The position numbers were made by a program, and so were the translations under genes. From the NCBI GenBank assembly GCA_003249165.1, contig QKJV01000098.1, forward strand, positions 19,793 to 83,792: 64,000 nucleotides of DNA, in the 5' to 3' direction. This document shows, in pieces, positions 1 through 64,000 of the stretch (the first letter of the stretch is position 1; each line of letters opens with the position of its first letter). This DNA is from Desulfobulbaceae bacterium. GTDB taxonomy: Bacteria; Desulfobacterota; Desulfobulbia; Desulfobulbales; SURF-16. A model generated the notes under the pieces. It saw only the letters and a list, made by a program, of their open reading frames with translations, was not told the origin of the DNA and made no database searches.

Positions 1-1206
1 TTAAATCGCGCCAACGCCGCCGATGAGAGGGTTTTTGAATTACTATCTCAGAAGTTTAGGCTGTTTGATGGTGTGTTCGGTTCGTCGGATGAAGTGCTTG
101 GAGCCATTGAGGATGGCGTGGATTTTGAAAAGCGTATCCTTGATATTTACCAGTCTTGTCGTGAATCGGATGCAATCAGGGCGGCGTTTGATGCTCTGCA
201 GGAGGAGCTATCCGAACAGATAAGTGAAAACATTACTAAGGCGCGGCAGTCTATATTGGAAAATTTCGATGAGGATGTTTTCAAACATCTGAAAGACTGT
301 CACGAGGGGACAAAAGCAGAACTCGACAAGTTTTCCCGGTGGCTTTGTAACTTCTTTACTATGTGGGGAGCGGAACGGGTTGAGCCTCTCGACCAATGGC
401 GCTTTGCTTACATAGAAAATGGCGAGCGTAAGACTTATAACCTCCGTTGGAAAGACGCAGAAGCACTACATGATGAGTTTTTGCGCCGGGATGGTGAACT
501 TTGCACCAAGTGGATTGCTGAAGCAATGAATACAAATGCGCCTCCCGTTGCCATACGGTTTAATCATTCAGACTTGCCACAGAAAGACCATATCAGCTTT
601 TTGGACAGCCATCCTACTCTGAATAACGGCATCATCTCAATCGACAAGCTGACGCATAGGGGTATTGACAATGAGGAGCATCTGATTGTATCTGTTGTCA
701 CCAACGATGGTACACTCATTGATGGCGATGATGCAGGCAATATAATTGACCGTATTATGGAGCTACCGGCCGATATCGTCGGCGAGTGTTCGCCCGAATC
801 GGAAACTCTTATCAGGCGGCGGCAGGAAGGTATTCAACGGCAAAAGGATGATATCGCCGAACGCAACAAGATGTATTTCTTGGAGCAGGTCGAAAAACTG
901 GACGCTTTCAGTGAAGATTTAAAAGAAGGATTACAAAAGCAACTGAAAGCCCTGAAAAAGGAAATAGCAGAAAAACGTAAGGATTTTCGAACTTCAAAGG
1001 ATATCTGCTCTCTTGATGAAATGTTGGAGAAACGATCGGCGATTACCGCCTTAGAAGATAAGCGCAAAAAAATGGAGCGGGAAATAAGCCTCGAAGAAGA
1101 TAGGATTACCCTTGAGAATGAGGCTTTACAGGAAGATATCCGCACCCGTTTAAACGGCGAAATCGAAACCGAAACGATAATGACTTTCTCGTTCGAGATA
1201 GTATAG
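1..1206 (+). CDS. SNF2/RapA-like SF2 helicase, C-terminal part (5-prime end lies outside the window)
   Basis: Frame 1 is open from base 1 (LNRANAADERVFELLSQKFRLFDGVFGSSDEVLGAIEDGVDFEKRI). As I recall it, this is the conserved segment that follows motif VI in bacterial SNF2-type helicases. The rest is a K/E-rich coiled coil. The stop lies 13 nt before mod. Confidence 0.55.
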   Translation, partial: LNRANAADERVFELLSQKFRLFDGVFGSSDEVLGAIEDGVDFEKRILDIYQSCRESDAIRAAFDALQEELSEQISENITKARQSILENFDEDVFKHLKDCHEGTKAELDKFSRWLCNFFTMWGAERVEPLDQWRFAYIENGERKTYNLRWKDAEALHDEFLRRDGELCTKWIAEAMNTNAPPVAIRFNHSDLPQKDHISFLDSHPTLNNGIISIDKLTHRGIDNEEHLIVSVVTNDGTLIDGDDAGNIIDRIMELPADIVGECSPESETLIRRRQEGIQRQKDDIAERNKMYFLEQVEKLDAFSEDLKEGLQKQLKALKKEIAEKRKDFRTSKDICSLDEMLEKRSAITALEDKRKKMEREISLEEDRITLENEALQEDIRTRLNGEIETETIMTFSFEIV

Positions 1207-1219
1207 GAGGATTTTATAT

Positions 1220-2800
1220 ATGCAGAAACTTGAGCTCACGTGGATTGGTAAGGGCGATGAGCCCGCTGTCGAACCACGTATACTGCTTCACGATGCTTCA
1301 AAGGATTACGGCGACCCCGCCGCTGATAATATGCTGATCCACGGTGATAACCTGCTCGCGCTGAAAGCCTTGGAGCAGGAATTCGCCGGGCAGGTGAAGT
1401 GCATCTATATTGATCCTCCATATAACACGGGCAGCGCTTTTGAACATTACAACGACAACTTAGAACACTCCACCTGGCTATCGCTAATGGTTCCGCGCCT
1501 GCGTATCCTGCGTAATTTGTTGAGTGATGACGGTAGTATTTGGATTAGCATTGATGACGAAGAACGCGATTATCTCAAAGTGGTCTGCGATGAAATATTT
1601 GGCCGCAATTGCTTCGTGAGTGCAGTGTGTTGGCGCAATTCTGATAATAGTAACAATAATGCTTTAACATTTTCGATTGACCACAATTATATTTTAGTTT
1701 ATGGTCGGAATCCCGGATGGAGGCCGAAGTTTCTTAATGATCCGAGTAAACGAACGCACTTTAAGAATCCCAACAATGACCCGCGGGGCCCATGGTTTGA
1801 CGGAAATCCTGTTAATAATCCGGGATTGAGAGTAAATCTCCAGTACAACATCACCACTCCAAACGGGAAAATTATTAAGCACCCACCGAATGGCTGGCGT
1901 TGGTCATGGGAAACCATCCAAGAAAAGATGAAAACAGGTGAAATCCGATTTTCGGAGGATGAAACGCGACTAATAAGGCGAACTTATCTTAATGATATGG
2001 AAGGATTGCCACCGTCAACATTATGGACGGATTTGGATACGACAGGGCATACTCGTAAAGCAAAATATGAATTAAAAAACTTATTCCCTGAGGTTCCGGT
2101 AACCAGCCTGTTCAGTACCCCGAAGCCAGAACTGTTAATCAATTATGTTCTACAACTGGCAACTAATTCCGGCGACCTCGTTCTTGACTCGTTCCTCGGC
2201 TCAGGCACAACCGCCGCAGTTGCTCACAAGATGGGACGGCGATATATCGGTATCGAACTAGGCGAGCATTGTTATACTCACTGCCTGCCCCGCTTGCAAA
2301 AAGTAGTGGACGGCGAACAAGGCGGCATTTCTAAAGCCGTAGACTGGCAAGGCGGTGGCGGTTTCAAGTTATACGAACTTGCATCCACGCTGATTGTGAC
2401 GGACAAGCACGGCCAATCTGTCATTAACGACAAGTATAATGCGCAAATGCTCGTCGCCGCAATCGCCAAACTCAATGGCTACGATTATGCGCCTGATACC
2501 GATGTGTTCTGGAAACAGGGAAAAAGTCAGGCGGGCAGCTTCATCTTCGTCACAACCGAATACCTTACGGCGGCACAGCTTGACGATATCTCCCGCGACC
2601 TGCCGGAGTATGAACGTCTGCTTATTTGCGCCCCGGCATTTGATATTGGTCTTGGCAAACGCTACGAGAACATAAATGTCCGTAAAATTCCGCAGTCGGT
2701 TCTCGATAAGTGTGAGTATGGTGCGGACAACTACAACCTGAATATTGTAAATCCCCCCGAACTGGACGAAGACGAATGGGAGGACGGAGAAGATGCTTAG
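1220..2800 (+). CDS. mod: Type III-like DNA methyltransferase (Mod; beta-class N6A/N4C)
   Basis: Motif IV IYIDPPYNTG lies N-terminal to motif I VLDSFLGSGTTAAVA (beta-class order). C-terminal GGGGFKLYEL is typical of Mod. RBS aggagg is upstream. The gene overlaps res by 8 nt. Confidence 0.85.
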   Translation: MQKLELTWIGKGDEPAVEPRILLHDASKDYGDPAADNMLIHGDNLLALKALEQEFAGQVKCIYIDPPYNTGSAFEHYNDNLEHSTWLSLMVPRLRILRNLLSDDGSIWISIDDEERDYLKVVCDEIFGRNCFVSAVCWRNSDNSNNNALTFSIDHNYILVYGRNPGWRPKFLNDPSKRTHFKNPNNDPRGPWFDGNPVNNPGLRVNLQYNITTPNGKIIKHPPNGWRWSWETIQEKMKTGEIRFSEDETRLIRRTYLNDMEGLPPSTLWTDLDTTGHTRKAKYELKNLFPEVPVTSLFSTPKPELLINYVLQLATNSGDLVLDSFLGSGTTAAVAHKMGRRYIGIELGEHCYTHCLPRLQKVVDGEQGGISKAVDWQGGGGFKLYELASTLIVTDKHGQSVINDKYNAQMLVAAIAKLNGYDYAPDTDVFWKQGKSQAGSFIFVTTEYLTAAQLDDISRDLPEYERLLICAPAFDIGLGKRYENINVRKIPQSVLDKCEYGADNYNLNIVNPPELDEDEWEDGEDA

Positions 2801-5540
2801 AGAACCTTATTCGGCGAAATCATACTCCTATAACTCAAAATACATTGACAATCGCCTTGCCCTCCGTCCCCCTCAGAAGGAGAGCTTGGAGCGGTTCGCG
2901 CGGATTGTGGATATACTCTCCCTCTCAAAAACACCGAACTTGGATGAGGAACTCATAAAAATCCGTGAACTGTTCCCAACACTCACCAGTTTTGAGCGGG
3001 ACTTTCCGTCGGTATGCTTCGCCCTTGCCACGGGCATAGGCAAAACTCGATTGATGGGCGCAATGATTGCCTATCTGCACTACGAGAAAGGTGTCAATAA
3101 TTATTTTGTGATGGCCCCCAACCTCACGATTTATAAGAAGCTGAAAAACGACCTCGGTAACCCGAACAATGAAAAGTACGTGTTTCGAGGTTTAGATAAG
3201 TTCGTCAACGCGCCACGCATTATCGATGGCGACAATTACGAAGAATTCCGTCAGATGTCGCTGTTTGAAGGCGGCGTTACCATCAACGTCTTTAACATCA
3301 GCAAACTGAACTCAGAGAGCGGACGGATGCGCCGCTTGCAGGAGGTTCTTGGGCAGTCTTATTTTTCGTATTTACAATCCTTGCCCGACCTCTGCATCTT
3401 TATGGACGAAAGCCACCACTACCACGCCGACAGAGGGTTTGACACCATAAACGAGCTTCACCCAGTCCTTGGTGTGGAACTTACCGCAACACCACAAATT
3501 CAAAAAGGCGCACGGAAGATCGATTTCAATAACGTGGTGTATGAATACTCTCTTGCTCATGCGCTGAACGACGGGCTTTACGTCAAAGTCCCCGCCGTAT
3601 TCACTCGCCGGGATTTTCGCCATGAAGAATATACCCCGCAACAACTTGACCGCGAAAAACTCAACGACGGCATCCGTCTGCACGAAGAAACAAAAAGCAG
3701 ACTGGATGTGTACGCTCGTACCCACGGCAAGTCCATTGTTAAGCCGTTTGTGCTTGTTGTTGCCAAAGATACAACCCACTCTCGGGAAATACGCGAGTAT
3801 CTCACTTCGGATGCTTTCTTTCATGGATATTACAAAGATAAGGTATTGGAAATCAACTCGGCACAGCGCGGCTCGGAAAAGGACGAGAACATAGAGCTGC
3901 TACTCTCGCTTGAGTTGACCACCAATGTAATCGAAATCGTCATTCACGTCAATATGCTCAAGGAGGGCTGGGACGTGACGAACCTCTATACCATTATCCC
4001 TCTCCGCGCTTCGGCATCCGAAACACTCACGGAACAGACCATTGGGAGAGGTTTGCGTTTGCCTTATGGTCAGAGAGCAGGAGTGGATGAGGTTGACAGA
4101 CTCTCTATCGTCAGTCACGACCGTTATCAGGCGATTGTAGACCTTGCTAAAGACCCGAACTCACTTGTCCGTAAGATTTACTACATTGAGGAACAAGAAC
4201 TTCCCGAAAGCGAAGACGGGCGCGAAACCGTACCTCTTCCGACAGTTTATGACGCGTTGACCTCCGGCGAGAGCTTCACACAACAGTTGGCGTTTACCCT
4301 GCGTGAAACGGCGACGGACGAATACAAAGCTGAAAAAACGCCCGACCAGACGATGCTTATCGCAAGCATTGTCCAAAGTATAACCGCTAAAACGGTGGTC
4401 GAGGTTAACAGGCAGGTTCGGAATATTAATGCCATTAATGATGAACAAACGCGCAAATGGGTGCATGGCAGTATTGTTACGCAAGCCATACAGCAACTTC
4501 CCGAATTTGGGCTAAAAGAAGAGGACTTAACAGCAGTTGTCACGAAAGCAATCGAAACTTGTGCCCAAGCCCTCACAGAAAACGTCATTCCGATACCGCA
4601 GTCAGTCGTTCAGCCCCATACCGAAGTTAAGCGTGGATTTTATGACTTCACGCTTGATACGAGCCGTATGCGTTGGCATCCGTCCGACGACACACTCCTC
4701 GGCACGGAACTCATGGAGGGCGGCGAAACCTTTACGCTGGAAACAGGAACAGTTGCATTTGCAAAGATTGATACAGTGGAAAATGAGATTGTCCGACATA
4801 TTATCGTCCATGATAACGTGGACTACGCAACTTGTTCAGACCTCATCTATTCACTTATCACAGATGCCAAGCGGCACTTTTTGTCGTACTTGAATGATGA
4901 GGAAACGGAAAAAGTCATGCGCGATCGGCAGCGCACCATCGCTGAAATCATCTACGCGCAGATGAACGAGCATTTTTATAAAGAGGAAGTCAGCTATAGG
5001 GCAGCCAATATGCGCCCATTCACAAGGATTGAACCGAGTTTCGGCGGCAAGTTTAAATCGGATGAGATATATGACTTGCGGACGCCTATGGCGGCATCTG
5101 ATGTGAAGTCCAAGATATTCAGCGGATTTAAAAAAGCAGGTCATACGCTGTACAAATTCGACAGTGACACGGAGCGAACTTTTGCAGTCGTGCTGGAGAA
5201 CGATAATGCCGTTCTTCGTTGGTTGCGTCCCGCGCCGCGTCAGTTTAACATCTACTGGGGACAAGGCGGCGCGAGCCGTTATGAGCCAGATTTCATTGTT
5301 GAGACCGCCGAAACAATTTATATGTGCGAACCGAAAGCGAGCAACAAGATGCGAGATGCGGACGTGCTTGAAAAGCAGGAAGCCGCAGAAGAATACTGCC
5401 GCGCCGCCAGTGAATTCAACACCGAAAACGGCGGTAAACCGTGGAAGTATGTTCTTATTTCTCACGATGAAATCCGACCGCAGTCGAGTTTTACTTATCT
5501 CGCAAAACAAGCTTCGCACGAGCAGTTATCGATAGAGTAG
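2793..5540 (+). CDS. res: Type III restriction enzyme Res subunit (SF2 helicase + C-terminal PD-(D/E)xK nuclease)
   Basis: Motifs ATGIGKT (I), FMDESHHY (II), ELTATP (III), KEGWDVTNL (V), QTIGRGLRLP (VI). C-terminal YEPDF...MCEPK is a nuclease motif. Confidence 0.8.
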   Translation: MLREPYSAKSYSYNSKYIDNRLALRPPQKESLERFARIVDILSLSKTPNLDEELIKIRELFPTLTSFERDFPSVCFALATGIGKTRLMGAMIAYLHYEKGVNNYFVMAPNLTIYKKLKNDLGNPNNEKYVFRGLDKFVNAPRIIDGDNYEEFRQMSLFEGGVTINVFNISKLNSESGRMRRLQEVLGQSYFSYLQSLPDLCIFMDESHHYHADRGFDTINELHPVLGVELTATPQIQKGARKIDFNNVVYEYSLAHALNDGLYVKVPAVFTRRDFRHEEYTPQQLDREKLNDGIRLHEETKSRLDVYARTHGKSIVKPFVLVVAKDTTHSREIREYLTSDAFFHGYYKDKVLEINSAQRGSEKDENIELLLSLELTTNVIEIVIHVNMLKEGWDVTNLYTIIPLRASASETLTEQTIGRGLRLPYGQRAGVDEVDRLSIVSHDRYQAIVDLAKDPNSLVRKIYYIEEQELPESEDGRETVPLPTVYDALTSGESFTQQLAFTLRETATDEYKAEKTPDQTMLIASIVQSITAKTVVEVNRQVRNINAINDEQTRKWVHGSIVTQAIQQLPEFGLKEEDLTAVVTKAIETCAQALTENVIPIPQSVVQPHTEVKRGFYDFTLDTSRMRWHPSDDTLLGTELMEGGETFTLETGTVAFAKIDTVENEIVRHIIVHDNVDYATCSDLIYSLITDAKRHFLSYLNDEETEKVMRDRQRTIAEIIYAQMNEHFYKEEVSYRAANMRPFTRIEPSFGGKFKSDEIYDLRTPMAASDVKSKIFSGFKKAGHTLYKFDSDTERTFAVVLENDNAVLRWLRPAPRQFNIYWGQGGASRYEPDFIVETAETIYMCEPKASNKMRDADVLEKQEAAEEYCRAASEFNTENGGKPWKYVLISHDEIRPQSSFTYLAKQASHEQLSIE

Positions 5541-5565
5541 ACACTTCTAAGGAGGGAGTTGCCAC

Positions 5566-6708
5566 ATGAAATTTTTTCACTTATCCGACCTGCATCTCGG
5601 TAAGCGTGTCAACGAGTTTTCCATGCTGGAAGACCAGTGGGACATCCTGCAAAAAATTGTTGTGCTTGCCAAAGAGAATAAACCGCATGCCATCCTCATC
5701 GCAGGTGATGTCTACGATAAAGCTATGCCCATTGTAGAGGCCGTCCAACTATTGGATAGATTTCTTGTTTGGCTCAACGAACTGGGAATTGCGGTGTTTA
5801 TAGTTTCCGGCAACCACGACAATGCTGAGCGTGTGGCGTTCGGCGCGGAATTGTTGAAAAACAGTAACGTGCATATTGTGCAGTCGTATAATGGCAAAAT
5901 GAATCCTATAACTCTCTCCGACAGATATGGCGATATCAATATCTGGATGCTACCGTATCTCAAGCCGTCCCTGGTCCGCAAGCACTTTCCTGACAGGGAT
6001 ATAACTACATACTCGAACGCCGTATCCGCAGCTTTGAGCAATGCGAATCTTGACACTTCAGTAAGAAATGTGCTGATTGCCCACCAGTTTGTTACCGGGG
6101 CAGTTACAAGCGAATCTGAAGAAATCTCTGTCGGTGGTTCGGAGAATGTGGATGGCTCGGTTTTTGATGGGTTTGATTACGTTGCATTAGGGCATATTCA
6201 CCGTCCACAGCAGATCGGTCGAGAAACCCTTCGATACAGCGGAACCCCGCTCAAATATTCGTTTTCGGAAGCAAGCCATACAAAATCTGTGACAGTCGTT
6301 GATATGGATGTCAAGGGCAAGATAAAAATCACTGAATTGCCGCTTGTACCGCTCCGTGATATGCGTGAAGTTCGCGGCACATACAACGAGATTATGAACC
6401 GTAACAGCTACCGGGGTACGAACACGGAGGACTATATCCATATTGTGTTGACAGATGAGCACGATGAGCCGGATGCGATGTCAAAACTGCGAAACGTCTA
6501 CCCTAACCTGATGCGCTTGGAGTACGATAACAGACGAACACAGGCAGCGAGTTCTCTCGAAACGGTAGCGTCCACGGAAAAGAAAACGCCATCTCAGTTA
6601 TTCGGGGAACTGTTCGAAATGCAAAACGGACAGCCGATGAGTGAAGAGCAATCAAAATATGTAACAAGCCTATTCAACGAAATCTGGGAGGAGGTGTCGA
6701 ACTCATGA
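5566..6708 (+). CDS. sbcD: Exonuclease SbcD (Mre11-like phosphoesterase)
   Basis: MKFFHLSDLHLGK, AGDVYD, SGNHD and GHIHRPQ calcineurin-like motifs. RBS aaggaggga. 4-nt overlap with sbcC. Confidence 0.9.
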   Translation: MKFFHLSDLHLGKRVNEFSMLEDQWDILQKIVVLAKENKPHAILIAGDVYDKAMPIVEAVQLLDRFLVWLNELGIAVFIVSGNHDNAERVAFGAELLKNSNVHIVQSYNGKMNPITLSDRYGDINIWMLPYLKPSLVRKHFPDRDITTYSNAVSAALSNANLDTSVRNVLIAHQFVTGAVTSESEEISVGGSENVDGSVFDGFDYVALGHIHRPQQIGRETLRYSGTPLKYSFSEASHTKSVTVVDMDVKGKIKITELPLVPLRDMREVRGTYNEIMNRNSYRGTNTEDYIHIVLTDEHDEPDAMSKLRNVYPNLMRLEYDNRRTQAASSLETVASTEKKTPSQLFGELFEMQNGQPMSEEQSKYVTSLFNEIWEEVSNS

Positions 6709-9473
6709 GACCTCTCAAACTGACCATGTCTGCCTTTGGCTGTTATGCAGACAAACAGACCGTTGATTTTCAAACGCTTGGCAATGAAGGGCTATACCTC
6801 ATTACTGGTGATACTGGAGCGGGAAAAACAACCATATTCGATGCCATTACCTTCGCACTCTACGGGGAAACAAGCGGTGACAACAGGAAAGCAGAAATGC
6901 TGCGTAGCAAGTACGCACAAGAGAATGCAGAAACCTATGTTGAGCTTTCATTCCAATACCATGATAAGGTCTACCTTATCAAACGTAATCCGGCTTATGT
7001 GCGGGCAAAGCAACGTGGTGAAGGCACAACAGAGGAAAAGGCTGATGCCGAACTGCACCTACCAGACGACCGCATTGTGACGAAACTTAGAGAGGTCAAC
7101 ACCAAGGTCGAGGAAATACTCGGTATCAACCGTGAGCAGTTTGTCCAGATTGCGATGATAGCACAGGGTGAATTTCTGAAAGTCCTTCACGCCAGTACCG
7201 AAGACCGAATCGAGATATTCCGTAAGATTTTTTATACGGACGCCTACAAAACATTTCAAGACAGAGTTAAGAAGGACGCGAACGGACTCGTTGCAGAAAT
7301 CAAAGAGCAACGGCGCGGTTACGACTTTAGCCTCGGTAATGTTCAAGTAGATGCGAACGACGAAGAAAACACGCAAAAACTCTCCGATGCCAAGTCTGGG
7401 CTCTTATTGGCGGGTGATGTCATCGAATGGCTTACACTAATTATTTCTGCCGACGATGAAGCATTCTCCGCAAATGAGAAATTGTTGGAGAAAGTGGGCG
7501 TCAAACTGGCTGAAATAAACCAGAGGGTCGGGCAAGCCGAGCAGGATAAGAAAGCGCGTGACGCTTTAAAAGCTGCGGAAGACCGTCTCCCTTCTGAAAT
7601 GGCGGCTCAGAATGAAGCTGAATCCGTTTTAAACGCGGAAAAAGCTAAACAGCCTGAATACGAGTCCGTAAAAACTCAAATTTCTGAAATAGAGCGGTCG
7701 TTGACTAAATATCAGGAACTGCAAAATCTTATCGATTCGATAAAGTTAAACGAGGAAAAGTTATCTGTCGAAAAGCAAAATGCCGATAACTTACAAAAGA
7801 AACAAACCTCCGATACATCTGCGCTTAAGACCGCAAAAGAGGAACTCAAGTCTTTAGTGGATGCCGAAGTCATAGCCGAAACATTGCGTAGCCAACAAGG
7901 AAAGCTGACCACAAAGCAGAGCAGTATTGGTTCGTTAACCGCTTTGCTCGAAGGTTATAGCAGACTGCTTTCTGAACTCAAAGCGGCACAAGACGATTAC
8001 ACCGAAAAGTCTACAATTGCAAAGACTAAGCGGGATGGATATGAAACTCTTAACAAGGCGTATCTCGATGAGCAAGCGGGGATATTGGCAGTAGAACTGA
8101 AAGATGGACAACCCTGCCCAGTCTGCGGTTCTACCGAGCATCCTGATCCTGCGGTTTTATCTGTTAAGGCTCCTACAAAGGCGGAACTTGATAAGGCAAA
8201 GAAGGCCGCTGAGGCTGCAGAATCAGAAATGACTACTGCCAGTGGCTTGGCAAGCAACTTGAACGGGCAAAGCGGTACTAAGCGAGACGAAATCATAACC
8301 GCTGCAACGACGTTATTGGGAGAAATCTTGTTCGATAATATCCCGTCGGTTTTGGAGAGTGCGTTAACTGAGGTCAAAACAGGACTTGCGGAAGTCAATG
8401 AGAAACTCGCCGAGCAAGAGAAAAGAATAGCTCGAAAAAAGGAACTTGAAGAAGCGATACCTACTTCCGAGAGTAACCTTATTAAAGTCGGCGAGGCTCT
8501 TGGTAAGTCCAAAGAACAAGTCGCTGCACTGACCACGCAGATTGACGCCGACAGCAAAACAAGGGACAAGCAGGCAGCGGAACTCAAATTTAAGAATGAG
8601 GCAGATGCCAAAGCGGAAATCACCGCTCTCAGCACCAAAAAGAAAGGCTACGAAGATGCCCTCCAAACCGTCCAGACCGCATATGATACAGCAAAAACGA
8701 AAGTGAACGGCACAGCAACGGAGATACAAACATTGCAAGCACAGCTTGGTGATTCACAACCTTTGGATTTGGATGCACTAAAACAAGAAAAAGGCACTAT
8801 TGAAAGCACACAGCGTGGATTGGGCGAAATCAACCGTGTTGTCGGCACACGAAAGTCTGTCAACCAAACTGCGTTGAACGACATTAACAAAACGGCTAAA
8901 GCCATCATGGAGCTCGAAGTTCGTTACAAGTGGTTGAAAGAAATTTCCGACACAGCAAACGGAGATATTAGCGGCAAAGAAAAAATCAAACTGGAAACCT
9001 ATATCCAAGCAGCGTACTTCGACAGGATAATTGCGCGGGCAAATATTCGCCTTCTTCAGATGTCAAATAGCCAGTTCGAGTTAAAGCGGCGAGATGTAAG
9101 CGGCAAGCAGGGACAAAGCGGCTTAGACTTGAATGTCATTGACCACTACAATGGTACAGAACGCGATGCAAAAACGCTCTCAGGTGGTGAGTCGTTCATC
9201 GCCTCTCTGTCGCTTGCACTTGGTCTTTCGGATGAAATACAGAACAATGCTGGAGGCATACGTCTTGATTCGATGTTTGTTGATGAGGGCTTCGATTCAT
9301 TAGATGATACGAAACTGTCACAATCAATACAGGCGTTGATGAGTATATCGCAGACCAATCGCCTTGTTGGGATAATATCACATGTTACTGGGCTTGATGA
9401 AAAAATAGGTCGCAAAATCGTCGTGATCAAAGACCGTACGGGTGGTAGCAGAGCCGAAATACTGGTGGGATAA
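6705..9473 (+). CDS. sbcC: Exonuclease SbcC (Rad50-like ABC ATPase with zinc hook)
   Basis: Walker A GDTGAGKTT, long coiled coil, CPVCGSTEHP zinc hook, signature LSGGESF, Walker B MFVDEGFDSLD. Confidence 0.9.
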   Translation: MRPLKLTMSAFGCYADKQTVDFQTLGNEGLYLITGDTGAGKTTIFDAITFALYGETSGDNRKAEMLRSKYAQENAETYVELSFQYHDKVYLIKRNPAYVRAKQRGEGTTEEKADAELHLPDDRIVTKLREVNTKVEEILGINREQFVQIAMIAQGEFLKVLHASTEDRIEIFRKIFYTDAYKTFQDRVKKDANGLVAEIKEQRRGYDFSLGNVQVDANDEENTQKLSDAKSGLLLAGDVIEWLTLIISADDEAFSANEKLLEKVGVKLAEINQRVGQAEQDKKARDALKAAEDRLPSEMAAQNEAESVLNAEKAKQPEYESVKTQISEIERSLTKYQELQNLIDSIKLNEEKLSVEKQNADNLQKKQTSDTSALKTAKEELKSLVDAEVIAETLRSQQGKLTTKQSSIGSLTALLEGYSRLLSELKAAQDDYTEKSTIAKTKRDGYETLNKAYLDEQAGILAVELKDGQPCPVCGSTEHPDPAVLSVKAPTKAELDKAKKAAEAAESEMTTASGLASNLNGQSGTKRDEIITAATTLLGEILFDNIPSVLESALTEVKTGLAEVNEKLAEQEKRIARKKELEEAIPTSESNLIKVGEALGKSKEQVAALTTQIDADSKTRDKQAAELKFKNEADAKAEITALSTKKKGYEDALQTVQTAYDTAKTKVNGTATEIQTLQAQLGDSQPLDLDALKQEKGTIESTQRGLGEINRVVGTRKSVNQTALNDINKTAKAIMELEVRYKWLKEISDTANGDISGKEKIKLETYIQAAYFDRIIARANIRLLQMSNSQFELKRRDVSGKQGQSGLDLNVIDHYNGTERDAKTLSGGESFIASLSLALGLSDEIQNNAGGIRLDSMFVDEGFDSLDDTKLSQSIQALMSISQTNRLVGIISHVTGLDEKIGRKIVVIKDRTGGSRAEILVG

Positions 9474-9483
9474 GGAGATTTCT

Positions 9484-10809
9484 ATGTTTTACTGGAAAGG
9501 CAAGACTGAAAACAATCTGACATTGACTGAAGAACTGCTTTCATGTGGCTCAATTAAATCAATTCAAATAGCCACAGCTTTTATCTCCGCCGAAGGTGTT
9601 GCAATTGTGCGTCAACTCCTGGAGAAGTATCAGCTTTCAAAGGAACGCATCTTGCTCTATTTATCCGAGCAATTCTCGTCCGACAAACCGGGGGATTTGC
9701 TTGAACAGTTATTTGAAATTAGCACTGTAAAGGTTTTGTTTGACCAGAGCTTTCACGCCAAGGTGTTCTTGCTTTCCGGAGTAGAAACCAAACTTATTTA
9801 TGGCTCGTCGAATTTAACGGCGGGCGGTTTTACCCGAAACATGGAATTTGATTATATTGGAATACCCTCCAAAGAAGAATTAGAGAAAGTCCTTGAATTT
9901 TTCAGATATTGCGACAGGCTTTCAACTGCGGTCAGCAGTGAAGTGATAACTTACTATAAGGAACTGCAACCTGCACTTGATGAGTTAAATCAAACACAGT
10001 GGTTTCTAAAAAAACGTCTTACTGGTTTTTCTAAAAAAGAAGATCCATTTCGTGAAGATGATTATGATTTGTCAGACAGCTACTTTTCTTTTGAGGACTA
10101 CGAGACATTTTTTTCACGCAACGCTCAAAGTAACGATGCCCAAATCCGCCACCGTAGATTAAGCGTTCAACAAAAAATGCTTGCTGTCCACCAAATGATA
10201 TACCCTAAAATTAGAAGTCTTGGTATTGCACATCATAAACGAGAGAAAAATATCACTTCAACCGTCGAACCAAACATATATAACCACCATTCCGTGGGCT
10301 GGATTGGCGTTCGGTACGGGAAATTACCGCATGAGATTGACTGGCTTAACGCTGGACGCGAAAGTGATGACGATGCTTATGGCTTCCAAAAGCATGGTTG
10401 CTTACAATTCAGCATCAACAGTGGTGGGTTTGATATAAATCTGTTTTTAGCAGTTCGAAATGATGCGATAGACCGCATGAAACTCAGTGAGCATCAATTT
10501 AAAATGCTGTTTGAACAGCGCCCGCAGATTGAAACTGAAATGAGAAACCTTGTGGGACACGGCTTTGAATGGCGAATAGAAAATGGGGCAGAACCCTTTC
10601 GAGTTGATAACGACCCAGTCGAAAATTTCTGTGACTGGTTTAAGGTCAATGACTCGGATGGATACGAATCATATTTGATAAAATATTACGAGCCAGGCGA
10701 TCCGATATTAAAAAGCAAAGAGAGCATTTCCGCTGAGGTTATTCGTGTCATGACGATGCTCCAACCACTATATGACACTATGGTATGGCGGCCGCTGAAA
10801 AAGTCGTAG
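9484..10809 (+). CDS. PLD-family (single HKD) nuclease-like protein with an unknown ~270-aa C-terminal domain
   Basis: HAKVFLL...GSSNLTAGG is an HxK(x4)D...GSxN motif. I chose the internal ATG at 9484 (RBS ggaga, 10 nt after the sbcC stop) over the track start at 9442, which overlaps sbcC. Confidence 0.6.
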   Translation: MFYWKGKTENNLTLTEELLSCGSIKSIQIATAFISAEGVAIVRQLLEKYQLSKERILLYLSEQFSSDKPGDLLEQLFEISTVKVLFDQSFHAKVFLLSGVETKLIYGSSNLTAGGFTRNMEFDYIGIPSKEELEKVLEFFRYCDRLSTAVSSEVITYYKELQPALDELNQTQWFLKKRLTGFSKKEDPFREDDYDLSDSYFSFEDYETFFSRNAQSNDAQIRHRRLSVQQKMLAVHQMIYPKIRSLGIAHHKREKNITSTVEPNIYNHHSVGWIGVRYGKLPHEIDWLNAGRESDDDAYGFQKHGCLQFSINSGGFDINLFLAVRNDAIDRMKLSEHQFKMLFEQRPQIETEMRNLVGHGFEWRIENGAEPFRVDNDPVENFCDWFKVNDSDGYESYLIKYYEPGDPILKSKESISAEVIRVMTMLQPLYDTMVWRPLKKS

Positions 10810-11122
10810 GAGAAAGAATCAAATACCAACATGCGGTAAAAGTATCAACCTATTTTTGTTGGATGGAAAACCGATGGGGTGCATTGCATGCACTCTTGTC
10901 ATCTGGACTGGTGTAGTGTATTGAATTGCATAGGAAACTGACGGACACTGCAGGTTCGGTGTTTGAAGATAAGGAGCAAGGTCTCACTCGAAGTGCAAGA
11001 CGAAACCAATGACGGTTTCTCGCAGTAGGCTGTGCGGTCGGCGCCTGAAAACTGCCGGACGCTGCGGGTGCGTCAGAGCGGATTTGAGAAATTAAGCAAT
11101 TGCAGTACAGGAGGAAAGTTCA

Positions 11123-14098
11123 ATGGAATTCAAAAAGGAAGCCATAGGCAATAACTACTTAGCTTATTTTCCCGTAGTTGATGAGTTTCCAAGTGCAGAC
11201 GAAGTAGTCTGCACTTGGAAACAAAACGTCTTTGATTATGTTGTCGAAACAGAATCGACTAAAGGTTTTCGCGCCGCGCAGTTAGGCGCAATTTTTGCGG
11301 TAAAATCCCATTGGACTATTTCCGAAGCCCCTGTAACTGTTGTTATGCCGACCGGTACAGGAAAAACAGAAACTATGTTTGCAACAATTGTGTCTGAATG
11401 CCGTAAACGCACACTTATCGTTGTTCCCAGTAATTTACTTCGCCAACAGACTGTAGAGAGATGCTTAAAGTTAGAAAGGCTGCGTGAGTTCAACGCAATA
11501 AGTGATAAATGCCTTAACCCAGTTATCGCTTGTCTCAATTCATCTCCGACGAATAAGAATGAACTAAAAAACATTATCGAGAGAAGTAATGTTATTATTT
11601 CGACAGCTTCGCTTCTAAGCGGTTTTACTGACGAATATTTTAATGTCTTGTCTGAACTCTGCGATACATTGATTGTTGACGAAGCGCATCATACTCCTGC
11701 AAAATCGTGGCATAGAACAAAGCTGAAGTTTGCTGGTAGGCTTTGCATCCAGTTTACAGCTACACCATTTCGAGATGATGGGCAAAAAATTGACGGCAAG
11801 ATAATATATAACTTCCCATTGTCACTTGCCCAAAAACAAGGCTATTTCAAGCCAATTAACTTTTATCCGATTCTTGAGTTTGACTACGATAAAAAAGATT
11901 TAGCCATTGCTAATAAAGCTGTAGAAATTCTTGAAACTGATTTATCAAATGAATATCCCCATTTGCTCTTAGTTCGCGCGTCAACCAAAAAGCGAGCTGA
12001 AGAACTATATAATCTTTACTGTCAACATTTTGATAAGCACAGTCCAGTTCTTATCGTCAGTGGTCAAAAAGGAAATAAGCAGTCGATTGCCGATGCAAAA
12101 AGCGGAAAAGCAAAAATCATTGTTTGCGTAGATATGTTTGGAGAGGGCATAGACATTCCTCAATTGAAGATTTGCGCCATTCATGACAAGTATAAATCAA
12201 TTCCAATAACTATCCAGTTTATCGGGCGTTTTGCACGCTCGCAAGGCAATCTTGGTAATGCTTCGGTCGTAGCTAATATTGCAGATGATGATATCGAAGA
12301 TGCCTTGCAGGAATTGTATTCACAAGACGCGGATTGGAGCGAACTCCTAAAGAAAATTTCTGAAGATAAAATAAGCAAAGAGGAGCGGTTGCAAGAGTTA
12401 GTCAGAGACTTTACGGGAAAAGAAGAAATTCCTATTTCACAAATTCGACCCAAAGTCAGTATGTTTATGTATCATACTGACGACAAAAATTGGAATTGGG
12501 GGAACTGGGATTCAGTTTTCAATCCCGAACACAGTCATTGCTGTGTTAACCAAAAGGCTAAGATATTAATTATCACGGAACGCGATATAAGTTCTGTTGA
12601 CTGGACAACCAGTAAAGACATAGTTGACCTTACTTGGCAATTACACATTCTATACTGGAATGAAAAGAAGAAAGTCTTTTTCATCAACACTACCGACAAA
12701 GGATTAGCTGACCGTTTTGCCTCAGCAATATTTACTTCCAAGAAACGAAAAGCAGATGAAGATTTATTCAGATGCTTATCAGGTGTCAACCGACTAAAAC
12801 TTGCAACCGTAGGTCTGAAGCCTAAGAACGGAGGGCATATCAGGTATCAAATGTATGCCGGTATCGATGTAGAAGCTGGACTCACTGAAGCACAAAAAGT
12901 GAATGTGAGAAAGTCAAATCTATTCGGTGTAGGGTATGAAGACGGCAAAGATATTAGTATTGGGTGTTCTTATAAAGGTACTGTTTGGGCAAAGTGGGTA
13001 GAGACATTGGATTACTGGATTGAATGGTGTAATAAGGTGGCCGACAAAATTCTGGACAGCAGTATTAGCGTAGAGGAAATCTTAAAAGGCGCACTAATCC
13101 AAACCGTTGTCACGAGTCGACCTGACGCAGTACCATATGGAATTGACTTCCCTATCGAATTATATTTGAGCAGCTCATATTACTTAAAAGCTGGGGTCAT
13201 GGATGACTATCTGATAAACTTCGATATTGCATTAACAGTAGAAGATAACTCGTCACCACTAACCTTTTCGGTGTCAAATGGTCAAATGAGCGAGGAATTT
13301 ACTCTTGAAGTGTCAGATAAATATAGTGACGGTTTTATGGTGTCGCACAAAAGCGGGGATTTAATATTGGTAAGCGACAGGAAGAAGGAACGGTATTTAT
13401 CGGAATATTTCTGCGAAAACCCGCCTGAAATACGGTTTTGCGACCAGTCATCGCTTGATGGAAATCTATTAACGCGAGCAAAAATTCATGATACAAAATT
13501 TAGCAATGGCAACATCACTGTGCTTAACTGGGATGGGGTTGACATAAAGAAGGAATCACAATGGCAGACTGGCATAGGTGTAAAAGCAAATGATAGTATC
13601 CAATATAAAGTGATTTCTATGCTGAAATCAACGAATAAATATGCCGTTATATTTGATGATGATGACAAGGGCGAAATCGCCGATGTTGTTGCAATAATTG
13701 AAGAGCCAACAGCAATCAGGTTTGAATTGTACCATTGCAAGTTTTCTGGCGGAGGTGAAGCAGGCTTCCGAGTTAAGGATTTGTATGAGGTTTGCGGACA
13801 AGCGGAGAAGTGTGTGAACTGGTATCCTCGCATAGACAAACTTATAGACAGGTTGATTGAGAGAGAAAGCAAACGACTGTCAAAGCCGCAAGGTACTCGC
13901 TTCGAAGTAGGTGATGGCAAGACACTTCAATCGCTCAAAAAGAAACTTAAATTTTTTAGACCTGAATTTAGTGTATACATTGTACAGCCGGGTGTTGACA
14001 GCAAAAGAATAACACAACCTATGCACGATGTACTATGTAGTGCTTCATCTTATCTTAAAGAAACATATGCCATACAGTTGCAGCTGATTTGTTCTTGA
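11123..14098 (+). CDS. SF2 (DEAD/DEAH, ResIII-type) helicase fused to a C-terminal PD-(D/E)xK-like domain; single-protein helicase/nuclease architecture
   Basis: Motifs MPTGTGKTE (I), IVDEAHHTPA (II), FTATPFR (III), GEGIDIP (V), QFIGRFAR (VI). C-terminus has GEIADVVAI...FELYHCKFS. RBS aggagg. Confidence 0.6.
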   Translation: MEFKKEAIGNNYLAYFPVVDEFPSADEVVCTWKQNVFDYVVETESTKGFRAAQLGAIFAVKSHWTISEAPVTVVMPTGTGKTETMFATIVSECRKRTLIVVPSNLLRQQTVERCLKLERLREFNAISDKCLNPVIACLNSSPTNKNELKNIIERSNVIISTASLLSGFTDEYFNVLSELCDTLIVDEAHHTPAKSWHRTKLKFAGRLCIQFTATPFRDDGQKIDGKIIYNFPLSLAQKQGYFKPINFYPILEFDYDKKDLAIANKAVEILETDLSNEYPHLLLVRASTKKRAEELYNLYCQHFDKHSPVLIVSGQKGNKQSIADAKSGKAKIIVCVDMFGEGIDIPQLKICAIHDKYKSIPITIQFIGRFARSQGNLGNASVVANIADDDIEDALQELYSQDADWSELLKKISEDKISKEERLQELVRDFTGKEEIPISQIRPKVSMFMYHTDDKNWNWGNWDSVFNPEHSHCCVNQKAKILIITERDISSVDWTTSKDIVDLTWQLHILYWNEKKKVFFINTTDKGLADRFASAIFTSKKRKADEDLFRCLSGVNRLKLATVGLKPKNGGHIRYQMYAGIDVEAGLTEAQKVNVRKSNLFGVGYEDGKDISIGCSYKGTVWAKWVETLDYWIEWCNKVADKILDSSISVEEILKGALIQTVVTSRPDAVPYGIDFPIELYLSSSYYLKAGVMDDYLINFDIALTVEDNSSPLTFSVSNGQMSEEFTLEVSDKYSDGFMVSHKSGDLILVSDRKKERYLSEYFCENPPEIRFCDQSSLDGNLLTRAKIHDTKFSNGNITVLNWDGVDIKKESQWQTGIGVKANDSIQYKVISMLKSTNKYAVIFDDDDKGEIADVVAIIEEPTAIRFELYHCKFSGGGEAGFRVKDLYEVCGQAEKCVNWYPRIDKLIDRLIERESKRLSKPQGTRFEVGDGKTLQSLKKKLKFFRPEFSVYIVQPGVDSKRITQPMHDVLCSASSYLKETYAIQLQLICS

Positions 14099-14237
14099 TC
14101 GCTAAAATCAAAAGAACATCAGAATTTAGAAAATTCGCTGCGAAGGACAATCAGCGATAAGGGTGTCCAACTTTTAACGATTTGCATTCGGGTGGTGGAT
14201 TTTATCAATATGGTAGGACATGAACCTGTACGATATA

Positions 14238-14418
14238 ATTGACTTGTTTCCCAGAACGGATAAAAGCATAAAAGTTCAGTGGACATGTTTCCACGCACGG
14301 ATAATGCCCATAAAAACCACTATCGACATATTCCCACGAACAGAAAATCAGCAAAACACATACCAGACATCAATCTGATGCTATCGTTCCACGTTGAGAC
14401 GGTCGTATTGATAACAAG
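14238..14418. repeat. Copy 1 of a ~180-bp direct repeat (partner at 41702-41881)
   Basis: Hand alignment gives roughly 80 percent identity, higher in the 3-prime half. Contains three TTCC(N2-3)GAACGGA-like motifs (14246, 14287, 14330) and the palindrome CATCAATCTGATG (14368-14380). Confidence 0.85.
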
Positions 14419-14984
14419 GGTTAACAAGCAAGTGTAGTAAGAAGCCTGTAAACAAAGGCTTTCAAAGGTTTGAGAGTGAAAAATCGAAGTGATAAAAACG
14501 TGAAAATATCTGTTCGCGGGAACAAGTCCAAAGTCATGATTTTGAACGTGACAGAGCGATTTAGATGTCGGTGCTTAGTGAGTGGTTGGGAATGGTGTGC
14601 AGCGCTACGCTGATGTCCTCGGCAAGCTGCTTTCTCTGCTTGCCTGTGATGTTGTAGGGTATTGTCATTTTCATGTAAAAATCCTCCGTTCTTTTAATCT
14701 TCTTAAAAGGCTGTCGCGTTTTGCGACTCCCTTTGCTCGATGGGCTGTACCAATGGACGCTGAACACTTCGTTCACCGTTCCGGTCAGCCCGGTTCCTTC
14801 TTTTCGGTATGTGTATATTCGCTCTGAATGCACAGAATAGCAAGTCATTTTCGAGAGATGTATCAGAAAATTAAAAGTTTTCCGCAGGACATTTTCTTAT
14901 AATGTGCGAAACAGTATTGTATTTTGAGATATTTTGTGCTATTATATAGTTTAGATTATTGTGTATTAAGGCTGGAGGCGTAAT

Positions 14985-15197
14985 ATGGCTACCTCATATA
15001 ACAAGCTATGGAAACTGCTCGTAGACAAGAAAATGAGCAAGGCCGACTTGCGAAAAGCCTCCGGTGTGTCTCCTAACACGATGACAAAACTGCGCCGGGA
15101 CGAGCCGGTCATGCTGAGTGTGCTGGACAAGATATGTAAAACGTTGGATGCCAATTATGGGGACATCGTTGACTATGTGCCGGATGATACTTTTTAA
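14985..15197 (+). CDS. XRE/Cro-type helix-turn-helix regulator
   Basis: YNKLWKLLVDKKMSKADLRKASGVSPNTMTKLRRDEPVMLSVLDKICKTLD is a typical short HTH_26/XRE protein. RBS ggagg. Confidence 0.8.
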   Translation: MATSYNKLWKLLVDKKMSKADLRKASGVSPNTMTKLRRDEPVMLSVLDKICKTLDANYGDIVDYVPDDTF

Positions 15198-15280
15198 TGT
15201 TACTATGAGGAATGAAAATAAAACTTCTTACGTATCAAGCTTGTTCAAATATAAGAATTAATTGATGGGAGTGATAATTT

Positions 15281-16453
15281 ATGGCGCAACTTGCCGAAAT
15301 CATCAAGTATGAAGGAGATAATTCTACCTTCATATGGAAGCATCCTTGTGAGGACTTCAACACAACTACACAGTTGATTGTTCATGAGTCGCAGGAAGCG
15401 ATATTCTTTATGAACGGTCAGGCGTTAGATTTGTTTGGAGCGGGTCGGTACACGCTCGAAACCGAAAATATCCCGCTCATCAAGAAGTTTCTCAACAAAC
15501 CGACAGGCGACAAAACGCCGTTTCATTGCGAAGTCTATTTCATCAATAAGACCGAGCAGATGGCGATTCGCTGGGGAACCGACAGCAAGGTGCAGTATGT
15601 AGAACCTACATATAAATTCCCGCTTTCCATTGGTGCAAGCGGTGAAATGGCTCTTTCTGTTGACGATTCGCGAAAACTACTCGTCAGACTCGTTGGCACG
15701 GAGCGTGTTTTGGAACAACCAAAGCTGGTGGCTTTCTTCCGGGCTTTCCTGATGACGAAGGTAAAAACCTACATTGCACAAACAATGAAAGCCAGTGCTA
15801 TCAATATATTTGAGATTGACGAGCATCTAGAGAGCTTCTCCACGGAAATCAGGGAACGCCTGATTAAAGACTTCTCGGATTACGGTGTTGCACTGAAACG
15901 CTTCTTCGTCACCACGATTGTGAAGCCGGACGGTGACCCTACATATGAGAAGTTCAAGGATTTGCATTACAGGCAATACGCCGATGTTGCTGAAGCCCAA
16001 CTTCAACAGAGAGTAGGCATCATCGAACAGCAAACCGAAGCCCAGCGTATGGTGATTGAGGCTCAGGGAATCGCACAAAAGCGAACTACCGAAGGTTACT
16101 CCTACCAGCAAGAGCGTGGATTCGATGTTGCTGAAAAGGTTGCCGCAAACGAAGGTGCTGGGAACTTCAGCAGTGCAGGAATCGGATTAGGCATGATGGC
16201 TGGAATCGGTGGTGCGGTCGGCGGCGCAGTAAGTGGCACCTTCAATGAAGCATTCGCTTCGATTGGAACGCCGAACGCTTCCGCTCCTAATCGGTTCTGT
16301 GACGCTTGTGGTGAGGAAATCACCCCCGGCGCGGCATTCTGCGATAATTGCGGAACTCAGCTAAGTTTACCTGATGTGTGCAATAAATGCGGGTTCAAGT
16401 TCATCAAGCCCGGCAAATTCTGCCCTAAATGCGGCACAAAGAGGGAGGGATAA
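15281..16453 (+). CDS. SPFH/band-7 family protein with a C-terminal double zinc ribbon (COG4260/YdjI-like)
   Basis: N-terminal IIKYEGDNSTFIWKHPCEDFNTTTQLIVHESQEAIFF is SPFH-like. Gly-rich linker. C-terminus has CDACG...CDNCG...CNKCG...CPKCG. Confidence 0.75.
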   Translation: MAQLAEIIKYEGDNSTFIWKHPCEDFNTTTQLIVHESQEAIFFMNGQALDLFGAGRYTLETENIPLIKKFLNKPTGDKTPFHCEVYFINKTEQMAIRWGTDSKVQYVEPTYKFPLSIGASGEMALSVDDSRKLLVRLVGTERVLEQPKLVAFFRAFLMTKVKTYIAQTMKASAINIFEIDEHLESFSTEIRERLIKDFSDYGVALKRFFVTTIVKPDGDPTYEKFKDLHYRQYADVAEAQLQQRVGIIEQQTEAQRMVIEAQGIAQKRTTEGYSYQQERGFDVAEKVAANEGAGNFSSAGIGLGMMAGIGGAVGGAVSGTFNEAFASIGTPNASAPNRFCDACGEEITPGAAFCDNCGTQLSLPDVCNKCGFKFIKPGKFCPKCGTKREG

Positions 16454-16456
16454 AGA

Positions 16457-17131
16457 ATGTCGAAGAATAAAAAGTTAGGGTACATAGTATTAGCCATATC
16501 GTTTGTCCTTTTCAATGTTATCGCGTTCGCAGTTCCGACAGACAAGACTTCCGCATTTTGGATCGCGTATGCCTTTACAGTAATCGCTTTTTCGGCACAG
16601 ATATTTATATGGAATCTGGCATTCAGCAAGGCTGGAACACTCAAAAGTAAATTCTTAGGGTTACCAATAATCCATGTTGGTATTGTTTATCTGATAATCC
16701 AGCTAGTCGCATTCGGTGTATTCTTAGCTCTTCCGTGGATTGCAAACTGGATTTCGATAATCAGTTGTGCCGTTATTCTCGGAGGTTCTGGAATTTGCTT
16801 GATAACTTCAGAGGTTGGGAGAGAAGAAATTGCACGGGTAGAAGAAAAGGTTCAGCGCAAGATTTCAGCAATCAAGGGCTTGCAAGCTGATGTTGAATTG
16901 ATTGCCGAGACGCAATCAGATGCCGCCGCAAAAGAGGCTCTCGAAGCCCTCGCGGATAAACTTAAATACAGTGATCCGATGAGCGACGATTCACTGGTTC
17001 CTATTGAAGATAATATTAGCGCAAAAATAACCTCTCTGAAAACTCAGCCAACAGCCGACATTTTGAACTCGGTTAAGCAAATAGAAATGTTGCTGTTGGA
17101 ACGAAATAATAAATCAAAGCTATTGAAATAG
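16457..17131 (+). CDS. Four-TM membrane protein with a helical cytoplasmic tail
   Basis: Four hydrophobic segments in the first ~115 aa. Starts 3 nt after the SPFH gene stop. Confidence 0.6.
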   Translation: MSKNKKLGYIVLAISFVLFNVIAFAVPTDKTSAFWIAYAFTVIAFSAQIFIWNLAFSKAGTLKSKFLGLPIIHVGIVYLIIQLVAFGVFLALPWIANWISIISCAVILGGSGICLITSEVGREEIARVEEKVQRKISAIKGLQADVELIAETQSDAAAKEALEALADKLKYSDPMSDDSLVPIEDNISAKITSLKTQPTADILNSVKQIEMLLLERNNKSKLLK

Positions 17132-17143
17132 GAGGGAATAACT

Positions 17144-18436
17144 ATGGCGGCACTTGTTTGCGATATTTGTGGAGGCAAATTGACAATGGGTTCCGGCGGC
17201 ATCGCGGTTTGCGATAGCTGTGGGATGGAGCACACTAAAGAACGTATGCAGGAGAAAGTTCAAGAGATAAAAGGTACTGTCCGTATAGATAACTCTCATA
17301 TGACTGACAGCTGGATGAAAATGGGTCATGCTGCGGCATCTGCGGGCAACCATAAAGAAGCATATGAATATTTCACTAAGGTAATAGAAGTTGATTCGGA
17401 AAATTGGCGTGCTATATATGAGAAAGGTAAAGCGGGTGCTTGGCAGTCTACGCTCGGCAACTTGCGAACCTCTGAAATTTACCAAGGCATTACATTGGCT
17501 CTTGAAATTATAAATCGCTCCAATTTGACAGAAGCCGAAGTTGTTGACTTAAAGAATGAGTTTGCCGTTGCTCTATTTAATATTAACAACGCCATTACAG
17601 ATTTAATGGAACAAAATCTATCCGAGTTAAATGATAAATATTTTGATTCGCATTGGGATCAAATGTGGAATACAAGACAGCGTTACCTCACAAATGTAGA
17701 GCAGTTGGAAGATGCATTAAGTTTGATTAGTGACTTAGAAGATGATTTGTCAAAAGGGAATGTTATCGAATTTAAGAAGAGAATGTGTGCAGACTTAAAA
17801 AACGCCTGCGAATCAATTCAATATTGGACGGATTACTCAGAATCGTCGTTAGGCTACTTGGGCTTCTCAGCATCCGAAAAACAAATATATTTGGATAAAT
17901 TTTGGAGTCTGGCAGATGATATTCGGTTAGTTGAGCCAGATTATGCCACAACGAAATACAGTCAACCGGATCCGTTTAATGCGGGATATGAATCTAACCG
18001 TGCGGATAGAATTATGCAATATTGGCAGAAGCAAGATGATGAAAGGCGATTGAAGAAAAAGAGAGAAGCACAAGAAAAACGATTCACAGAATACTGGAAT
18101 GCACACCCAGAAGAAAAGGCAATGCTTGAAGCTGAAGCTCAAAGCCTTACCCAACAGATAGTCGTACTTAACACGGAAATCAACAACGTTCCCGGGAAAG
18201 CGGAAATTACGAATATACAGGGCAGAATAAGCAAACTAAAGACCGACAAGGACGCTCTGAGTATCTTCAAAGGCAAAGAGAAGAAAGCTATTCAGGAGCA
18301 AATCGATGCTGCTACTTCGGAACTTAATGGTGTGCAGTCACGCCGCAATGCCGCTATCGAGGATATAAATCGGAAAATTGCTCCTTTGGAAAAGCGCAAA
18401 GTGGCAATTGCGGAAGAGTTTACCAAAGATAGATGA
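17144..18436 (+). CDS. N-terminal zinc-ribbon protein with TPR-like and coiled-coil regions (YdjG-like role proposed)
   Basis: MAALVCDICGGKL...CDSCGMEH zinc ribbon. HKEAYEYFTKVIEVDSENWRAIYEKG is TPR-like. K/E-rich coiled-coil C-terminus. RBS ggaggg. Confidence 0.5.
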   Translation: MAALVCDICGGKLTMGSGGIAVCDSCGMEHTKERMQEKVQEIKGTVRIDNSHMTDSWMKMGHAAASAGNHKEAYEYFTKVIEVDSENWRAIYEKGKAGAWQSTLGNLRTSEIYQGITLALEIINRSNLTEAEVVDLKNEFAVALFNINNAITDLMEQNLSELNDKYFDSHWDQMWNTRQRYLTNVEQLEDALSLISDLEDDLSKGNVIEFKKRMCADLKNACESIQYWTDYSESSLGYLGFSASEKQIYLDKFWSLADDIRLVEPDYATTKYSQPDPFNAGYESNRADRIMQYWQKQDDERRLKKKREAQEKRFTEYWNAHPEEKAMLEAEAQSLTQQIVVLNTEINNVPGKAEITNIQGRISKLKTDKDALSIFKGKEKKAIQEQIDAATSELNGVQSRRNAAIEDINRKIAPLEKRKVAIAEEFTKDR

Positions 18437-18512
18437 ATATGAGACAGCGTGTATAGATTTATATAAAAACGTACTCCGCGCTGTACTGATTTTTTTGAAA
18501 GGAGAGGTGTTT

Positions 18513-20024
18513 ATGCAAAGGTCTCTGCTTGTCGGCAACGGACTCGACATTCAGCTTGGCGGGAATGATTTCTTGAACAAGTGGATTCTTGTTCGTCTAT
18601 TAGCTGACGTAAAATCAGGAAAATACGATGAACTGTTCAGAGACAAAGAAAGCACATCTCCTTCGATATCTGGCGACGAACTTGTGGCTCTTTTCATGGA
18701 AATGCCATCACTAGCAAATAAAGCCCGTAGGTGTGGCTTTGATTCTTTAATAGATGCTGCCAAAGAGTCAGAAATTGTGGCTGCTTTAGTAGATTTTAAA
18801 GCAAAGTACACATGGGATGTAACAAGTCCGGAACAAATCGGCTTAGAAGATTGGCTGCTTTTGTTGCGCCTATTCTTGCAGGAACAAGCTGATTTGTTAC
18901 CGCTATTTGGCTCTATGAAACAAGGGTTTGAACGAGTTATCCTTGATAGTATCTACTGTAATGGTATGATTCAGCAAATTCATAAAAATGCCTGTAAAAA
19001 AGCAAAAGAATTTTTTTGTGGATTCGATTCACTGTTTACACTGAACTATGATAACAATCTCGAAAAACTCTCTGGGAAGCCAGTTTATCATTTGCATGGT
19101 GATTTTGAAACGGTGGCTTTGAGCGAGAACCCTAATACTGCATATGGCTTTTTAAGAAAACAGAGGGGCGAAACCGTCTACTTCCCGCCAAATTTCCAGC
19201 ATTGTAATTGTAATACGATACTCGATTACAGCGGAGATAATAAGTATAAACTTGCTGCGGCTCTTTCTTCTGCGATACCAGAATTCGAAAAGCTGAAGTC
19301 GCTATATGATAACGACGGGGGCGAATTTAATAATTCCCTGTCAGAGTTTCCTCCTGAACAGCAGGAAATCATTATGGTTGGTATGGAGCAAAATTTACCG
19401 CTTGGCTACAACTATCATTTCAATGATTTGGAGATGCTTGCGGGTGAACTGACAATTATCGGCATAGCTCCCCAGAACGATCGACATCTGTTCGAGTTGA
19501 TAAATAGAAGCAATCTCAATAAGGTTTTGTTTTATCATTTATTCCCCCCGGATGACGAACCTGCTCCGGTATTGCCAATTTGCAAACCTTACGAAGTCAA
19601 GAATGTCAGTAATCTTTGGGCGGATATCAAATTGCAGAAACCGATGTATCTGAGTGCAACTGGTAAAGATTTCTACTTTAAATCAATAAATAATAGAGCG
19701 GAGACGCAAAAGTTCGTGGATGTTTTTAATGCGTTTGAGACGGCTGCAAACGCAATAAGCATTGCGGATCTCTTAGAACAGCTTAAATCCATACCTAAGG
19801 AAACAGAAAAATCGATTATTAACATGATGAAAGCTGAAATTCAAAAGGGTAAATACCACACATCACCAGAAACAGCAGAGGCACAATATAAACAGTTTCG
19901 AGGATTTGGAAGGACGCTTGTTACCTCTTCGTTAAGCCCGCAAACCCTGTATTTCTTATATATCTCTAATATTCGGAATAACAAGGCAAAAGCAACTATA
20001 AAGCGCAAAAAGAAAAAGAAATAA
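18513..20024 (+). CDS. AbiH/DUF4917-like (SIR2-fold-like) putative abortive-infection protein
   Basis: LLVGNGLDIQLGG, FTLNYDNNLE and YHLHGDF follow the GNGF / TxNYD / LHG pattern of AbiH, DUF4917 and SIR2_2 families. I preferred the internal ATG at 18513 with RBS aaaggagag over the track start at 18378. Confidence 0.5.
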   Translation: MQRSLLVGNGLDIQLGGNDFLNKWILVRLLADVKSGKYDELFRDKESTSPSISGDELVALFMEMPSLANKARRCGFDSLIDAAKESEIVAALVDFKAKYTWDVTSPEQIGLEDWLLLLRLFLQEQADLLPLFGSMKQGFERVILDSIYCNGMIQQIHKNACKKAKEFFCGFDSLFTLNYDNNLEKLSGKPVYHLHGDFETVALSENPNTAYGFLRKQRGETVYFPPNFQHCNCNTILDYSGDNKYKLAAALSSAIPEFEKLKSLYDNDGGEFNNSLSEFPPEQQEIIMVGMEQNLPLGYNYHFNDLEMLAGELTIIGIAPQNDRHLFELINRSNLNKVLFYHLFPPDDEPAPVLPICKPYEVKNVSNLWADIKLQKPMYLSATGKDFYFKSINNRAETQKFVDVFNAFETAANAISIADLLEQLKSIPKETEKSIINMMKAEIQKGKYHTSPETAEAQYKQFRGFGRTLVTSSLSPQTLYFLYISNIRNNKAKATIKRKKKKK

Positions 20025-20249
20025 TATTTTAGCTATTTGGGGCGGTTTTTGTACTTCCTCCGGCGAAGAGCCTGTACTGAACCATTTAAAGCAGAGTGTG
20101 GTTGTAGAAGGTATAGCAACCATAAAAAATATCCGGTAACAAAGTGAATCCTGCCAACAGCATTGCCAGAGTATTCTTGTAAATCTTTGTAGCGTGTAGT
20201 CGCATGACATCACATAAATTTAAACACCAACTAAACACCAAAGGCTTCG

Positions 20250-20702
20250 TTACAGTGCCGAAAAGTCCCGTAGTATGGGGATTTCTGCTGTATCGAAGTC
20301 TTTTTTCTCGTAGAAAACGGGTATGCTCTTTTCCTTAAGCTGCCGGATGTATTTCAGGCAATCCAGGGTATTGCGGGCAAACCTGCTGATGGATTTTGTA
20401 ATGACCATGTCGATGCTGCCCGCCATGCACTCATCGATCATTCGGTTGAATTCTTCACGCTTCTTTGTATTTGTACCTGAGATGCCGTCATCTGCATAAA
20501 TTCCTGCCAGTGTCCAATCCGGATGGCCGTTGATGTAAGCTGTGTAATGCTCAATCTGCGCATCGTAGCTGGTAGCTTGTTCATCACTGTCGGTTGAAAC
20601 CCTACAGTAGGCAGCAACACGGAGTTTTGGCTTTTCTTCATCACTATCTTTTCGGATATGCTTCCTTGCTGGAAGCACCGTAACAGTTCTATTTGTTGCC
20701 AA
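20250..20702 (-). pseudogene. Truncated large serine recombinase (catalytic resolvase domain only)
   Basis: [15 protein letters not shown]...SISRFARNT...[11 protein letters not shown] parallels the intact copies at 46808 and 50335. It then diverges ([10 protein letters not shown]-stop) with no recombinase or zinc-ribbon domains. Confidence 0.75.
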
Positions 20703-20916
20703 TTGTTTACACCTCGCTTTCTATTAGGCTATCATCTGCTGCGCAGCTCCGTGGACTTGTCTGTGCCTTATACATTCGTTTCACCTCCTTGGAAGGAGCG
20801 CTTGTCGTTTTGCTCTTTCCACTACCCAATGGAGGTGAAAATGCTGTTTGAACGAAAATCGAGAAAAGTTTTTCTCCGGCCCCCTAAAAAGGCAGCCGGA
20901 GAATGATGGTGCGGTA

Positions 20917-21438
20917 TCAGATGTAGTCGTGCAGGAGCTCTCGCAAAGTGTCAAATGCTTTTTTCTTTTTGTAGTTGATAGTGGATTGCTGAGAAATGCC
21001 CATGATGGCAGCTATCTCTCGTTCCGTCTTATCCTGAAGCAAAAGTTCACAGATGCGGCGACCATCAGGGTCGAGCTTGTCCAGCTTGCATAGAAGGGCG
21101 TCCAGTAGTTCGCGCTCTTCCAAAACTGACTGAGCGCTGGGAGAATCGTCTGGTAAGTCATCGAGCCAGCTTTTTTCGTTACCATCCTCGTCCGAAACGG
21201 TGTAGTCAAGGGAAAGCTCATCCCCACCTTTGCGAAAACGGCAGGTGCAGCAGTCCATGTCGCAGAGATAGCGCTTGCTTGCAGGGCAGACACAGCGGCC
21301 ATGTTCTTGTTGCCTACGACGATAGGCATTGATGTCACGGTAATAGTTGTCATAGTCGATTTTGCTGATAGACACCCATTGGTGCAGGTCTTTGAGGTAG
21401 ATTGCGCGTTCGGTGGGTTGATTGTCTTGGGTTTTCAT
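20917..21438 (-). CDS. Sigma-70 region-4-like HTH protein with a Cys-rich N-terminus (mobile-element type)
   Basis: C-terminal RRICELLLQDKTEREIAAIMGISQQSTINYKKKKAFDTLRE is a region 4.2-like HTH. Cys cluster CVCP...CDMDCCTC. Sits upstream of the recombinase remnant, as in the 44876/46808 arrangement. Confidence 0.6.
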   Translation of the reverse strand: MKTQDNQPTERAIYLKDLHQWVSISKIDYDNYYRDINAYRRRQQEHGRCVCPASKRYLCDMDCCTCRFRKGGDELSLDYTVSDEDGNEKSWLDDLPDDSPSAQSVLEERELLDALLCKLDKLDPDGRRICELLLQDKTEREIAAIMGISQQSTINYKKKKAFDTLRELLHDYI

Positions 21439-21522
21439 TTAGATTTCCTCCTGTGATTTGAATTGCGTGAGCAATCGCAGGGAGGAAACATGTTGAAAAA
21501 TGTAAAATTTACCATTATGTCA

Positions 21523-21551
21523 TTGAATTTCGGTTTACTACGTGATATAAT
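21523..21551 (+). promoter_or_regulatory. Putative sigma-A promoter (TTGAAT-17-TATAAT with extended -10 TG)
   Basis: TTGAAT at 21523-21528, 17-nt spacer, TGaTATAAT ending at 21551. About 190 nt upstream of the 21743 ORF. Confidence 0.45.
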
Positions 21552-21742
21552 GGTTTAGTTGGGTTTGGTGGGAGTTACGAAAGTAAGTAACCTGCACCGG
21601 CTTTGCTGTATCCAGAAGCAATAAAAAATGCCCCTGCGATTTCTCACAAGGACATGAAATTGTTCGCCGAGTTCGCCAGCCATACTTCGTTTGGTTGCTT
21701 GGAGTTCGCCGAGTTAGTTTTTTTGAAATATGGTGAAAATCT

Positions 21743-22675
21743 ATGACAAACACTTTAAAACAGCGCCTTTGCGGCGGTACTTTTTTCACATTATTTTTAC
21801 GCGCCAGAAAGCCCTTGCGTGGAGCAAATGAATATTATGCAGGGACTCCAGAGCCATATTCCGAACCCATAGCTCTGTTTGCCTTATCTAAGGTGATAGT
21901 TCCTGATTGGAAGAGCATATTTGTATACGCCGATAGCACAGTTAGTGGTAATACTTCGGAATATAAGACCTGTAACAATGAAGGCGGCTCAATATACCCT
22001 TTTGGTGATGGTGCAGCGCTGACTGCATTCAATGCACGAATCAAAGAAAACTATCCTTCTGTATTAGCCGAAATGTGCAAGGTTATAGGCTTGCTCGTTG
22101 ACACCGGCAGCATGAGAAAAGATGAGCGCTTTGTTAAAGAGCTTTTAGCCTTGATTGCAGTCGATGATTCCATCGGGGATAGTCAACCTTTCTTTGCTCT
22201 GGAAAGCGGCGATACTATAACAAAATCCGATCTCCTCAAAGCAACAGGTGTTTGCTTACAATCATTTTTATTAGGTGTTTGGCATTTCGCAGTAACCCGT
22301 TCGGAAAAGAACACTTTTGGTAAGGAAACAATCGATCTATGGTGTCCTTCAACCGGGGGTGGAAAGCGCGAATACAAAGGTAACCTTGCAAACCTCATAA
22401 CAAGGAATATCACGCTAACCTATCGTGAACCATTTGAGGAAAGTGCAGATTCCGAAATTGTTGATGAGCCCTTGGTGGATGAGCCTATGACAAGTGATGA
22501 ACCTCATAGCGAGGAACAATCGACAGAAAAAGAACCTGCCGCATCCAATTTGACGCAGCAGGTTATAAACAACAATCCGACATTCTTCAATTTCAACATA
22601 TCAGGCAATAACAACAGCTTCTATAACAGGGTAGATACAGTAAATATTAAGAACGGAGGGCAAAAAGATGAGTGA
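21743..22675 (+). CDS. Hypothetical protein (acidic DEP-repeat linker, Asn-rich C-terminus)
   Basis: Long ORF with no motif I recognise. Overlaps the next ORF by 8 nt. The start codon is uncertain. Confidence 0.4.
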   Translation: MTNTLKQRLCGGTFFTLFLRARKPLRGANEYYAGTPEPYSEPIALFALSKVIVPDWKSIFVYADSTVSGNTSEYKTCNNEGGSIYPFGDGAALTAFNARIKENYPSVLAEMCKVIGLLVDTGSMRKDERFVKELLALIAVDDSIGDSQPFFALESGDTITKSDLLKATGVCLQSFLLGVWHFAVTRSEKNTFGKETIDLWCPSTGGGKREYKGNLANLITRNITLTYREPFEESADSEIVDEPLVDEPMTSDEPHSEEQSTEKEPAASNLTQQVINNNPTFFNFNISGNNNSFYNRVDTVNIKNGGQKDE

Positions 22676-23294
22676 GAAACTTCAGCCGATCTCATCGGCC
22701 TTCCTTCCGTCGAACGGCGCATCGGCTAATATAACTCTACCCGGCGACGGGAACACATTGATTGCCCAGGCCAATGTGGTAAACATGAAAAGCGTGTACA
22801 TTCCTGTTGTTCAGGCAAACGGTGTAACACTTCCGACAAGACGGACTGTGAATGAGGATTATTATAATCTTTTCGTTATTGGCGATGAAACATTTACTGG
22901 AGGATATTTTATCGTACCGAAGAAGTGTGCATTAACTGAAAGCATAGCGCCAGAATTGAAAGCCTTGTATGCTAAGCTCGATATGAATGCCATTGCAGCA
23001 ATCAAAACTTTCCCAGCCATATTCGCAAGCAAAAATCATCAGTATTGTTGTGCGGGAGTGAATCAAGAGGCATACCTCGGATTTGTAAATGATATAAGCA
23101 TTCAGGACAACGGTATTAAGGTTTCTTTTCATCTACTGTATGCAATTCCCCAGAGAAGATTGAATGAACTTGCTTGTGAGATTTCTATTGACTGTGCTTC
23201 AGCGTTCAACGAATTCGACAATACGCATTGGACAATTAAGCGGATAAACATTATAGAAAAACTGCGTAAAGCAGGCATAGACACACTCCTTTAA
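22668..23294 (+). CDS. Hypothetical protein
   Basis: Long ORF translationally coupled to the preceding one. No recognisable motif. Confidence 0.4.
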   Translation: MSEKLQPISSAFLPSNGASANITLPGDGNTLIAQANVVNMKSVYIPVVQANGVTLPTRRTVNEDYYNLFVIGDETFTGGYFIVPKKCALTESIAPELKALYAKLDMNAIAAIKTFPAIFASKNHQYCCAGVNQEAYLGFVNDISIQDNGIKVSFHLLYAIPQRRLNELACEISIDCASAFNEFDNTHWTIKRINIIEKLRKAGIDTLL

Positions 23295-23342
23295 GATAAA
23301 TAGCCGCACAGAAACTCGATATACACATTATGGAGGTTCAAT

Positions 23343-23543
23343 ATGAGTAACGAGAAAGAAAACAGTGTTCCTGAAAAATGGGTAAACCTTGAGGATGTTG
23401 CAGAACATCTCAGCGTTAGCAAGGACACCGTCCGCACATGGATGCGGGAAGGTAAACTCCCCATTAACAAAGCTGGGAAGAGATACAAGTTCAAAATTTC
23501 CGAAGTTGATGAATGGGTACGAAAAGGAAAAATCAAAGATTAA
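23343..23543 (+). CDS. Excisionase/MerR-type small HTH DNA-binding protein
   Basis: WVNLEDVAEHLSVSKDTVRTWMREGKLPINKAGKRYKFKISEVDEWV matches the excisionase-family HTH pattern. Confidence 0.75.
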   Translation: MSNEKENSVPEKWVNLEDVAEHLSVSKDTVRTWMREGKLPINKAGKRYKFKISEVDEWVRKGKIKD

Positions 23544-23600
23544 TAGGCAATAAATGATATTTCGTAAATACCGACCAATCTCGGTGGAAGGAGAAAAATT

Positions 23601-25877
23601 ATGACGCCAAAAATGTCATCCGCAATCAAAAAAATAACGCTCAATACCCCCACCTTCAACGGAGACGTGGTTGAGCCGACATTTATTAATTTCTTTTACG
23701 GCAGAAACGGCGCTGGCAAATCCACGATAGCACAGGCTATCGGCGCAAATACCGGCCTACTTTGGCAGGACGGCAAGTCAGCGGCGGATTATGATATTTT
23801 GGTTTATGACCAAGACTTCATCAACAACAACCTGCAGAATTACGGGAACCTCGCAGGCGTGTTTACTGTATGTGATACAAATATCGAAATTCAAAAACAG
23901 GTGGAACAGAAAACGGCTGAAAGAGCCTCATTTGATGAGCAGTACCGTACTCTTACCACTGCAGCGGGAAGCAAACAGGATGCTATGACCGCCTCTTTGA
24001 GCACTTTTCAGAATGCTTGTTGGGAAAAGTCGAAGTCGATTCGGGACGCATTCGATGAGGCGATGAAGGGCAAAAAGCGAATTAACTTGTTCGCAGAATC
24101 TGTTTTATCCGTTCCGACACCCGCTGAGCATGACTTAGCCGCGCTGAAAAAAATGTACGATATTGCATTCGATACTTCAGCAACAGTATATAAGCTCTTT
24201 TCCAGAGCTGGCAGCTCCACCACATATGGAAAGTTACCCGGAAAAGACCTCATGGATAAAGCCATTGTAGGTAGTAGTGAGTCAACATTCACGGCATTTA
24301 TGAAGGCCCTTCATGCAACCGACTGGGTACGGCAAGGACACGATCACTATGTGGCTGGAGCCGACGGAAAATGTCCGTTCTGCCAGCAGAAACTACCGGC
24401 GGGTTTTGATGATGAAATTGCGGCTTGTTTTGATGCACAGTACCAGCAAGACATTGACGATATTACGGAATTTCAAGCTACATATTCACGTGAGACGGGT
24501 GCCATTTTAGACACGCTCCAAACAAACCTGCAGGATGTGCTTGCTACCGTAGATTTGGTGGAATACAAGGATAAAATTGCACTATTAAAAAGCAGTATCG
24601 AAATCAACAAGCAGCGCATCTCCGGTAAAGTTAAGGAACCCACCTCTATCGTGGCGCTTGAGGATACGGATTCACTGCTCATAGAAATAGGCACTCTCAT
24701 TGATGATATCAACCGCCAGATCAAGGCCAACAACGATGTCGTAAATGACAAGAAGGCGAAAAAGGCAGCTTGTGTCAATCAGGTGTGGGAGCATCTTGCT
24801 TTCATGTTGAGCCGTGATGTCGCTACTTATAAGGCTGAACAGGCAAAGCTAAAAAAAGAAGCTGATGACCTGACAGCCAAAGCGACTGCTGCACGTCGCG
24901 CTTTTAATGCCGCAACGGGCGATATTGCCGAACTTAACAAACAGGTAGTCAATACCCAAGCAGCTATTGCCAGCATAAACGCTTTACTAAAAGACTCCGG
25001 ATTTCAAGGCTTCAGCCTCCGTGAGAAGACGGGAGTTCCGAATGTGTATGAGGTTGTACGTGAAGACGGAAGCATTGCGGTAAAGTTGAGTGAAGGTGAG
25101 CGTAATTTTATTGCATTTTTGTACTTCTACAACCTTGTTCGTGGCAGCCATAGCAGCGAAGAAGTAAAGGACAAAATCGTGGTTATCGACGACCCGGTTT
25201 CCAGTATGGACAGCAACACACTGTTTATTGTTAGTGCTATCATTCGAGAAATGGTCGAAGTTTGCTATAACAACACCGACTATCGCGACAACACGGTTCA
25301 GGGCGACTACATCAAACAGATATTCATTCTGACGCACAATGTGTATTTTCATAGGGAGATTACCTATCGGCAGGTCAGTCGCTACAAGAGCGTGTCATTT
25401 TACATGATACATAAAACAGACAACGTGTCGACAGTCAAGCTCTGTGACAAAGAGAGTGAAGGATGTCCGACTGAAAAAGAAAATTACAACCCGGTTCAAA
25501 ACTCATATGCGGCTCTGTGGGATGAATTCAGAGTATTGAAGTCCACAATACCGCTGCTCAATGTAATACGGCGTATTTTGGAGTATTATTTTCTGCAGCT
25601 TTGCGGATACGAGGGAACGGACATCCGTAAGGTTGTTTTGGAAAAGAACAAAGATAAATTTGTCACCCCGGTGGAAGGCGGTCAGCCGGATTATGAGAAA
25701 TACCAGCTGGCTTCGTCGATGCTGACATATATCAATAACCCGCAGGGTATCAGCGATGGTTTGAACTATGTCGAAGATTGCGTCGATGCCGGGCAATACA
25801 AAACAGTTTTCAAGCTTATCTTTGATTCGCTTGGACAGATACAGCATTACAATATGATGATGGGGCAAGAGGCATAA
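23601..25877 (+). CDS. AAA_13-type ABC ATPase with a coiled-coil CxxC hook and a PrrC/RloC-like C-terminal domain (putative anticodon nuclease)
   Basis: Walker A GRNGAGKST, coiled-coil insert with KCPFCQQ, LSEGERNF signature, Walker B VVIDDPVSSMD, H-loop LTHN. C-terminal NVIRRILEYYF resembles the R-x3-E of PrrC-type ACNase. Sits directly upstream of hsdM. Confidence 0.55.
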   Translation: MTPKMSSAIKKITLNTPTFNGDVVEPTFINFFYGRNGAGKSTIAQAIGANTGLLWQDGKSAADYDILVYDQDFINNNLQNYGNLAGVFTVCDTNIEIQKQVEQKTAERASFDEQYRTLTTAAGSKQDAMTASLSTFQNACWEKSKSIRDAFDEAMKGKKRINLFAESVLSVPTPAEHDLAALKKMYDIAFDTSATVYKLFSRAGSSTTYGKLPGKDLMDKAIVGSSESTFTAFMKALHATDWVRQGHDHYVAGADGKCPFCQQKLPAGFDDEIAACFDAQYQQDIDDITEFQATYSRETGAILDTLQTNLQDVLATVDLVEYKDKIALLKSSIEINKQRISGKVKEPTSIVALEDTDSLLIEIGTLIDDINRQIKANNDVVNDKKAKKAACVNQVWEHLAFMLSRDVATYKAEQAKLKKEADDLTAKATAARRAFNAATGDIAELNKQVVNTQAAIASINALLKDSGFQGFSLREKTGVPNVYEVVREDGSIAVKLSEGERNFIAFLYFYNLVRGSHSSEEVKDKIVVIDDPVSSMDSNTLFIVSAIIREMVEVCYNNTDYRDNTVQGDYIKQIFILTHNVYFHREITYRQVSRYKSVSFYMIHKTDNVSTVKLCDKESEGCPTEKENYNPVQNSYAALWDEFRVLKSTIPLLNVIRRILEYYFLQLCGYEGTDIRKVVLEKNKDKFVTPVEGGQPDYEKYQLASSMLTYINNPQGISDGLNYVEDCVDAGQYKTVFKLIFDSLGQIQHYNMMMGQEA

Positions 25878-25945
25878 GCCCCTCTCATGGGACAGCCAAT
25901 GGCGTAGAATGATAACGGGCAAAAAGCCTGAGTGGAGGAAATTTT

Positions 25946-28051
25946 ATGGTTGATAAGCAAATAATAGATGCAATGTGGGATGATTCCCCCATTGATGTGT
26001 CTACAGAGGTAAACTTTATCTGGTCGATCGCAAACAAGCTGCGCGGTCCGTACCAGAGCGATAAATATAAGGATGTCATCATACCGATGACCGTCATCCG
26101 CCGTTTTGAGTGCGCTCTTGCACCTACCAAAAAGGCGGTCGTTGATCAGTTTAATGCCAATCCGAGCTATCCGCCGAAAGCGATGTATCGCATCTCCGGC
26201 TTTCAGTTCTACAATACCAGCGGTTATGATCTCGCTGAGCTGGTGAACGATGCCGACCACATTGCCGCCAATTTCAAAAGCTATATTCAGGGCTTTTCAC
26301 CTAATGTGCAGGAAATTCTGCTGTCAGCCGAAAAGGGTCTGGATTTCTATAAGCAAATCGACAAGATGGATAAAAACAATCGCTTGCTCAGTGTTGTCAA
26401 GGCGTTTTCAGAACTCGACTTGAACCCTCGTACCATCGACAACGTGAAAATGGGATACATATTCGAGGAGCTCATACGTAAATTCTCTGAAAATGCCGAG
26501 GCTGGCGACCACTACACGGGCAGAGATATCATTAAGACGATGGTCAATATTCTGCTGGCAGAGGGCTGCGACGACATTTTTGATGATGGCAAGGTTATCA
26601 CGATACTCGACCAAGCCTGCGGCACAGGCGGTATGCTTTCTACTGGCTATAACTTCATTAAACGTTATAACCCCTCTGCCGACGTCCGGCTTTTTGGGCA
26701 GGAAATCAACCCGGAATCTTATGCGATGTGCCTTTCCGAAATGCTCATTAAAGGTCAGAACTCCGAGAACATCTGTTATCAAGACACCATGAAAGCCGAC
26801 TGCTTCAAGGGAACAGCGATGCGTTTCGTGCTCGAAAATCCGCCGTTCGGTACTGCGTGGGGTGGCAAGGACGCTGCCGAGGGCGTTGAAACTGCAGTAA
26901 ATGATGAATTCAAGAAGGGCTATGACGGACGCTGGGGTGCGGGGCTTCCCGGTTCCGGTGATATGCAGATGCTGTTTTTACAGTCTGCAATTGACAAAAT
27001 GGACAAGCATAACGGACGCGCTGCCATCATTCAAAACGGCAGTCCTCTGTTTTCCGGTGGCACTGCTTCTGGCGAGAGCCAGATCCGCCGCTGGCTACTG
27101 CAAAGCGACCTGATTGAAGCAATAATTGCGCTGCCGACAGATCTTTTTTACAATACCGGCATCGCTACATATATTTGGGTGTTATCGAAAAATAAGCGCG
27201 CCGAGCGCAAGGGTAAAATTCAGCTCATTGACGCTTCCAGCATTTTTCATAAGCTCCGTAAAGCTCTGGGGAACAAGAAAAACGAGATTGCCCCGGAAGA
27301 CCGCTCCGACATTACACGGTTGTATGCGGACTTCAAAGAAAACGAGCTATGCAAAATCTATAACAACGAAGAATTCATTTATCGAGAGTATACCGTGATG
27401 CAACCGCTCCAACGTAGCTATGCCATCACTGAAGAACGCATCCAGCAGATGCTTTCAAAAGGCGCACTCAGTTCTTTATATGACGAGGGCAAAGTCAGCG
27501 AACTGGAAAATTCCGAAGAAGAGCTGTCCGGCAAGGACGTAAAGAAGTTGGAGAACTATCAGAACAACAAGCCTGTGTTTGATAGCATAGTTGCCGCACT
27601 GGAAGCCGCCGTTTCTGAGGAAGTCTACCTTTCCCCGGCTGCGTTTCTGCCTGAGGTAACAAAGGTACTGTCTTCCGCAACTGCAGACAAGAAGCTAATT
27701 GAGAAAATTGCGGACGGTCTTTCCGTCATGGATAAGAACGCTGAAATTCAGCGTGACAGGAAGGGCGAAATCATCTATGACAAGGAATCGAAGGATACCG
27801 AAATTGTAAAATATGAGGAGGACATTGACACCTATATGGCGCGTGAAGTCCTGCCGCACATCCCCGATGCGAAAGCATTCTTCGAGGAAGATTTGAGCAA
27901 GAAAAAGCCGGTCATCAAGACCGGTGCGGAGATTCCATTTACCCGCTATTTTTACAAATATCAGCAGCCTACCCCCAGTGAAGAGCTGGAGGAACGCTTT
28001 ACTACGCTTGAGCAATCAATCAATGAGCGCGTAGCAAAGCTGTTCGATTAA
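25946..28051 (+). CDS. hsdM: Type I R-M methyltransferase subunit (long form, ~200-aa C-terminal extension)
   Basis: HsdM_N-like IWSIANKLRGPYQ, motif I LDQACGTGGML, motif IV LENPPFG. Confidence 0.9.
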   Translation: MVDKQIIDAMWDDSPIDVSTEVNFIWSIANKLRGPYQSDKYKDVIIPMTVIRRFECALAPTKKAVVDQFNANPSYPPKAMYRISGFQFYNTSGYDLAELVNDADHIAANFKSYIQGFSPNVQEILLSAEKGLDFYKQIDKMDKNNRLLSVVKAFSELDLNPRTIDNVKMGYIFEELIRKFSENAEAGDHYTGRDIIKTMVNILLAEGCDDIFDDGKVITILDQACGTGGMLSTGYNFIKRYNPSADVRLFGQEINPESYAMCLSEMLIKGQNSENICYQDTMKADCFKGTAMRFVLENPPFGTAWGGKDAAEGVETAVNDEFKKGYDGRWGAGLPGSGDMQMLFLQSAIDKMDKHNGRAAIIQNGSPLFSGGTASGESQIRRWLLQSDLIEAIIALPTDLFYNTGIATYIWVLSKNKRAERKGKIQLIDASSIFHKLRKALGNKKNEIAPEDRSDITRLYADFKENELCKIYNNEEFIYREYTVMQPLQRSYAITEERIQQMLSKGALSSLYDEGKVSELENSEEELSGKDVKKLENYQNNKPVFDSIVAALEAAVSEEVYLSPAAFLPEVTKVLSSATADKKLIEKIADGLSVMDKNAEIQRDRKGEIIYDKESKDTEIVKYEEDIDTYMAREVLPHIPDAKAFFEEDLSKKKPVIKTGAEIPFTRYFYKYQQPTPSEELEERFTTLEQSINERVAKLFD

Positions 28052-28063
28052 GGCGGTGATTTT

Positions 28064-29362
28064 ATGAGAGAGATGAAAGACAGCGGCATACAATGGCTCA
28101 AAGAAATACCATCAAGCTGGAAACTTAAAAAAATTAAATACACATTGAAAGAGCGTATAGAAAAAAATAATCCTATAAGAACATCTGATATTTTGTCTCT
28201 TACTGCGAAGCAGGGTGTCATTCCTTATGACGAAAAAGAAGGTGGCGGTAATAAGCCAAAAGAGGATGTGAGCGCATATAGATTGGCATATCCTGGTGAT
28301 ATAGTGATGAACAGCATGAACATTCTTTCTGGTTCGGTGGGATTGTCGCGTTATTTCGGATGTGTAAGTCCGGTATACTATATGCTCAGACCGTATAGCA
28401 ATGAAGACGACGTACGCTATTTTAACTATATTTTTCAGACTACCGTTTTTCAAAAAAGTTTATTTGGTCTCGGCAACGGTATTCTCATAAAAGAGTCTGG
28501 CAACGGTAAGTTAAACACGATTCGTATGCGAATACCGATGGACAAGTTCGGCAATTTAGTTATTCCAATAGCAACAGCACAAGAACAACGAATTATTGCC
28601 GACATCCTCGATAACAAATGCTCCGAAATAGACAGCCTTGTCGCGGATATCCAATCACAGATTGACACCTTGGAACAATATAAGCGGTCGGTCATCACTG
28701 AGGCGGTCACAAAAGGCTTGAACCCGGATGCCGAGATGAAAGACAGTGGGATTGAATATGTAGGAACGATACCCGCACATTGGGATAAACATCCGCTATA
28801 TTGCTATTTTGTAGAGAGGAAAAACAAAAACAGTCTTGGCAAAGAAGAAAACCTGCTATCTTTGAGCTATGGTCGCGTTATACAAAAAGATATCAACTCA
28901 AATGGCGGTTTACTTCCGGAAAGTTTTAATACCTATAACATTGTTGAAACCAACGATATCATTATCCGCCCAACTGACCTGCAAAATGATAAACGCAGTC
29001 TGCGTACCGGACTGGTAAAGGAACACGGTATTATTACATCTGCATATATAGCTTTAAAAGCAAAGGCAAACCTGATTTCCGGGTATTACCACTACCTGCT
29101 TCATGCGTTCGATGTTATGAAAGTGTTTTATAACATGGGTAACGGTGTGCGTCAGGGATTGAATTTCTCTGAATTTTCTCGTTTGATGGTTTTTTACCCT
29201 CCGTATGAGGAGCAAAAAGCAATCACTTCATATCTTGACAAAAAGTGCTCTGATATAGATTCTGTGATTGCCGATAAGCAGTCACAACTTGCATCCATTG
29301 ATGAATACAAAAAATCTCTCATCTACGAGTATGTCACAGGTAAAAAGGAGGTCACCGCATGA
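28064..29362 (+). CDS. hsdS: Type I R-M specificity subunit
   Basis: Two TRDs separated by conserved helices (IADILDNKCSEIDSLVADIQSQIDTLEQYKRSVI and ITSYLDKKCSDIDSVIADKQSQLASIDEYKKSLI). Confidence 0.85.
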   Translation: MREMKDSGIQWLKEIPSSWKLKKIKYTLKERIEKNNPIRTSDILSLTAKQGVIPYDEKEGGGNKPKEDVSAYRLAYPGDIVMNSMNILSGSVGLSRYFGCVSPVYYMLRPYSNEDDVRYFNYIFQTTVFQKSLFGLGNGILIKESGNGKLNTIRMRIPMDKFGNLVIPIATAQEQRIIADILDNKCSEIDSLVADIQSQIDTLEQYKRSVITEAVTKGLNPDAEMKDSGIEYVGTIPAHWDKHPLYCYFVERKNKNSLGKEENLLSLSYGRVIQKDINSNGGLLPESFNTYNIVETNDIIIRPTDLQNDKRSLRTGLVKEHGIITSAYIALKAKANLISGYYHYLLHAFDVMKVFYNMGNGVRQGLNFSEFSRLMVFYPPYEEQKAITSYLDKKCSDIDSVIADKQSQLASIDEYKKSLIYEYVTGKKEVTA

Positions 29363-29760
29363 AAGTTGAATTTGCTGATTGTGAATTAGGGATTGGTGTT
29401 GCGTTATATGTCTCTGGTACCGAATTTTTGAAAGCCGATAAGTCAAAAGATGAATTTTGTAGTCTTGCTGCAGCAACAGATGCTTTTTATAATCAACAAG
29501 GACTTGACTACCATATTGGCTCAACAGACTATGATACGGTAAAACAATGGGTCAAAGCATCCGGCGCAGTAATATTCGCTATTGAATCAGACCGTTATGG
29601 ACACAGAAAGTGGTATGAAATTTATGTGTCTACAGATAATCGCTACACCAGAATTATCTGGTCTGATGATGGCAGAGAGTATTATTCAAAAGATAGCTCA
29701 GATTTGAAAAAGACTCCGACTAATACTACAACAAGGCAGAAAGGAGGTCGTGACGTATGA
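29359..29760 (+). CDS. Hypothetical 133-aa protein inserted between hsdS and hsdR
   Basis: ATGA overlaps at both ends (with the hsdS stop and the hsdR start). No recognisable motif. Confidence 0.45.
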   Translation: MKVEFADCELGIGVALYVSGTEFLKADKSKDEFCSLAAATDAFYNQQGLDYHIGSTDYDTVKQWVKASGAVIFAIESDRYGHRKWYEIYVSTDNRYTRIIWSDDGREYYSKDSSDLKKTPTNTTTRQKGGRDV

Positions 29761-32726
29761 ATAATATTCTTTCAGAAAAAGAATATCAGAAGTTTATAAT
29801 GGAGCGTTTGGAACAAGACAACGGATATGTCATCCGTAAGGCTACCAGTTACGACCGCTTGTTTTCCATCGACCGTGAGCTGCTGTTTAAATTTCTGAAC
29901 GATACGCAGGGCGCAACAATGGCGGCACTGCGAAAAATTTATAAAGACGATTTGGAAGAAACCATTGTCAGCTTCATTAACGCCGAGACAACAAAAACTC
30001 GCGGCAGTCTCTTGGACATACTGAAACATGGGATTGAAATCTCAAGCATGAAGCTGGAGCTGATGTATACCAAACCGGCTACCACCTTCAACAAGGAGCT
30101 TCTTGCAAACTATGAAAAAAACATCTTCTCAGTCATGGAGGAGGTCTGGGCAAGCGACAATGAACGGGTCGATTTGGTCATCTTCCTGAACGGTCTAACC
30201 ATCATGTCCTTTGAGCTGAAGTGCAATGTTGCCGGGCAGTCCTATCAGGATGCGATTTATCAGTACCGCTGTGAGCGCAATCCGAAGACGCGTCTGTTCC
30301 TGTTTAAGGCAGGATGCCTGGTCAACTTTGCGATGGATCTTGAAGAGGTCTATATGACCACGAAGCTGTCCGGTGACTCTACTTTCTTTCTGCCGTTCAA
30401 TATTGGCAACGGAGAAGGCGTCAACGCTGGAGCGGGCAATCCCACCTTTAAGGACAAGTACAGCGTGTCCTATATGTGGGAGGACATTCTCACAAAGGAT
30501 ACCGTGCTGGGCCTCATCAGCAAGTTCATTTTTGTTGAGACAAAGGAAATAGAGGACGAGTTTACAGGTAAGATCAAAAAGACCGAAAGCATAATTTTCC
30601 CACGTTACCACCAGTTGGACGTTATCCGCAAGTTATTGGGCGACGTCCGCGAAAATAGAACTGCTCAGAATTATCTGATTCAGCACAGCGCAGGTTCCGG
30701 TAAAACGAATTCTATCGCTTGGCTGGCCCACCGGCTCACGTCACTACATGACGAAGACGATAAAATCATCTTTGATAATGTGGTCATCATCACCGACCGC
30801 GTGGTTGTCGACCGTCAACTTCAGAAGGCCATCATGGGTATGGAGCACAAGACAGGACTTATCCGAGTGATGGACGACAAGTGCAACTCCGCCGACCTTG
30901 CAATCGCCCTCAAAGGCAACACAAAGATCATTGCAACCACGATTCAGAAATTTCCGTATATCGTGGACAGCGTCGTGGGTTTGAAAACGAAACGCTTCGC
31001 GGTCATTATCGATGAGGCGCATTCATCTACTGCCGGGAAGGACATGGCGGCGGTCACACAGTCTTTGGGTACCGGTGAGCAGGATTACACGGATGTGCAG
31101 GACATCATTGCCGACGAGATTGCCCGCAATGGCAAGCAGGTTAATGTGTCGATGTTTGCGTTTACTGCAACACCGAAGCCGACCACCCTTCAGCTTTTCG
31201 GGATGTTGAATACCAAGGGACAGCGCGAGGCGTTCCACGTTTACTCTATGAAGCAAGCCATTGAAGAGGGCTTCATTCTTGATGTGCTGCAAAACTACAC
31301 AACTTACGATACCTTCTATCAGATAAATAAAGAAATCGAGGACGACCCCCGCTGTAAGACTTCGGACGCCAAGCGGCAGATTGCCCGCTTCGTGGAACTG
31401 CACGAAACGAACATCTCGCAGCGTATTGAAGTCATCGTGGAGCATTTCCGAACTTCCGTTATGGCGGAGCTTGGCGGTATGGCAAAAGCAATGGTGATTA
31501 CAGCTTCCCGGCAGGGTGCTGTAAAATACCGTCAGGCTTTCGAGGACTTTATTACGAAAAAGGGCTACAAGGATATTCGCGCTTTGGTGGCCTTCTCTGG
31601 CAAGGTGAAACTGCCGGATAACGACACAGCCGAATATACCGAAGCCTCCATGAATGGTTTCTCTGAAGAGCAGCTCACGAAGGAATTTGAAAAGGACGAT
31701 TATCAAGTCCTGCTTGTGGCAAATAAATATCAGACGGGATTCGACCAGCCGAAGTTGTGCGCTATGTATGTTATGAAAAAGCTGAAAGGTGTTACAGCCG
31801 TGCAGACGCTGTCCCGTTTGAACCGGATATTCCCGCCGTTTGAAAAGCACACATTCGTGTTGGACTTTGTGAACGACTATGCGGATATTACTGCTGCCTT
31901 TGCGCCGTATTACACGACAACATTACTGTCGAATTCAGTTACACCCACGGCAATTTATGATCTTGAAGCTAATATCGACTCCTATACCGTTCTTGATCCG
32001 GATGATATTGAGAAGGCGAACGACCTGCTCTACAGCGACAACATTACGTCGAAGGACAAGCAGAAACTGACCTTCTATTTCAAAAAGGCGAAAAATCTGA
32101 TTGAAAATTACGATGTGACCAAGCAGCAGGAAATCGTAGCTCTCATGCGCCACTTCGTTCGTTTTTATGAGTTTCTGCTCCAAGTTTCCTGTTTTGAGGA
32201 TGTAGACCTACACAAGAAGTACAATTTCATTACTTACTTGCTTTCTTACATCAACATCAAGCATCCAGGCGGCGGCTATAACCTTGACGGAAAAATCAAG
32301 GCAACCAATTTCGTCCAGAAAAAGGACGAGGAGCATAATAAATCTGATCTTGTCGCTCAACCGGTTATGAAACTGCCGACGGCCGAGAGCTTTGGCTTGA
32401 CCGAAGCCAAGGAAGAAAAGCTTTCCCAAATTATCGCGGAAATCAATAGTCGCACAGGGAAAGCCTATGATAATGATGTTGCGGTAAAAGCAATGCTGCA
32501 AATCCGGGACCTATTGCTAAAATCGGACAAGCTGAAAACCAGCGCCCGGAACAACACCGTCAAAGATTTTGAGTTTTCCTATTTTGACGATATTGACGAT
32601 GCCCTGATTGAGGGACTTTCGCAGAATCAGGACTTTTTCTCGATGCTTTTGAGCAACGAGGAAATAAAGCGGCAGGTGCTTGGCATATTCACCGACGAAA
32701 TATACGCAAGCCTGCGTAAAGCATAA
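29757..32726 (+). CDS. hsdR: Type I restriction endonuclease subunit R
   Basis: N-terminal nuclease region, then HSAGSGKTN (I), IIDEAHSS (II), FTATP (III), YQTGFDQPKL (V), QTLSRLNR (VI). Confidence 0.9.
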   Translation: MNNILSEKEYQKFIMERLEQDNGYVIRKATSYDRLFSIDRELLFKFLNDTQGATMAALRKIYKDDLEETIVSFINAETTKTRGSLLDILKHGIEISSMKLELMYTKPATTFNKELLANYEKNIFSVMEEVWASDNERVDLVIFLNGLTIMSFELKCNVAGQSYQDAIYQYRCERNPKTRLFLFKAGCLVNFAMDLEEVYMTTKLSGDSTFFLPFNIGNGEGVNAGAGNPTFKDKYSVSYMWEDILTKDTVLGLISKFIFVETKEIEDEFTGKIKKTESIIFPRYHQLDVIRKLLGDVRENRTAQNYLIQHSAGSGKTNSIAWLAHRLTSLHDEDDKIIFDNVVIITDRVVVDRQLQKAIMGMEHKTGLIRVMDDKCNSADLAIALKGNTKIIATTIQKFPYIVDSVVGLKTKRFAVIIDEAHSSTAGKDMAAVTQSLGTGEQDYTDVQDIIADEIARNGKQVNVSMFAFTATPKPTTLQLFGMLNTKGQREAFHVYSMKQAIEEGFILDVLQNYTTYDTFYQINKEIEDDPRCKTSDAKRQIARFVELHETNISQRIEVIVEHFRTSVMAELGGMAKAMVITASRQGAVKYRQAFEDFITKKGYKDIRALVAFSGKVKLPDNDTAEYTEASMNGFSEEQLTKEFEKDDYQVLLVANKYQTGFDQPKLCAMYVMKKLKGVTAVQTLSRLNRIFPPFEKHTFVLDFVNDYADITAAFAPYYTTTLLSNSVTPTAIYDLEANIDSYTVLDPDDIEKANDLLYSDNITSKDKQKLTFYFKKAKNLIENYDVTKQQEIVALMRHFVRFYEFLLQVSCFEDVDLHKKYNFITYLLSYINIKHPGGGYNLDGKIKATNFVQKKDEEHNKSDLVAQPVMKLPTAESFGLTEAKEEKLSQIIAEINSRTGKAYDNDVAVKAMLQIRDLLLKSDKLKTSARNNTVKDFEFSYFDDIDDALIEGLSQNQDFFSMLLSNEEIKRQVLGIFTDEIYASLRKA

Positions 32727-32737
32727 GGAGGGGTATC

Positions 32738-35569
32738 ATGTTTGAAAAATTTCGTTTGCAGGACGCGCTTGTAAAATACAAGCAGAATTTCGTTTCTACC
32801 CAATGGGGAAACGAGAAATACAAGTGGGAAGCAGTTAAGTTCTTTCAGGACAATTGGGATGTCAATGCAGCGAATTTTGCCTCAATGCTGACTCTCTCCC
32901 TCTCGAAAACATATAATCTGCTCGCGTCTATGAACAACTTTCCAGCGCGAATGATTGAGAAATTTGCGGAAACGGCTCCCGAAGAAGTGCGGGCGATGTT
33001 CATTGCCCTGTTCGATGAAAGCAAGGATGTCGTTACCAGAATTACAGATTTTAAAGACCAGTCATCCATTCTCCTCGAAAAGTATGGCAACGGAGCGGGA
33101 CAGCATTATCAGTACGAAAATGCCGTCAGCACCTACTTATGGCTGCGTTATCCCGACAAATATTACATTTATAAATACGGCGAGATAAAAACCGCCGCAG
33201 ATGAACTCGGCAGTGATTATCGATTCAAGAAAGGCGCATATGCGGACAATCTGCGCAATTTCTATAGCTTTTATGATGAGCTGTGTGCGGAAATCAAGAA
33301 GGATGAAGAACTCGTAAGTCTGCTCAAATCCCAGCTTACGGACGATTGCTATCCAGACCCGGAATACAGAACGCTTACAATCGATGTCGGCTTTTACATC
33401 AGCCGCTACTTTTCGCAGAAGGAATCCGTAGCCACTGACGACTGGTTTCCGACAGATTACACGCCTAACATTTCTGTCGATGAGTGGGTAGAACTTCTTA
33501 ATGATCCCGATGTATTTACGACTGGAAGCCTTGAAATCATGAAGCGCATGAAGGACTACGGCGGGCAGGCTACTTGTACTCAGCTCTCCATCAAATACGG
33601 TGAAACGAAGAATTTCTACAATAGTGGTTCTTCTGCTTTGGCGCGTCGTATTGCTGAAAAAACCGGCTGCCCTGTAATGGATAGAGATGAAGAAAACTCC
33701 CGCTGGTGGCCGATTCTGTATTTTGGACGCAATGCGGGTAAAGATGACTCTGGCAGCTATACATGGAAACTACGAGATGAGTTATCGGCCGCAATTGATA
33801 AAGTCGATATGTCTGAGGTTTCGCTTTATGCTGATGCGACTCCTTCAATTTGGAAAATAAGCCATGGAACCGAAAGCACCGGCATTTCAGATGAAAACAA
33901 GCAGATATTTATGGATCGCGGCGTTATTGTGGTACATAGTACAACCAAGGCAAAAGCCACGTCAAAAGTGTCCCAGGGTGAGTCATTTACCTATTCCATG
34001 AAAATGGGCGATTATTTTTACTTGTGCTATGGCAGCAGAATTCAACTTTTAGGGCAAATCACAAGCAACGATGCTGTGGAAAATCCAGAAATGAAGGATG
34101 GCTGGTATGAACGTCCATACCGAGTTGTCGCCATGCCGAAAATCAATGATTCCTATGATGGTGTAAAAAAGTGGTGGACGCCTAATGATAACTCCACTTG
34201 CATAAAGGTTGATGACAAGCCATTGTTTGAGGAATTAATTCTCAAACCGTATTTTGGCTTGACGGTTGTACAGCTTCTTGGCGATACCAATGAGCAGCAC
34301 GGCTATTGGTGGTTAAATGCAAATCCGAAAATTTGGAGTTTTTCGGACATTGCTGTCGGAGAAGTTCAGTCATATACACTTTATAATGATAATGGCAACA
34401 AACGCCGCATTTTTCAAAATTTCTTAGATGCAAAAGCCGGTGATATGATAATCGGCTATGAATCGAACCCTGTTAAACAGATTGTTGCGATTGGCAAGGT
34501 CAGTGCGGAACAAGATGGTGAAAAAATTTATTTTGAAAAAATCGAGGGGCTTTCCTCGCCGATTGATTATCAAACGCTGAAAAGCTGTTCCGAGCTGGAA
34601 AGAATGGAATATTTCAGCAATCCGCAAGGCAGCTTATTTAAGCTGACAAAGGGCGAGTACGATTTTATCGTCGATATGATTCGAGATGAAAACCCACTTG
34701 CTCAAGAAGAAAAAGCAGAAGAGTACGACAAGGCGGACTTTCTTAATGAGGTTTACATGACAGAGAGCCGCTACGATATGCTTCTTTCTGTCCTGAAAAA
34801 CAAAAAGAACATCATTCTGCAGGGCGCACCCGGTGTCGGGAAAACTTTTGCAGCAAAGCGCCTTGCATACTCGATGATCGGAGAAATGGACGAAAACCGA
34901 ATTGAATTCGTTCAGTTCCACCAGAATTACTCTTACGAAGATTTCATGATGGGCTATAAACCTGTGAATGATGGTTTTGAGTTGAAATACGGTATCTTTT
35001 ATCGTTTTTGCCAAAAAGCTGCAAACCAGCCGGACAAAGATTTCTTCTTTATCATTGATGAAATCAATCGGGGTAATATGAGTAAAATCTTCGGTGAGCT
35101 ACTCATGTTGATTGAGCGCGATTACCGTGGTACGAAGACAACACTCGCCTATAACGGCTTGGCATTCACGGTACCCAAGAACATATATATCATCGGTATG
35201 ATGAATACCGCCGACCGCAGTCTTGCCATGATTGATTATGCGCTTCGCCGCCGCTTCAGCTTCTTTGAGATCGAACCGGGCTTTGATTCCGATGGCTTTG
35301 TAAAATATCAAAACGCCTTGAACAATGAAACATTTAATGAGCTTATTAATAAGGTACAAGAACTTAACAAGGAAATCTCACTTGATAAATCTTTAGGAAA
35401 AGGGTTCTGTATTGGACACAGTTATTTCTGCGGACAAGTTACCTGCTCGGACGAATGGATGCATTCCATTGTTGACTATGATATTCTGCCGATGCTGAGT
35501 GAGTATTGGTTTGACGATAGCGGAAAGCTACAGCGTTGGGAGAACATTTTGCGTGGTGTATTCCAATGA
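32738..35569 (+). CDS. mcrB: McrB-like AAA+ GTPase with a ~650-aa N-terminal extension that includes an EVE/PUA-like reader domain
   Basis: LQGAPGVGKTF, FIIDEINRGN and MMNTADRSLAMIDYALRRRFSF are McrB hallmarks. YWWLNANPKIWSF...AKAGDMIIGYESNPVKQIVAIGKV is EVE-like. Confidence 0.8.
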   Translation: MFEKFRLQDALVKYKQNFVSTQWGNEKYKWEAVKFFQDNWDVNAANFASMLTLSLSKTYNLLASMNNFPARMIEKFAETAPEEVRAMFIALFDESKDVVTRITDFKDQSSILLEKYGNGAGQHYQYENAVSTYLWLRYPDKYYIYKYGEIKTAADELGSDYRFKKGAYADNLRNFYSFYDELCAEIKKDEELVSLLKSQLTDDCYPDPEYRTLTIDVGFYISRYFSQKESVATDDWFPTDYTPNISVDEWVELLNDPDVFTTGSLEIMKRMKDYGGQATCTQLSIKYGETKNFYNSGSSALARRIAEKTGCPVMDRDEENSRWWPILYFGRNAGKDDSGSYTWKLRDELSAAIDKVDMSEVSLYADATPSIWKISHGTESTGISDENKQIFMDRGVIVVHSTTKAKATSKVSQGESFTYSMKMGDYFYLCYGSRIQLLGQITSNDAVENPEMKDGWYERPYRVVAMPKINDSYDGVKKWWTPNDNSTCIKVDDKPLFEELILKPYFGLTVVQLLGDTNEQHGYWWLNANPKIWSFSDIAVGEVQSYTLYNDNGNKRRIFQNFLDAKAGDMIIGYESNPVKQIVAIGKVSAEQDGEKIYFEKIEGLSSPIDYQTLKSCSELERMEYFSNPQGSLFKLTKGEYDFIVDMIRDENPLAQEEKAEEYDKADFLNEVYMTESRYDMLLSVLKNKKNIILQGAPGVGKTFAAKRLAYSMIGEMDENRIEFVQFHQNYSYEDFMMGYKPVNDGFELKYGIFYRFCQKAANQPDKDFFFIIDEINRGNMSKIFGELLMLIERDYRGTKTTLAYNGLAFTVPKNIYIIGMMNTADRSLAMIDYALRRRFSFFEIEPGFDSDGFVKYQNALNNETFNELINKVQELNKEISLDKSLGKGFCIGHSYFCGQVTCSDEWMHSIVDYDILPMLSEYWFDDSGKLQRWENILRGVFQ

Positions 35570-36630
35570 TTAAGAACAAGAGCATTTTCATAAAAAACAT
35601 ATATTATATGCTTTCCTATGCCTTTACGACATTGAATCAATCTAATTTTGAAGATGTGGCGACTGAGGAATTTGAGAATATGCATAACCTCTTTGCCGCA
35701 ATTCTCGCAAAAGGCATCGGCCAACAGTTGAAGCAGGGTTTGTATCGCGAGTATTTGAACAAAAGAGAAAATATGGCGGTCATGCGTGGAAAAATCGATA
35801 TGTCTGGAACTATCAAAAACAAGATTGCACGGCAGCAAATTCTTTCTTGCGATTATGATGATCTGTCGGAAAACAATCTCCTAAATCAAATCCTGAAGAC
35901 CACAGTTATGATTTTGCTCCGTCTGTCAAAAGTCAATACCGAGTATAAAGACGCGCTCAAAAAAGAAATGCTATTTTTCTCAAATGTTGATACCATCGAA
36001 CCGGCATCAATCCGATGGTCGTCAATTCGTTTCCAGCGAAATAATCAGACTTATCGTATGCTCGTCAGTATCTGCCAGCTTATTCTGGAAGGAATGCTTT
36101 TGACAACGGAACAAGGCGAATACAAGCTGGCTTCTTTTGTTGACGAGCAGAGAATGTGCCGTTTATATGAGAAGTTTATATTGGAATACTACAGCAAGAA
36201 GTTTCCTGCATTGAGTGTGAGTGCATCGCAGATTCCGTGGGCCTTGGATGACGGCATTGGAACGATGCTCCCCACAATGCAGAGTGATATTACACTTTCT
36301 CACGGAAACGAAGTGCTTATTATTGATGCAAAGTATTATTCTCATACCACGCAGGCGCAATATGATGTACATACGCTTCATTCCGGCAACCTGTATCAGA
36401 TATTTACCTATGTAAAGAACAGAGACTCCGAATTTGGAGAGAAACCACATAAGGTATCAGGAATGCTTCTGTATGCCAAAACCGATGAAACAATACAGCC
36501 AGACAATGAATATCGGATGAGTGGTAACAAAATCAGCGTAAGGACACTCGACTTGAATTGCGAGTTTCCTGTAATCGCTGCACAGCTAAATAGCATCGCT
36601 AAGAGTCATTTTGGTGAGATCATTGCGTAA
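35566..36630 (+). CDS. mcrC: McrC-like nuclease subunit
   Basis: ATGA overlap with the mcrB stop. LIIDAKYY PD-(D/E)xK motif. I preferred the start at 35566 over 35536. Confidence 0.8.
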   Translation: MIKNKSIFIKNIYYMLSYAFTTLNQSNFEDVATEEFENMHNLFAAILAKGIGQQLKQGLYREYLNKRENMAVMRGKIDMSGTIKNKIARQQILSCDYDDLSENNLLNQILKTTVMILLRLSKVNTEYKDALKKEMLFFSNVDTIEPASIRWSSIRFQRNNQTYRMLVSICQLILEGMLLTTEQGEYKLASFVDEQRMCRLYEKFILEYYSKKFPALSVSASQIPWALDDGIGTMLPTMQSDITLSHGNEVLIIDAKYYSHTTQAQYDVHTLHSGNLYQIFTYVKNRDSEFGEKPHKVSGMLLYAKTDETIQPDNEYRMSGNKISVRTLDLNCEFPVIAAQLNSIAKSHFGEIIA

Positions 36631-36655
36631 TCTTTAACCCGGGAGGAGGTGCATT

Positions 36656-37690
36656 ATGCCCTTTACTATCGTCCGGCAGGACATCACAAAAATGAAAGTT
36701 GACGCCATTGTCAATGCCGCCAACACCGATCTGCAAATGGGCGGTGGGGTTTGCGGAGCTATATTCAAAGCTGCGGGAGTACTTGAACTCCAAGCCGCCT
36801 GTGATAAACTCGCTCCGATAAAGACGGGCGAGGCAATTATTACTCCAGGCTTCAATCTCTCAGCTAAGTTTGTTATCCATGCGGTGGGTCCGGTTTATCG
36901 GCATTGGAGCAAAGAGCAGAACGAGCAGCACCTTCACGCTGCCTATACGAACTCGCTGAAAAGAGCTGTTGAAAACAAGTGTGAAAGCATAGCATTTCCT
37001 TTGATTTCAAGTGGTATCTATGGCTATCCAAAAGACGAGGCACTTAAAGTGGCTACCTCAGCGATTCAAGATTTCCTCAAAGATTACGATCTTGAGGTGA
37101 CCATTGTGGTGTTTGACAAGTCAGCATTCACCATCAGCCGCGAACTACTCGGAGAAGTCGAAAGCTACATTGATGAGCATTATATCGAAACACACCAAAT
37201 AAAGCGGCGACAACTGCTTGATATAGAGCGGGAAGCCTTTTACGAAGCTGACAAAGATGTTAGTAAATATAACAAGCCTCTTTTTGAAGAAATGCTCGCT
37301 CCGTCTGTTGGTGCGCCCGCTCCACTTGATGATTTGGTCGGCAATCTGGACGAGCCGTTCTCCGCGACACTCCTGCGGCTGATTGACGCCAAGGAAAAGA
37401 CGGATGTGGAAGTTTACAAACGTGCAAATCTTGACCGAAAGCTGTTCTCCAAGATACGGAGCAACAAAGGCTATACGCCGAGTAAGCGCACTGCCCTTGC
37501 TCTTGCCGTGGCGCTGGAATTGTCACTCAGCGAAACTGATGACCTCTTGGAGCGGGCAGGATATGCACTTTCCCATGCAGCCAAGTTCGATGTAATCGTG
37601 GAATATTTCATCACTAACGGTAAATATGACGTTTTCGAGATAAATGAAGTGCTGTTTGAGTACGACCAGCCGCTGTTGGGAGGGTGTTGA
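36656..37690 (+). CDS. Macro domain (ADP-ribose binding/hydrolase) protein with a C-terminal HTH-like domain
   Basis: VDAIVNAANTDLQMGGGVCGAIFKAAG plus ISSGIYGYP are macro motifs. C-terminal LRLIDAKEKTDVEVYKRANLDRKLFSKIRS...TALALAVALELS is XRE-like. RBS gggaggagg. Confidence 0.8.
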   Translation: MPFTIVRQDITKMKVDAIVNAANTDLQMGGGVCGAIFKAAGVLELQAACDKLAPIKTGEAIITPGFNLSAKFVIHAVGPVYRHWSKEQNEQHLHAAYTNSLKRAVENKCESIAFPLISSGIYGYPKDEALKVATSAIQDFLKDYDLEVTIVVFDKSAFTISRELLGEVESYIDEHYIETHQIKRRQLLDIEREAFYEADKDVSKYNKPLFEEMLAPSVGAPAPLDDLVGNLDEPFSATLLRLIDAKEKTDVEVYKRANLDRKLFSKIRSNKGYTPSKRTALALAVALELSLSETDDLLERAGYALSHAAKFDVIVEYFITNGKYDVFEINEVLFEYDQPLLGGC

Positions 37691-39000
37691 TTGTGGATTA
37701 TTTTCTGATTATAGCATTGCCAATAATAGCACTCGCTCAAATTGCCGGAGGGGTAGTTTTTTTGTGTAAAAAAACAAATTCCAACGATAACAACGCCATA
37801 AGCACAGAACAGTCCGATTCAACTAACTCGGAGGTACTTATGCCAGTAGGATGTGTTAAGGGCTACGAAATAACTATACCAATTGAACTTCTGCCTGCGA
37901 CAACCCAGATTGAGGATAAGAGCCTGTTTGAAATTACTGACCACACGGTCATTTCTCGAATTTCTGGACTAATACCTTTTACATTGCAAAATGGGACAAG
38001 GATAATGGCAAACAATGCTCTCAACCCACTAAAAGGTACAGAGTTAGTAAAAATGGATATTCCATTTTCACAACTCACGAAGTCGAAAGACATGGCAGGT
38101 GCTGCAAGAGGTTATGTTCACGGAGGTAAGGGCGTAGCGGCACAAGCAAATTTAACTAAAGTTGACATGACCAAAGTCACAAAAGCGACTGCTGTCGCTA
38201 ACGGAGTGGCGAATGTGATGAATGTTGGCTCTTTAGTCGTCGGACAGTATTATATGTCCGAGATAAGTTCCAAGTTAGAAACTATGACAAAGAGCATAGA
38301 TAAAATCAGCGATTTTCAAGACAGGGAGTTTAAGAGTCGGATATTATCGGTGATTACTCTTGTTGGAGAAATTTCTCAATTCAGCTCTGAAATAATGGAA
38401 GACGATGAGCAGCGAACACTTAAACTTTCAGCTTTAGAAAACTTAAAAGCTACTGCTACCGAACTGCTGGGGCAAGTAAACATTACAATATCTGGAATCA
38501 CTCAGAAAAGCCCTAATCCTAATTATGAAGATTATCAGTACAAAGTTGGAGATCTCAAAGTTTTAGTTGAGTATCAAAACATATTAGTTGCTGTTCTCGC
38601 GGAAATTAGCAAGTTGACGTATTTGTTAGGTAAAGGGGCAATTTCGACTGAACGCAGCTATGCCATATACAGTAAGTATTTGGAACAAGCCAAACAAACT
38701 CGAACCCTTCTTGGACAATGGCACGATAAGCAAGTTACGGCACTGCATATTGATTTAAACAAAGAGCGCATTTCCAAAGCGGGGTTTGAAGCTATTATTT
38801 CGGCTCCACTGGGCTTGATAGATGATAAATTTAAGTTTAAGGCCTTAAAACAAAGCCTTGTTTACGAGATAAGCACCCAAGCTAACCAAAGTCTCGAAAG
38901 TCCAGATGAACCAAAACGTATCTACGATGAAGATGTAGAAATCATCATAAAGGACGGCAAATATTATTATCTACACGAATCACTGGAAACGGATGAATAA
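37684..39000 (+). CDS. N-terminally membrane-anchored protein, unknown function
   Basis: GTG start overlaps the macro gene stop (GTGTTGA). TM helix IIALPIIALAQIAGGVVFL. Internal Gly/Ala/Val-rich segment ATAVANGVANVMNVGSLVVG. Helical C-terminal half. Confidence 0.45.
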   Translation: MLIVDYFLIIALPIIALAQIAGGVVFLCKKTNSNDNNAISTEQSDSTNSEVLMPVGCVKGYEITIPIELLPATTQIEDKSLFEITDHTVISRISGLIPFTLQNGTRIMANNALNPLKGTELVKMDIPFSQLTKSKDMAGAARGYVHGGKGVAAQANLTKVDMTKVTKATAVANGVANVMNVGSLVVGQYYMSEISSKLETMTKSIDKISDFQDREFKSRILSVITLVGEISQFSSEIMEDDEQRTLKLSALENLKATATELLGQVNITISGITQKSPNPNYEDYQYKVGDLKVLVEYQNILVAVLAEISKLTYLLGKGAISTERSYAIYSKYLEQAKQTRTLLGQWHDKQVTALHIDLNKERISKAGFEAIISAPLGLIDDKFKFKALKQSLVYEISTQANQSLESPDEPKRIYDEDVEIIIKDGKYYYLHESLETDE

Positions 39001-39098
39001 CAATTTCGTAAGCTGTTAATGTCGTTTCGGAAGCGACCTCTCGCCCCTCGCCAAGTAGTATTCTAAGGTTACAATAAAAATCTTAGGAGGCTACGGAA

Positions 39099-39752
39099 AT
39101 GAAAAAAGGATTAACGGAATTAGTATTTATACTCGACAAAAGCGGATCGATGGGTGGATTAGAAACCGATACTATAGGTGGCTACAATACTATGCTTAAG
39201 AAGCAGCAGACGGTCGATGGCGAATGCCATATCACAACGGTGCTTTTTGATAACAACTACGAGCTACTCCACGACCGTATAGATATCAAGGCGGTCAGCC
39301 CAATCACCGAAAAGGAGTACCAAGTCGGCGGATCAACTGCGCTTCTTGACGCAATTGGGAGGACGATACACAAAATCGGCAATGCCCAGCAGCACACCGC
39401 CGACGATTACCGTGCAGAAAAGGTCATGTTCGTCATCATCACCGACGGCGAGGAGAACAGCAGCCGCGAGTACAGCTCGGACAAAGTCAAGGCGCAGATT
39501 GAGCGGCAGAAGGCAAAATACGGTTGGGAGTTTATCTTCCTTGGCGCGAATATTGACGCTGTGCAGACAGCTTCGCGCTTCGGCATAGCACCCGACCGCG
39601 CTCAGAATTATCACGCTGACAGCGAGGGCGTGGAACTCAACTTCCGTGTAATGAGCGAGGCTGTCGCCACCTTCCGAGAATGCGCCGCCATGCCGGAGGG
39701 TTGGAATGACGAGATACAGAAGGACTATAAACGACGCGGCAGCAAGCGTTAA
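39099..39752 (+). CDS. von Willebrand factor A (vWA) domain protein
   Basis: MIDAS DKSGSM, GGSTALLDAIG, IITDGEEN. RBS aggagg. Confidence 0.8.
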   Translation: MKKGLTELVFILDKSGSMGGLETDTIGGYNTMLKKQQTVDGECHITTVLFDNNYELLHDRIDIKAVSPITEKEYQVGGSTALLDAIGRTIHKIGNAQQHTADDYRAEKVMFVIITDGEENSSREYSSDKVKAQIERQKAKYGWEFIFLGANIDAVQTASRFGIAPDRAQNYHADSEGVELNFRVMSEAVATFRECAAMPEGWNDEIQKDYKRRGSKR

Positions 39753-39789
39753 TAAGAGATGATCGTAGCCTACTGCGTAAGGAGAAAAT

Positions 39790-41550
39790 ATGAGTATTAT
39801 AAAACATAATTTATTGCCCAAGCAAAAGTCGCGTAAAAACCATCTTGAAGTTGAGGTAGATTTATATCCTTACGCATCAGAGCTATATGACGAATTGAAT
39901 TCTTTGGGAATAATTCAAAGAATGAAAGAAATACCCCAGTTGGGAGTTATCAAGGTTCCGAAAAAGCTTGAAAAAAGCAGATACGATTATGTAATGCTGC
40001 AATTGTACTTGCATCAGCTTATTAAAAATAAATTACAGAGTCAGTTAAGACTGACATATAACAATCCGGTAAAATCTTATGAATTCAGGCCTGATTACCA
40101 TTACAATACAAAAGAAGACAAGCCAACTATCGGTGATGTCCTTCAGCTACTTACAATCGTGTATAACATCGGCCATTTTTATAATACATTTACATCCTCA
40201 CGAGCAGTCACAATGATGGCCACCGAAGATGATACATTTAAGAAAATGATTGTATCTGCTTCGACTGACAATAAATATGCACCTGTTGTAAATAAGCTAC
40301 TTACAGACAATGATTATCAACACTTTCACCTGATAAATTCTATTTTGATTTTGGAGCATTGCGACCAAGCTAAACAATCAGTAATACTGGCAAAGGAAAT
40401 ATTATATGCATACATAAACGAGAAGAGTTTACCCACTGAGAGTAAACTCGCATATGCATTTTCAGTTTTTAGAAATGTCCGCACCGTATCCTATATGGCG
40501 TATGATTTACAAATTGCCAACACACCGCTTACTATAGATTTGTGTAATCAAGACGCCGTTCTGGTTTTGCTCAGGGAATTATTGTCAGAATATAACAATA
40601 GCAGGTCTTCATCCAGACTTATCGAATCAGTTAGCAAATTGCTGGATGATACGGTGTATAACGAAAACTCAAATGCTATCTGCTATTATAAAATATCAAG
40701 GAAAATCGTTTCATTCCTTCAAAGGAAAGAGTACTTCGAGGAAAGAAAATATTTCGATGATTTTTTTCTCAATAGAACGAGTTTATTAAATTGTTCCTAT
40801 TCACACAATAGAGATTACGTACAAGAGGCAATATTAAAGATTACTTTTCAACGAAGTGAAAGACATATATCTGAGGATACTTTTTTCACACTTGAACGCA
40901 TTAATAATACTCGTGTTGGGTATTATGATCGACATACTGGTGAGCAAACGATACTGGTTTCTCTTAAAAAACATTGCGCTTCAAAGACTGCTGCTGCTCT
41001 TCATGTATTAAGAACCGTAGTAGGTGCTCTGAGAAAAATTGAAGGTATCGCGCCAAATGATATCCGTTTTTTGCTATGCGTTAAATTCTTCTTGTTCTAT
41101 TTATTTAACGAAAATCCTGTTTTGATTAAGCCAACAATCGATGAACACACCTGCGTTATATGTACAAGAGGAAAAAACAGTCGAATAACTGAAGTCAAAA
41201 AACTTCTCAATGATGGGTGTGGAAATCCAGATCAAAATCATGAAGCGGCATTTATGGTTAATTGCTTAGAAGAAGATAAGCTGAATGATACTACAATATG
41301 TGTCCCCGCAAGTATAGTAGTTTATCAAAAAGATGCCGTTGGCCGAAAACTCTGTGAATTTGATGGAATCGTTATACGTCCTATGCGAAAGCAGAAACAA
41401 GTATTATTTCTTGAAGCTAAAAACACTACAGATAAGCCTTCACTTGCAAAAAATTGCTTAATCGAAAAATTAGATAAATTGTCATTTTCATATTCAGCAA
41501 CTGATATCCAGACAGTTAATTATGATGCAGAATTAGAAGTTACAATCTAA
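39790..41550 (+). CDS. Hypothetical 586-aa protein: degenerate HD-like N-terminus plus C-terminal PD-(D/E)xK-like motif
   Basis: RMKEIPQLGVIKVPKKLEKSRYDYVMLQ and VYNIGHF mimic the layout of SAMHD1/dGTPase-type HD domains but lack the His/Asp residues. C-terminal EFDGIVI...LFLEAKN. The sequence looks very AT-rich in hand-counted stretches. Confidence 0.4.
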   Translation: MSIIKHNLLPKQKSRKNHLEVEVDLYPYASELYDELNSLGIIQRMKEIPQLGVIKVPKKLEKSRYDYVMLQLYLHQLIKNKLQSQLRLTYNNPVKSYEFRPDYHYNTKEDKPTIGDVLQLLTIVYNIGHFYNTFTSSRAVTMMATEDDTFKKMIVSASTDNKYAPVVNKLLTDNDYQHFHLINSILILEHCDQAKQSVILAKEILYAYINEKSLPTESKLAYAFSVFRNVRTVSYMAYDLQIANTPLTIDLCNQDAVLVLLRELLSEYNNSRSSSRLIESVSKLLDDTVYNENSNAICYYKISRKIVSFLQRKEYFEERKYFDDFFLNRTSLLNCSYSHNRDYVQEAILKITFQRSERHISEDTFFTLERINNTRVGYYDRHTGEQTILVSLKKHCASKTAAALHVLRTVVGALRKIEGIAPNDIRFLLCVKFFLFYLFNENPVLIKPTIDEHTCVICTRGKNSRITEVKKLLNDGCGNPDQNHEAAFMVNCLEEDKLNDTTICVPASIVVYQKDAVGRKLCEFDGIVIRPMRKQKQVLFLEAKNTTDKPSLAKNCLIEKLDKLSFSYSATDIQTVNYDAELEVTI

Positions 41551-41578
41551 AAATATGCTTTATTATATTGAGAACCCT

Positions 41579-41627
41579 CGCTAACGATTTATACTTGCGC
41601 TAACGAAACCTAAACCTGCGCTAACGA
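41579..41627. repeat. Three phased direct repeats of CGCTAACGA (~20-bp spacing)
   Basis: CGCTAACGA at 41579, 41598 and 41619. Located 30 nt after the stop of the 586-aa ORF and upstream of repeat copy 2. Confidence 0.7.
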
Positions 41628-41701
41628 TTTATCCGGCAAATGAACACTGTATCAAAATTATCAGCCTTTGCCAACGGAGGCGGCGAGACTCTAACCCTAT
41701 T

Positions 41702-41881
41702 ATTGACTTGTTTCCGAGAACGGATTAAAACAAAATAAAAGTGTGGATATATTTCCACGAACGGAGATTATCCCAAAAACCATCATCGACCTATTCCCGA
41801 GAACGATAAATCAGCAAACCACATACCAGACATCAATATGATGCTATCGTTCCATGTGGAGAGTGTTGTATTGATAACAAG
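41702..41881. repeat. Copy 2 of the ~180-bp direct repeat (partner at 14238-14418)
   Basis: Same order of three TTCC(N2-3)GAACGGA-like motifs (41710, 41751, 41793) and the palindrome CATCAATATGATG (41831-41843). Confidence 0.85.
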
Positions 41882-42118
41882 AAAAGATAGGTAAATGTTT
41901 AGAAAGCCTTGAAATAAAGGGGTTTCGAGGATAGGGTAGAAACTCTGGCTCTCGGATTTTTTTGCTGCCACCTCCTCCATCTCACCAAGCCATAGGAAAG
42001 TTAAGTAGCAAATATAATATATATTTATATAGCAAAGAGAAAAATATATATTATACATTGAAATGTTTATACAAATTTGATATACTTAATTCAAACCAAT
42101 AACAGGGGAGTAAGGACG

Positions 42119-43087
42119 ATGGAAAAGAACAGCAGGCTTTTATGCCTTCTGCAGTTATTGCAAAGAGAAACTGATGAGGAGCATATGCTGACAACTTCGC
42201 AGCTCATAGCAAAACTTGCTGAGCTTGATATTTCATCCCATCGTGAAACAATAGCCTCGGATATTAAGCTGCTCCAAAATGCCGGTTATGATATTATCTG
42301 TAATAAAAGCACACAAAATAAATACTTTCTTGCAAGCCGTGAATTTGAACCAGTGGAACTTAAAATGCTTGCCGATGCGGTTAATGCGGCACAGTTTATT
42401 TCAGCAGATAAATCTAAACAGCTCATAGATAAGCTTTTTTCATCTGTAAGTAAATATCTAGAGGAACAGCTTAAATGTTCTGTAAATTCTGCGAACCTCA
42501 ACAAGCATAACGGAAATTCATGCATATATTGTGCAGACCTAATAAACACCGCAATTGCTCAGGGTGTTAAGATAAAATTTCAATATTATGAGTATACGGC
42601 AAAAAAAGAAAAAGTGCTGAAGCATAATGGCTTCACATATACAGTTAGTCCATATGCGACAGTATGGAATGATGACCGCTATTATCTTGTCGGATATTGT
42701 GAAAAGCATAAAGATATTACTGTTTTCAGAATTGACAGAATAACGAATATAGCGCTCACTAAGAATATCTCAAAGCCTTGTCCAGAAGATTTCTGCCTCA
42801 AGGCTTTCCTTTCACAGACATTTAAAATGTTTCATGGTGAGCTTTCTGAAGTGAATCTTAAATGTCATAGTAAGCATATGAAGGCAATTGTAGATAAGTT
42901 CGGGGATAATGTTAAAACAGAAATAATTGATAAAAACTATTTTTCTGCAAAGGTTAACGTTGAACTCAGTCCAACGTTTTATAGCTGGATTTTTCAGTTC
43001 AAGGGAGAACTTGGCATACAATCACCACAAAAAGCAATTGACGAATTTGTGCAAATGATAGAAAGCGTTAAACAGGTGTCGGAATAA
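42119..43087 (+). CDS. HTH + WYL domain transcriptional regulator (BrxR/CapW-like class)
   Basis: N-terminal wHTH RLLCLLQLLQRETDEEHMLTTSQLIAKL, central WYL-like VSPYATVWNDDRYYLVGY. I preferred the ATG at 42119 over the track start at 42077. Confidence 0.75.
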   Translation: MEKNSRLLCLLQLLQRETDEEHMLTTSQLIAKLAELDISSHRETIASDIKLLQNAGYDIICNKSTQNKYFLASREFEPVELKMLADAVNAAQFISADKSKQLIDKLFSSVSKYLEEQLKCSVNSANLNKHNGNSCIYCADLINTAIAQGVKIKFQYYEYTAKKEKVLKHNGFTYTVSPYATVWNDDRYYLVGYCEKHKDITVFRIDRITNIALTKNISKPCPEDFCLKAFLSQTFKMFHGELSEVNLKCHSKHMKAIVDKFGDNVKTEIIDKNYFSAKVNVELSPTFYSWIFQFKGELGIQSPQKAIDEFVQMIESVKQVSE

Positions 43088-43105
43088 TCCGTCACCTGAT
43101 TTTTT
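43073..43105 (+). terminator. Rho-independent terminator
   Basis: Stem caggtgtcgg / ccgtcacctg (1 mismatch) followed by tttttt. Confidence 0.6.
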
Positions 43106-43193
43106 GTCTATTGACGTAGGAACGTTTGTTTGATAATATATAAGCAGACGTTCACAGTAATGAGAACATAGCTCAAAGAAAGGGGTTAGCTAA

Positions 43194-43568
43194 ATGACTT
43201 TCGGCGAATACATAAAAGAAAAACGTCTGGAAAAAGGCATTACACTGCGAGGTTTTGCAGAAATGATCGACATATCTCCAGTGTATATGTGCAACCTTGA
43301 AAAAGGCAGACGTGCGGCACCTAGTGAAGTTGTGCTGGAAAGCATATCATCAAAACTTATGCTCAGCAAAGAAGAAAAAGATATGCTTTATGATCTTGCA
43401 TCAAAGGAACAAACTGCTAAAAATCCTGTTCCGAAAGACCTTAATGGATTTCTTAAGGACAATAGAGTTATCGTTTCAGCACTCAGAACTGCAAAAGATC
43501 TTGACGCAACAGACGAGGAGTGGCAAGAGTTTATTGACAAACTTAAAAACAGTCGTGAAAATCAATAG
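43194..43568 (+). CDS. XRE-family HTH regulator (ImmR-like)
   Basis: FGEYIKEKRLEKGITLRGFAEMIDISPVYMCNLEKGRR. Confidence 0.85.
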   Translation: MTFGEYIKEKRLEKGITLRGFAEMIDISPVYMCNLEKGRRAAPSEVVLESISSKLMLSKEEKDMLYDLASKEQTAKNPVPKDLNGFLKDNRVIVSALRTAKDLDATDEEWQEFIDKLKNSRENQ

Positions 43569-43586
43569 AAAGGACAAGCAAAATAT

Positions 43587-44189
43587 ATGGGAGATATCTG
43601 TTATAGAAAAAGCACATTGGATTTAATAGCAAATAAATTACTAAAGAATTATCAGCATGGTAAATTTCTATATGGTGATCCACAGTCTGTTCCGATAGAA
43701 CAGATAATAGAGCTTGAATACGGACTTAATATTGAATATGTCTGCCTTAGAAAAAATGGAACTGTTCTCGGACAAACTGTGTTTGAAAACTGCTTTGTGC
43801 CTTTTTATGATAGTGACAATGAGCAGTACAGTATTATGGAAGTTCAGTCAGGAACGATACTCGTTGATATTTCTCTACTTGAGGACGAAAACAGCGGTAG
43901 GCTGAGATATACTCTTGCACATGAACTCGCACATTGGCTTATTCATCAGAAAATATATGAAAATTCACAGCAGTCAGCGGCTAAAGTTGATGGAAATATT
44001 GACTGTCAAACCGAATGGCAGGCTGATACTCTCGCTGCTTCAATTCTTATGCCGAGAATGCAGATTAAAAAAGCCTTCTACAAGACTTTAAATTTATCTG
44101 CAAAAGGAAAAATATCATATATGGCAGAGCTTTTCGATGTTTCAAAGCAAGCAATGTCAATTTGCCTTAAAACACACAACATGATATAG
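43587..44189 (+). CDS. ImmA/IrrE-family zinc metallopeptidase
   Basis: HELAHWLIH HExxH motif. Immediately downstream of the XRE gene, as in ImmR/ImmA pairs. Confidence 0.85.
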   Translation: MGDICYRKSTLDLIANKLLKNYQHGKFLYGDPQSVPIEQIIELEYGLNIEYVCLRKNGTVLGQTVFENCFVPFYDSDNEQYSIMEVQSGTILVDISLLEDENSGRLRYTLAHELAHWLIHQKIYENSQQSAAKVDGNIDCQTEWQADTLAASILMPRMQIKKAFYKTLNLSAKGKISYMAELFDVSKQAMSICLKTHNMI

Positions 44190-44358
44190 CTGTAAACAAA
44201 TACTAATTTTCTTTTAAAGTATAGACAAAAAAACTTGCACAGATCCATTAAGCAAAGGCTTTACACAGATTTCTTATATACTTTATTGGCGGAAATTAGT
44301 ATCGGCTATTTTTTAACCGTGGTGTTCCCTAAATTGAGAACAGAAAGGACAAAACATA

Positions 44359-44562
44359 ATGGTGAATACGAATTCTCAAAGGTACGAGATGGAAAAACAT
44401 AAAATTATACAACAACTTAGATGTCCTATATGCCATGCACGGCTGGCAGATCAGAAAAAATGGTGCAGTCACAGAATAATTGCTACTGACGCCGACAAAG
44501 GTGATTTCGTTACCAAATGTCCAAAGTGCAAAAATGTAATTGGATTATCTGCGGAACATTAA
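44359..44562 (+). CDS. Small zinc-ribbon protein
   Basis: CPICH...CPKCK pairs. RBS aaaggac. Confidence 0.4.
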   Translation: MVNTNSQRYEMEKHKIIQQLRCPICHARLADQKKWCSHRIIATDADKGDFVTKCPKCKNVIGLSAEH

Positions 44563-44875
44563 AATTTAATATGTAATTCAGTTTACTAGTACAGAGCATC
44601 ATCCACCCATCAGTGAATATGGGTTTTGGATTGCAACAGCGTTTTGCAGTCTTAATATTGGGAACAGTATGAATGAGGTAGAAGCCTGACAGTAGCTTTT
44701 AAAGCTATGTCGGATTTCTGCCTCTTTTTATGTCCTTACGGCTTTAGAAGCATAATTTTCTAAAGAAATAAGGACTTTTTTATGCTTAATTTTAAATGGC
44801 TGTGCTTTCTAGCCAAGTATCCATAGCCTTTGTTTTGATTTTACCACAAACAAAAATCAAAACGGAGGAAAGAAA

Positions 44876-45382
44876 ATGGATAAAAAATATGAGAGGTTTG
44901 ACCTCAGAATTGAATACAAAAGCTTTGTCGGTGATAAGCCGATTGTTATAATTTCAAATTTACCGCTTTCTCAGCTAATTGCCGAGTATCCCGAATTAAA
45001 TGCAAGTCAATTTCAGCTTTACACACCTGCAGAGTGGAATGAAGTAAAGTCGGTTTTCACTGCATCTTGGAATAACAATATGAAATACAAAATGCGTGAT
45101 ATTCGCCATGCTGATATGGACGGATATCTTGAAGGCGATACCGAGCAGATAATTAAAAATATTGAAACCTCTACCGTGGAGGATAAGGCACTTGCAAATT
45201 TTGATAAAGAATCACTTTTGTCAGCTTTGGAATGTCTTAACGAAAATCAGAAAAGACGTATCACTCTGTATTATTTTCATGATCTTACATATCGGCAGAT
45301 AGCTGAAATTGATAGTGTTTCAGACAAGTCAGTTCGGGAATCAATTTCTGGTGCAATAAAAAAATTGAAAAAACTTTTATAA
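44876..45382 (+). CDS. Sigma-70 region-4-like HTH protein
   Basis: C-terminal RITLYYFHDLTYRQIAEIDSVSDKSVRESISGAIKKLKKLL. RBS ggagga. Confidence 0.6.
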   Translation: MDKKYERFDLRIEYKSFVGDKPIVIISNLPLSQLIAEYPELNASQFQLYTPAEWNEVKSVFTASWNNNMKYKMRDIRHADMDGYLEGDTEQIIKNIETSTVEDKALANFDKESLLSALECLNENQKRRITLYYFHDLTYRQIAEIDSVSDKSVRESISGAIKKLKKLL

Positions 45383-45780
45383 ATACCCCTCTCAAACAGC
45401 CTCTCTCTGTTAGTAAAAGTGAAAGGGTAAAAAAGAACCCTTTCAAAAGTCCCACGAAGTGAGACTATGGTAACTTTAAAACTGAATAACAGCATCAGAA
45501 ATACGTTAATCTCACAGCCGGTATAAAATCTCGGCAGCCACCGAAGAATTACGCTTGCGATAAATTTTTCTTCAGCCTTTGAATAGCTTTCAAAGTCGGC
45601 GATGAAATGTGAGAGGATAATGATACTTCCGCCCAGCCACAGAATCAACCAATGGGGGCGGCTCTGGGAGAACCTCAGAGAGATGAGAAGTCTATGAGAT
45701 AAAAAAGCTATTTATCGTTTCTGATGTTCCGCCGTAACGGATGTTGAGGACAAATATTACGGTGGCAAAACGAAATTATC

Positions 45781-45806
45781 AGGCAGGCTCTGTCCTGCCT
45801 GTTTTT
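45781..45806 (+). terminator. Rho-independent terminator
   Basis: aggcagg-ctctgt-cctgcct followed by gttttt. Confidence 0.6.
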
Positions 45807-45832
45807 ACATAAAAACAGAAAGAGGAAGATAA

Positions 45833-46006
45833 ATGGGTAATAAAAATACAAATTTAAATCACAACGGCATCACTGTTAATGCTGAGTCAGTAAAAATTCC
45901 TACAAATCATAAGTGCTATAAATGCATCTGGGCAAACACAGAATCCGGGCGGATATTTTGTTTCAGAAAACCATGCGTGAGGGAGGCAAAGAAAAATGGT
46001 AATTAA
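45833..46006 (+). CDS. 57-aa Cys-rich small ORF overlapping the mazF start (candidate non-canonical antitoxin)
   Basis: Hand-translated: MGNKNTNLNHNGITVNAESVKIPTNHKCYKCIWANTESGRIFCFRKPCVREAKKNGN. RBS agaggaag. 11-nt overlap with the MazF ORF. Too short for the ORF track. Confidence 0.35.
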   Translation: MGNKNTNLNHNGITVNAESVKIPTNHKCYKCIWANTESGRIFCFRKPCVREAKKNGN

Positions 46007-46337
46007 ACGCGGAGATATATTTTATGCAGATCTAAACCCTGTTTTCGGTTCAGAGCAAGGCGGATATCGTCCTGTTCTTGTAATTCAAAATGACATAGGC
46101 AATCAGCACAGTCCTACAGTTATTGTTGTTCCGATTTCATCAGTCGGCAAGAAAGCCTATCTGCCTGTGCATATAAATATTTCAGATACCAAACTTTTGC
46201 CGAAGGACTCAGTTATTCTTCTGGAACAGATACGAACACTGGATAAAAAGAGGCTAAGTGAATATGTTGGTTCATTTGAATGCGAAATGATGCAGAGGAT
46301 TGATAGGGCTATAAAAATAAGTGTGGGGGTAACGTGA
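45996..46337 (+). CDS. mazF: MazF/PemK-family endoribonuclease toxin
   Basis: IKRGDIFYADLNPVFGSEQGGYRPVLVIQNDIGNQHSPTVIVVPISS. Confidence 0.9.
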   Translation: MVIKRGDIFYADLNPVFGSEQGGYRPVLVIQNDIGNQHSPTVIVVPISSVGKKAYLPVHINISDTKLLPKDSVILLEQIRTLDKKRLSEYVGSFECEMMQRIDRAIKISVGVT

Positions 46338-46680
46338 ACTGCTTTCACGTATAAAAATTGATTTTTTGTACTTAAGTACAAAATTTTGCTTACACAAAAT
46401 CATCAATTTTTCAATAGGCAAGAATTCATAAAATGAAGGGAGATATTTATGATTAGATATGGACAGGCGGAATATGCAATATTTATCATGAAACAGGTTA
46501 CCGAAAAGCTGAGAAATCAGAATATTATCACAGAAGAGCAGTACAGACAACTTACAGCTAAAAATCAGGATGATTGTTATAATCAGTTCTGCACAGCGAA
46601 TGCCGCTTAATTTTGTTGGCTTTGGTGATAGCTATTCAATAAAAACTATGGTAATGTATGTAGTAAAAAAAGTGGGGTGA

Positions 46681-46816
46681 AAGTTTGAAAGATAAATCTT
46701 CCAAACCACGAGTTTTGTGCCTTTGAAGAATTAATTCTTCAATTTCCAATGCACCCTTCGGGTTCATCGGAAACCGTCACAAAACATCGCAAATAGTTAG
46801 AAAGGGAATGGTTATA
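46681..46816 (+). repeat. Recombinase leader repeat, copy A (partner at 50218-50343)
   Basis: ~125-nt near-identical segment ending in the recombinase start region. Hairpins at 46683-46706, 46723-46742 and 46753-46763. Confidence 0.85.
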
Positions 46817-48355
46817 AACATGAGCAATGTTACAGTTATTCAGCCAACAATATCAGATGAAAAAACAAAGATCCGCGTTGCTGCATATTGTCGCGTAAGT
46901 TCTGATTCAGCTGACCAGATAAATTCATTTATGGCACAGGTCACATTCTATGAAAATTTTCTTTCAGACAGCACAACACAACAATTTGTCGGAATTTATG
47001 CTGATGAGGGTATTACCGGCACAAGAATTGACAAGCGTGATGAATTTAAAAGGCTTATGCATGACTGCCGCAGAGGAAAAATCGATAGGATTATTACAAA
47101 ATCCATATCCCGTTTTTCAAGAAATACAAAAGATTGCCTGACTTCAGTGCGAGAGCTCAAGGAGTTGGGTATTTCAGTTTTGTTCGAAAAAGAAGACATT
47201 GATACAGCAAATATGACAGATGAAATGATGATAACTCTTATGGGCGGTCTTGCACAGGAAGAATCGGTGTCAATTTCTAATAATGTTCGGTGGGGAATAC
47301 GTAAACAAATGCAGAATGGAACATTTATAGCGTCCTCTGTTCCATATGGGTATAGACTCATTGATAAAAAGCTTATTGTTGTAAAATCAGAGGCGGAAGT
47401 TGTTAGAAAGATATTTCAGATGTACCTTGAAGGCAATGGCATAAATACAATTGCAGCTGAGTTACGCTCATTAGGCTTGGAAAGAGAAAATTCTGAATGG
47501 GGTAAAAATGCGGTAAGATATATTCTTTCAAATGAAAAATATATCGGTGAATCAACATTTCAGAAATGGTATATGACATCAACCTTGCCTTATAGGTGCA
47601 AAGAAAACAAGGGCGAACTCGACAAATATAACGTAACGGATCACCATGAGCGGATTATTTCAAAAGAAGTTTTTCAATCGGTGCAAAAACTTATTAAAAA
47701 GAGGGGAGAAGTAAAAGTCGGAAATACATATTCTCAGTGCCCACTTTCGGGTAAAATATATTGCGGAGAATGTGGTACATTGTTTAAATTCAAGCAACGC
47801 AGAACCTATGGATGCTGGGTGTGCAGACGACATGATGAAAGTGCAGAGAACTGCTCTGCAAAACAAATTTCGGAATTGGATGTTTATAACACTTTCGTAT
47901 GCCTTTACAATAAGCTGAAACAGAATTACAAGCAAATTCTTCTGCCACTGCGGTCACAGCTACAGGAGCTTAACCTGAAGAAATTCAGCGGAAACAATAA
48001 TGTGCTTGATATTCATAAGGAAATCGCTCAGTTTAAAGAACAGACTCATGTGCTTGCAAGGCTTAAAACAAAAGGATTTCTTGATGATGTAAAATATTAC
48101 GAACAGACAAATGAGATTACTTCAAAGATAAATAAGCTTCAGCAAAAACTTCGTCAGCTGACTCAAAGCGATGATGAGGACGATATTATTGAACAGATTT
48201 CATTGCTGATATCAATTCTTGAAAAAGATAATAATATGCTTACGGAATTTGATGATAATATCTTTGAAAGCGTGGTTGAGAAAATTATTGTCAAATCGCA
48301 GACAGAACTTGAATTTCAGCTTATCGGCGGAATGAAATTTAAAGAAAAATGTTGA
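46808..48355 (+). CDS. Large serine recombinase
   Basis: [15 protein letters not shown] (catalytic Ser), SISRFSRNT, recombinase domain PYGYRL, zinc ribbon CGECG...CWVC, coiled-coil C-terminus. The true start may be the second ATG at 46820. Confidence 0.9.
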   Translation: MVINMSNVTVIQPTISDEKTKIRVAAYCRVSSDSADQINSFMAQVTFYENFLSDSTTQQFVGIYADEGITGTRIDKRDEFKRLMHDCRRGKIDRIITKSISRFSRNTKDCLTSVRELKELGISVLFEKEDIDTANMTDEMMITLMGGLAQEESVSISNNVRWGIRKQMQNGTFIASSVPYGYRLIDKKLIVVKSEAEVVRKIFQMYLEGNGINTIAAELRSLGLERENSEWGKNAVRYILSNEKYIGESTFQKWYMTSTLPYRCKENKGELDKYNVTDHHERIISKEVFQSVQKLIKKRGEVKVGNTYSQCPLSGKIYCGECGTLFKFKQRRTYGCWVCRRHDESAENCSAKQISELDVYNTFVCLYNKLKQNYKQILLPLRSQLQELNLKKFSGNNNVLDIHKEIAQFKEQTHVLARLKTKGFLDDVKYYEQTNEITSKINKLQQKLRQLTQSDDEDDIIEQISLLISILEKDNNMLTEFDDNIFESVVEKIIVKSQTELEFQLIGGMKFKEKC

Positions 48356-48400
48356 GAAATCGTGTTGATTGTGGTATAATAAATGAAAGGTGGTGCTGAT

Positions 48401-49234
48401 ATGGCAAAGTTTAAAGACACAATTTCTGCAAATGGTAATGAAATAGCTATTATTTCAGATGGAATTGATAATGACTATATCTCTCTTACGGATATAGCAA
48501 GATATAAAAGTGCTGAACCAAAGGATGTAATAAAAAATTGGATGCGTTCAAAATCCACAATTGAATTTTTGGGGTTATGGGAAAAACTCAATAATCCTAA
48601 TTTTAAAGGGGTCGAATTCGACTCCTTTAAAAATGAAGCAGGTGCAAATGCTTTTACTATGTCTCCACAGAAATGGATCGAAAGCACAGATGCTATTGGG
48701 GTAATTTCCAAGTCTGGCAGAAATGGCGGAACTTTTGCTCATAAAGATATCGCATTTGAATTTGCTTCATGGGTATCAGCTGAATTTAAGCTGTATATTA
48801 TCAAGGACTATCAAAGGCTGAAAGCTGATGAAAGCAACCGTTTGTCTTTGGATTGGAATGTTAAGCGAACGCTTGCCAAAATAAATTATAAAATACATAC
48901 AGATGCAATTAAAGAGAACATTATTCCAAAGTGTGTTACTGAACAGCAGAAAAAATATTCATATGCATCGGAAGCGGATATATTGAATGTCGCATTGTTT
49001 GGCATGACAGCGACAGAATGGAAAAAGTCAAATAGTGAACTAAAGGGTAATATCCGTGATTATGCAACTGTTCAGCAACTTGTAGTGCTGACTAATCTGG
49101 AAAGCTTGAATGCTGAATACATACGTCAATGTTTATCGCCAAATGAAAGACTTATGAAACTCAATGAAGCGGCAATTAATCAAATGAAGTCGCTGTCGGG
49201 TAATTTTAGCGTAAACAGACTTGAGAGTAAATAG
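48401..49234 (+). CDS. KilA-N domain protein
   Basis: NDYISLTDIARYKSAEPKDVIKNWMRSKSTIEFLGLWEKLNNPNF...GGTFAHKDIAFEFASWVS. Own extended -10 (tgtggtataat). ATG at 48401 with RBS aaaggtgg. Confidence 0.8.
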   Translation: MAKFKDTISANGNEIAIISDGIDNDYISLTDIARYKSAEPKDVIKNWMRSKSTIEFLGLWEKLNNPNFKGVEFDSFKNEAGANAFTMSPQKWIESTDAIGVISKSGRNGGTFAHKDIAFEFASWVSAEFKLYIIKDYQRLKADESNRLSLDWNVKRTLAKINYKIHTDAIKENIIPKCVTEQQKKYSYASEADILNVALFGMTATEWKKSNSELKGNIRDYATVQQLVVLTNLESLNAEYIRQCLSPNERLMKLNEAAINQMKSLSGNFSVNRLESK

Positions 49235-49242
49235 AGAAAAAT

Positions 49243-49277
49243 GTGCTTTGTGAACAATTCACAAGGCGCATTTTTTG
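49243..49277 (+). terminator. Rho-independent terminator
   Basis: ctttgtgaa-caa-ttcacaagg stem followed by attttttg. Confidence 0.65.
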
Positions 49278-49344
49278 TGACTTTAGTAATAGATATTCCG
49301 TACGGAATGTGGTATTGTTGTAATGAAAATTAGGAGGCGATAAA

Positions 49345-50232
49345 ATGAAGAAAAACAGAATCCTTCCCTTCGGCTACTGCATGCAAAACGGGGAAATCAT
49401 TCCACAGCCTAAAGAAAGTGAAGCTGTCAAGCAGATTTTTATTTCTTACATAAACGGCGAATCTTTAAGCAATATCGCAGATATGATGACAGCTAATAAT
49501 ATTTCTTATCATGAATGCTCTGAAAAGTGGAACAAGAATATGATTAATCGTATACTTGAAAATGAAAAATATCTCGGTAATGATGAATACTTACCGATTA
49601 TCTCACAGGAAGACTTTACACTTGCCAATGCCAAAAAACAAAAAAAATCCACTAAAGTATGTGTTATTTCTGATGAACTGAATATAATCCGTGAAAGAAC
49701 TTTTTGCAAGGAATGCGGAAAACGCTTAATTCGTATTGGAGGTAATAACCGTTCTGAAAAATGGGACTGCAGAAATGCAGAATGTTCAAGGCTGGGATTT
49801 CGATTAACTGACAATATACTTATTGGATCAGTGCTTAATGTACTAAATGCTGTAATTGCAAATCCAAAGCTACTAATTGCTCCACAGACTGAAAATACAT
49901 ATCAGCCGGATATGACGATAACACGTCAGATAAATGAAATAGACAGGCTAATGGAAAATCCGGGTGTAAATTATGAAAGTGCAAAAGCTGAAATTGTAAA
50001 GCTTGCAGAGTTAAAATATAACTGCTGTAATTATGATGACAGTCCACAGAAAACAGAACAGTTACTGTCTTTGATTTCTGAAAGAGAACAACTTAATACG
50101 CTTGATATTGACTTATATAAATCCACAGTTTCACGGATTTATATAAGTCATTTTAATTTTATAGAGGTTGAATTTATAAACGGAAAAGTAATAAAAACTA
50201 TTTTTGAAAGTGGTAATAAGTTTGAAAGATAA
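49345..50232 (+). CDS. Serine-recombinase-family protein lacking the catalytic resolvase domain (recombinase + zinc-ribbon domains only)
   Basis: Starts at LPFGYCMQNGEIIPQPKESEAVKQIF, which aligns with PYGYRLIDKKLIVVKSEAEVVRKIF of the 46808 protein. CKECG...CRNAEC zinc ribbon. Own RBS aggagg. Confidence 0.75.
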   Translation: MKKNRILPFGYCMQNGEIIPQPKESEAVKQIFISYINGESLSNIADMMTANNISYHECSEKWNKNMINRILENEKYLGNDEYLPIISQEDFTLANAKKQKKSTKVCVISDELNIIRERTFCKECGKRLIRIGGNNRSEKWDCRNAECSRLGFRLTDNILIGSVLNVLNAVIANPKLLIAPQTENTYQPDMTITRQINEIDRLMENPGVNYESAKAEIVKLAELKYNCCNYDDSPQKTEQLLSLISEREQLNTLDIDLYKSTVSRIYISHFNFIEVEFINGKVIKTIFESGNKFER

Positions 50233-50343
50233 ATCTTTCAAACTACGAGTTTTATGCCTTTGAGGAATTAATTCCTCAATTTCCGATGTACCCTTTGGGT
50301 TCATCAGAAACCGTCACAAAACATCGAGAAAGGAATGGTTATA
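50218..50343 (+). repeat. Recombinase leader repeat, copy B
   Basis: See copy A. Hairpins at 50220-50243, 50260-50279 and 50290-50300. Confidence 0.85.
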
Positions 50344-51960
50344 TTAATGACAGCTCAGAATGTTAAAATAATTCCCGCAACAACGAAAACAGCAGAAGGC
50401 AGAAATAAGTACCATCAGCTTAGTGTTGCTGCTTACTGCCGAGTTTCTACCGAACAGGAAGAACAGCAAAACAGCTACCAAGTTCAGATTGCATATTACA
50501 CTGATAAAATCAATTCAAATAAGGAATGGTCACTTGCCGGAATTTTTGCTGATGAGGGCATTTCGGGAACACAGGCAAAGAAACGTCCAGAATTTCTTCG
50601 AATGATTAGGCTGTGTGAAAAAGGGAAAATTGACCTTGTGCTTTCAAAATCAATTTCAAGATTTGCACGAAATACTGTTGACTGTCTTGAATATGTAAGA
50701 AGGCTCAAAGAAAAAGGTATTGGGGTTATTTTTGAAAAGGAAAATATCAATACTCTCACTATGACCAGTGAATTTATGATTGCTTTATACGGAAGCTTTG
50801 CACAGGCAGAAAGCGAATCAATCAGCAAAAATGTTACCTGGGGCAAGCAAAAAGCTTATGCTGATGGGAAAGTTGCTTTTCAGTATAAACATTTACTGGG
50901 TTATAAAAAAGGCTCTGACGGAAATCCGGAAATTGTTCCCGAAGAAGCTGAAACTGTTAAAATGATATTTGAAATGTTCCTTGACGGATTGAGCTATGTG
51001 GATATTTGTGACAGGCTGAATGCTCTTGAAAGAAAAACTGCCCATGGCAATACTGAATGGCACAGGGACTGTATCGGTAATATTCTAAAAAATGAAAAGT
51101 ACGTTGGCGATGCGTTATTGCAAAAAACTTTCACAGTTGATTGCATAACAAAAAAGGTACAGAAAAATAACGGGGAACGTCCTATGTACCTAGTTTCAAA
51201 TCATCATGAGGCAATAATTGACCGAGATATGTTCAATCGTGTTCAGCAAGAGCTTGCAAGGCGAGTTTCTAAGCGTAAAACTTCTGATAAAACTATAACC
51301 CAGCAAGGCAAATATTCAAGCAAATACGCACTTTCCGAACTTCTTATATGTGGTAACTGCGGTTCACCATATCGCAGAGCAGTATGGACTTCAAGAGGGA
51401 AACGGCAAGTTGTATGGCGGTGCATAAGCCGACTTGAACACGGGAAAAAATACTGTACTCTATCACCGACAATGCACGAGGAAAAGCTTCAGACTGCGAT
51501 TTTACAAGCGGTAAATGAATACCTTGGCTGTCGTGATGAAATTGCTAAAATACTGAAAGCCAATATTGGTACTGTACTTGAATGTCAGGGGCAAGAGAAA
51601 ATATTGTTTCTTGAAAAACGGCTTGGTGAACTTGATAATGCAAGAAATGATATAATTGCACTGATTGCATCTGGTGGCTGTGATGAAGAAAAAATGGACA
51701 CGGAATTTGCAAAACTTTATACAGAGGAACATGCTATAAATGAGCAGTTATTAGAACTGAAGGGAAAAATCAAATTATCGGCAGATACTAAAAATAAGAT
51801 AGATACTGCAATGAATATGATTGAGAATGAAAAATTCGAACTTGAGTTTTTCGATAATGTCATTATCCGCAAGCTGATTGAATGTATAAAAGTCCTTAAC
51901 AAAACGGAGATCCTTATAATCTTCAAGGGCGGAGTTGAGGTTAAGGCAGAGATTGAATAA
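50335..51960 (+). CDS. Large serine recombinase
   Basis: [24 protein letters not shown], recombinase domain, CGNCGSPY...VWRC zinc ribbon, coiled-coil C-terminus. Confidence 0.9.
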   Translation: MVILMTAQNVKIIPATTKTAEGRNKYHQLSVAAYCRVSTEQEEQQNSYQVQIAYYTDKINSNKEWSLAGIFADEGISGTQAKKRPEFLRMIRLCEKGKIDLVLSKSISRFARNTVDCLEYVRRLKEKGIGVIFEKENINTLTMTSEFMIALYGSFAQAESESISKNVTWGKQKAYADGKVAFQYKHLLGYKKGSDGNPEIVPEEAETVKMIFEMFLDGLSYVDICDRLNALERKTAHGNTEWHRDCIGNILKNEKYVGDALLQKTFTVDCITKKVQKNNGERPMYLVSNHHEAIIDRDMFNRVQQELARRVSKRKTSDKTITQQGKYSSKYALSELLICGNCGSPYRRAVWTSRGKRQVVWRCISRLEHGKKYCTLSPTMHEEKLQTAILQAVNEYLGCRDEIAKILKANIGTVLECQGQEKILFLEKRLGELDNARNDIIALIASGGCDEEKMDTEFAKLYTEEHAINEQLLELKGKIKLSADTKNKIDTAMNMIENEKFELEFFDNVIIRKLIECIKVLNKTEILIIFKGGVEVKAEIE

Positions 51961-51974
51961 TAATAAATAGCTTT

Positions 51975-52006
51975 ACGGTCTGCAGAAAGTGCAGATCGTT
52001 TTTTAT
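51975..52006 (+). terminator. Rho-independent terminator
   Basis: acggtctgca-gaaag-tgcagatcgt followed by ttttttatt. Confidence 0.65.
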
Positions 52007-52027
52007 TGCAGGAGGTGATGAATTTAT

Positions 52028-53101
52028 ATGCCAAATAATTATGACGGTATCAAAACACAGAAGTTCGGTATTGAGGTTGAAATGACAGGTATAACCCGTG
52101 GAAAAGCTGCAAAGGTTGTTGCACAATTTTTTAATACCGAGGCTGAGCATTTCGGTGGGAGCTATGATATGTACAGAATTACAGACTCACAGGGCAGAAC
52201 ATGGAAAATCATGTCCGATGCAAGTATTCGCTGTACGAAAAAAGACGGCACTTCCGCAACAAAAATGTATTCGGTAGAATTCGTAACTCCTGTATGCCAA
52301 TATGATGATATTGAGGATATTCAGCAGATTATTCGTGATTTGCGTACAGCCGGCGGTATCTGCAACGACTCAACAGGTATTCATATCCACATAAATGCTG
52401 AGCCTTATGATGCGAAAACACTCCGAAATCTTGTTAACATTATTTCAAGCAAGGAAAATATGATTTACCGAGCCTTACAAGTTGATTATGGTCGGCAAAA
52501 CTACTGCAAAAAGGTGGACAGGGATTTTCTTGAAAGGATTAATAAAGAAAAGCCCTCCACTATGGAGAAACTGAAAAATTTGTGGTATAACGGTCATGAT
52601 GGTTCGGGTGTTCATTACCACAATTCAAGGTATCATCTGCTAAATTTGCATTCTGTCTTTTCAAAAGGAACAGTTGAAATTCGTGCATTCAACAGCACTC
52701 TTCATGCCGGAGTTTTACGCTCATACTTAATTCTCTGTCTTGCGATAAGCAATCAGGCTTTACAGCAAAAATCTGCTCAGTGTCGGGAAACACTGAGCAG
52801 TAATGAAAAATACACGTTTCGAACATGGCTTTTGCGACTTGGATTGATTGGTGATGAGTTCAAGAACTGCAGAAGTCATTTACTTTCCCATCTTGACGGC
52901 TGTATTGCATGGAAAAATCCAGAGGATGCTATTGCTCAGCGTGAAAGGTTAAAACAAGAGCGTATTACCCAGCAGGGGCAAAATGTCGAGCCTGTGTCGG
53001 CTTCTCAGGAAGAATCCGTGATAACACCCGATGAAAATGAAACTGCCGTTGTAAGCGGATTTGAGGAAGAAAATGAAGAAAGCTTTGAAATGAGTATGTA
53101 A
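52028..53101 (+). CDS. Amidoligase-family protein (Amidoligase_2-like)
   Basis: KFGIEVEMTGITRGKAAKVV...WKIMSDASI...TGIHIHI pattern of mobile-element amidoligases. Confidence 0.75.
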   Translation: MPNNYDGIKTQKFGIEVEMTGITRGKAAKVVAQFFNTEAEHFGGSYDMYRITDSQGRTWKIMSDASIRCTKKDGTSATKMYSVEFVTPVCQYDDIEDIQQIIRDLRTAGGICNDSTGIHIHINAEPYDAKTLRNLVNIISSKENMIYRALQVDYGRQNYCKKVDRDFLERINKEKPSTMEKLKNLWYNGHDGSGVHYHNSRYHLLNLHSVFSKGTVEIRAFNSTLHAGVLRSYLILCLAISNQALQQKSAQCRETLSSNEKYTFRTWLLRLGLIGDEFKNCRSHLLSHLDGCIAWKNPEDAIAQRERLKQERITQQGQNVEPVSASQEESVITPDENETAVVSGFEEENEESFEMSM

Positions 53102-53146
53102 AGTATGAAAAACAAAAACTTCGAATATAGGAAGGACGATTACAAA

Positions 53147-53620
53147 ATGAAAAATAAAACGCTATATATTGCCTATGGCAGTAACATCAATCTTGAACAA
53201 ATGGCATGCCGATGTCCCACAGCCACAAAGTTCGGATCTGGGACAATTTCAGATTATGAGTTGCAGTTCCGTCGGGTTGCTACAATTGAACCAAAGGTGA
53301 ATTCAGAAGTTCCAGTTTTGTTGTGGGAGCTTGAACCAAGCGATGAAAAAAGCCTTGACAGATACGAGGGATATCCTAATTTTTATCGCAAAGAATATTT
53401 TGAGCTGGAGATTGATGGCGAAACCCGTGAGGCAATGGCTTACGTTATGAATGGCGGACAAATTAATGTTCCTTCAGAAGCTTACTACAATGGTATTGAA
53501 AAAGGATATATTGATAATGGGCTTGACATCGCTTATCTTGAAAAAGCTTTGGAACAGGCATATCAGACGGTTCAGGAATTTCAAAATTGTGAAGAAGGTT
53601 TTCAATTTGAGTTTGAGTAA
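53147..53620 (+). CDS. Gamma-glutamylcyclotransferase/AIG2-like protein
   Basis: LYIAYGSNINLEQMACRCP...LDRYEGYPNFY. ATG at 53147 with RBS aggaagga. Confidence 0.75.
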   Translation: MKNKTLYIAYGSNINLEQMACRCPTATKFGSGTISDYELQFRRVATIEPKVNSEVPVLLWELEPSDEKSLDRYEGYPNFYRKEYFELEIDGETREAMAYVMNGGQINVPSEAYYNGIEKGYIDNGLDIAYLEKALEQAYQTVQEFQNCEEGFQFEFE

Positions 53621-53666
53621 TTAGTGTAATGATTTTTCAAGTTGGAAACTAATTTTTAAAATCACT

Positions 53667-54389
53667 TTATTTTTTGTTAAATCGAATGGCTTTAACAGGA
53701 CAATTATCAATTGCTTTATTAAGTTTTTCATCATCAAGGATCAAATCGTATTTTTTAACTTGTGCCTTTTTGCTGCTTATTTCAAAAAGTTCAGGATAAT
53801 TCTTTACGCACAACGAACAACCCATGCAGGCATTTCGATTTATTATTACACCTTCTGGTTCAGATGTGGGTTCACTTGGTAAATCTTCATCTTTGACAAT
53901 CTTTGAAGCTATCCACGAAAAAACAACAATAGCAATAACAGTGAGGAGCCAACGAACTGCCATGAATTTCATACCCAGAAATTTTACTTCATTCAGAAGC
54001 ATCGGAAATTTAATAACTGCCCAGGAGCTGAGTATTATAACAATATTTTTTATTGACGCTCCTTTTTTGTGCAGCATAATGCAGAATGGAAAAGCAGCAT
54101 AAATAGGTCCGGCAGATATTCCTCCAAGAAGGAATGATAAAATAACGCCTTTTGATTTTGATTGTTTTCCAAGATACTTCATTATAGTTTCTTTTGGCAC
54201 CCATACATCAAGTAAAGCTGTCAGAACAAAAATGACGGGCATAATCATAAGCATTTCTTTTAAATAGTACCCACTGTTGCCTACCGCAGTTATACCAGTT
54301 TCGGGTTTAAGAATAAATATTAATGCATAAGCAATAATGATTATTGCTGTAAATAAATTTTCTTTAAGTATTTTTGTAATCTTTGTCAT
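53667..54389 (-). CDS. Permease subunit with a C-terminal ferredoxin-like 4Fe-4S domain
   Basis: Multiple TM helices. C-terminus has CMGCSLCVKNYP...CPVKAI. 4-nt overlap with the upstream permease gene. Confidence 0.65.
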   Translation of the reverse strand: MTKITKILKENLFTAIIIIAYALIFILKPETGITAVGNSGYYLKEMLMIMPVIFVLTALLDVWVPKETIMKYLGKQSKSKGVILSFLLGGISAGPIYAAFPFCIMLHKKGASIKNIVIILSSWAVIKFPMLLNEVKFLGMKFMAVRWLLTVIAIVVFSWIASKIVKDEDLPSEPTSEPEGVIINRNACMGCSLCVKNYPELFEISSKKAQVKKYDLILDDEKLNKAIDNCPVKAIRFNKK

Positions 54390-54868
54390 ATTATCACCCC
54401 CATAACAAGTGCTATAGCAATAGCAAATACGAAGCTAAGTCCATTTCTTACAATTGTAAATTTTGTCCCGAATTCTTTCTTTTCAAGTGGAAATGTAACA
54501 ATTCCAACCATAGTTAGCGTTGTTAAAAAAGCGACAGAAGGGACAATTCCAACACCTGCATCAACAAGTGTTCCGACAAGAGGAAATGCTATAAACGCCG
54601 GAATGAGAGTGATTGTTCCAAATATTGCTGATGCAATAGTGGCAACTAGAACATTTTGTTTTTCAACAAACACAGCAATTTGATTAGGCGGGAGCAATGC
54701 TAAAATAATGCCTATGAGTAAAATAATTGATAATATACTGAGAATCATATTTTTGCCCATACCAAATGCCATTTTTAGTGCCGTTTTTGTTTTTTCTTTG
54801 TTTTTTGCCAAAGAAAAAGCAAGGAATATAATCGTTCCTACCCAAATTGATATAGTAAATATATCCAT
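54386..54868 (-). CDS. Permease subunit (partner of 53667-54389)
   Basis: All-TM 160-aa protein. Start MDIFTISIW at 54868 with RBS aaaggagga. The track start at 55048 would overlap the divergent crp/fnr gene. Confidence 0.65.
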   Translation of the reverse strand: MDIFTISIWVGTIIFLAFSLAKNKEKTKTALKMAFGMGKNMILSILSIILLIGIILALLPPNQIAVFVEKQNVLVATIASAIFGTITLIPAFIAFPLVGTLVDAGVGIVPSVAFLTTLTMVGIVTFPLEKKEFGTKFTIVRNGLSFVFAIAIALVMGVII

Positions 54869-54973
54869 TGAAAATCCTCCTTTATTATTTGATAATCCAA
54901 TTATAATTGGTATATACATATTATTATAGACACCAATGTTTCTTTTTGATATAATATAAAAAAGGGGGATATT

Positions 54974-55615
54974 ATGAACGAACTTGAATTTATAAAATCT
55001 GTTCCAATTATTAAATCCGTTAATGGTATCGAGTCGCTGGTTTCTCAAGGTAAAATCATAATTAAAAAGTATTCAAAAGGTGAAACATTATATAATCAAG
55101 GCAGTTTGTGTAGTTCTCTCGATATTGTTGTTACGGGTAGTCTTACAGCTTATTCTCTTACCGAAAGTGGTTCATCAACAATAATGTTTGAATTTAAAAA
55201 AGATAGTATTATTGGTGCAAATCTGTTATTTGCCGTCAATAATATCTACCCTCTTAACATATATTGTTCATCCGAATGTAGGCTTATCCATATAGAGAAA
55301 ACAGCTGTAGAAATATTACTTCACGATTACGATTTTGTAATGTTATACATTAAGTCCTTGTCTCAAAATTCTCTTGGACTTAATCATAAAATTGCCATGT
55401 TTTCACGAAAAACACTTCGTCAGAATATTATTGAGTATTTAATACAGCAGTCAATTGCTCAGCATTCGCAGACAGTGTATTTGCCTTTCAGCAAAAAAGA
55501 ATTTGCCGATTATCTTGGAGTTCAGCGCCCTTCACTTTTCAGAGAAATGAAAAAAATGCAGCTTGACGGCATTATCATCATAAATAACCGAAATATAACA
55601 ATTATAAAGACTTGA
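54974..55615 (+). CDS. Crp/Fnr-family transcriptional regulator
   Basis: N-terminal cNMP-binding-like beta-barrel region. C-terminal HTH FSKKEFADYLGVQRPSLFREMKKMQLDG. Confidence 0.8.
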   Translation: MNELEFIKSVPIIKSVNGIESLVSQGKIIIKKYSKGETLYNQGSLCSSLDIVVTGSLTAYSLTESGSSTIMFEFKKDSIIGANLLFAVNNIYPLNIYCSSECRLIHIEKTAVEILLHDYDFVMLYIKSLSQNSLGLNHKIAMFSRKTLRQNIIEYLIQQSIAQHSQTVYLPFSKKEFADYLGVQRPSLFREMKKMQLDGIIIINNRNITIIKT

Positions 55616-55678
55616 ATTAGTGAGTAGGAATTAGCACGCTTCAATTATGCAAATAGTTAAAACTTGGCTATGTCTTTC

Positions 55679-55707
55679 TTGACATAAGCTCATAATCAAG
55701 TTATAAT
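55679..55707 (+). promoter_or_regulatory. Consensus sigma-A promoter TTGACA-17-TATAAT
   Basis: TTGACA at 55679-55684, 17-nt spacer, TATAAT at 55702-55707. 30 nt upstream of the DUF134 gene start. Confidence 0.65.
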
Positions 55708-55736
55708 AAAAATACGATAGAAAACGGAGGTACACT

Positions 55737-56210
55737 ATGGCACGACCAGTGAAATGGAGAAAAATCGAAAATATACCGACGGTACCGTATTTTGTGCCGT
55801 CTGAAAAAGATATTGATGAGATACCGGGGAATGTTTTAAAGCTTGAAGAGCTTGAAGCGGTTAGACTGAAAGACCTTGAGGGACTTGAACAGGAAGAATG
55901 TGCACAGAAAATGCAAGTATCAAGACCAACCTTTCAGCGTATTCTTATTTCTGCAAGAGAAAAGATTACAGACAGCCTTGTTAATGGAAAAACACTCAAA
56001 ATTGAAGGCGGTAATTTTACAAGAAATATATGTCCTGTGAAATGTGCAGATTGCGGTAAGGAATGGTCAGAAAGCTTTGAGAAGCTGGAGATAATAAAAA
56101 ACGGTGAATATACCTGTCCGTCTTGTGGTTCAAGTCATGTTGAATGCATTAAAAAATGTGGTGGAAAGTTTTGTGATAAAAATTGCCGACGTCATTGCGG
56201 TGAAATATAA
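55737..56210 (+). CDS. DUF134 (UPF0251) DNA-binding protein with a Cys-rich C-terminal extension
   Basis: MARPVKWRKIENIPTVPYFVP...LEELEAVRLKDLEGLEQEECAQKMQVSRPTFQRIL. C-terminus has CADCG...CPSCG... Confidence 0.8.
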   Translation: MARPVKWRKIENIPTVPYFVPSEKDIDEIPGNVLKLEELEAVRLKDLEGLEQEECAQKMQVSRPTFQRILISAREKITDSLVNGKTLKIEGGNFTRNICPVKCADCGKEWSESFEKLEIIKNGEYTCPSCGSSHVECIKKCGGKFCDKNCRRHCGEI

Positions 56211-56382
56211 GAACCCGTTCTCATAGGCATCTATGAACATCTTTTAGGCAAATTTTTTTGATTAGTGCGTTAAAAATTCTTGTCATACGTAAGTATGCCT
56301 GCGAATTTTTGCCTTGTACTCAATAAAATTAAGCGCTAAAATCTGCACACATTTCCTATGAGAACTGGTTCTAAATATACTT

Positions 56383-56414
56383 CCGGTTGTTTTTTAAGAC
56401 AGCCGGTTTTTTTT
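56383..56414 (+). terminator. Rho-independent terminator
   Basis: ccggttgt / acagccgg stem followed by an 8-T run. Confidence 0.65.
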
Positions 56415-56425
56415 ATAATTAGTTA

Positions 56426-56454
56426 TTGACATATGACCAAAACTATGATATTAT
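56426..56454 (+). promoter_or_regulatory. Promoter TTGACA-17-TATTAT (extended -10) with an embedded ATATGACCAAAA box
   Basis: ATTGACATATGACCAAAA is identical to the 56769-56786 copy. Drives the DUF5320 gene. Confidence 0.65.
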
Positions 56455-56497
56455 ATTTATGGACATATGTTCATAAATATTTTGAGGAGGTGATTTT

Positions 56498-56719
56498 ATG
56501 CCAGGAATGGACGGTACAGGGCCAATGGGTTTTGGAGCACAATCTGGAAGAGGCAGCGGCTTATGCAGAAATACTTCAGGAAATGCAATGTTCGGGTGCG
56601 GACAAGGTTTTAGAAGAAACTGTTGTAATTTTCCTTCAGGAAATGCAGAAAGCCTAAAGCAGTACGAAAAGCAACTTGAAAAAAGACTCAGTGAAGTAAG
56701 AAGACAGATTGAAAAATAA
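56498..56719 (+). CDS. DUF5320-like Gly/Cys-rich small protein with a coiled-coil tail
   Basis: MPGMDGTGPMGFGAQSGRGSGLC... RBS gaggagg. Confidence 0.7.
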   Translation: MPGMDGTGPMGFGAQSGRGSGLCRNTSGNAMFGCGQGFRRNCCNFPSGNAESLKQYEKQLEKRLSEVRRQIEK

Positions 56720-56769
56720 CAGTCATTATCGAAAGAGGGCAGAAAATACTGCTCTCTTTCATTTATATA

Positions 56770-56798
56770 TTGACATATGACCAAAATAGTGATAAAAT
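56770..56798 (+). promoter_or_regulatory. Promoter TTGACA-17-TAAAAT (extended -10), duplicate of the 56426 promoter
   Basis: Same 18-nt ATTGACATATGACCAAAA. A further GACCAAAAC box lies at 56810-56818. Confidence 0.65.
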
Positions 56799-56832
56799 AT
56801 TGAGCATAAGACCAAAACATAAAAGAGGGTTT

Positions 56833-57648
56833 ATGATGAAAATAAGTATTTTAACTGAAAACAGAACAAGCAAAGGAAAGTTTCTTGCAGAGCATGGTTT
56901 ATCTGTATTCATTGAATTTAATGATATGAATATTCTGTTTGATACAGGACAAACAGATGTGTATTGTCATAATGCAAGCTTTATGGGTGTTGATTTAAGC
57001 AAAACAGATTGCATTATTTTGAGTCACGGACATTATGACCATTGCGGTGGCTATGTGCATTTTCCAGTGAAAGAAAAATACCCTGTTACTTATCTTCGGG
57101 AAATGGCTTTTGAAAGAAAGCTTACAAAAGATAAAAATGGTTACAGAGAAATAGGAATACCATGGAAGTACGAAAATTACAAAGATAAAATAGTTTTTAC
57201 TGACGAAAAAATGCATATAGCAGAAAATATTTATCTTTGTTCAGATATACCTTTTACTGTGCCGTTTGAAGAGCCGTTTAAAGGTTTGTTTGTTCTGAAT
57301 GGTGAAGAGAAAATAACGGACAGAATGCAGGATGAGCAGATGCTTGTTATTGACACTGAAAAAGGACTTGTTATTTTTATCGGATGCAGTCATCCTGGAA
57401 TTGCAAACTGCCTAAGCTATGCTAAAAAGCTTTTCCCTGACAAGAAAATAAATACGGTTTTTGCTGGAATGCATCTTGAGGTCGTAAGTGATGAAAGATT
57501 TGAAAAGACCGTTGATTTCCTTAAAAAACTTGATATTCAAAGAATTATACCCGTTCATTGCACTGGAGTTATCAAAGCATGTGAAATGAAGCGCATTTTG
57601 GGAGAACATTGCAGTATTTATGGTGCTGGTGATAGTTTTGAAATATAA
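56833..57648 (+). CDS. MBL-fold metallo-hydrolase
   Basis: ILSHGHYDHCGG motif. ATG at 56833 with RBS agaggg. Confidence 0.8.
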   Translation: MMKISILTENRTSKGKFLAEHGLSVFIEFNDMNILFDTGQTDVYCHNASFMGVDLSKTDCIILSHGHYDHCGGYVHFPVKEKYPVTYLREMAFERKLTKDKNGYREIGIPWKYENYKDKIVFTDEKMHIAENIYLCSDIPFTVPFEEPFKGLFVLNGEEKITDRMQDEQMLVIDTEKGLVIFIGCSHPGIANCLSYAKKLFPDKKINTVFAGMHLEVVSDERFEKTVDFLKKLDIQRIIPVHCTGVIKACEMKRILGEHCSIYGAGDSFEI

Positions 57649-57668
57649 CATAAAAGGAAGAAAATACA

Positions 57669-59060
57669 TTGGTTCATACTTATAAATTAAACGATTGCTT
57701 TATAGCGATTGACGGAAACAGCGGAAGCATTCATCTTCTGGATGAAATAACTTATGATATACTGAAAGACTCAGAGGAATTGTCTGAGCTGTCAGAAATA
57801 ATACAAAGATTAAATAAAAAGTATCCTTTGAATGAAATTCAAGATGCTTACAATGAAATAATTGAGCTTAAAAATGATGATGTTCTTTTTACGGAAAATC
57901 AAGATTTAGAAAAGCTGGCACATTCAAAAAATATTGATACAAGTGTTAAGGCAATGTGCCTTCATGTATCACATGACTGTAATTTAAGATGCGAGTATTG
58001 TTTTGCATCTGAGGGAGATTATAACTGCGGACGAAAACTGATGAGTATAGAAACAGCGAAAAAAGCTGTGGATTATCTTATTGAAAATTCAAGTGGCAGA
58101 TCAAACATTGAAATAGATTTTTTCGGAGGAGAACCGATGATGAATTTTGATGTTGTAAAAGAAACGGTTGCATATGGAAGAAGTCTTGAAAAAAGTACCG
58201 GTAAGCATTTTTGGTTTACGACAACCACTAATGGTACTTTGATGAATAAGGAACGAATTGACTTTATAAACGAGAATATGGACAATGTCGTTATCAGCGT
58301 TGACGGACGAAAAGAAGTACATGATAAAATACGACATGACTGTGCAGGAAACGGCAGCTATGATAGAATAATACCCAATGCTAAAGAACTTGTTGAAGGA
58401 AGAAACGGTAAAAGCTATTTTATAAGAGGTACTTTTACTGCTAAAAACAAAGACTTTTCTAATGATGTTATGCACCTTGCAGATTTAGGCTTTAAGGAAA
58501 TATCTGTTGAGCCTGTTGTAGGTTCGGGAGGTGATTTGTATTTTACAGAAGCAGATGTTCCAGAATTATTAGCTGAATATGAAAATCTTGCATTTAAATA
58601 TCTAGACAGATTAAATAAAGGCGATGATTTCCGCTTTTATCATTTCAATATTAATCTTTATGACGGACCTTGTCTGTTTAAAAGAATAACTGCTTGTGGT
58701 GCAGGATATGAATATGTTGCGGTCGACCCTGACGGAAAGATTTTTCCATGCCATCAATTTGTAGGTCATGATGAATTTTCAATAGGTGATATAAATAATG
58801 GCATAACAAAACCTGAACTCAGTAAAGAATTTCAGCAGAATAATATTTTCAAAAAGCCAAAATGCTGTGAATGTTGGGCAAAGCTCTTCTGCTCTGGCGG
58901 ATGTCATGCAAATGCATTTTTTACAAACGGCAGTATTTATGAGCCTAATGAATTAAGCTGTACTTTGCAGAAAAAGAGAATAGAATGTGCTGTAATGATT
59001 CAAATTAAGCTTGAATCTGAAAAAGCAGAAAAAGAGGAGAAAAATTATGTTTTGCTGTAA
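57669..59060 (+). CDS. Radical SAM enzyme with a SPASM domain (anSME/peptide-maturase class)
   Basis: CNLRCEYCF CxxxCxxC motif. C-terminal CGAG...CHQF...CCECWAKLFCSGGCHAN auxiliary clusters. TTG start. Confidence 0.85.
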   Translation: MVHTYKLNDCFIAIDGNSGSIHLLDEITYDILKDSEELSELSEIIQRLNKKYPLNEIQDAYNEIIELKNDDVLFTENQDLEKLAHSKNIDTSVKAMCLHVSHDCNLRCEYCFASEGDYNCGRKLMSIETAKKAVDYLIENSSGRSNIEIDFFGGEPMMNFDVVKETVAYGRSLEKSTGKHFWFTTTTNGTLMNKERIDFINENMDNVVISVDGRKEVHDKIRHDCAGNGSYDRIIPNAKELVEGRNGKSYFIRGTFTAKNKDFSNDVMHLADLGFKEISVEPVVGSGGDLYFTEADVPELLAEYENLAFKYLDRLNKGDDFRFYHFNINLYDGPCLFKRITACGAGYEYVAVDPDGKIFPCHQFVGHDEFSIGDINNGITKPELSKEFQQNNIFKKPKCCECWAKLFCSGGCHANAFFTNGSIYEPNELSCTLQKKRIECAVMIQIKLESEKAEKEEKNYVLL

Positions 59061-59433
59061 TTTTTCAGACAAGGTGTTAGAACATTTTATGACTCCGAGA
59101 AATTCAGGGAGTATGGTTGACGCTGACAGTATCGGTACAGCAGGAGATCCGGCATGCGGTGATAGTTTGATTTTATATATCAAAGTTAAAGACAATATCA
59201 TTGAAGATATAAGCTTTATGGTTTTTGGATGTGTAGCTGCAATTGCAACAAGCAGTATGTCAACAGAACTGGCTAAAGGAAAATCGTTGGACGAAGCTTA
59301 TAAAATTACTGATAAAGATATTGCAGATGCTCTTGATGGTTTGCCTGAACAAAAAATGCACTGCTCAGTACTTGGAGCAACTGCACTAAAAAATGCCATA
59401 GATAATTATTATTCAAAAATAAACGGAAAGTGA
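59047..59433 (+). CDS. IscU/NifU N-terminal-type Fe-S scaffold protein
   Basis: GDPACGD, FGCVAAIATSS, HCSVLG cluster ligands. ATG at 59047 with RBS gaggag. Confidence 0.85.
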   Translation: MFCCNFSDKVLEHFMTPRNSGSMVDADSIGTAGDPACGDSLILYIKVKDNIIEDISFMVFGCVAAIATSSMSTELAKGKSLDEAYKITDKDIADALDGLPEQKMHCSVLGATALKNAIDNYYSKINGK

Positions 59434-59442
59434 GATTTTGAT

Positions 59443-59937
59443 ATGGAAAAGAAAAGTGCCAATATGAAAACATGTTTACAGCCTGCACCAAAGGTTTTAG
59501 TATCATGCAGAGGACTTGATGGTGAGGATAACGTTCTTGCTGTGGGATACTGTGGAAATTGCAGCTATGCACCGCCAATGGTTATGGTGGGAATTGTTCC
59601 GTCAAGGTATTCCTATAAAATGATTAAGGAATCAGGCTGTTTTGTAGTAAATCTTGTTGATGCAAGTTATCAGAAAGAATTCGATTATCTTGGTAAAAAC
59701 AGCAAGCGTGATGGCGATAAGCTTAAGGAAATGAATATTAAGCTTGAAAATGCCAAAATTGTTAATGCACCGATAATGTCAGATTGTCCTGTTAATATTG
59801 AATGTACGGTTGTGGATTCTATTGTTACAGGTTCTCATGAAATGTTTATTGGCAAAGTTGAATATGTTCATGCGGATAAATCAATAGTTGATAATGAAGG
59901 CAATTTAGATTTTTCTAAAATTAATTTTATAAAATAG
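59443..59937 (+). CDS. Flavin reductase-like (flavoredoxin) protein
   Basis: PKVLVSCRG...NVLAVGYCG...MVMVGIVPSRYSYKMIKESGCFVVNL pattern. Confidence 0.7.
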   Translation: MEKKSANMKTCLQPAPKVLVSCRGLDGEDNVLAVGYCGNCSYAPPMVMVGIVPSRYSYKMIKESGCFVVNLVDASYQKEFDYLGKNSKRDGDKLKEMNIKLENAKIVNAPIMSDCPVNIECTVVDSIVTGSHEMFIGKVEYVHADKSIVDNEGNLDFSKINFIK

Positions 59938-59952
59938 TTAGGAGAATTTAAT

Positions 59953-60801
59953 ATGTCAGAAAATAACAAGTCTTGTTCGGAGGAATGTTCAAAGGAATCA
60001 TGCGAGGAATGTAGTAAAAGTCCTGAAAGCTTGATTGAGAAAACGCATGAGTTTAACTCTATAAAAAAAGTAATTGGTGTTGTCAGTGGCAAAGGCGGTG
60101 TTGGCAAATCAATCGTTACTTCAATGCTAGCGGTTCTCATGAACAGAAAAGGCTATAAAAGTGCTGTTCTTGATGCTGATGTAACAGGGCCATCAATTCC
60201 AAAAATATTTGGTATTAAAGAAAAAGCACAAAGCAATGAATTAGGTTTATTCCCAGCAAAAAGCAAAACAGATATAGGAATTATGTCTGTAAACCTTTTG
60301 CTTGAAAATGACACAGATCCAGTAGTATGGAGAGGGCCTATAATTGCAGGAACTGTAAAGCAGTTCTGGACAGACGTGCTTTGGGGTGATGTGGACTATA
60401 TGTTTATAGATATGCCGCCGGGAACCGGTGATGTTCCTCTTACTGTATTTCAGTCAATTCCTGTTGACGGTATAATTATTGTAACATCACCACAGGAGCT
60501 AGTTTCTATGATTGTAGAAAAGGCTGTAAAAATGGCTCAAATGATGGATATCCCAATATTGGGACTTGTAGAAAATATGAGCTATTTCAAATGTCCTGAC
60601 TGCGGAAAAGAAATAAGTATATTTGGAGAAAGTCATATTGAGAGGATAGCCACAGATAATAATATTACAAATATAGCAAAGCTTCCTATAAATCCGAAAA
60701 TTGCAGCGGCATGCGATAAGGGAGTAATTGAACTTTTTGATGGAAATTGGCTTGATAATATTGCGGACAATTTTGAAAAAATGATTGATTCGGAGAAATA
60801 A
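59953..60801 (+). CDS. Mrp/NBP35-family Fe-S cluster carrier ATPase
   Basis: VVSGKGGVGKS deviant Walker A, DMPPGTGD, CPDCG. Confidence 0.85.
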   Translation: MSENNKSCSEECSKESCEECSKSPESLIEKTHEFNSIKKVIGVVSGKGGVGKSIVTSMLAVLMNRKGYKSAVLDADVTGPSIPKIFGIKEKAQSNELGLFPAKSKTDIGIMSVNLLLENDTDPVVWRGPIIAGTVKQFWTDVLWGDVDYMFIDMPPGTGDVPLTVFQSIPVDGIIIVTSPQELVSMIVEKAVKMAQMMDIPILGLVENMSYFKCPDCGKEISIFGESHIERIATDNNITNIAKLPINPKIAAACDKGVIELFDGNWLDNIADNFEKMIDSEK

Positions 60802-60802
60802 C

Positions 60803-61276
60803 ATGGCAGATTACTCAAAAAAGGCAATGGACTTATTTAAACAGGGATATAACTGCTCGCAGGCGGTATTTATTGCATTTTGCGATAAAACAGGGCTTGA
60901 TGAAGAAACTGCTTTAAAAATTTCGTCTTCCTTCGGTGGAGGAATGGGCAGACTTCGTGAAGTGTGCGGAGCAGTAACAGGTATGTTTATGGTTGCAGGA
61001 ATGATGTACGGTTATTCTGACCCAAAGGATAATAAAGCCAAAACCGAACATTATAAACTTATTCAAAAGCTTGCAAATAAATTTAAAGACGAAAACGGAT
61101 CTATAATATGCCGTGAACTATTGGGACTTGGTGCAGGCGCAGATAAACCTGTTCCGGAACTTCGAACACAGGAATATTACAAAAAGCGTCCATGTGCAGA
61201 GCTTGTGGGCTGTGCGGCAGGAATTATGGAAGAATATATTAAGGAGAGAGAAAATGAAAATTGCATTACCTGTTGA
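60803..61276 (+). CDS. C_GCAxxG_C_C family redox-active protein
   Basis: GYNCSQAV, EVCGAVTG, RPCAELVGCAAG. Confidence 0.8.
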   Translation: MADYSKKAMDLFKQGYNCSQAVFIAFCDKTGLDEETALKISSSFGGGMGRLREVCGAVTGMFMVAGMMYGYSDPKDNKAKTEHYKLIQKLANKFKDENGSIICRELLGLGAGADKPVPELRTQEYYKKRPCAELVGCAAGIMEEYIKERENENCITC

Positions 61277-61625
61277 AGAAAAGATACTGAATACACCAGT
61301 GTGTGTTTCATTTGGAAGAACCCCACTATTCGTGATATTTGATACCGAAAATGGTGAGTTTGAATTTATTGATAACAGTGCTGCTGCAAGTCAGGGCGGT
61401 GCAGGGATAAAAGCTGCACAGCTTCTTGCAGATAAAGGAGCTAAAGCAGTTATTACATTCCGATGCGGTGAAAATGCAGCAGCGGTATTAAAACCGGCAG
61501 AAATTACGCTGTACAAGGCTGTTGATGGAACTGCCTTTGATAATATTGAAAAGTTCAGGTTAGGAGAATTATCGCATTTGAATGATATTCATCCGGGCTT
61601 TCATAATCACGGAGGCAAAGAATAA
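61254..61625 (+). CDS. NifB/NifX-like (dinitrogenase FeMo-cofactor-binding domain) protein
   Basis: MKIALPVEE...FGRTPLFVIFD...GAGIKAAQLLADKGAKAVI. I preferred the internal start over the track start at 61113. Confidence 0.7.
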   Translation: MKIALPVEEKILNTPVCVSFGRTPLFVIFDTENGEFEFIDNSAAASQGGAGIKAAQLLADKGAKAVITFRCGENAAAVLKPAEITLYKAVDGTAFDNIEKFRLGELSHLNDIHPGFHNHGGKE

Positions 61626-62458
61626 TGCAGATTGCTGTTCTCAGCGGTAAAGGTGGTACAGGTAAAACTTTTATTTCTGTCAATCTCGCATGTGTTACTG
61701 AAAATGCGGTATATGTTGATTGTGATGTAGAAGAACCGAACGGACATCTTTTCTTCAAGCCTGAAATTACAGCAAAACAGCCTGTTTCTGTGAGCGTTCC
61801 GGAATGGGATGAAAGCAAATGTACATTTTGCCGTAGGTGTGTGGATTTCTGCCGATACAATGCACTTGCCATGATAAAAGACAACCTTTATGTTTTCAAT
61901 GAAGTATGTCATTCCTGCGGCGGCTGTATGATACTTTGCCCTCAAAAAGCAATAACTGAAAAGCCACGTGAGATAGGCATTGTAGAAACAGGAAAATCAG
62001 GTGAAGTTACCGTTCTGACAGGCTGTCTTAACACGGGTGAGGTTTCTGGTGTGCCTGTAATAAAAGCACTGCTTGAAAAGCTTGACGGAATCAGTGACAC
62101 AATTATTGACTGTCCTCCGGGAAGTGCTTGTGTTGTCATGGAGAGCATAAAAAAAGCTGATTATTGTATTCTTGTTGCAGAGCCAACATTGTTCGGAGTG
62201 CATAATTTTCAGATGGTATATGAGCTTGTAAAGCAGTTTAAAAAGCCGTTTGGAGCAGTTCTGAACAAATGCATTGACGGTGAAAATCCTGCTGAAAATT
62301 TCTGTATAGAAAATAGCATTCCCATACTCTCAAAGTTTCCTTATAATGATGAGCTGGCAAAAATCAATTCATCAGGTCTTATTGCAGCGCGTGAAAATGT
62401 GGAATTTGCAGAGCAGTTTAGACAGCTTTTATCGGCAGTAAAGGAGGCGGTTTTGTGA
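61625..62458 (+). CDS. MinD/ParA-type P-loop ATPase with an inserted 2x[4Fe-4S] ferredoxin domain
   Basis: LSGKGGTGKT, CTFCRRCVDFC, CHSCGGCMILCP. Confidence 0.8.
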   Translation: MQIAVLSGKGGTGKTFISVNLACVTENAVYVDCDVEEPNGHLFFKPEITAKQPVSVSVPEWDESKCTFCRRCVDFCRYNALAMIKDNLYVFNEVCHSCGGCMILCPQKAITEKPREIGIVETGKSGEVTVLTGCLNTGEVSGVPVIKALLEKLDGISDTIIDCPPGSACVVMESIKKADYCILVAEPTLFGVHNFQMVYELVKQFKKPFGAVLNKCIDGENPAENFCIENSIPILSKFPYNDELAKINSSGLIAARENVEFAEQFRQLLSAVKEAVL

Positions 62459-63309
62459 AACAGCTTCTTGTATTAAGCGGAAAGGGCGGAACAGGTAAAA
62501 CAACGGTTTCGTCAGCTTTAATTGCACTAAGCGGAGCAAAAGCCTTTGCTGACTGTGATGTTGATGCACCTAATCTTCATCTTGTAACAGCACAGGATAT
62601 CAAGCCGCAGACAAGTGATTATTATGGATTTCAAAAAGCCTATATAGATTCTGAAAAATGCATAAAATGCGGATTGTGCGAAGAAACCTGCCGATTTAAT
62701 GCGATACATGATTTTGCTGTGAATGTTTCGGAATGTGAGGGCTGTGCAGTTTGCTCAGAAATATGTCCTGTTAATGCAATTAAAATGCTGGACTTTTCAT
62801 CTGGCGAGATGATGTTATATAAAGATGAAGTCAGAGCATTTTCAACTGCAAAGCTTAAAACTGGAAGCGGAGCGTCGGGTAAGCTTGTGACAGCGGTAAA
62901 AAAACAGCTTAAAGACAATTCGCACAATTCTGAATTTGCAATAATAGATGGTTCACCCGGAATAGGTTGTCCTGTTATTGCATCAATTAGCGGTGTCAAT
63001 ATGGTTATGATTGTTGCGGAGCCTACTGTTTCGGGAATTCATGACATGAAAAGAATTATTGAAACAGCAAAGAAATTCGGCACAAAATGCGCTGTATGTA
63101 TCAATAAATATGATGTTAATGAGAGCAAGTCCGATGAAATTGAGGAATACTGCAATTCAATAGACATAAAAGTTTTTGGCAGAATACCGTATGATAAAAC
63201 TGTTTCACATGCAGTAAATAATTGCAGAAGTATAGCTGAATATCCCGAAAGTCAAGCTGCGAAAGCGATTTCAGAAATATGGGATAAAATAAAAAATATA
63301 TTATTTTAA
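62455..63309 (+). CDS. MinD/ParA-type P-loop ATPase with an inserted 2x[4Fe-4S] ferredoxin domain (paralogue)
   Basis: LSGKGGTGKT, CIKCGLCEETC, CEGCAVCSEICP. 4-nt overlap with the previous gene. Confidence 0.8.
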   Translation: MKQLLVLSGKGGTGKTTVSSALIALSGAKAFADCDVDAPNLHLVTAQDIKPQTSDYYGFQKAYIDSEKCIKCGLCEETCRFNAIHDFAVNVSECEGCAVCSEICPVNAIKMLDFSSGEMMLYKDEVRAFSTAKLKTGSGASGKLVTAVKKQLKDNSHNSEFAIIDGSPGIGCPVIASISGVNMVMIVAEPTVSGIHDMKRIIETAKKFGTKCAVCINKYDVNESKSDEIEEYCNSIDIKVFGRIPYDKTVSHAVNNCRSIAEYPESQAAKAISEIWDKIKNILF

Positions 63310-63321
63310 GGAGAGATTATT

Positions 63322-63678
63322 ATGAAAATAGCAACAGCAAGCGAAGGTAAAATGGTAACGGAGCATTTTGGACATTGTGAGGGTTTCAACATTTTTGATG
63401 CCAATAGCGGAAAAATAACAGGAAGTGAATTTGTACCTAATCCAGGACACAGACCAGGTTTTCTCCCAGTTTTTCTTGCTGAAAAAGGTGTTAAGGTGAT
63501 TATCTCAGGTGGAATGGGACAGGGCGCAATCGACATATTCAACGAAAAAGGCATTGAAGTTATAACTGGTGCGTCAGGCGTTGCTGAAGATGTGGTTAAT
63601 AGTTACTTACAGGGCAAGCTTAAATCAACAGGCTCAGTTTGCCATGAACATCAGCACCATGATGAGTGCGGAGAATAA
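63322..63678 (+). CDS. NifB/NifX-like domain protein
   Basis: MKIATASEGKMVTEHFGHCEGFNIFD...GGMGQGAIDIFNEKGIEV. Confidence 0.7.
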   Translation: MKIATASEGKMVTEHFGHCEGFNIFDANSGKITGSEFVPNPGHRPGFLPVFLAEKGVKVIISGGMGQGAIDIFNEKGIEVITGASGVAEDVVNSYLQGKLKSTGSVCHEHQHHDECGE

Positions 63679-63697
63679 CTTAAAAAATAAAAAAAAG

Positions 63698-63737
63698 AAA
63701 GAGATATGCCATTAGTGAGCATATCTCTTTTATTTTT
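63698..63737. terminator. Bidirectional rho-independent terminator
   Basis: aaagagatatgc-cattagtga-gcatatctcttt flanked by A-run and T-run. Sits between convergent genes. Confidence 0.7.
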
Positions 63738-64000
63738 ATAATCCTAATCCGTATTGAACGGCAAGCGAAACAATTGAAATTGCTGTCCAACACAAAAACC
63801 CCAGAAGAATCGGCTTTAATCCGTTTTTTATTAGCTTAATAATATTTGTATTAAGTCCGATTGCTGTCATTGCCATTACAATTATAAATTTGCCTGTCTG
63901 AGAAAGAAAATGCGTTATCTCTGTCGGAATAGGCAGAAAGGTTCTTATTACCGAAGCCGCTATAAATCCTAAAACAAACCAAGGAAAGATTTTTATAAAG
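63736..64000 (-). CDS. Integral membrane protein, C-terminal part (5-prime end outside the window)
   Basis: Hand translation of the minus strand ends ...GLKPILLGFLCWTAISIVSLAVQYGLGL-stop. Hydrophobic throughout. Absent from the ORF track because no start codon lies in the window. Confidence 0.4.
   Translation of the reverse strand, partial: FIKIFPWFVLGFIAASVIRTFLPIPTEITHFLSQTGKFIIVMAMTAIGLNTNIIKLIKNGLKPILLGFLCWTAISIVSLAVQYGLGL

Follow-up and report, generated by a model that had tools for sequence, protein, structure and literature searches.

The near-identical leaders that precede both full-length serine recombinase genes in the 64,000-nt stretch analysed here (the window) are probably copies of a small, dispersed, mobile structured repeat, belonging to a family of such repeats in Ruminococcus-type Clostridia and not specific to the genes that follow them. 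Copies A and B (46683–46819 and 50220–50346) are ∼92% identical, confirming what had been noticed in the sequence alone. Their homology consists of an ungapped 109-nt direct repeat (46681–46789 and 50218–50326, 92% identical), followed by a 10-nt indel and then by similarity that stops 4 nt short of the start codons; in copy A, these final four nucleotides (46816–46819) are read as native. Rec1 and Rec3 share a protein identity of just 31%, so the leaders are much more alike than the genes behind them, a disparity that is explained if the leaders are copies of a mobile repeat. The features of the module are collected in Table 1.

Table 1. Features of the two leader copies and of the recombinase module (window coordinates)
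Feature	Position	Strand	Remarks
Promoter-like cassette TTGTTGGCTTTGG...TATGGTAATGT	46613–46665	+	5' of copy A; common to the upstream regions of relatives' rec2 and rec1
Copy A, hairpin P1	46683–46706	+	GTTTGAAAGA-TAAA-TCTTCCAAAC; single A·C mismatch, 46688/46701
Copy A, three-way junction	46709–46789	+	P2 5' strand 46709–46719; joiner CCT 46720–46722; P3 palindrome 46723–46742; P4 46743–46773; joiner CCGT 46774–46777; P2 3' strand 46778–46789
Copy A, SD module	46790–46815	+	10-nt copy-specific insert, then GAAAGGGA-ATGGTTAT; element ATG 46808, 12 nt before native ATG 46820
rec1	46820–48355	+	Full large serine recombinase (Resolvase + Recombinase + Zn ribbon); likely true start 46820
rec2	49345–50232	+	Paralogue with Recombinase domain only, without catalytic domain; last codons encoded by element
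Copy B, hairpin P1	50220–50243	+	Perfect 10 bp
Copy B, three-way junction	50246–50326	+	P2 50246–50256/50315–50326 with one A·C; joiner CCT; P3 50260–50279; P4 50280–50310; joiner CCGT
Copy B, SD module	50327–50342	+	AGAAAGGA-ATGGTTAT; element ATG 50335; then native ATTA and ATG 50347
rec3	50347–51960	+	Full large serine recombinase; likely true start 50347

In the mRNA sense, the unit (∼110–150 nt) consists of an AT-rich hairpin of 10 bp (P1), then a compact three-way junction with the invariant joiners CCT and CCGT, and then a Shine–Dalgarno (SD) module, AGAAAGGA-ATGGTNAT. A long form of the module (L161) has an extra hairpin between the SD and ATGGTNAT; copies A and B are of the short form, without this hairpin. 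The sequence-only reading had described three hairpins, the first of which (P1) is present in both copies. The second (P3) is in each copy a perfect 20-nt palindrome and its A/T to G/C double change is real, while the third (P4) is present but had been drawn too short, as it extends to 13 pairs (TTTCC..ACCC/GGGT..GGAAA). A long-range helix, P2, in which CGAGTTTTGTG pairs with CACAAAAC-A-TCG, had been overlooked; it encloses P3 and P4 and thereby creates the three-way junction, which is recovered by energy folding. Energy folds of copy A, copy B and a copy of the type found at locus L028 (in Ruminococcus sp. 210702-SL.1.03) all gave P1 and the three-way junction with the SD unpaired, and a matching architecture was obtained in five further genomes, each folded singly. 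Family membership is defined by P1 together with a three-way junction bearing the CCT/CCGT joiners, and both window copies have them. In copy B, the stop codon of rec2 (TAA, 50230–50232) does lie inside the loop of P1, as had been seen; of the ∼25 nt of the rec2 3' end that copy A was thought to retain, ∼13 nt of purine-rich, SD-like similarity before P1 could be recovered and the remainder could not.

Copies A and B alone prove little about a constraint on pairing, since a single compensatory pair among their 10 substitutions has a chance probability of ∼0.15 by a rough estimate. It is the wider family that supports the view that the pairing is under constraint. Among 34 distinct copies, 96.8% of the cells are paired (69% in shuffles) and two-sided changes occur at 40 of 42 pairs, slid controls giving 28–55%, with these counts being based on alignments fitted to the covariance model; a MAFFT alignment of divergent copies was structurally wrong and was replaced by the model-guided one. 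The covariation found across these homologous copies bears out the earlier suggestion that preserved pairing reflects constraint. The accompanying idea of a symmetric operator is not supported, as the sequence, length and loop of P3 differ freely between copies and only its pairing is maintained.

The strand on which the structure acts was also considered. All four one-sided stem changes between copies A and B produce A·C in the mRNA sense and G·U on the minus strand, and folding is more favourable on the minus strand (−45.8 and −44.6 kcal mol−1, compared with −34.7 and −36.0 kcal mol−1 for the plus strand). These observations would suit a minus-strand structure. It might be an antisense RNA that overlies the ribosome sites of the recombinases, or else a signal in single-stranded DNA, for instance one that primes synthesis or serves as a single-strand promoter in a transferred element. 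Two copies in the L028 genome would also fit: a reduced one is followed by a gene for a D12 adenine methyltransferase and, further on, by a DUF3846 gene, and another lies in the opposite orientation between Toprim and coupling-protein genes. However, the mismatches among 1191 cells in the family (29 G·U, 21 A·C and 17 others) show no strand asymmetry, and a result of four out of four would arise by chance, two-sided, with a probability of 1 in 8. Together with the sense SD, held in fixed register to the start codons of chromosomal genes, and a search over the leaders that found no antisense promoter or terminator, this count leaves the minus-strand explanation highly improbable. Neither leader region has a terminator-like site (a G+C-rich stem with a T run directly after it), and no conjugation gene was present among the window ORFs scanned against Pfam.

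Of the 151 genomes in the family that contains Ruminococcus sp. 210702-SL.1.03, 19 gave copies in searches with the covariance model; 28, 34 and 18 were detected in genomes G524, G428 and G552, respectively. At ∼25 of 30 loci the flanking genes point the same way and the element stands between them, immediately 5' of a start codon. Classified by domain, the genes downstream in G524 include TGS (thrS-like), argininosuccinate synthase, MraW, UPRTase, PlsX, RapZ, D-Tyr-tRNA deacylase and PRAI; across genomes other than the window's own, genes behind copies include thrS-like, argG, rsmH, upp, plsX, rapZ, dtd and trpF. A pattern scan of metagenomes returned 23 copies, all near-identical to the L028 type and therefore adding no new diversity, and one further match (L121) that was set aside as an apparent chance match. 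Weak model matches in L030, L037 and L055 had E values of about 1. BLASTN searches with the leader gave no match in plasmids and phages and, in 400 genomes of the order of the metagenome-assembled genome (MAG) to which the contig is assigned, nothing beyond a match in L020 that was rejected as a chance coding match; pattern scans of viral contigs yielded no copy. A comparison with known RNA families, proposed with the sequence-only reading, produced none: in Rfam 15 the leaders have no match at E values up to 1 and 20 copies from G524 have none at E values up to 0.1. We found the family in no catalogue and found no paper on it.

This distribution bears directly on the proposal that the leaders form a dedicated cis-regulatory element, riboswitch-like or protein-binding, or a symmetric operator controlling both full-length recombinases. 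Copies do precede both catalytic recombinase genes of the window, and also L028-type rec3 genes (L028 and 23 metagenome contigs), an orthologue of Rec1 (L143, 55% identity) and another serine recombinase (L139). However, only one of 80 homologous recombinase modules (L028) carries a copy at the rec2–rec3 junction and 79 do not, unrelated housekeeping genes stand behind the element elsewhere, and the sequence of the palindrome is not conserved. BLASTN with the leader against the 80 Rec3-homologue loci gave nothing, the L028 copy having been seen by eye; in the upstream regions of relatives that were inspected, rec2 reaches up to or into the start of rec3. A repeat that is scattered before the starts of genes of all kinds, bringing its own ribosome-binding site, is not a switch built for recombinases, and we consider a dedicated leader very unlikely, although co-option of the repeat at serine recombinase genes could have occurred. 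The conserved promoter-like cassette further upstream (Table 1) is the likelier candidate for the true control region.

The element is inserted in the A/T-rich spacer after the native SD, 4–5 nt before the ATG, and carries an SD of its own. Its ATG lies in frame, 12 nt before the native ATG, in both window copies and, in G524, in 13 of the 16 copies for which a downstream ORF could be called. When 20 G524 sites were compared with the related genome G552, nine were cleanly empty in the latter (with flanks ∼80–95% identical to those of G524), six were filled in both genomes and one held an internal-deletion remnant; at argG, both G524 and G552 carry the element and 13 other relatives have an empty site. 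Since nine of 20 sites differ between two related genomes, single copies are dispensable. The flanks of the window copies fit this insertion pattern, with L072 and L035 as empty-site analogues, and the homology between copies A and B ends where the element is bounded at other sites (...GGAATGGTTAT, followed by AAAC or ATTA and the ATG). The first reading of the repeat unit as a duplicated gene junction is not supported: its limits are those of a mobile insert as set by filled and empty sites, and most relatives of the module have no such leader.

The two ends of the element, GTTTGAAAG... and ...ATGGTNAT, do not form inverted repeats, and if the target is duplicated at all the duplication spans at most ∼2 nt (AA/TA); with neither terminal inverted repeats nor a fixed target-site duplication, it is not a classical MITE. 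At one locus, L135, an 18-nt duplication of the flank was seen. A mobilizing enzyme was sought at seven Y1_Tnp loci and no convincing link emerged, the only model matches being two weak ones in L197 (21.3 and 17.9 bits); with these results and no tetranucleotide head, assignment to REP/REPIN sequences with a RAYT was rejected.

Following insertion, the gene would be translated from the SD brought by the element, and the stems may be kept either because propagating copies need them or because the stable fold leaves the new SD unpaired and so prevents the insert from doing harm. We tentatively suggest, as a possibility short of an even chance, that the repeat is a self-propagating translation-initiation cassette that homes to the SD–start spacer at a fixed 12-nt AUG register, replaces the host ribosome site and spreads in a way that has yet to be reported for repeats of bacteria. 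Such spread might proceed by microhomology-templated copying between initiation regions (the SD on the left and AAAT-ATG on the right) or by an enzyme or RNA-guided step that reads the fold.

A use to the host, compatible with a mobile origin, can also be envisaged, in which the element acts in mRNA and would have been retained at many genes for the benefit it brings them, either as a 5' stabilizer or as an insulator, processed by nucleases, that releases the downstream cistron from its upstream surroundings and offers a strong SD. The nearly invariable sense orientation with respect to the downstream gene, the unpaired SD behind a stable structure, the position before housekeeping genes in G524 and the maintenance of pairing across divergent genomes are all consistent with such a role. 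Against it stand the mismatches, in which G·U is no commoner than A·C on either strand, unlike in typical functional RNAs, the appearance of all four one-sided A/B changes as A·C in the mRNA sense, and the sites that differ between G524 and G552. On balance we regard a host function as unlikely.

Within the window, one copy of the mobile repeat would have landed before rec1 and another before rec3. The latter would have broken the usual abutting or overlapping arrangement of rec2 and rec3, so that the last codons and the stop of rec2 are now supplied by the element. Rec1 and Rec3 would thereby have acquired one common translation-initiation region, and an effect of the element on recombinase expression may be expected. 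Similarity of 7–13 nt directly outside the 5' border, including an AAAGTGG common to both copies, suggests that one copy could have been templated from the other instead of being independently inserted. In that case the pair would derive from a single insertion followed by local copying, through gene conversion or templated repair, and the matched A/T to G/C change would reflect quasi-palindrome correction and not selection. Copies A and B resemble one another more than either resembles any further copy found, and the stems are almost purely Watson–Crick, which speaks for local copying; nevertheless, the native 4 nt before the ATG differ (AAAC in copy A, ATTA in copy B), the homology stops at the usual borders of the element, and such similarity is in any event typical among copies within one genome. 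Local copying therefore strikes us as doubtful, if still worth serious consideration.

No copy occurred in the MAG's own family or in those genomes of its order that were sampled. The flank of the contig has a GC content of 35–37%, compared with 45% for the MAG, and a Mrp-like flanking gene shares 56–76% identity with the family of the L028 genome and 33–41% within the MAG's own family. In all probability this contig was binned wrongly and comes from a Ruminococcus-type organism. The alternative of an island that moved between orders carrying two foreign repeats was dropped in view of the flank GC content and the Mrp-like gene.

The resemblance of the window family to BOX, MIRU, ERIC and Correia repeats is one of kind only and not of compared sequence. 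MIRUs (mycobacterial interspersed repetitive units) are reportedly intercistronic operon repeats that are oriented with the genes, sometimes occur in tandem and are placed relative to the flanking stop and start codons, and in these respects the window element is similar. MIRUs preserve translational coupling via small overlapping ORFs, whereas the window element breaks coupling and supplies a free-standing SD; to our knowledge, MIRUs have no conserved multi-helix fold. REP, BIME and REPIN sequences, which RAYT (Y1/HUH) transposases mobilize, are likewise dispersed extragenic palindromes in which pairing is kept because the hairpin is recognized, but the window element lacks a GTAG or CGTC head, is much larger and contains a three-way junction. 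In phage T4 gene 38 a split ribosome-binding site constitutes a single gene-specific arrangement and not a mobile repeat; the long-form module similarly has a hairpin separating the SD from the start region, in contrast to the short-form window copies. The BOX, RUP and SPRITE repeats of Streptococcus pneumoniae are also small, multi-copy and non-coding, form stable stem-loops, are often co-transcribed with their neighbours and vary between related genomes, and they occur more often than expected between convergent genes (Croucher et al., 2011; PMC3049150). The window family differs in being sense-oriented, in its fixed register before start codons and in bringing an SD. We know of no ribosome site carried by the pneumococcal repeats.

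New here are the copies in a recombinase module, the comparison of filled with empty junctions in two related genomes, the test for strand and the probably mis-binned host contig, which the repeat helps to expose. For the window, a tempting annotation as a recombinase riboregulator is removed, and rec3 is seen no longer to abut or overlap rec2 in the usual way. More broadly, the repeat would rewire the translation of dozens of genes per genome and would be a natural portable 'insulated ribosome-binding site'. Inserting in start-codon register and bringing a ribosome site along would be an uncommon means by which selfish DNA avoids doing harm, and it raises a tractable question, namely which factor recognizes the SD–AUG spacer in DNA. 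If the repeat is indeed a self-propagating initiation cassette, landing on the recombinase genes of mobile islands would allow it to travel between genomes.

Copies A and B, the two leaders preceding the full-length recombinase genes rec1 and rec3, are near-identical, as the sequence-only reading had noticed: positions 46681–46789 and 50218–50326 form a gap-free direct repeat of 109 nt (92% identity), and the similarity restarts beyond a 10-nt indel to reach 4 nt short of the start codons. Rec1 and Rec3, both full large serine recombinases (Resolvase, Recombinase and Zn-ribbon domains), share only 31% of their residues, so the leaders are either far younger than the recombinase gene duplication or far more constrained. 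Homologues of Rec3 begin at the second ATG, which makes 46820 (rec1) and 50347 (rec3) the probable true starts and assigns the ATGs at 46808 and 50335 to the leaders.

Separate energy folding of each copy recovered the three hairpins originally proposed per leader and added a long-range helix that organizes them. P1, a hairpin of 10 bp, is followed by a three-way junction (joiners CCT and CCGT) made by helix P2, in which CGAGTTTTGTG pairs with CACAAAAC-A-TCG and which closes over P3, the 20-nt palindrome, and P4, a hairpin of 13 bp. The plus-strand folds have z-scores of −3.5 and −4.3 compared with shuffled sequences. The rec2 stop codon (50230–50232) indeed falls within the P1 loop of copy B. 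A Shine–Dalgarno (SD) stretch, GAAAGGA-ATGG, is unpaired 3′ of the junction; the 3′ end of the repeat is a conserved module with a short form, AGAAAGGA-ATGGTNAT, and a long form in which an additional hairpin separates the SD from ATGGTNAT.

A covariance model seeded with A, B and two copies of the type found at L028, a locus of Ruminococcus sp. 210702-SL.1.03 (42 base pairs, pairing in all cells, double changes at seven pairs), gave matches in 19 of 151 genomes of the family of that bacterium; when more candidates were scored, three genomes of the family (G524, G428 and G552) yielded 28, 34 and 18 copies, respectively. Across 34 distinct copies, in an alignment fitted to the model, 96.8% of cells are paired (69% when shuffled and 28–55% with partners slid) and 40 of the 42 pairs have changed on both sides, bearing out the earlier suggestion that pairing is under constraint. 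Copies from five other genomes, folded one sequence at a time and thus independently of the model alignment, gave the same architecture. No Rfam 15 match was found in the window or in 20 G524 copies, and literature searching found no description of the repeat. The model also located two more divergent copies in the genome carrying L028 (L128, 1501–1583, plus strand, and L129, 184–235, minus strand). One of them is reduced to P1 and a plain P2 hairpin and stands ahead of a gene for a D12 adenine methyltransferase; a DUF3846 gene follows farther downstream. The other, oriented the opposite way, sits between Toprim/DUF3991 and coupling-protein genes.

Where A and B differ on one side of a stem only, all four changes give A·C in the mRNA sense and G·U on the opposite strand, and the minus strand of the copies folds better than the plus strand. 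This asymmetry vanishes family-wide, where the modelled strand has 1124 Watson–Crick cells, 29 G·U, 21 A·C and 17 other mismatches, and neither an antisense promoter nor an antisense terminator was found at the copies. The near-pure Watson–Crick pairing, with no excess of G·U, suggests a constraint on DNA or on propagating copies, or arms kept alike by templated correction; the stem pattern seems unlike what classic selection for a long-lived RNA would produce.

At about 25 of 30 loci the neighbouring genes are co-directional and the repeat lies in sense between the upstream stop and the downstream start. The genes downstream of the G524 copies are unrelated housekeeping genes, with domains including TGS (thrS-like), argininosuccinate synthase, MraW/RsmH, UPRTase, PlsX, RapZ, D-Tyr-tRNA deacylase and PRAI, and so the repeat is not tied to recombinases. 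Twenty G524 sites were checked against their counterparts in the related genome G552 (argG fragment 99% identical as protein): nine were cleanly empty with flanks about 80–95% identical, one held an internal-deletion remnant, six were filled in both genomes and four were ambiguous. The argG site, filled in G524 and G552, is empty in 13 other relatives. Empty sites read SD, 0–3 nt, (T)AAAT-ATG, whereas filled sites read SD, N, AA, GTTTGAAAG...core...SD module...ATGGTNAT and then the unchanged native (T)AAAT-ATG, a comparison that places the insert 3′ of the native SD and 4–5 nt ahead of the start codon; one insert, exceptionally, lies upstream of the native SD. In 13 of 16 G524 copies with a callable downstream ORF, the ATG of the element precedes the native one, in frame, by 12 nt. 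The repeat has no terminal inverted repeats, and a 2-nt AA/TA target duplication at insertion is possible. At two loci (L135 and L147) the repeat is preceded on its 5′ flank by a second, copy-specific version of its SD module, 12–18 nt long, and three loci (L142, L154 and L141) carry tandem copies, observations that a 2-nt target duplication or a simple insertion would not account for.

In the window, both copies conform to this arrangement, ending in ...GGAATGGTTAT followed by AAAC-ATG in A (46820) and ATTA-ATG in B (50347). Strong A/B homology ends at the element borders, and purine-rich, SD-like native sequence lies 5′ of P1 in both. Empty-site analogues are provided by L072 for rec1 and by L035 and L021 for rec3. 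The simplest reading is that A and B represent two insertions of one subfamily; a single insertion followed by local templated copying is the alternative. Copy B has split rec2 from rec3, leaving the last codons and stop of rec2 encoded by the element.

Among 80 loci with Rec3 homologues (50–77% identity, mainly Ruminococcus and Oscillospiraceae), BLASTN found the leader in none, and in the upstream regions inspected rec2 abuts or overlaps the rec3 start, leaving no leader between the two genes. L028 is the sole exception, with a diverged, shorter leader at the same rec2–rec3 junction that retains all helices despite its different sequence (P1, TTTGAAAGC/GCTTTCAAA; P3, TTGCGGAC/GTCCGCAA; P4, TTTGC/GCAAA). 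A metagenome pattern scan added 23 copies, all close to identical with the L028 type. In the L028-type module (L028 ∼4330–4520, the same place as L127) the rec2 frame is open across the entire repeat and stops within rec3, so the insertion has given this Rec2 about 30 extra codons. The leader is thus not conserved along with this recombinase module, and the proposal that it is a cis-regulator of the recombinases is not upheld, given the same repeat before unrelated housekeeping genes and its near-absence from Rec3-homologue loci.

Features of the recombinase module and its surroundings (window positions)
Feature	Position	Strand	Remarks
Small sigma-like protein	44876–45382		In defence island
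pemK RNA motif (RF02913)	45617–45697	+	60 bits; gathering score 34.8
PemK/MazF-like toxin gene	45996–46337	+	Downstream of pemK motif, just left of recombinase module
Promoter-like cassette	46613–46665		TTGTTGnCTTTGG..(25–45 nt)..TGTGGTATTGT, upstream of rec1
KilA-N domain gene	48383–49234	+	Between rec1 and rec2
rec2	49345–50232	+	∼295 aa; Recombinase domain, no Resolvase catalytic domain
Amidoligase_2 and gamma-glutamyl cyclotransferase-like genes	52028–53620	+	Straight after rec3; presumed right island edge

Left of the recombinases (1–44200) is a defence island with type III and type I (HsdM/S/R) restriction–modification systems, an SbcCD-like pair, McrBC with an EVE domain, AAA_13, a Macro-domain protein, a WYL regulator, an HTH and M78 peptidase pair, a PLD-like protein, helicases and an SPFH/zinc-ribbon protein; rightward beyond ∼53.6 kb the genes are those of an ordinary anaerobe. 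The relatives of rec2 (L027, L028, L033–L036 and L070) likewise have no catalytic domain and share the start MPKNRIIPFGYCM, so rec2 is a conserved catalytic-less partner in the three-gene module rather than a truncation. Its 3′ coding part contains a perfect 16-bp inverted repeat, TGACTTATATAAATCC/GGATTTATATAAGTCA, with a spacing of 10 nt (50109–50150, plus strand), and its relatives have a similar one at the equivalent place. The rec1–rec2 interval holds only a terminator and promoter-like cassette in several relatives and different cargo in others. The cassette precedes rec2 in six relatives and rec1 in L072 (loci L027, L028, L035, L049, L051, L072 and L074); a similar stretch lies near 49257–49320 in the window. 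This cassette, perhaps read by the small sigma-like protein of the island, seems a better candidate for true control than the repeat.

The metagenome-assembled genome (MAG) has just the two copies A and B, and none was found in sampled genomes of its family and order. To the right of the island GC amounts to 35–37%, compared with 45% for the MAG, the tetranucleotide correlation of the contig is the second lowest among 24 large MAG contigs, and an Mrp-like flank gene (59953–60801) has 56–76% identity to its counterparts across 69 of 101 genomes from the family to which L028 belongs and only 33–41% to those of the MAG's own family. These mismatches indicate that the contig is most probably mis-binned; its likely source is a Ruminococcus-type organism, from the group that harbours the repeat. 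Copies A and B belong to a family of structured repeats that is mobile, occurs in many copies and targets start sites.
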